Positions 1 to 26,470 of a stretch of 26,470 nt of DNA are shown one piece after another. Made by a program: the position numbers and the translations under genes. The notes beneath the pieces are model-generated. The model did no database searches. It saw only the letters and a list, made by a program, of their open reading frames with translations, and was not told the origin of the DNA. The stretch is taken from the NCBI GenBank assembly GCA_041178085.1, contig JBEGVZ010000001.1, forward strand, positions 1 through 26,470, in the 5' to 3' direction. This DNA is from Pseudomonadota bacterium. Lineage in GTDB: Bacteria; Bdellovibrionota_B; Oligoflexia; Oligoflexales; RGVZ01. Within the stretch, counting starts at the first letter, position 1; each line of letters starts with the position of its first letter.

Positions 1-395
1 CAAAGGATGGATCACCCCATTCCGCAGATGTCAGTGACGCAGGGCCCATCAATCAAGCGCCTGCCGGCGAAGAAGAGATGGTGACCCTTTACGACTGCTT
101 CGCTGTGGCGACTTATTACGATGGCGAGATCGGGCCCCATACCGGGACCATCACAGTTGCGATGGTCGACGCAAATACGGAAGTAAACCTTGAATTCTGG
201 CACGGCCATGGCGGCAGCCAGCACAAGTTCACGGTCACTGCTGGCCATTTCCAGTCAATCCGGGACCTGCAGAAAACTTGGATTGAAACGACAAGCGTCG
301 ACAACCACACCCATAAATTGTTCATCGATCCGGTGGACCCGCGCTGGCGGGTTCCTGGGGCTAAACCAGTCCAGATAAAACGAAAACGCGGCTGA
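1..395 (+). CDS. 5'-truncated hypothetical protein with His motifs (possible metal-binding)
   Basis: The frame of ORF 78..395 is open back to the window edge (KDGSPHSADVSDAGPINQAPAGEEE-MVTL...). It contains WHGHGGSQHKFTVT and TTSVDNHTHKLFI motifs. Stop TGA at 393-395. Confidence 0.7.
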   Translation, partial: KDGSPHSADVSDAGPINQAPAGEEEMVTLYDCFAVATYYDGEIGPHTGTITVAMVDANTEVNLEFWHGHGGSQHKFTVTAGHFQSIRDLQKTWIETTSVDNHTHKLFIDPVDPRWRVPGAKPVQIKRKRG

Positions 396-423
396 CCGGT
401 GTCAGACCGGCTGGAGGTGTTGC

Positions 424-2097
424 ATGCATCGATTGAATGCAGGACATGGCTTTATTTTCATCCTTGCGGTGGTGTTCGCCCACGGCAAGCCATTGTTTGC
501 CGGGGTGCCTTCCGGTGAAAGTGTCGTCGTTCCCAAACTTCGTGAATTTTGTCAGTCGTGTCATGCCGTCGGTGACGTCCGGTTTATCCGCAGTGCCGAT
601 GATCACGTTGTTTGGGTGGAATTGTTCAAAGGTAAAGCCCCGAAGAGTGGCAAGGTGTGGGCGGATGCCATCGTGGATGTTCTCAGCTGGCCATCGAATG
701 ATCCGCCCGATTTTGAATCCCCGATTGAACCGGGGCGCGACTGGATGCCGAAGGGATCAAAGCGCCTTGCTCTTGCTACGGACACTGTGAACGGCGAACT
801 GACAAGGCACATGCTTTTGCGGGAGCTGCGCAGGGGTGTTGCAGCAGATGGCAGAGAAGGCTTCTATCCGCGTTGTGCTCCTTCGCCCAAACTGGTCGAT
901 CCGGCTCTTGGCTTGCGTAAAGGCTACATGGACTTTTTCAATCCTGCCGAACTTGCCAGCGTCAAGGAATTGTTGCCGGTGCTGTCGGATGCGACGCTCG
1001 ATCAAGTCATGCGCGGCGCTGAGACGATGTGGTACGACGAAGAGACGATGGCTTTCTCCTACCAGGACAGCGAAGAGACAGTCACAGGAGTCCGCGCCAA
1101 CTGTGTCGGTCGGGAAGTGGGTGAGCGGAACGCAGACAATCCGGGAATCTTCAAGCTGACGAAATACTTTGGCGCTGACTACCGGTTTCGTGAACCCTTC
1201 CGGAAGGCGGCAGGCACCAATGATGTTGAGAATGTGAAGGTGGTTAACTTCTGGCTTCCTCCACGCGACAAGGATGGAAATGTCATTCCCGTCCGTTACT
1301 GGAAGACGGGCAGCCGGAGTCGCTGGCGCTGGGCGTTCCCGGTCGATACGGTGTTCGGTGAAGTCTTGATGCAGCGGGATTCTGCGGGGAAGCTACACGT
1401 TTTCGAAGTTCGTACGCGAAAGCGCTACTTGCAAGGCTGGGCAGTGAACATGTTCCGTCCTTTCCGGACGGCGCAGGAGATGGCTGTCGCTGTTCGTTCC
1501 TTGCGCCCGAATTGGTTGATCGATCCTAATCTTGTGCAGCTGGTCCAACACCTTGATGACCCGGGCACCCTGCGTAGCCACAGCATGAAATCGGTCCCTT
1601 TTGGACGCATTTTCCCTGAGATCAAGGGTGCCATTGACGAGATTCCGGCGATTGCGGATGAAGGGCTGGTGAAAGCTTTGCTACACCGGAAATTTGTTTC
1701 CGTGGAAGGATCCGTGTGGAAGGAGAACCCTGGCTTGTTGACCTACGCGCCTGGGTCAGCCGGGGAATTCTCGATCGTCCCGCGCGGCTACGAAATGGGT
1801 TTGATTCCAGTCAATGATGAATCCTGCTCTCGCTGTCACAACGAGACAGGGCGTCGCCTTGGCCAGATTGAGGGAGACATCGTCCTTTACGGCGAAGTCT
1901 GGGGCGAGGATCAGATTTTCACTTGGCACCTGTTTGAGCCAAACAGGAATATTTTTGATGTGTATGACGAGTCGGATGGAAGCCGCGTCGTTAATCCACG
2001 CATGGTCCAGGCAGGGTTGGTGTCGCAAGGTCAGCCCGATACCGGATCAAATGTGTGGCGCGCGCTGCCATCTGCTTATGATAAGGCGGCCCCCTGA
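424..2097 (+). CDS. Secreted putative di-haem c-type cytochrome domain protein
   Basis: GGAGG RBS at 413-417; hydrophobic N-terminal signal (FIFILAVVFA...LFA); haem-binding motifs CQSCH (550-564) and CSRCH (1825-1839); 557 aa. Confidence 0.7.
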   Translation: MHRLNAGHGFIFILAVVFAHGKPLFAGVPSGESVVVPKLREFCQSCHAVGDVRFIRSADDHVVWVELFKGKAPKSGKVWADAIVDVLSWPSNDPPDFESPIEPGRDWMPKGSKRLALATDTVNGELTRHMLLRELRRGVAADGREGFYPRCAPSPKLVDPALGLRKGYMDFFNPAELASVKELLPVLSDATLDQVMRGAETMWYDEETMAFSYQDSEETVTGVRANCVGREVGERNADNPGIFKLTKYFGADYRFREPFRKAAGTNDVENVKVVNFWLPPRDKDGNVIPVRYWKTGSRSRWRWAFPVDTVFGEVLMQRDSAGKLHVFEVRTRKRYLQGWAVNMFRPFRTAQEMAVAVRSLRPNWLIDPNLVQLVQHLDDPGTLRSHSMKSVPFGRIFPEIKGAIDEIPAIADEGLVKALLHRKFVSVEGSVWKENPGLLTYAPGSAGEFSIVPRGYEMGLIPVNDESCSRCHNETGRRLGQIEGDIVLYGEVWGEDQIFTWHLFEPNRNIFDVYDESDGSRVVNPRMVQAGLVSQGQPDTGSNVWRALPSAYDKAAP

Positions 2098-2112
2098 AGC
2101 TGAAGTGCAGGT

Positions 2113-3141
2113 TCAGAAGGAGCGGCTGCCACCCAGGGCAACATGCCAGATTTTCCTGGGTTCACTCGTCTGGTAGACGCCCGCAGAGACCAGAACTTCG
2201 TCGGTGTCCTCCAGCCAATACTCACGCCACATCCGGTAGCGCATGGTGGCATATATCTGGTCGCTGCCTAGTGTCCGGCGCTCACCATTGGTTGCGCGCG
2301 GCACTTCTGTTTCCCGGTACCAGCGATATCCCGGGGCCAGGATCGTGCGCTCACCTGTCTTCTGGTGCCACTCGATAAATGCGGAATCAGCGCTTACAGC
2401 GCCGGTCAGGGTGACCGGCCGGATCTCGCCAGAATTCTTGAACCGGCTGACTCCGAAGTGCACGGCTGCCATGAGCGGAGCGATGAACTGACGACCTTCA
2501 ATGTTTCCAGTGGTCGCCGTGGGACGGTCTTGCCGGAGGTTCATGCTCAACTTGCCCCGCCAAAGGAACGACGGTGTCGCAAGATGGAGCCAGCTGATTC
2601 CAGTGCTCGTCCCGCCTATGCGTTCAGGAGTCAATATGCGCTTGCCATCAACGTCTGTGACATCCAGCCCGGTGGTGTTGATGAATGTGCGCTGCGCATC
2701 CAGTGTCCACCTGGTCGTTTGCTGGCCTGTCCAGATCGATGCAGACACCCCGACCCAGCGGCTATAGGTACGCAATTCTCCGTCTGCTGATGGTGAGGCT
2801 GATCCCAGCCACCCGGCAGTGGGAGAAACAGTGAGGGGAGACAGCCCATCTTCCGAATTCGATAGTTCGTAATCAAAACTTCCCGAGACGGCCGTTTCGT
2901 TTCCAGCCAGTGGTGAATCCGGCTCAGATTTTCCGATCGTGTGACGGCGGGAAATTCCGATGCGGGTCCCGGTTGAGGGGCGGATATTTGTCGTCTCAAG
3001 AAGGGCGCTGGTCGAGCCGTCCGAGTACAGGGCAGCGACTGCCTCGAATTTTCGGTTGCGAGGTAGTTCATCTTGTCCGTGAGCTGGCAGTGTGGCGATG
3101 ACTGGCATCAAGGCAATCGCAGTCATGATGGGCTTCGTCAT
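2113..3141 (-). CDS. DUF3570-like outer-membrane beta-barrel protein
   Basis: Signal peptide from ATG 3141 (MTKPIMTAIALMPVIATLPAHG); amphipathic beta-strand pattern; C-terminal Phe (VALGGSRSF); directly follows a DUF4266-like gene and a TlpA gene, the known neighbourhood of DUF3570. Confidence 0.6.
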   Translation of the reverse strand: MTKPIMTAIALMPVIATLPAHGQDELPRNRKFEAVAALYSDGSTSALLETTNIRPSTGTRIGISRRHTIGKSEPDSPLAGNETAVSGSFDYELSNSEDGLSPLTVSPTAGWLGSASPSADGELRTYSRWVGVSASIWTGQQTTRWTLDAQRTFINTTGLDVTDVDGKRILTPERIGGTSTGISWLHLATPSFLWRGKLSMNLRQDRPTATTGNIEGRQFIAPLMAAVHFGVSRFKNSGEIRPVTLTGAVSADSAFIEWHQKTGERTILAPGYRWYRETEVPRATNGERRTLGSDQIYATMRYRMWREYWLEDTDEVLVSAGVYQTSEPRKIWHVALGGSRSF

Positions 3142-3143
3142 GT

Positions 3144-3368
3144 TTACTTTCCGCAAGTCGGGCAGGAAGTTCCTGCGCTTGCGCCGCTACCACTGGCGCC
3201 TTTTTCGTTAAGGCGTGCAGGCTCACCGAGGGTCGCACCAGCAAGGCCAGGGTCCTTTGCCGGGTCCATCAACGGGTCCAGGATTTGCGCTTTCTTGAAT
3301 TTTACGTCCGGGTTGACGCACCCCGAAAGGAGGGCGCCCGCCGCCAGCAGGATAGGCATCATTTTCAC
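3144..3368 (-). CDS. DUF4266-like small lipoprotein with C-terminal CxxC
   Basis: Lipobox LLSGC; ILDPLMD segment resembling the DUF4266 LADPxM motif; Gly/Ser-rich tail ending SCPTCGK; purine-rich RBS upstream of the GTG start. Confidence 0.65.
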   Translation of the reverse strand: MKMMPILLAAGALLSGCVNPDVKFKKAQILDPLMDPAKDPGLAGATLGEPARLNEKGASGSGASAGTSCPTCGK

Positions 3369-3430
3369 GCGGGTTTCCTTTCCCTTCCGGATGCATTTGC
3401 CTCCGGTCTCGTGGATGATTTTACAATGGT

Positions 3431-3943
3431 TCAGTGTGCCTGGGAAATTTGCCTGAAAAGTCGTTCAAATTCCACGGGTGAGCCATGCCCGAGCAACTGC
3501 CCGGCGACGCTGCCGTCGCGGTTGATGAACAGGGTCGCCGGAACAGCCTTGATATTCAGGCTTTCGGCAAGTTTCTGCCTGGTGTCGACAAACGCTGCAG
3601 CAGTCAGCCTTTCTGCGAGGGGCCCTGCAGGTTTCAGATAATTCCGCGCAGCAGCCGGATCTTCGTCAAGACTTATGTTGATGAAGCCGACTTTAAGATC
3701 ATTGGTGTCGAGCTTCTTGATCGAGGACTCCATGGCAGAACGGCAGCCGACACACCAGGATGCCCAGAACTGAACGATGAGCGGCTGGCCCGTGGGTATG
3801 CCAGCCGCCTTGTTTTCTGTTTGTGCCGCCAATGCAACAGGTGCTGCCTTTGCAAACTCGTCATGGAAGCGGGGTGCGTTTCCGGCGATCGCATTGGTGG
3901 CCAAAAATGCGATGGCGATGAAGGTCGAAATCCGGAGAATCAT
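3431..3943 (-). CDS. TlpA/ResA-family thiol-disulfide oxidoreductase (exported)
   Basis: Signal peptide (..TNAIA); FWASWCVGC active site (CVGC at 3743-3754); INISLDED and IKAVPATLFINRDG cis-Pro motifs. Confidence 0.9.
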   Translation of the reverse strand: MILRISTFIAIAFLATNAIAGNAPRFHDEFAKAAPVALAAQTENKAAGIPTGQPLIVQFWASWCVGCRSAMESSIKKLDTNDLKVGFINISLDEDPAAARNYLKPAGPLAERLTAAAFVDTRQKLAESLNIKAVPATLFINRDGSVAGQLLGHGSPVEFERLFRQISQAH

Positions 3944-3971
3944 CTAGTCGCCCCTTTTCAAGTTTTTTCGC

Positions 3972-4565
3972 TCAGTTGCTGGAAGCTAGCGTCCGCAGCG
4001 CGGACAACACGGCGCTGTTCGGGTGGGGCAGGTTGGTGAACATCCCCCGGCCATTCTGGCCCAGGACCACGATCACATTGCGATCAGGTTTCGAAGGGTC
4101 ATTCTGGAGTGACAACCAGAGGCTGCTACGCTCGTCGTGAGCTCGCAGCGAAGCCGGCGCCCAGGTCCCCATGAATCCTGCGAAGTCCTGATCCTGGAAG
4201 TCCTCAAGGAAGTCCGTGAAGACGACGACATGCGCGACGCTGTTGCCACCAGCGGACTGTAAAGAGGAAGTGAATTCACGGGCGTCTGCCTGGCATGTGT
4301 TGCAGGTCACGCCTGCAAACTGGAATATGGCGGCTTTTTTTCCGGTCGCGGCAAGTGCTGCCTGAAGAGACATGCTGCGCCCCTGGTAGTTGATTCGCCA
4401 TGATGATGCCGGCAAGTCTTGAATTTGATTCCCGGGCTGAAGCCTGCCGCCACTTTGGATCGCCTGGCCAGGCTGTTGTTTCGCAGGTTCTGGCTGTGCA
4501 GAGCTGGCGCAACCGCCAAGTGTGGTTGCCAGCAAGAAGGGAATGACTGCAAGTGCGGTCTTCAT
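3972..4565 (-). CDS. Thioredoxin-fold lipoprotein (CNTC)
   Basis: Likely ATG at 4565 with AGGAG RBS at 4575-4579; lipobox TLGGC; IFQFAGVTCNTCQADA redoxin-like strand-CxxC-helix (4293-4304). Confidence 0.7.
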   Translation of the reverse strand: MKTALAVIPFLLATTLGGCASSAQPEPAKQQPGQAIQSGGRLQPGNQIQDLPASSWRINYQGRSMSLQAALAATGKKAAIFQFAGVTCNTCQADAREFTSSLQSAGGNSVAHVVVFTDFLEDFQDQDFAGFMGTWAPASLRAHDERSSLWLSLQNDPSKPDRNVIVVLGQNGRGMFTNLPHPNSAVLSALRTLASSN

Positions 4566-4593
4566 GGGTTTGGTCTCCTGATGCTTCTTGTTG

Positions 4594-4609
4594 AGCAAGG
4601 TTCGTGCCG
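4594..4609 (-). promoter_or_regulatory. Sigma-54 (RpoN) -24/-12 promoter for the leftward redox operon
   Basis: The minus strand reads CGGCACGAACCTTGCT, matching the YGGCACG-N4-TTGCW consensus with exact GG-N10-GC spacing. The predicted start (~4583) lies just upstream of the RBS and ATG at 4565. Confidence 0.75.
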
Positions 4610-4785
4610 CCTGCGGTATCCGCGCTTTCTTTTACAAGGGTGTTGTACGTGGCGGGATTCATGCGGATTTTTTCCGGGGTATGCTGGTTACGGGATTGGA
4701 GCCCCTTCCGCTGACTGTCGAATGCCTTGCCGGTGACAAGATCGTGGACGGCAGGTGGGCCATTTGTGGCCGATGAAAAGTCAGC

Positions 4786-4804
4786 AAATTATTGAAATTA
4801 TTGA
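4786..4804. repeat. AT-rich tandem repeat (AAATTATTG x2), IHF-site-like
   Basis: aaattattg at 4786-4794 and 4795-4803. The minus strand TTTCAATAATTTG matches the IHF consensus WATCAANNNNTTR with one mismatch. It lies between two sigma-54-like promoters. Confidence 0.45.
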
Positions 4805-4834
4805 GTAATTTTCTTTGTTCGCGCCGCCGGCCTC

Positions 4835-4850
4835 TGGCACAAGTCTTGAA
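4835..4850 (+). promoter_or_regulatory. Sigma-54-like promoter (variant -12) for the rightward thioredoxin lipoprotein
   Basis: TGGCACAAGTCTTGAA has a good -24 element and correct spacing, but GA instead of GC at -12. It lies ~55 nt upstream of ATG 4904. Confidence 0.5.
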
Positions 4851-4903
4851 TATGCCGTGGTATCTCGGAAAGGCAGGTTGTTGCTGTGATTCGTAATCCT
4901 TTG

Positions 4904-5836
4904 ATGAACCGCTCTGTCTTCATGTTTGCCCTGGCGATCCTGCAGGGTGCTTGTATGGGTCCGCGTGGCGGGCTGGGTGCGCCGGGGTCCGCTCGCCGGG
5001 CTTCGCTCACCTCCATCGACGTGAACCTACCCGATGCATCGATGTTGGAGGCGCGTGACCAGAGAGTCCGCCAACTCATCAACGATCAAAATTTCGGTTC
5101 AAGGATCGTGGTGGAACCCTCAGACCCCACTTGTGTCGCCCCAACACGAATCGATGAGGTTTCCAAATTCGAAGCTTCGCTTCGCCTTGGCGTCTCCATC
5201 AAGCAGGGTTGCGACTACCTGGTGACCGTAGAACTTGGCCGGACAGGCGCCGCCGGTCGGATGATGGACGCGATGTTTCGTAACGACCCCCCGTTGGCGA
5301 TAAAGCGTTCGGACATCCAGGGCAAGCCGACCTTCCAGGCCAATATCGTTTTGAAGGTCGTCACCAACCAGCAACAGGATCAGCAAAACGTACCTTCAAG
5401 ACCTGCGTTCCCGGCAGAAAAAGATTCCGAATTCCTGGACGCCCAAGGCAACACTGTTCGTTTGTCAGAGATCTTCCGCGGTGAATACCTTCTGCTTGAT
5501 TTCTCTCAGCCAGGATGTAGCGCTTGCATAAGCATGGCCGAGGAACTGACAACGGATCAGGAGTTCATGCGTGCTTTCGCATTGGAAGGTTCAAAGTGCT
5601 CCATGGCAACCGTGGTCCCGCAAAGCCAGCGTAGCGGGTGGCTGTCGATGTTCTCCGCCACTGACATGATCGGTCGTCATTCCGTGTTTCCGGCAGGTGG
5701 ATTTTCAGAAGTCGCGGGTAAATTTGGTGAGCGGATCACGGCAACCCCGACGTTCCTTCTGATTGATCGTTCAGGCAACGTAGTCGGTAAGAGCGCTGGC
5801 GGGTTGCCGGACAATGCCAGACAGCTTTGCCGGTGA
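4904..5836 (+). CDS. Lipoprotein with N-terminal unknown domain and C-terminal TlpA-like thioredoxin domain (CSAC)
   Basis: Lipobox LQGAC; Gln-rich linker; LLLDFSQPGCSACISMA (CSAC 5516-5527); ITATPTFLLIDRSG cis-Pro motif. Start at ATG 4904 or GTG 4886. Confidence 0.75.
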   Translation: MNRSVFMFALAILQGACMGPRGGLGAPGSARRASLTSIDVNLPDASMLEARDQRVRQLINDQNFGSRIVVEPSDPTCVAPTRIDEVSKFEASLRLGVSIKQGCDYLVTVELGRTGAAGRMMDAMFRNDPPLAIKRSDIQGKPTFQANIVLKVVTNQQQDQQNVPSRPAFPAEKDSEFLDAQGNTVRLSEIFRGEYLLLDFSQPGCSACISMAEELTTDQEFMRAFALEGSKCSMATVVPQSQRSGWLSMFSATDMIGRHSVFPAGGFSEVAGKFGERITATPTFLLIDRSGNVVGKSAGGLPDNARQLCR

Positions 5837-7369
5837 TCAGCTGCCCAGCAAAGCCGTGGTCTGGACAACCAGGCTGTAGCCACGCATGGACCCGCGGTCG
5901 GTGACCGGCCTGGACACAAGCTCGCTGCCAGTCGCTTTATCACTCGTGCCAGTCGTTTGAAGTTCATCGTAGTTGGCAGTGTAACTGGCAATCACAGGCA
6001 CATCGATCCATGCCGATATAACGTATCCATCAATCGTCGTTTTAAGGTCCTCACGGGAATTTGACTTTCTGGGCTTGCGCCAGTTTGCGTTAAAGGAAGC
6101 TCCTGCGATTGCTGACAACCTGGTGCTTCTCAGCACGTAATTGTCGAGCAGGGCTGTCCGCGTGGTTGAGTTTTCCTGACTATCCGTGACGACCAGATCC
6201 TTTTCGAAAGCGCTACCGATGGCGCGACCGGTCGCGTCGATGTAACCAACACCTGCAAGCAGGGCTGGTGTGCCAGCCGCGAATTCACCTAGCTGGTAAC
6301 TACCCAGGACGGTGATTCCAGTGCCGTTGTAGTCCACGTCAATTCTGCGTAACTGGCCGGGATTGACCGGCTCGTAAGGACCAAGCACCAAATCCAGCGT
6401 GGAGCTGAACTCCCATTTTCCGCGACCGGCCACATAACCGAGGCTGATTCTTCCCGCTTTGCCCCGGACGTCGTGAATGCCATCTGTTTCCAGTTCGTGC
6501 AAGGCCAGGCCAAGGCCGAAAGACCACGAGGAGTGCTTCCCCGTTACGGGGGCTGTGCTCGCTGCCTGGGCATTCTTGCCGACAAGGGTGGATGCAGTTA
6601 AGGCTATAACCACCGCCAGCGCAGCCGCCGGAGCTGAAGTTCCCCTGCGTCCCTCCAGCCACCGGATGATCACGATCGAAAGCTCGAACAAGGCATAAAG
6701 AGGCACTGCCATGACGAATTGCGACACAGGGTCTGGCCCCGGAGTCAGCAGTGCGGCAATGATCAGCAATACAACGAGTGTTGCCCGGCGCTGTGACGAG
6801 AGCATCTTCGAGTCAACGATGCCAAGCATTGACAGGAGGATCAGAATCAATGGCGCTTCAAACACGAGTCCGAATCCTGCAAACATCAAGACGAGAAGGT
6901 TGATGTAGTCCGTCACAGTGATGATCGGCACGCCAACTTCAAGGCCCATCTGGATCAAGAATCCCAGCGTAAAAGGCAACGCGACGAAGTAACAGAAGGA
7001 CACTCCCGCCAGAAACAGCACGACAGACCCCCAGATGAACGGGAGAACGTATTTGCGTTCAGACGGATAGAGTCCAGGCTCGAAGAATTTCCAGAATTCC
7101 CTCAGCCAGAACGGGCTGGTGATGATCACAGCGCCCATGAAAGCCACCTTCATGCCGGTGAACATCACATCCATCGGGCCGGTGAAATGAAGCGCAGGAA
7201 CACCCGGGGGCAGAGCGTTCACGAGTGGGGTTTTCAGGTAGTTCAAGAGTGCCTGGGACTTGAACACCAGGATCAAGAACGTCACCATCAGCACCGTCAT
7301 GGACCGGGTCAATCGCCGGCGAAGTTCATCCAGGTGTTGAAGCAGTGGCATGGCTTTTTCCAGGTTCAC
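5837..7369 (-). CDS. tatC: Twin-arginine translocase subunit TatC fused to a C-terminal beta-strand-rich exported domain
   Basis: MPLLQHLDELRRRL, FFEPGLYPSERK, FGLVFEAP and LLTPGPDPVSQ...PLYALFE TatC motifs in aa 1-240. The frame continues without a stop for another 270 aa. Confidence 0.9.
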   Translation of the reverse strand: MNLEKAMPLLQHLDELRRRLTRSMTVLMVTFLILVFKSQALLNYLKTPLVNALPPGVPALHFTGPMDVMFTGMKVAFMGAVIITSPFWLREFWKFFEPGLYPSERKYVLPFIWGSVVLFLAGVSFCYFVALPFTLGFLIQMGLEVGVPIITVTDYINLLVLMFAGFGLVFEAPLILILLSMLGIVDSKMLSSQRRATLVVLLIIAALLTPGPDPVSQFVMAVPLYALFELSIVIIRWLEGRRGTSAPAAALAVVIALTASTLVGKNAQAASTAPVTGKHSSWSFGLGLALHELETDGIHDVRGKAGRISLGYVAGRGKWEFSSTLDLVLGPYEPVNPGQLRRIDVDYNGTGITVLGSYQLGEFAAGTPALLAGVGYIDATGRAIGSAFEKDLVVTDSQENSTTRTALLDNYVLRSTRLSAIAGASFNANWRKPRKSNSREDLKTTIDGYVISAWIDVPVIASYTANYDELQTTGTSDKATGSELVSRPVTDRGSMRGYSLVVQTTALLGS

Positions 7370-7370
7370 G

Positions 7371-10259
7371 CTAGTGTGCCTCCAACCAGTCTGCGCCGAC
7401 GCCGATTTCGACTTTCAATGGTACTGACAGTTCCAGCGCAGTTTCCATGGCATTGCGGATGATTTGTGTGGACCGCGCTGTTTCGCTTGCCGGCCCCTCA
7501 AAGACGAGTTCATCGTGGACTTGCAACAGAAGGCGCGTCGCAAGTCCGGCTTCCGCAAGTTCCCGCTCAACCCGGATCATTGCCAACTTGATGAGGTCCG
7601 CTGCACTCCCCTGGATTGGCGAATTGACGGCGATGTTTTCTGCGTTGACCTGGGCAAGGCGGTCGCTGGAATGCAGGTCAGGCACAGGTCGCCTGCGGCC
7701 GGTCATGGTCTGGGTGTAGCCGTTGCTCCGTGCGCGTGCGATCGCCTGCGCGATGTAGTCCCGGATCCCGGGGTAACCAGCAAAGTATTTCTCGATGAAT
7801 TCTTTTGCCTCGGCCATGCTGACGCCGGTCTCACGCGCCAGGCGCTGCGGCCCCATGCCATAGATGATTCCAAAGTTGATCGCCTTGGCCCGGGAACGCA
7901 ATGTGGCATCTACATCCGCGGGTGCGACGCCGAAGATGCGTGCAGCTGTGGCCGTGTGGATGTCCTCGTTGTTGCGAAAAGCCCCGGCAAGTGCAGATTC
8001 GTTCGCAACGTGGGCAAGGATGCGCAGTTCGATCTGGGAATAGTCTGCCGAGATGATCACGCTGTCCGGTGAACCGGCGCGGAATGCCTTGCGGATCTCC
8101 CGGCCCTGCGGCGTGCGGATCGGGATGTTCTGCAGGTTTGGATCGGATGAGCTGAGGCGTCCCGTTGCTGTCCCGGTCTGGTGAAAGCTGGTGTGGATGC
8201 GGTTGGTGGACGGCTTGATCAACTGGGGCAACGTGTCGACATAGGTATTTTTCAACTTGGTGACTGAGCGATACTCAAGGATTGCTGATGGCAGCGGGTG
8301 TTCGCTCAGCGCCTCCAGAACGGACACATCGGTTGAGAATCCGGACTTGGTTTTCTTGAGGCGCTTGACGCCAGTGACTTCATGGACTTTCAGTTTTTCA
8401 AACAGGATATGTTGTAGCTGTTTTGTCGAGTTTATGTTGAAGGTCTCGCCGGCGAGTTCGTGGATTTTCTTTTCCAGTCTTTGCGCCTCACCTGCCAGGC
8501 GTTCAGAAATGACGGACAGGGTTTCCGCGTCGACGAAAACGCCGCGCTGCTCCATCGCAGCAAGCACCGGTACAAGCGGCATGTCGACGTCGTGGAGGAC
8601 TTTATCCAGCCCTGCCTTGGCAATCTCTCGTGTGAAATGCAGGTATAGCCGGAAGGTGACTTCGGCGTCTTCGATCGCATACTCCGATAGTTTGTCCAGC
8701 GGGACATCAGCCATCGGAGTTTCCCCGCGCAGGCCAATCAGGTCAGAGGTCGGGATTTTCATGATGCCAAGGTAACGAAGCGCGCATGCATCCAGTCCGT
8801 GTTCACGGCCGATCGAATCCAGCAACCAGCTGCAAATCATCGTGTCGGTGAAAGGGCCCTGCGGCTTGATGCCGGCGTTGTGCAGCATCTGAAGATCGAA
8901 CTTCAGGTTGTGCGCCACTTTCATCTGTCCTGGCTTTTCCAGCCACGACTTCAGCGCGGCTTTGACTTCCGTGATGGAAAGCCCGCCGTCAAGGTGCTTG
9001 TCGATCAGGGGGATGTACCAGCCCTTGCCGGGGGCAGTGCTGGCACTGAGTCCGATCGGGCGTGACTCCACCACGTCCAGGCCAGTGGTTTCCGTGTCAA
9101 AGCAGGCGACGGGTGCTTTTTCAATCTCTGCCATTGCCGCGCGAAGGGTTTCCGGTGTGTTTGCCAGCTGGTACCCGCTGCGGGAAAGTTCTTCCGCCTG
9201 TCCCGGTGACGATGGTGCGGTCCCCGGCTGTTCGCTGGGTTCGAGGGTCAGAGCTGACCTGGCGGGAGTAGCTTGCGCTTTCCCGCGTGCTGCTTTCATG
9301 TCGGCCTGGACGCGTTGGGAAAGGGTGCGGAATTCAAGCTCATCGAACAGTTCAAGCAAGGACGGGTTTGCGGTTGCCGTGTCTGGATCGTACTTCATGT
9401 CGTCCAGCGCGTGCTCAAGGTTGCAGTCGATCTTTATGCGCAGGAGCTCCCGCGACAGGAAGGCTGCTTCCTTTGATGCGCGCAGGGATTCACGCTGTTT
9501 CTCGTTCTTGATCTCATCGAGGTGGGCATAAATTCCCTCGAGGCTGCCGAACTGGCCGATCAACTTGGCGGCGCCCTTGTCGCCGATTCCGTGGACTCCC
9601 GGGACGTTGTCCGCAGTGTCGCCGATCAGCGCCAGCGCATCGACCACATGGTCCGGTTTGCACTGGAACTTTTCGTGGACGCCTTCAATGCCGATCACCT
9701 GCGCAGGTTCCGCTTTTTTCGGCGAGTAGAGGTACACGTGGTGATTGATCAGCTGCATGAAGTCCTTGTCGCCGGAGACGATGTAGCAGGTCAGGTCAGG
9801 GCCTGCATTTTGCTTCACCAGGCTGCCAATCAAATCGTCAGCTTCCACGCCCGGTTCTCTTAAAAGCTTGCAGCCAAGGGCTTCGAAAAGCTTGAACAAG
9901 TAGGGAAGCTGCCGTGCCAAGTCCTCTGGCATCTCGGTCCGGTTGGCTTTGTAGAGCGGGTACATCTTGTGCCGGAAGGTCGGCTCCTTGGTGTCCGTGG
10001 CAACCACCAGGTAATCCGGACGCTCTTCGTCGATAAGTTTGAGCAGGAACACGGCGCTGCCGTAGACGGCGGAAGTCGGGATCCCGGCGGAAGTGGTCAG
10101 AGGACGCACTCCAAACGCATGAAAGCTGCGGAATGCGAGGGCCATGGCATCGATCACAAACAAGCGTCCGGGTTTCTTCAGGACTTGCGTGTCTGTCCGG
10201 TTTTTGTCAATCATCATGGGGCCTTTGTCGTGTCCTGGTCGCCGGTTCTCATTTGCCAT
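7371..10259 (-). CDS. polA: DNA polymerase I
   Basis: 5'-3' exonuclease (EADDLIG, SGDKD, GDTADNVPGV), 3'-5' exonuclease (FDTETTG, HNLKFD) and polymerase motifs (ADYSQIELR, KAINFGIIYG, QVHDELV). The start could be slightly downstream (~10217). Confidence 0.98.
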   Translation of the reverse strand: MANENRRPGHDKGPMMIDKNRTDTQVLKKPGRLFVIDAMALAFRSFHAFGVRPLTTSAGIPTSAVYGSAVFLLKLIDEERPDYLVVATDTKEPTFRHKMYPLYKANRTEMPEDLARQLPYLFKLFEALGCKLLREPGVEADDLIGSLVKQNAGPDLTCYIVSGDKDFMQLINHHVYLYSPKKAEPAQVIGIEGVHEKFQCKPDHVVDALALIGDTADNVPGVHGIGDKGAAKLIGQFGSLEGIYAHLDEIKNEKQRESLRASKEAAFLSRELLRIKIDCNLEHALDDMKYDPDTATANPSLLELFDELEFRTLSQRVQADMKAARGKAQATPARSALTLEPSEQPGTAPSSPGQAEELSRSGYQLANTPETLRAAMAEIEKAPVACFDTETTGLDVVESRPIGLSASTAPGKGWYIPLIDKHLDGGLSITEVKAALKSWLEKPGQMKVAHNLKFDLQMLHNAGIKPQGPFTDTMICSWLLDSIGREHGLDACALRYLGIMKIPTSDLIGLRGETPMADVPLDKLSEYAIEDAEVTFRLYLHFTREIAKAGLDKVLHDVDMPLVPVLAAMEQRGVFVDAETLSVISERLAGEAQRLEKKIHELAGETFNINSTKQLQHILFEKLKVHEVTGVKRLKKTKSGFSTDVSVLEALSEHPLPSAILEYRSVTKLKNTYVDTLPQLIKPSTNRIHTSFHQTGTATGRLSSSDPNLQNIPIRTPQGREIRKAFRAGSPDSVIISADYSQIELRILAHVANESALAGAFRNNEDIHTATAARIFGVAPADVDATLRSRAKAINFGIIYGMGPQRLARETGVSMAEAKEFIEKYFAGYPGIRDYIAQAIARARSNGYTQTMTGRRRPVPDLHSSDRLAQVNAENIAVNSPIQGSAADLIKLAMIRVERELAEAGLATRLLLQVHDELVFEGPASETARSTQIIRNAMETALELSVPLKVEIGVGADWLEAH

Positions 10260-10334
10260 CGGGGCATCAGTTCTATACGATATGAGTGGCTTTTTTGCAG
10301 TTGGAAAACCTATTTGGGCGAGGAGTCCGGTCCC

Positions 10335-11624
10335 ATGAGCGATTTTGCAGAGTTGAAGTATGCCGGCAAGAGCTACCAGCTTCCCGTCATCACCGGAAGC
10401 GAGGGCGAAAAAGGTGTAGATATCAGTAAGTTGCGTGACCAGTCTGGATTGATCACGCTGGATTCTGGCTACGGCAACACTGGCTCCTGCAGGAGCGCGA
10501 TCACATTTATCGACGGCGAGAAAGGCATCCTACGTTACCGCGGGATTCCGATCGACCAACTGGCAGAGAAATCAACTTTTGTGGAAACAGCGTACTTGCT
10601 GATTTACGGCTACCTGCCGAACAAACAACAGCTCGCTGACTTCCGGCAGATGCTTACCCGGCACTCGCTGATTCACGAAGACATGCTTCATTTCTACGAC
10701 GGGTACCCGTCCTCCGCGCATCCAATGGCGATCCTGTCGTCGATGGTTTGCTCGCTTTCCAGCTACTATCCCGAGTGGCTTGATCCCCATGACGAGAACC
10801 AGGTCAACCAGCTGGTGCCGCGCGTGCTGTCGAAAGTCCGTACGATCGCGGCATATTCGTACAAGAAATCGATCGGCCAGCCAGTGATCTATCCGAAGAA
10901 CTCGCTCGATTACTGCGCTAACTTCCTGCACATGATGTTTGCGGTACCATCAGAGCCGTACGAAGTTGATCCGGAACTGGTCAAGACGCTCAACCTTCTG
11001 CTGATCCTGCACGCCGACCACGAGCAAAATTGCTCGACGTCAACGGTGCGCATGGTCGGGTCTGCCGACGCCAACCTTTTTGCTTCTATTGCGGCCGGTA
11101 TTTGCGCCCTGTGGGGGCCAAAGCACGGTGGCGCCAACCAGGAAGTGGTCGAGATGCTTGAGGGCATCGTTAAGAGCGGTGGCGACGTGAAGAAGGCGGT
11201 GGCCGCAGCGAAAGACAAAAACAGTGGATTCCGCCTGATGGGCTTCGGCCACCGGGTCTACAAGAACTACGATCCGCGCGCCAAGGTCATCAAGGCCGCT
11301 TGCGACAAGCTCCTTGCCAAAAAAGGGATCAACGATCCCCTGCTGGACGTTGCCAAGCAACTCGAGGAAGCTGCCCTGTCCGACTCGTACTTCGTCGAAC
11401 GCAAGCTTTATCCAAACGTGGATTTCTACAGTGGCGTGATCTACCGCGCGATGGGCATCCCGACCGACATGTTCACGGTGATGTTTGCCCTTGGCCGCCT
11501 TCCAGGCTGGATTGCCCAGTGGCTCGAGATGCACAAGGAAGGCGACGGCCGCATCAACCGTCCGCGCCAGATTTACACCGGTCACAACCTGCGTGATTAT
11601 CAGCCGATCGAAGAACGCAAGTAA
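10335..11624 (+). CDS. gltA: Citrate synthase (type II)
   Basis: AGGAG RBS at 10321-10325 and ATG 10335; ITFIDGEKGILRYRG, HADHEQNCST, HGGAN, LMGFGHRVYK and YPNVDFYSG motifs. Confidence 0.98.
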   Translation: MSDFAELKYAGKSYQLPVITGSEGEKGVDISKLRDQSGLITLDSGYGNTGSCRSAITFIDGEKGILRYRGIPIDQLAEKSTFVETAYLLIYGYLPNKQQLADFRQMLTRHSLIHEDMLHFYDGYPSSAHPMAILSSMVCSLSSYYPEWLDPHDENQVNQLVPRVLSKVRTIAAYSYKKSIGQPVIYPKNSLDYCANFLHMMFAVPSEPYEVDPELVKTLNLLLILHADHEQNCSTSTVRMVGSADANLFASIAAGICALWGPKHGGANQEVVEMLEGIVKSGGDVKKAVAAAKDKNSGFRLMGFGHRVYKNYDPRAKVIKAACDKLLAKKGINDPLLDVAKQLEEAALSDSYFVERKLYPNVDFYSGVIYRAMGIPTDMFTVMFALGRLPGWIAQWLEMHKEGDGRINRPRQIYTGHNLRDYQPIEERK

Positions 11625-11644
11625 GGCTGCAGGGGAAGTAAAAC

Positions 11645-12136
11645 GTGTCCGTAAAAGATCGTCCACGCTTCTGGCTCATGAAAACTGAGCCAGAAGTTTT
11701 TTCTTTTGATGACTTGATGAAGGCTCCCGGCAAGACCACCTGCTGGGAAGGCGTCCGCAATTATCAGGCGCGGAACATGATGCGCGATGACTTCAAAGTA
11801 GGTGACGAAGTTGTCATCTACCATTCCAACGCCAATCCGCCCGGTGTTGCAGGTTTCGCGCGGGTGGTTCGTGAGGCCTATCCCGACCCTGCGGCATTGG
11901 ACCCGAAAAGCGATTATTTCGACGAAAAGTCAAAGGCTGACGGCAAGTCCCGATGGGTGATGGTCGACGTTCAGGCTGTGGCACCGGCGAAAAAACTGCT
12001 CAGCCTGGAAGAAATTCGCAAGACTTCTGGTTTGGAGGACATGTTGCTTTTGCGTAAAGGACAACGCCTCTCGATCCAGCCAGTCACGGCGGCAGAATGG
12101 ACAATCTTGAGCCGCCTGGCAGGTGTTAAAGCCTGA
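11645..12136 (+). CDS. EVE domain-containing protein (Thy28-like)
   Basis: WLMKTEPEVFSFDDL, WEGVRNYQARN, YHSN and RLSIQPV signature motifs. Confidence 0.93.
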   Translation: MSVKDRPRFWLMKTEPEVFSFDDLMKAPGKTTCWEGVRNYQARNMMRDDFKVGDEVVIYHSNANPPGVAGFARVVREAYPDPAALDPKSDYFDEKSKADGKSRWVMVDVQAVAPAKKLLSLEEIRKTSGLEDMLLLRKGQRLSIQPVTAAEWTILSRLAGVKA

Positions 12137-12752
12137 GTTCCAGCCCCAGACTTAGCGTTGTCATGGCTTTCATGGCGATGGCCGCATCGGCTGGCGATGC
12201 CCCGGAGCCGCTGCCATCTGGTTTCAATGGTTCGTTAAGGGCCAGACCGGGGCGATTTTCCCTCGTGCCTTCAACATACCGCTGGGTCGTTGTGCTCGGG
12301 CTGGCTCCGCGTCCCAGTGGCTGAAGTCGTCCAATACCCAATTGCAGCGCGAGTGATTCGTTGACCGGGTAAGGAGCTGTGAAGCCCACATGCATCACCG
12401 GGATGCCCCCCTGCTGGCTGTGCCAGAAGGTTGTATCGCTGGTCCTGGTTTCTTCGACCATGGCAGTCCCTGCCATCAAGTAAAACCAGCGGCTGCTGAT
12501 GCCGGCCAGGACAGCGTGGGTATTGCTCCTGGATACCGCCCGGGTGTCGTTGCCCAGCTTTCGACCAGTGCTGCTGATGGTCAGGACCTCTGCCCCACCG
12601 AACTCTGCCACGCGCCCCCCGAGGCTCAAGCCAAGGCCAGGGGTTCCGCCTACTCCCGTGGGTAAAGCCGCGACGGGGGCAAAATTCAGCACAAGCGCCG
12701 CCTGGCAAAGGCGTTGGCGGCTGATTTTCGTTCTCAATATGGCCACCGGCAT
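12126..12752 (-). CDS. Hypothetical protein, possible small outer-membrane beta-barrel
   Basis: G-rich RBS ~8 nt upstream of the ATG; basic then hydrophobic N-terminus; alternating strand patterns (LGLSLGGR, LALQLGIGR, TTLSLGLELRL). Confidence 0.5.
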   Translation of the reverse strand: MPVAILRTKISRQRLCQAALVLNFAPVAALPTGVGGTPGLGLSLGGRVAEFGGAEVLTISSTGRKLGNDTRAVSRSNTHAVLAGISSRWFYLMAGTAMVEETRTSDTTFWHSQQGGIPVMHVGFTAPYPVNESLALQLGIGRLQPLGRGASPSTTTQRYVEGTRENRPGLALNEPLKPDGSGSGASPADAAIAMKAMTTLSLGLELRL

Positions 12753-12887
12753 GGCTCATTCCCCCGTCAACTGCTCTTTACGACCTGACGGGTCGGTTGA
12801 GAAGGTTTTTTTGTCCCACTTGACACCAAATTGAGTTTTGCGCCTAAATCAGTAGAGAGAATTTTTTGGACCGAGGGGATAATCATC

Positions 12888-13229
12888 GTGGCCTGGAAGA
12901 TATACAACATTCACAGCGGCAGGGTCCTCAGAGCCGGTTTTGAGGACGAAGAAGTAGCAAAAGATTGGCTCGAGCGTCGCCGGGACCTGTCCCAGGAAGA
13001 TTTCCTCATCGAGGAAATGGACGACGAGGAAGAGGAAGAATACGCCAATCGCGAAGAAGACGAGGAAGAAGAAGAGACGGAATCCGCTGGAGACTACTCT
13101 CGCGATGATGATGACGATGCCGGCGCCGGAGCTGGTGATGATGACTTCTTCAGCGACGATGACGAGGACGAGGAGTCCCTGGACGAAGATGAAGACGAGG
13201 ATGAAAGTGAGGAAGACGACGATTACTGA
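12888..13229 (+). CDS. Small highly acidic protein (short folded N-terminus plus D/E tail)
   Basis: GAGGGG RBS at 12873-12878 and GTG 12888; 113 aa; 47 of the last 72 residues are D/E by my count; followed by a terminator. Confidence 0.8.
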   Translation: MAWKIYNIHSGRVLRAGFEDEEVAKDWLERRRDLSQEDFLIEEMDDEEEEEYANREEDEEEEETESAGDYSRDDDDDAGAGAGDDDFFSDDDEDEESLDEDEDEDESEEDDDY

Positions 13230-13280
13230 GTCGTCGCTGTCCCGCCTGTACGTCACGGTTGGCTTCAAAAGCCACAGAAT

Positions 13281-13322
13281 CACCCCTTGACCACGATGAA
13301 AGTCAAGGGGTGTTTTGCTTTT
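13281..13322 (+). terminator. Rho-independent terminator
   Basis: Perfect 11-bp stem CACCCCTTGAC (13281-13291) / GTCAAGGGGTG (13302-13312), 10-nt loop, followed by TTTTGCTTTT. Confidence 0.85.
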
Positions 13323-13388
13323 ATATACGGTGACTTGAGGCATTTTTCGGGCGGGGATATAGTTTTAGGACACACCAGGAGAACCAAG

Positions 13389-14306
13389 ATGGGTTTGATG
13401 TCATCATTCAGGTCGTCGCTACGGGCCTGCGTTGCAGCTGCGATTGCCGGAGTTGTTTTGTTCACGGCCGGTCTTTCCGTCAGCGACCAATCCTTCGCCA
13501 AGGAAACCCCTGGCCAGGTTGGCTCCAAGCAGACGGGATCCGGCGATGGGACTGCAGTCGACATAGCTGGCGTTGGCGAAGCGGATCAGGGTGCCGGAAC
13601 TTCGATCTTCGGTCGTGCGTTGCGTGCCGGGCCTGTCGTGTTCATGGTTCTCTTGACCCTGGTCGGCCTGTCCGTCCTGACCTGGGCTGCACTGGTGGCC
13701 AAATTTTGGCATCTGCGTCGCATTTCGCGGGCAAGCGATTCGTTTGTGAAAAGTTTCTGGGACAGCCGGTCGTTGAATGACCTGAATTCCCGCCTTTCAG
13801 AGCACCCCTACAGTCCAGCGCGGGAAGTTTTCCGTAGTGGGTATGCGGAGCTGGTGCGAGGCACGCAGCTCCGTGAACATTCCCAGTCCGGGGAAATGGC
13901 GGTGGGAGCAGCCATCGAGAACCTCAGCCGCGCCCTTCAGAAGGCTAAGATGTTTGAGCGCCGCCGCCTGGAAAACTTCCAGTCCCTTCTTGCGACCAGC
14001 GCTTCGGCTAGCCCGTTCATCGGTTTGTTCGGCACGGTGTGGGGCATCATGGGCTCCTTCGAGGGCATCGCCCAGACGGGCAGCGCCAGCCTGGCAGCAG
14101 TCGCGCCTGGAATTTCTGAGGCTTTGATTGCCACCGCCTTTGGTCTTGCGGCGGCGATCCCCGCCGTTGTGGGTTTCAACTTTTTCAACGCATTGATCCG
14201 CGTGCAGCTGGTCAATCTGGACGGTTTTTGCGCGGATTTCCTGAATATCGTGGAACGCTACCTGGTCAGTGATAAAAAGCAGCAGGGGCAAGTCCATCAC
14301 GTTTGA
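13389..14306 (+). CDS. tolQ: TolQ (MotA/TolQ/ExbB proton channel) with N-terminal extension
   Basis: AGGAG RBS before ATG 13389; SPFIGLFGTVWGIM and VAPGISEALIATAFGLAAAIPAV motifs; first gene of tolQRAB. Confidence 0.92.
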   Translation: MGLMSSFRSSLRACVAAAIAGVVLFTAGLSVSDQSFAKETPGQVGSKQTGSGDGTAVDIAGVGEADQGAGTSIFGRALRAGPVVFMVLLTLVGLSVLTWAALVAKFWHLRRISRASDSFVKSFWDSRSLNDLNSRLSEHPYSPAREVFRSGYAELVRGTQLREHSQSGEMAVGAAIENLSRALQKAKMFERRRLENFQSLLATSASASPFIGLFGTVWGIMGSFEGIAQTGSASLAAVAPGISEALIATAFGLAAAIPAVVGFNFFNALIRVQLVNLDGFCADFLNIVERYLVSDKKQQGQVHHV

Positions 14307-14336
14307 GGCAGATGCAACCTGCGACTGAGGGTCCAC

Positions 14337-14768
14337 ATGGCTTTTGGAAAACTCGGACAAGACAAGAGTTTTGAGTCAGACCACAGTGACCTGGCGGAAA
14401 TCAATATCATCCCCCTGGTTGACGTGATGCTGGTGCTCCTCATCATTTTCATGGTGACGGCACCCTTGTCCATCGGTGGGATCAAGGTCGAACTCCCTCA
14501 TGCGGCAGCGAAGAGCACGGGGATCGACGAAAACCGTGTTGTCCTTAGCATCAATGCCCAGGGCGACTACTATCTGGACCGGGTTCAAGTTCCCGCGCCG
14601 GCTCTCACGGAGCGCTTCAAGGTGCTGTACGAAGGCCGGGACAAGAAAGAACTCTATATCCGTGCTGATCGCGAAGTGGCTTACGGCAAGGTTGTTGAGG
14701 CCATGAGCGCGGCCAAGGGGGCGGGTGTCCTGAAGATCGGGATGCTCACCCAGGCACAGAACAAATGA
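14337..14768 (+). CDS. tolR: TolR (ExbD/TolR family)
   Basis: EINIIPLVDVMLVLLIIFMVTAP and IRADREVAYG motifs. Confidence 0.93.
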   Translation: MAFGKLGQDKSFESDHSDLAEINIIPLVDVMLVLLIIFMVTAPLSIGGIKVELPHAAAKSTGIDENRVVLSINAQGDYYLDRVQVPAPALTERFKVLYEGRDKKELYIRADREVAYGKVVEAMSAAKGAGVLKIGMLTQAQNK

Positions 14769-15682
14769 CGGTTAGCGCCCGAGCCAGCAGCAGTCTGTTC
14801 CACAACAAGATGACCCGGATGGTCGCTTTCCTGAGGTTGGTGCGCACGCGGCTGGACAAGAAAAATGAGATGGAACTGTTCCGTCTCTTTGCCGTCGTGT
14901 CGCTGGGCATTCATTTCTTTTTCTTCCTTGCCCAGGGCATCAACCTGTTAAACCAGAGACGTCAGATTGTCGAGGACTGGGCAATTGACGCCGACTTGCT
15001 GGTCGACGCCACTTCCGGGGCGCCAAAGGATTCTGCATTGCCCGATGCGGTCAAGGCGGAGGAGGCAAAGGTCAGTGAGCGCATGCTGCCCCAGCTGCCC
15101 AAACAGTTTGCCGTTGATAACCAGGAAGCCCCCAAGGATAAGACCTTCACCGAACAGGATGAGAAGGCTGAAGCGGAGAAAAAAGTCGAAGATGCCCGCG
15201 ACCTCAGCCGTACCAAGGACGAGGCCGAGGAAAAAAACCGCCTGAAAAAGGATGACGCCCTGCGTCGCCTTGCCCTGGAGAAACTCCGCCAGGAAAACAA
15301 GTTGGCAAAGAAAAACGAGGCGGCCTCTACGGATTCACCGCGTTTGCAGGATGATTCGAAGGCTGTCGCTGCGACAAATACGGGGGCAGTCCAGGGCACG
15401 CTGTCTGCTTCAGAAGCAAACCGCTACAGAGCCAGGTTGCAGTCAGCGATCCGGCGCAATTACTCCATTCCTGAAACGCTGAAATTCAGGACAGTTTCGC
15501 CTGTTACCCTGGCCATCGAGATCAGTGAAAGTGGTCATCTGGTATCTTCAAAGGTTGAGGAATCCTCAGGAGATACGTATTTTGATGAGCTGGCCTTGCA
15601 AGCGGCTAAGGCTTCGGTGCCATTGCCACCGCCGCCGGCGGCCCTTGTGAACCAGAAGATACTGTTCAAGTTCAATCCGTGA
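14765..15682 (+). CDS. tolA: TolA/TonB-like energy transducer
   Basis: ATGA overlap with tolR; TM segment with SxxxH (VVSLGIH); charged helical middle; C-terminal SSGDTYFDELALQA..PLPPPP domain. Start codon uncertain. Confidence 0.85.
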   Translation: MTVSARASSSLFHNKMTRMVAFLRLVRTRLDKKNEMELFRLFAVVSLGIHFFFFLAQGINLLNQRRQIVEDWAIDADLLVDATSGAPKDSALPDAVKAEEAKVSERMLPQLPKQFAVDNQEAPKDKTFTEQDEKAEAEKKVEDARDLSRTKDEAEEKNRLKKDDALRRLALEKLRQENKLAKKNEAASTDSPRLQDDSKAVAATNTGAVQGTLSASEANRYRARLQSAIRRNYSIPETLKFRTVSPVTLAIEISESGHLVSSKVEESSGDTYFDELALQAAKASVPLPPPPAALVNQKILFKFNP

Positions 15683-15692
15683 GGGGACTGGA

Positions 15693-17102
15693 ATGAAAAA
15701 ACTCTTCATGCATTGCCTTGCCGGGCTGATGGTCTGGTTGTCTTCCGCCCAGATGTTTGCGGTGACTGGCCAGCCCTTGATTGTGAACATCGACAATCCT
15801 AATTTTCGCAAATTGAATGTCGCAGTTCCTGATTTCCTGCTGGCTGAGTCGGCAGACCGGGAAACGGCAGAGGTTGCGAAGCGTGGTGCCGCGGAACTGG
15901 TGCGCTTGCTCAACTTTTCTGCGTTGTTCAGCGTTCGCTCGCCTGATGTTTTCTCCGGCGTACTTTCCGCCAAGGGAGTCGTTCAGTGGCGGCTTGGCCA
16001 GCAAGACCTGGACGGGGTGGATTTGCCGCAGTGGCGCGCTGTCGGGATTGAGTCGCTGACCCTGGGCGAAGTTACCAGAGACAACGATACCTGGACTTTC
16101 AATTTCCGGACGATCGATACCGGCAAGGGCCAGCTCCTTGTGGGCAAGCGATACTCCAAGGTTGCCAAGTCACAGGTGGTTCCTGTGGTCAGACGATATG
16201 CGGACCAGATCCTGAAGGCATACACTGGAAAACAAGGCATTTTTTCCAGCCGCCTGACCTTTGTTGGTCGCCGATCGCGGAATGCCGCCAAACAGATTTT
16301 CATATCTGATTTCGATGGCAGCAACGTCAAGCAGATCACGAATTCGAATGCACCTCACCTGTCTCCTTCGTGGAGCCGCGATGGCAGGTACGTCACTTTC
16401 ACATCCTTTGAGGACGGTCCCGCTGAAATTTTCATGTATGACACCAAGACTGGCCAGAAGAAGAAGATGACCAGCGGTCCTGGGCTCAGCAGTGGCAGCA
16501 ACTGGGGGCCGGATGATCGCTACATCGCTTTCACTGGTGCCCACAACGGAAATTCAGAAATTTACGTCATGAGTCCCAAGGGTCGTGATCGCAAGATCCT
16601 GATCGCCGGGGATGGCCTTGATGTCGACCCGACGTTTTCCCCCGACGGGAAATGGATGGCGTTTGTCTCCGGGCGCTTTGGCAACCCCCATATTTTCCGG
16701 GCATCACTCGAGTGGAATGACGACAAGGTCCGCGTCAATGGTGACAAGCGACTGACCTACGCTGGCTGGTACAATGCCACGCCCGCCTGGTCGCCGGAGT
16801 CAGATAAACTGGCCTTTGCTGGATACGACAAGGACATCAACCGCTTCGATATGTTCATGATGAACCCCGACGGGACCCAGATGGAGCGCTTGACCTTGCG
16901 CGCCGGTGACAACGAACGGCCATCATGGTCCCCCAATGGACAACTGATCATCTTCCAGAGTAGCCGAGGGCTGAATCTTGAGGATATCAAGGGGACTCCC
17001 CGGTTGTTTATCATGAACCGGGACGGTAGCAACCAACGGCTTCTGGACACAGGGCTACACGAAGCACAGCAACCAGCCTGGGGACCACAAGTTGAGGACT
17101 GA
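15693..17102 (+). CDS. tolB: TolB (Tol-Pal beta-propeller)
   Basis: Signal peptide; IAVPDF-like N-domain (VAVPDF); GIFSSRLTFV; PD40 repeats (SPSWSRDG, PTFSPDG, PAWSPES, PSWSPNG). Confidence 0.93.
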   Translation: MKKLFMHCLAGLMVWLSSAQMFAVTGQPLIVNIDNPNFRKLNVAVPDFLLAESADRETAEVAKRGAAELVRLLNFSALFSVRSPDVFSGVLSAKGVVQWRLGQQDLDGVDLPQWRAVGIESLTLGEVTRDNDTWTFNFRTIDTGKGQLLVGKRYSKVAKSQVVPVVRRYADQILKAYTGKQGIFSSRLTFVGRRSRNAAKQIFISDFDGSNVKQITNSNAPHLSPSWSRDGRYVTFTSFEDGPAEIFMYDTKTGQKKKMTSGPGLSSGSNWGPDDRYIAFTGAHNGNSEIYVMSPKGRDRKILIAGDGLDVDPTFSPDGKWMAFVSGRFGNPHIFRASLEWNDDKVRVNGDKRLTYAGWYNATPAWSPESDKLAFAGYDKDINRFDMFMMNPDGTQMERLTLRAGDNERPSWSPNGQLIIFQSSRGLNLEDIKGTPRLFIMNRDGSNQRLLDTGLHEAQQPAWGPQVED

Positions 17103-17139
17103 AGCGCGATTTTCTTCTGTGTTTTCCGGGATCGATGCC

Positions 17140-17511
17140 ATGCACAAACCTTTTTTTCTGGCTGCTGGTTGGTTTTTTGTTTGTGTTGGCATTATCGGGA
17201 TTTTCCTGCCTTTGCTCCCGACAACCCCTTTTCTGCTGCTGGCCGCATGGTGTTTTGGCAAGAGCAGTGAGCGCGTCCACTCCTGGTTGATGAATCATCC
17301 GAGGCTTGGTCCACCGGTGCGGGACTGGCAGGATCATGGTGTGATCAATCAAAACGCGAAATGGTTGGCGACGGCCATGATGGTGGCTGCCATGTCGTTT
17401 CCGCTTCTGATCGTAAAGGTGCCCCAATGGGCTCGCTGGACTTCGGCCATCACCATGGCCTGCGTCCTGACTTTCATCTGGAGCCGCCCCTCTAAACCAC
17501 GTTCCAGCTAA
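17140..17511 (+). CDS. YbaN/DUF454 family inner membrane protein
   Basis: GIIGIFLPLLPTTPFLLLAAWCF..SSER.H.WL..HP signature; likely ATG 17140. Confidence 0.92.
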   Translation: MHKPFFLAAGWFFVCVGIIGIFLPLLPTTPFLLLAAWCFGKSSERVHSWLMNHPRLGPPVRDWQDHGVINQNAKWLATAMMVAAMSFPLLIVKVPQWARWTSAITMACVLTFIWSRPSKPRSS

Positions 17512-18106
17512 TTTTGCGGGACGTCAGTTCTTCCTTGAGTTGCGCCGTGTTGCGGTAATGGATCCCAGGGATTCCGTTCCTGAGGGCGGCGTCGATGTTT
17601 TCCTTCACGTCGTCAATAAAAAGGCATTTCCCGGCAGGACACATGGCGGCTTTTACCGCGCGCTGATAGATGCGGTCGTCAGGCTTGCATGCACCCACCT
17701 GATAAGAAAGGACCAGCTCGTCAAAAAGCTGCGGAAAGTCGTAGCGGGCGCGGATGTATTCAAAGTGGTCTTCGTTGACGTTTGAAAGCAGGACCAGCCG
17801 GTAGCCTGCCGATTTGATGCCGGCGGCAAGGTTCACCATGTCGGGCTTGGGCCAAAATATGTCACAGGCCGCGTCGACCACCTTGCTGGTGTCCAGCTTG
17901 CAACCCAGTCCGGCCTCCATCCCCGCGATCAAATCATCACGGGAGATCTGGCCGGCTTCATAGCGCATTTCCAGGCCGCTGGAAAAAAGGACGTCGAATA
18001 TTTGACTGGCAGGCTTCCCGCAAAAAGCGCTGATTTGCTCACAGGCTTTTTCGTGGCTAAAGTTGATGAGTACATTACCCATGTCAAAGATCACGGTGCT
18101 GGTCAT
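17492..18106 (-). CDS. HAD-superfamily phosphatase (YihX-like)
   Basis: Motif I VIFDMGNVL, motif II LLSN, motif III KPD..IY, motif IV FIDD..ENI. Confidence 0.92.
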   Translation of the reverse strand: MTSTVIFDMGNVLINFSHEKACEQISAFCGKPASQIFDVLFSSGLEMRYEAGQISRDDLIAGMEAGLGCKLDTSKVVDAACDIFWPKPDMVNLAAGIKSAGYRLVLLSNVNEDHFEYIRARYDFPQLFDELVLSYQVGACKPDDRIYQRAVKAAMCPAGKCLFIDDVKENIDAALRNGIPGIHYRNTAQLKEELTSRKISWNVV

Positions 18107-19766
18107 GCGAAGCAAGTCCCACAAGAAGGTCAGACAAAAGGCCCATTCGACTTCACGGGACACACGTTACCGCGCTTCGGTCGTCGTTTGCCACAATGAA
18201 TCCCTGCTCACTGTGCGTTTGCGGGATCCGGTCAGCGGAATTGTGCGAAACTTCCTCCCCGGAGGTGCGGTGGAGGCCAGTGAATCCGCGCCCGATGCTG
18301 CCACACGGGAGTGTCTGGAGGAAACGGGTCATCAGGTCAGGATCGACCCGGAATCCAATTTGCGAAAGTCTTACCTGTTCCATTGGGCCGGTCTTGATGT
18401 GCCTTGTGTCACAGAATTCTTCCGTGCCTACCTGGCCAGGCCCTTTGCTGCACCCGCCAAGATCTCCGATGACCCCGAATTGAATCTCGGGCTTGAATGG
18501 GTTCCTTTGTCGAAAGTAACGGAGGTTCTGGGCTTTCACCGGGAAATCCTTGATGGTGTTGAGTGCATTTTGAGCCAACCTCCGAAACGGGTGTTGTGTG
18601 CATTTTCTGCATTCAAGGGAACCTTGTCGGCGCGGGATGCTTGCGATGCTGCGGTACAAGCCATCCAGTCCGCCGGACATGTCGCAAGTAGCTTGCCGAT
18701 TGCTGACGGTGGGCGTGGCTCGATGGATTTCTGGCAGGCGATTGCAGCAAAGTCAGGCGCCCAGCTAACGTTGTTGGATATCCGGGTGCAAGACCCGATT
18801 GGCCGTGAGGTATCCGCAAGGGTTGCCATGCGAAGGTCAAAAGCAGAGGCAACGCTCTTCATCGAATCCGCTGATTGTCTTGGGATGCACCTCGTGGGCG
18901 CACCTGAACCAGCCACTGCAATGATCGCAAACAGTTACGGTTTCGGGATGTTGCTGCGAGACCTTGCGTGTCGTTTTCCTGCAGGAACCCGCTGCGTGGT
19001 CGGGCTTGGTGATTCCGCTGTGAGTGATTGTGGGGCCGGGATGTTGCAGGCGCTCGGTTTTGGCTTGCGGCTCAAGTCCGGCGAAGTGCTTGATGCTTCG
19101 CAATTCAATACCGGACTGCTACGTGACATCGCTGCGATCGTCCCACCACCTGCCGGCTCCCCTGAATTCCGTGACTTGAAAGCATTGCGGCGATTTCAAT
19201 GGACCGTATTGTGTGATGTCTTGAATCCCTTGTGTGGGCCAAAGGGGGCCATGAGGGTTTTCTCCCCGCAAAAGGGTGCGCTGCCTGAACAGGTCAACCT
19301 GCTGGCGGCCGGGGCGCGAAACGTGGCGAAGTTGTTTGCCAATTCGGGTGCGAATCGTGACTGGGCGAAGTTGGAATCCGGCGGCGCATCCGGGGGCGTC
19401 GCTGCCGCGATGGCCTGGGCTTTGCGTGCCCGCTTGAAGCCAGGAGCACGCTGGTTTCTGGATGTCATGAAGTTTCGCACGTTCCTGAAAGATCAGGACA
19501 TTTTCTTCACTGGTGAGGGATCTTCTGACGCCCAGTCCCCTGCCGGGAAGGCCCCGTTTGTGTTCTTGTCAGCAGCGCAGGCTAAGGGTCTAACAACATG
19601 CCTCGTATCTGGCAGGGTGCAGCTTTCTGCGTGGCCGCGCAAGATGCGCGGCGAGCTTGCGATTGCCCGTGCCTGTGGCCTTGAGCCAGATGCAAGGACA
19701 GCCTTGTGCCATGCGACTTATGCCAGCCTGGTGGAGATCATCACTGGCCAAGCCAGTGGCGAATGA
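18105..19766 (+). CDS. Nudix hydrolase - glycerate kinase (GlxK family) fusion protein
   Basis: Nudix box GGAVEASESAPDAATRECLEETG (18261-18329). From ~18585 glycerate-kinase motifs follow: FKGTLSA, PIADGG, CDVLNPLCGPKGA..VFSPQKGA, TGEG..D.QS..GKAP. Confidence 0.85.
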   Translation: MRSKSHKKVRQKAHSTSRDTRYRASVVVCHNESLLTVRLRDPVSGIVRNFLPGGAVEASESAPDAATRECLEETGHQVRIDPESNLRKSYLFHWAGLDVPCVTEFFRAYLARPFAAPAKISDDPELNLGLEWVPLSKVTEVLGFHREILDGVECILSQPPKRVLCAFSAFKGTLSARDACDAAVQAIQSAGHVASSLPIADGGRGSMDFWQAIAAKSGAQLTLLDIRVQDPIGREVSARVAMRRSKAEATLFIESADCLGMHLVGAPEPATAMIANSYGFGMLLRDLACRFPAGTRCVVGLGDSAVSDCGAGMLQALGFGLRLKSGEVLDASQFNTGLLRDIAAIVPPPAGSPEFRDLKALRRFQWTVLCDVLNPLCGPKGAMRVFSPQKGALPEQVNLLAAGARNVAKLFANSGANRDWAKLESGGASGGVAAAMAWALRARLKPGARWFLDVMKFRTFLKDQDIFFTGEGSSDAQSPAGKAPFVFLSAAQAKGLTTCLVSGRVQLSAWPRKMRGELAIARACGLEPDARTALCHATYASLVEIITGQASGE

Positions 19767-19826
19767 AACACCGTCATGGATTTCGTGGATCCGCATTCCG
19801 CTTCAATATCAAACCAGCGATTGACA

Positions 19827-21026
19827 TCAAGGAACCGCCGGATGCGTCAGGCCGTCCTTGAAGCCCCGCCATACAACCAGCGATGCCAAGAGCGCGATCA
19901 CAGCGCCGGTGGTAAAGGCCGCTTGTGAGCTGAATGTCTGGAAAATCCAGCCGAACATCAGGCTTGCTGGAAGCGCAGCCATGCCAATGATGAAGTGAAA
20001 CAATCCGAACGCCGTACCCCGCAAATGGGCCGGTGAAAGGCTTGCAACCAATGCCCGTTCCGCGGGCTCGGTAAAGCCGAAGTGAAAGCCATACAGGGCG
20101 AAAATGACAATCATGAGCACCGGATCGTCCACCCAGCCGAACCCTGTGTAAATGAGCGCGTACCAAAGCCATCCACAAAGCATCAGTGAACGGGGATTGT
20201 AGCGGTCGGCTAGTTTGCCGCCCTGCCAGGTTGCAAACACCTTGACCGCATGCAGCCCAGCCCAGAAAAGAGCGGCGGAGCTGACGGGAACCCCGCTCTG
20301 GTGCAACCTCAGCAGGATGAAGGCGTCCGTGGAGTTGCCGATGCTAAAAACAAAAAGCGCTACGAGGAAAATCTTCAACTTGTCTGGAATCAGCCGCCAA
20401 TCAGCGGCAAGCGTCTTGAATGTGAGGCTGCCGGTGACCGTCCGTCCAGCGCCTTCTCGCGCTGGTTCCTTGACCATGGAAACCAGGACCACAATGGAAA
20501 TCACGGAAGGTATTGCCGCAATCAGGAAGACATCACGGAAACCAAGATGGAAGACGCCGGTCAGCACGGCTGCCGCCAGTGGTCCGACCACGGCGCCGAT
20601 GTGATCCAGGGCCCGGTGAAGTCCATACGCAGTCCCGCGGACGTCTTCTGGCGTCGAATCAGCGAGCAGCGCATCGCGCGGTGCGGAGCGGATACCCTTG
20701 CCGACACGATCGCAAAACCGGATCACCAGAACGGCTGGCCATGAATGAGCAAAAGCCACCAATGGACGGACGACGCCGGCAATGGTGTAACCAAGCACGA
20801 CGAGTGGCTTGCGCCGGTCCATGCGGTCTGCAATTGAACCAGAGATCACCTTCACCAGGGATGAAGTCGACTCAGCGACCCCTTCAATCAAACCGAGTGC
20901 GGCTGGCGACGCGCCGAGCACCTGGGTCAGGAAAGCGGGGAGTAGCGGATAGATCATTTCGGACGACATGTCAGTCAGCATGCTGATGACGCCGAGCGCG
21001 ACAACGATGGATGGGATCCGATTCAT
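19827..21026 (-). CDS. MFS transporter
   Basis: About 12 hydrophobic segments; DMSSEMIYPLLP, GSIADRMDRRK and DRVGKGIRSAPRDALLADS motifs; ATG 21026 overlaps the mrp stop (ATGA). Confidence 0.93.
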   Translation of the reverse strand: MNRIPSIVVALGVISMLTDMSSEMIYPLLPAFLTQVLGASPAALGLIEGVAESTSSLVKVISGSIADRMDRRKPLVVLGYTIAGVVRPLVAFAHSWPAVLVIRFCDRVGKGIRSAPRDALLADSTPEDVRGTAYGLHRALDHIGAVVGPLAAAVLTGVFHLGFRDVFLIAAIPSVISIVVLVSMVKEPAREGAGRTVTGSLTFKTLAADWRLIPDKLKIFLVALFVFSIGNSTDAFILLRLHQSGVPVSSAALFWAGLHAVKVFATWQGGKLADRYNPRSLMLCGWLWYALIYTGFGWVDDPVLMIVIFALYGFHFGFTEPAERALVASLSPAHLRGTAFGLFHFIIGMAALPASLMFGWIFQTFSSQAAFTTGAVIALLASLVVWRGFKDGLTHPAVP

Positions 21027-22123
21027 GGCAATGATGCTTGCACTGCACCTGCCAGTTGAAGCCATGGTGAACTTATTGACGGATCCTGGGAGCGTGCTGC
21101 AGGGGTACCCTGGTCGCTCCGGAGCCTGATCTCCTTGCGCAAGGGAATCCTTGCCAGGAGCGACAATTCATTTTCGATCTGGAATGCCTGGAAAGCCTCG
21201 TGACCAAAGATGTGTTCCTCGTGTCCGCAAGCCGGACAGTGGAACATGGCCATGTTCTCCACGGCACCAAGCACCGGGACATCAAGTTTGCGGAACATGG
21301 CGAGCGCTTTGCGTGCGTCAATGAGTGCGACATCTTGCGGCGTGGTGACGATGATGGCACCGGCGACCGGCAGTCGTTCGACGAAAGTCAGCTGGACATC
21401 GCCGGTACCGGGCGGCAGGTCCACTACCAGGTAATCAAGTTCGCCCCAGTCGACGTCGTAAAAAAATTGCTCCAGGGCCTTGCTGACCATCGGTCCGCGC
21501 CAGATGACCGGTTGTGCGGGGTCGGTCAGGAAGCCAAAGGAAACCACCTTTACCCCGTGCCCCTCCAGCGGGAGGAGTTTTCTTCCTGCTGTGACTGGCA
21601 TTGCTCCTGCCAGGCCGAGCAGCATCTGTGCGGATGGACCGTACACGTCGGCATCCAGCAAGCCCACGCGGAATTCCTGTGCAAGTGCTACCGCCAGATT
21701 TGCGCTTACGGTGCTTTTTCCAACGCCCCCTTTGCCTGACGCAACCAGCACCACATGTTTCACGCCGGGGATTGGCTTCAAGGATCTCTGGATACCGAAC
21801 GGACCTTGTTTTTTCCCCGTTACCGGTGAGGGGCCCCCGGTGGATGCCGGGTCCTGTGTGCCTTTTTGTTTTCTGAAATAGATGACCGGCGGCCACAGCG
21901 CAGGGTCGACTTTTCCTTCCAGGGGGCCGCCCGGCGCGGAGGCTTCGCTGAGCGCATGGATCACTGCGCGTTCGATGGCAATTTTGTTATCGAGGTTCAG
22001 CCCGCTTGAATCAAATACGGCACGCACACCGTCGAAGCCACAGAACCGTCCAGCCTCATTGCCCGACCGGGTCAATGCGTCGATGATCACGGCGCTGGAA
22101 ATTTGTACAACTTCGGCATTCAT
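21023..22123 (-). CDS. mrp: Mrp/NBP35 (ApbC) iron-sulfur cluster carrier ATPase
   Basis: VASGKGGVGKST, DADVYGPS, VIWRGPMV, DLPPGTGD, TTPQ and ENM..F.CPACG motifs. Confidence 0.95.
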   Translation of the reverse strand: MNAEVVQISSAVIIDALTRSGNEAGRFCGFDGVRAVFDSSGLNLDNKIAIERAVIHALSEASAPGGPLEGKVDPALWPPVIYFRKQKGTQDPASTGGPSPVTGKKQGPFGIQRSLKPIPGVKHVVLVASGKGGVGKSTVSANLAVALAQEFRVGLLDADVYGPSAQMLLGLAGAMPVTAGRKLLPLEGHGVKVVSFGFLTDPAQPVIWRGPMVSKALEQFFYDVDWGELDYLVVDLPPGTGDVQLTFVERLPVAGAIIVTTPQDVALIDARKALAMFRKLDVPVLGAVENMAMFHCPACGHEEHIFGHEAFQAFQIENELSLLARIPLRKEIRLRSDQGTPAARSQDPSISSPWLQLAGAVQASLP

Positions 22124-22178
22124 CAAATGTGTGCAGTTCCGGTTGTTTCAGAGGCCAAACCCGGGATTACCAGCTGTT

Positions 22179-23591
22179 TCACCGGGCGGCAAGCGGGCGG
22201 CGTTCGTCCCACCAGCTACGGGCCCTCTGGTAAAGGCTGGCAAAAGTTTGCCCCGCAGGTGCCAGCAGGCCGTCCTGGCTGGTTCCGGCGGATTGTGACA
22301 AGTGCCCGATAACCTTGCGAATATTATCTGACTCAAGCCGTTCCAGGGTCAGCACCAGGTAGAGGCTTTGCCGGTAGATCGATGCCGCGGCAGCTGAGCC
22401 GTAGCTCAGGTAGGAGTGTTGGAAATCTCCCTCAGGTGCGAAGCCTGGTGGTTTGATCGGAAAATGAAAGGCAGCGCCTGCGCTCATTTCGCCAAGACGC
22501 TGGGCCAGTCCTTCCTCAAGCCACGGGGGAAGGGGCCGTCCACCGGTCATGCTCGAATTCATCGCGTGAACAAGTTCGTGGCGCAGGACTGCACGAAAAA
22601 CTTCTGGACGTGATCCCGCACGAACGGGAATGCGCATACGCCCGTCGAAGATGCCCTCCGCCCAGTCGGGAATTCCACCTAGCACCCAGTTGAAGCGGTT
22701 GCTCGGGTAAAGAACCACTTCCACCGGCGCGCGTGGCTCTTTGTAGCCTGCCTTTTCGATCAGTTCGTCAAGGCCCTGTTCGAGGATTTCACCGGCAGTT
22801 GCGACCAGGGCGTCATGTTCTCCGGAACGGTAGGAAATGTTGAAATGAGGTGTGCGCAGCGTTTGTTGCAGGGCACCCTCACCAGCCCTGCGCCTCATGG
22901 TATCAAGTCTTTTGCTGACTTGTTCATTACCGGGACCGGCGTCTTCCAGAAACTGTACGGCTTCCACGAATCGGCCATCCGTTTCAAAAAGATCGACCAG
23001 CAGTAAGCGGGACTCCAGATCTGAAGGTTTGACGCGTAAGGCTTCCCTGAGGTTTTCCTCTGCCCCCGCAAGCAGTCCTGATTTTTTCAGGCAATAGCCC
23101 AGTCCACGTCGTATGTCTCCGGCGAGCGCATCGTTTTGCGATGGAGCGCTCGTCTGGCCCATGGCAGCGAGCGCGTGACGCAGTTGTTCGATCGCGCGGT
23201 CGCAGTCCCCTGCTGCCAGTGTCGCCCAGCCAAGGCTTGCCAGCACAACAGGGCGCTGCCCGGTGAGCCAGGATTTCAAGGCTTGCGATGCATCAGGCCG
23301 CTGTAATGCCTCGTCGATGAGTTTGATCGCACCGGCGTAATCGCCCGTGGCGAAACGGACGCGTACTTGACGCGCCAGATCTCTTTCCGTCGCGCTGTCA
23401 AATCCTGGTTCCTGGTCGGCGTCTGACTGGTCTTCACGGTTCGCACTTGCGTCAGTTTTTTGTTCCTGGATGCTGGCAGGTGACTGTGTGTCCTTGCCAA
23501 AAATCAGTCCGCGTTGGTTTAGAAACAAGGCGATAGCCGCCATGCCTACCGCGAAAAATCCCGCCAGGTACGCAGACTGTCGCCAATTCAT
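22179..23591 (-). CDS. Membrane-anchored TPR protein with peptidase MA-like (HExxH) domain
   Basis: N-terminal TM segment; TPR-like helices; WAEGIFDGRMRIP, LRHELVHA and PPWLEEGLA gluzincin-type motifs; ATGA overlap with the glutaredoxin stop. Confidence 0.85.
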   Translation of the reverse strand: MNWRQSAYLAGFFAVGMAAIALFLNQRGLIFGKDTQSPASIQEQKTDASANREDQSDADQEPGFDSATERDLARQVRVRFATGDYAGAIKLIDEALQRPDASQALKSWLTGQRPVVLASLGWATLAAGDCDRAIEQLRHALAAMGQTSAPSQNDALAGDIRRGLGYCLKKSGLLAGAEENLREALRVKPSDLESRLLLVDLFETDGRFVEAVQFLEDAGPGNEQVSKRLDTMRRRAGEGALQQTLRTPHFNISYRSGEHDALVATAGEILEQGLDELIEKAGYKEPRAPVEVVLYPSNRFNWVLGGIPDWAEGIFDGRMRIPVRAGSRPEVFRAVLRHELVHAMNSSMTGGRPLPPWLEEGLAQRLGEMSAGAAFHFPIKPPGFAPEGDFQHSYLSYGSAAAASIYRQSLYLVLTLERLESDNIRKVIGHLSQSAGTSQDGLLAPAGQTFASLYQRARSWWDERRPLAAR

Positions 23592-23875
23592 CCCAAATGG
23601 TCTTTCAATTTCCCGGAATCATGCAGCGCCTTCAAGTCGGTGAAGCCGCCGACAAAGTAGTCGCCGATGAAGATCATGGGCACTGTACGCCAGCCGTTGT
23701 TTTCTCGACTCAGACGCATCCGGAGTTCCGGATCCTCATCCAGGTTGATTTCCGCGAAGGACAGTCCCAGCGTTTTCAGCAAGTTCTTTGCGCTGACGCA
23801 GTAAGGACAGTAAGTCGTGACATAGACTTTAATTGGCTTGCTCGTGGAATTTCCGGGCGAAACGTTGGTCCCCAT
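23588..23875 (-). CDS. grxC: Glutaredoxin 3 (GrxC-like)
   Basis: CPYC active site; RTVPMIFI and GGFTDL motifs; ATG 23875 with upstream AAGGA. Confidence 0.92.
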   Translation of the reverse strand: MGTNVSPGNSTSKPIKVYVTTYCPYCVSAKNLLKTLGLSFAEINLDEDPELRMRLSRENNGWRTVPMIFIGDYFVGGFTDLKALHDSGKLKDHLG

Positions 23876-23894
23876 AGGCAATCGTTTTCCTTCG

Positions 23895-24353
23895 TTATTG
23901 ACGCAAGGCCCGGGCCATTTCCCGGTTGGCCGACTTGGTCTTTTCACTCTGACGCTTGTCGTGGGCTTTCTTGCCCTTCGCAAGAGCGATCTCAACCTTG
24001 ACCAGGCCGTTCTTGAAATAGACTTTCACCGGTACCACGGTCAGGCCTTTTGTTTCTGTCTGTTGGGCGATCTTATTGATTTCCGCGCGTGACAAGAGCA
24101 GTTTCCGGGGGCGTTTTTCGGGATGGTTCATGATGTTGCCGTGACTGTAGGGGCTGATTTGGACTTCCCGCAGCCAGGCCTCCCCGAGGTGGTCAATATC
24201 AACCCAACCATCCGATATGTTTACTTTTCCTGCGCGCAGGGATTTAACTTCGGTGCCCTGCAAGACAATGCCCGCCTCGAACTTGGCACCCAGCTCATAT
24301 TCGTGGCTGGCTTTACGGTTGGTGATAACGATTTTAATACCTTGAGCGGCCAT
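23895..24353 (-). CDS. smpB: SsrA-binding protein SmpB
   Basis: NRKASHEY, EAGIVLQGTEVKSLR, RKLLL and GKKAHDKR motifs; likely ATG 24353. Confidence 0.97.
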   Translation of the reverse strand: MAAQGIKIVITNRKASHEYELGAKFEAGIVLQGTEVKSLRAGKVNISDGWVDIDHLGEAWLREVQISPYSHGNIMNHPEKRPRKLLLSRAEINKIAQQTETKGLTVVPVKVYFKNGLVKVEIALAKGKKAHDKRQSEKTKSANREMARALRQ

Positions 24354-24378
24354 AGTGGTGGTAGAGCGTATCCGAGTC

Positions 24379-25380
24379 ATGGAAACCCGGCAACCAACAT
24401 CCCAGCAAGACTTTCAAGCCGCTGGTCAGCCCGCTGCGCGCGCCCACTTCCGGACCCTTGGTCCGGCCATCGAAAACGAGGGTCAGGGGGAACGCCTGGA
24501 TGCATACGTATCCCGGAAGTTCCCTTTTCTGACGCGGGGCGGATGGCAGAACAGGATCTTTTCCGGGTGCCTCAGGGTCAACGAAAGGATTGCTCCACCT
24601 GCTTATAAACTTGAACGTGGGGATCGCCTGACCTTCTTTCATCCGCCGGCGGCTGAGCCCGAAGTCGATCGTGGAATCCGTGAAATTTGGCGCGATGGTG
24701 GCGTCATGGCAGTCTTCAAGCCTGGTAACCTGCCCATGCACGAAAATGGTCCGTACCGCTTCAATACGTTTTCCCACCTCGTGCGCGAGGCATTTGGCGA
24801 AGAATGGGCGGCACTGCATAGACTTGATCGCGAGACGAGCGGCATCGTCCTTTGTGGCGCCACGCCCGCAGCACGCAATCGCCTGTCGGCGGACTGGGCG
24901 GCGCGCCGGGTCAAAAAAGAATACCTGGCGATCGTGAACGGGGTCACTGTGGCGGACGCATGGACTGCAGATGGACCGGTTGGTGATCTTGCGACTTCAG
25001 CGATCCGGATCAAGAAGTGGGTCGTAGCTGGTGGTCTGGATGCCATCACGAATTTTACGACGCTCGACCGTTCCGCAGGGCATAGCCTTCTGCGTGCGGC
25101 CCCTGAAACCGGTCGCACAAACCAGATCCGCATCCACGCGGCCCACGCCGGGCATCACCTGGTGGGTGACAAGTTGTACCACCCTGACGAGCAGGTCTTC
25201 CTTGATTACTTTGAAGACGGAAACACGGAAGACGTTCAGCGTCGTGCAGGATTTCACCGGCTTTGCCTGCATGCTTCAAAGCTTGTCTTCAGCCATCCGG
25301 AACATGGCAGGACGATTGAGGTGGAAGCCGCGCTTCCTGACGACATGGCCAGGCTGTGGAGCGTCCTTCAAGGCAATTAA
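24379..25380 (+). CDS. RluA-family (RluC/D-like) pseudouridine synthase with S4 domain
   Basis: ERLDAYV S4 start; KPGNLPMH, HRLDRETSG, TGRTNQIRIH and LCLHA motifs. Confidence 0.94.
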   Translation: METRQPTSQQDFQAAGQPAARAHFRTLGPAIENEGQGERLDAYVSRKFPFLTRGGWQNRIFSGCLRVNERIAPPAYKLERGDRLTFFHPPAAEPEVDRGIREIWRDGGVMAVFKPGNLPMHENGPYRFNTFSHLVREAFGEEWAALHRLDRETSGIVLCGATPAARNRLSADWAARRVKKEYLAIVNGVTVADAWTADGPVGDLATSAIRIKKWVVAGGLDAITNFTTLDRSAGHSLLRAAPETGRTNQIRIHAAHAGHHLVGDKLYHPDEQVFLDYFEDGNTEDVQRRAGFHRLCLHASKLVFSHPEHGRTIEVEAALPDDMARLWSVLQGN

Positions 25381-25384
25381 AACC

Positions 25385-26470
25385 TCAGGGGGATTCCAGC
25401 AGAATTTCCCGTTCTGATTCCTTGCTCAAGTTGAACACCCGCACTTTTTCCGCTGTCCCTGTGGCCCCGCTCATTTGCACCAGCACGATGGTCTTGGTGT
25501 CGGGTGATATTCCCGCCTCGCCAAAATAATTGATTCCGCCAGCGCTGAATTCACGCAGTATTTTTCCGTCCCGGTAATCCCAAAGGAAGACTTTTTGCCA
25601 GCGACGCCGCGTCTGATCGTTGCGCGCAGTGACCAGTGCAAGCTTGCGGTCAAATAAAGGAAGCACCATCGACTGGGCGACGCTGTAGCCGCCCGGTAAT
25701 TTGATGGAATATTCCTTCTCCTGGGTCACTCCGGTCCATTCCGGCATTTCATGGATCACGAATGTGTTGTTGGGAACATCCGTCTTGATTGCCGCGAAGC
25801 GGTACCCTTGCTGCAGAACCTGGTATCCCTCACGGAACTTCACTTTGCGGGCTTTTTTCTCCAGTGGTATCCCGGCAGTATGCTCCACAAGCAATCGCTG
25901 TTGGCCGTTCCAAAGGATCATCCGTCCCCTGACCGGATCTGTGAACACCGGGAAATCCTTTCCCGGCACCTTATACAATTGACGGTATTGCATGGAAACC
26001 GTGTCGAGTTGTACCAGTGCGCGACGCACCGGATCAAAGGCCACCGGAATCCGGGTTGTCGGAACCACCCCGAAGAAACCCTTCCGTTTGACCGGTTTTG
26101 ACTGATCGTTCGGACCACCCACAAATTCAACGTCGCCCAGTGCGCAGAAGGAATCTTCTCCATTGGTCACCAGTGCGGCAAGGGTGTTCGCGTTTCCTGC
26201 CATGTCGAGGGTCGGTATGAGATCCGCTTGAGCGATATCCTTCAAGCCAAAGACGGGTTCCAGCTTTGCGCTGGCCACCTTTAACTCAAACGCGACCATT
26301 TTGCGCTCTGGCGGGAGCTTTGATTTTGCAGGTGGTGCCTTGGCGACGGGGACGATGAAGTATGCCCGTGTCCCATCAAGGGAGAATACCAGTCGTCGGC
26401 TGAGTGAAAGGTGAAAGTCCTTGGTGCACGAGCGGATGAAATCGGCTGCCTCTGCGCGCGCTGTGATGGC
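25385..26470 (-). CDS. 5'-truncated secreted hypothetical protein, probable beta-propeller
   Basis: The frame of ORF 25385..26299 is open to the window edge (AITARAEAADFIRSCTKD...VFSLDGTRAYF...ERK-M). Propeller-like blade motifs FSLDGTRAY, AFDPVRR, FTDPVRG, LWDYRDGK and ISPDTKTIV. Confidence 0.65.
   Translation of the reverse strand, partial: AITARAEAADFIRSCTKDFHLSLSRRLVFSLDGTRAYFIVPVAKAPPAKSKLPPERKMVAFELKVASAKLEPVFGLKDIAQADLIPTLDMAGNANTLAALVTNGEDSFCALGDVEFVGGPNDQSKPVKRKGFFGVVPTTRIPVAFDPVRRALVQLDTVSMQYRQLYKVPGKDFPVFTDPVRGRMILWNGQQRLLVEHTAGIPLEKKARKVKFREGYQVLQQGYRFAAIKTDVPNNTFVIHEMPEWTGVTQEKEYSIKLPGGYSVAQSMVLPLFDRKLALVTARNDQTRRRWQKVFLWDYRDGKILREFSAGGINYFGEAGISPDTKTIVLVQMSGATGTAEKVRVFNLSKESEREILLESP

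Follow-up and report, generated by a model that had tools for sequence, protein, structure and literature searches.

The locus analyzed here raises the question of whether a single reading frame, in which a complete TatC runs without a stop into a second domain, is a genuine gene and, if so, which proteins it yields. The frame (5837..7369, minus strand) lies in a window of 26,470 nucleotides, by which we mean the whole stretch of DNA that was analyzed. It starts with GTG, has an ATG at codon 7 as a possible alternative start, and stays open over 510 codons without an internal stop, which confirms the continuity reported in the initial annotation. According to PF00902, TIGR00945, and the alignment with E. 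coli TatC, residues 1–239 (6653..7369, minus strand) are TatC with six transmembrane helices. They are followed by a basic cytoplasmic tail (aa 240–247; 6629..6652, minus strand) with RR in its sequence at aa 241–242 (6649-6644), by a hydrophobic core (aa 248–263; 6581..6628, minus strand), and by a short segment (aa 264–269; 6563..6580, minus strand) that ends with A-Q-A at aa 267–269 (6571-6563). The remaining 241 residues (aa 270–510; 5840..6562, minus strand) form the second domain. The coordinates initially assigned to the RR, the core, the A-Q-A, and the 241 residues after it agree with ours.

The fusion is real, genus-wide, and of a single origin. The same open frame, at 59–63% identity, was found in all six other genomes of the genus, in one of which (G006) it leaves the contig close to its end. 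A search for long relatives of TatC returned 16 proteins, 11 of which (501–559 aa; 73–86% identical to this TatC) have the same fusion, as judged by their linkers or sequences. In the TatC tree, which was midpoint-rooted and from which eight split loci were left out, the 16 fused TatC rows formed one clade with support of 100/100. An assembly error across 6560-6670, a possibility raised in the initial annotation, or a recent loss of the stop codon in one strain only could have produced the same picture: the genome assembly consists of 136 contigs, and tatC and the second gene are in frame in three of the 20 loci with separate genes, so one error could mimic a fusion. However, this junction was bridged without an indel by contigs from all four sequencing runs (four studies; one of these runs is possibly the source of the window itself). 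Of the 56 strain differences inside the ORF, 36 were considered: 25 were synonymous, 11 were missense, and none created a stop. The frame is open in seven of seven genus genomes at about 60% identity, and the 11 database proteins of the same design also argue against an artefact. The genus-wide open frame and the contigs of the runs refute this explanation, the probability of which is practically negligible.

The gene appears to belong to an operon with polA (DNA polymerase I; 7371..10259, minus strand), the stop of which is separated from the start of the fused gene by 1 nt. A ribosome-binding-like GGAGG (7379..7383, minus strand) was recognized in the sequence of the final codons of polA, 9 nt 5′ of this start, and the same arrangement is common to all seven genus genomes. 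At the other end, the stop of the fused gene adjoins gaplessly the stop of a convergent thioredoxin-like gene (4886-5836, plus strand), with the palindrome TGATCA at 5834-5839; thus, there is no space for a terminator. This neighbor is part of a cluster of exported proteins (2113-4598, minus strand; 4886-5836, plus strand; 12126-12752, minus strand) that includes two thioredoxin-like proteins and several without a Pfam match; the products of 2113-3156 and 12126-12752 have alternating, barrel-like strands. Elsewhere in the window, the gene at 424-2097 (plus strand) encodes a 557-aa protein that begins like a signal peptide, has two CxxCH motifs far apart from each other, and matches no Pfam family above the cut-off; it is likely an exported di-haem c protein. 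A tolQ-tolR-tolA/tonB-like-tolB series at 13287-17511 (plus strand) is followed by a DUF454 gene instead of pal, and a single frame of 567 aa at 18063-19766 (plus strand) combines a NUDIX domain (aa 35–161) with a glycerate kinase (aa 177–535).

The TatC half matched PF00902 at aa 11–223 (E 1e-61; 208.7 bits against a cut-off of 25.1) and TIGR00945 above its curated cut-off (180.9 against 132.7), and E. coli TatC could be aligned to aa 2–241 of the fused protein. The substrate-binding residues L9, H12, E15, F95, L100, Y101, and E104 correspond to L9, H12, E15, F94, L99, Y100, and E103 of E. coli TatC; roles of such residues in signal-peptide binding are described in PMC13323110. Since all of these residues are present and invariant in six of six aligned fusions, the TatC half looks functional. 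The fused gene is the sole tatC of this genome (G000), and genes for a 62-aa TatA-like and a 107-aa TatB-like protein were located on other contigs. The tat genes are completely dispersed; judged visually from the translated sequences, the gene behind tatA resembles an ArsA-like ATPase (L089:1489-2591), and the one behind tatB is lysA-like (L090:1492-3056). The fused TatC clade has a long leading branch (0.8) in the tree. T-P-G-P-D-P occurs in nearly all fused TatCs, while P0164 retains the T-P-P-D-P of most split relatives. TatC may have been altered near the time of the fusion.

The segment between the two halves has the composition of a signal peptide, with a basic n-region that is provided by the cytoplasmic tail of TatC, a hydrophobic h-region, and a polar c-region with small residues at −3/−1 (aa 240–269). 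The A-Q-A is the predicted signal peptidase I site, of the form [A/L]-x-A, and the fused chain would be cut after A269. A helix was modeled at 248–261 in the full-length structure, albeit with low confidence. Among eight distinct fusions, the linker varies from 41 to 70 residues, and its mean pairwise identity is 0.24, versus 0.81 for TatC and 0.53 for the second domain. Nevertheless, 16 of 16 distinct fused linkers have retained a hydrophobic core with [A/L]-x-A no more than 15 residues behind it, a count that overstates their independence because the linkers are kin. A narrower window of 12 residues gave 7/8 and then 13/16, and was widened to 15 after G006 failed. In this genome, with crude control gene calls (first ATG, 2007 ORFs), the same test was positive for 283 of 1057 internal membrane segments, 20 of 79 last membrane segments with long tails, and 123 of 338 N-terminal cores; among stand-alone homologues of the second domain it was positive for 48 of 93. 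The fused linkers are rich in Ala, and shuffling single linkers restored the motif in 17–84% of trials; the product over eight linkers, 0.003, is an overstatement. The hydropathy of this seventh segment (KD19 1.57–2.24) overlaps that of TatC's own helices (1.52–2.34) and therefore does not tell a signal from an anchor.

The twin arginine immediately 5′ of the core might suggest an internal signal that directs the second domain to Tat, as in class IV Tat substrates, and internal Tat signals after polytopic domains do exist according to PMC13673990. However, G-R-R-G-T-S does not fit Z-R-R-x-hydrophobic-hydrophobic, the motif given in this source for the n/h boundary, and RR-x-hydrophobic-hydrophobic was found in none of the 16 fused linkers and none of the 93 stand-alone homologues. 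Most relatives have NR or KR instead; only R242 is invariant among the fusions, and the RR pair is not conserved. Outer-membrane barrels, moreover, travel unfolded. We consider Tat export very improbable; the RR is not a Tat motif, and the initial remark that Sec is at least as likely as Tat stands. An N-terminal hydrophobic core was recognized, by a threshold, in 93 of 121 full-length stand-alone homologues; as these have such a core and none is of the twin-arginine type, the linker represents the old Sec signal peptide of the partner.

The main rival explanation is a nested gene: translation would begin in frame close to the core, as it did ancestrally, to give most of the second product, and the long product would be incidental. 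The initial annotation had excluded an in-frame ATG; this is correct for the linker, but ATG is present at M220 and GTG at V233, both in TM6 of TatC, and GTG at V253 in the core. In seven of the 11 fused DNA sequences, an ATG coincides with the beginning of the core or is next to it, and the linker of P0155, composed of Met, a basic stretch, a core, and A-S-A, resembles a complete signal peptide. On the other hand, an ATG in this position lies immediately 5′ of the core and leaves no n-region. Four of the 11 sequences (G000, G004, G006, and L091) have no ATG, GTG, or TTG from the TatC tail to the core, and G004 has no start at all from the Met of TM6 to the barrel. A promoter-like site was not found in 5500-7600, which is a weak test. 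Internal initiation as the main source is thus rated as unlikely, and the predicted cut site of the long product is the same whether or not an internal start is used.

The domain released by such a cut is predicted to be an outer-membrane protein, in accordance with the barrel-like character initially attributed to it. Its eight antiparallel strands close a transmembrane barrel, the best structural matches were the outer-membrane barrels NspA, OmpW, and OprF, and the column hydrophobicity of 131 sequences revealed a lipid-facing hydrophobic alternation in the strands. The most conserved motif of the family, with the consensus R-P-x-G-N-x-P-E-L-L-x-T-R-x-E-G (aa 433–448; 6026..6073, minus strand), forms the long turn, including a short helix, that connects strands 6 and 7 and would be periplasmic by analogy with the OmpA-type topology. 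The barrel ends with A-L-L-G-S and thus lacks the aromatic residue of a C-terminal beta-signal. This absence had been noticed initially, but it is no defect: Gly was second-last in 100 of 122 homologues and F or Y last in only three, and the trait belongs to the family, including its stand-alone members. Apart from two weak unrelated matches, 23 of 23 family members had no match in Pfam, and the barrel sequence had none in NCBIfam or the PDB. The Atlas neighbors at 0.94–0.95 are barrel clusters, yet they share only 128–139 of 256 features. Identity to NspA, OmpW, the OprF/OmpA barrel, and Thermus 3dzm was 7–12%; compared with these eight-stranded barrels, the strands of the family are longer, strands 6 and 7 are joined by a long conserved turn, and the terminal aromatic is lacking. 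It appears to be undescribed, and the eight-stranded fold gives no function for it.

Within the order, 79 of 95 genomes had a recognizable barrel; in the 36 other genomes of the phylum, it was not found. In the first search, it was the next gene after tatC, with the same orientation, in 74 of 78 carriers; in two of the other four (G007 and G015) the genes are truly apart, and in the remaining two they are on different contigs. The initial annotation had left it to comparison whether relatives keep the fusion or have two genes: of the 79 carriers, only the seven genus genomes have them fused, and the remaining 72 have two genes. G012, G063, and G064 seemed to have a fusion as well, but this proved to be false. 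In all 20 split loci examined, a candidate barrel start lies at the tatC stop or within 25 nt of it; it overlaps the stop at −4 or −1 in nine and is in frame just behind it in three. With such spacing, a single lost stop or a small frameshift would yield the fusion seen here. With a single barrel match in each fused genome, no free copy supplies the barrel. These data show that the ancestral state was two separate, tightly coupled genes and that the fusion arose in the ancestor of the genus. The linkage of the barrel to tatC is strong but need not mean that it has a role in Tat: polA is also linked to the tatC locus, and tatC persists in genomes where the barrel was not found.

Based on this analysis, we propose, with a probability of roughly three in four, that the gene encodes a two-membrane polyprotein composed of TatC, an internal signal, and an outer-membrane barrel that is released by signal peptidase I. 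The most likely products, as predicted from the sequence, are an ordinary TatC and a barrel of an unnamed family, separated by internal cleavage. In the ancestor of the genus, the tatC frame joined the next, tightly coupled gene for a Sec-exported eight-stranded barrel. During translation, SecYEG/YidC would insert the chain like a normal TatC, the C-terminus of which is cytoplasmic. The old signal peptide would then act as a seventh segment with an N-in/C-out orientation and send the barrel through Sec. After a putative cut by signal peptidase I behind A-Q-A, the freed 241-aa barrel would pass via BAM to the outer membrane. TatC, extended by the remnant seventh helix, would remain in the inner membrane and work with TatA and TatB, which are encoded elsewhere. 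This genome encodes a LepB-type peptidase and has five Omp85 matches. Type I signal peptidase cleaves AXA-like sites (PMC13673990), and preproteins left uncut stay anchored in the inner membrane (PMC9360617). The initial proposal of release by signal peptidase I past a seventh segment is supported by sequence features. The term "self-processing" was misplaced: we saw no sign of autoproteolysis, and the likely enzyme is the host LepB.

A protein that stays uncleaved, in which a seven-helix TatC would bear a beta domain in the periplasm that serves as tether, cap, or plug, has to be weighed against this proposal. TatC tolerates inserted periplasmic domains in M. xanthus and N. salsuginis (PMC13323110), hydropathy does not separate signal from anchor, and P0166, P0167, and P0168 are long TatCs that have, besides a seventh hydrophobic segment, an additional unassigned domain. 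These three proteins are 462–620 aa in length, and their C-terminal domains are possibly anchored rather than cleaved. In the present case, however, the structural matches are outer-membrane barrels, the strands have the lipid-facing alternation, the stand-alone orthologues have ordinary signal peptides, and all 16 linkers retain the cut motif. Only 14–30 residues, at most ~5–11 nm when extended, separate the core from strand 1. The periplasm is typically roughly 15–25 nm wide. An uncut chain could therefore not cross it, and this geometry supports the cut and makes the tethered plug suggested initially unlikely; overall, we regard an uncleaved protein as quite improbable.

The polyprotein reading has several implications. 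A single chain must supply both membranes; LepB would cut far inside a polytopic protein, the barrel would reach BAM even though six membrane helices precede it during export, and TatC would work with its seventh helix retained. The fusion probably does not create a new machine but is tolerated, and it fixes an already coupled pair at 1:1 synthesis. The annotation of such genes as "TatC" alone hides an outer-membrane protein, and the analysis brings to light an unnamed barrel family that is linked to tatC across most of one order.

A related layout was recognized in P0165 (1248 aa), where TatC is followed by a basic tail, a hydrophobic core with an Ala-rich end, which together resemble a signal, and LptD_2, an outer-membrane barrel protein. 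The partner is unrelated and this TatC is distant (38% identity) from that of the fusion described here, which indicates an independent event; the TatC-barrel layout thus arose at least twice, and this suggests that it arises easily. A bolder and rather unlikely possibility is that the barrel is a true partner of the Tat pathway in the order, its periplasmic turn meeting Tat-exported proteins or envelope machinery, and that the fusion was selected for 1:1 synthesis. This would explain the position of the barrel behind tatC in nearly all carriers. Together with TatC-LptD, it would cast TatC as a carrier used repeatedly for the co-translational launch of outer-membrane barrels, and the leftover seventh helix might tune TatC.

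Among described TatC variants, fused TatCs with 14 and 10 helices have been reported from haloarchaea (PMC13673990, in the passages covered), and a TatC with an inserted periplasmic domain from M. xanthus and N. salsuginis (PMC13323110, likewise in part). In these variants, the duplicated parts or inserted loops remain within the complex, and neither kind has a cleavable C-terminal outer-membrane protein. The passages covered of the former source, a 2026 Tat review, deal with internal, non-cleaved Tat signals and do not mention a TatC-barrel fusion. In the open-licence literature searched, we found no account of such a fusion or of the barrel family, in line with the initial remark that no described TatC fusion of this type was known.

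The closest counterparts are the separate genes of other genera of the order (e.g., G023, G031, G033, and G034), which encode the same two proteins in the same order and on the same strand, where the barrel carries a signal peptide of the Sec type and likewise ends with L-G-x. In these genera, tatC terminates at a stop codon and the barrel gene has a start of its own, whereas here the two proteins are one chain. To our knowledge, bacterial polyproteins cut by signal peptidase have rarely been described. The best parallel is FbcH of Bradyrhizobium japonicum, the cytochrome b-c1 precursor described by Thony-Meyer, James, and Hennecke in 1991 (PNAS 88:5001). It is reportedly one gene for two proteins, with a polytopic inner-membrane protein, an internal signal sequence, and an exported partner, and both products are said to be kept at the inner membrane. 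The fusion described here, known from its sequence, likewise combines a polytopic protein, an internal signal, and a partner with separate-gene orthologues. FbcH reportedly yields two subunits of one inner-membrane complex, whereas here the partner is a predicted outer-membrane barrel with no known complex with TatC. By this analogy, the fusion most likely works like FbcH but serves two membranes.
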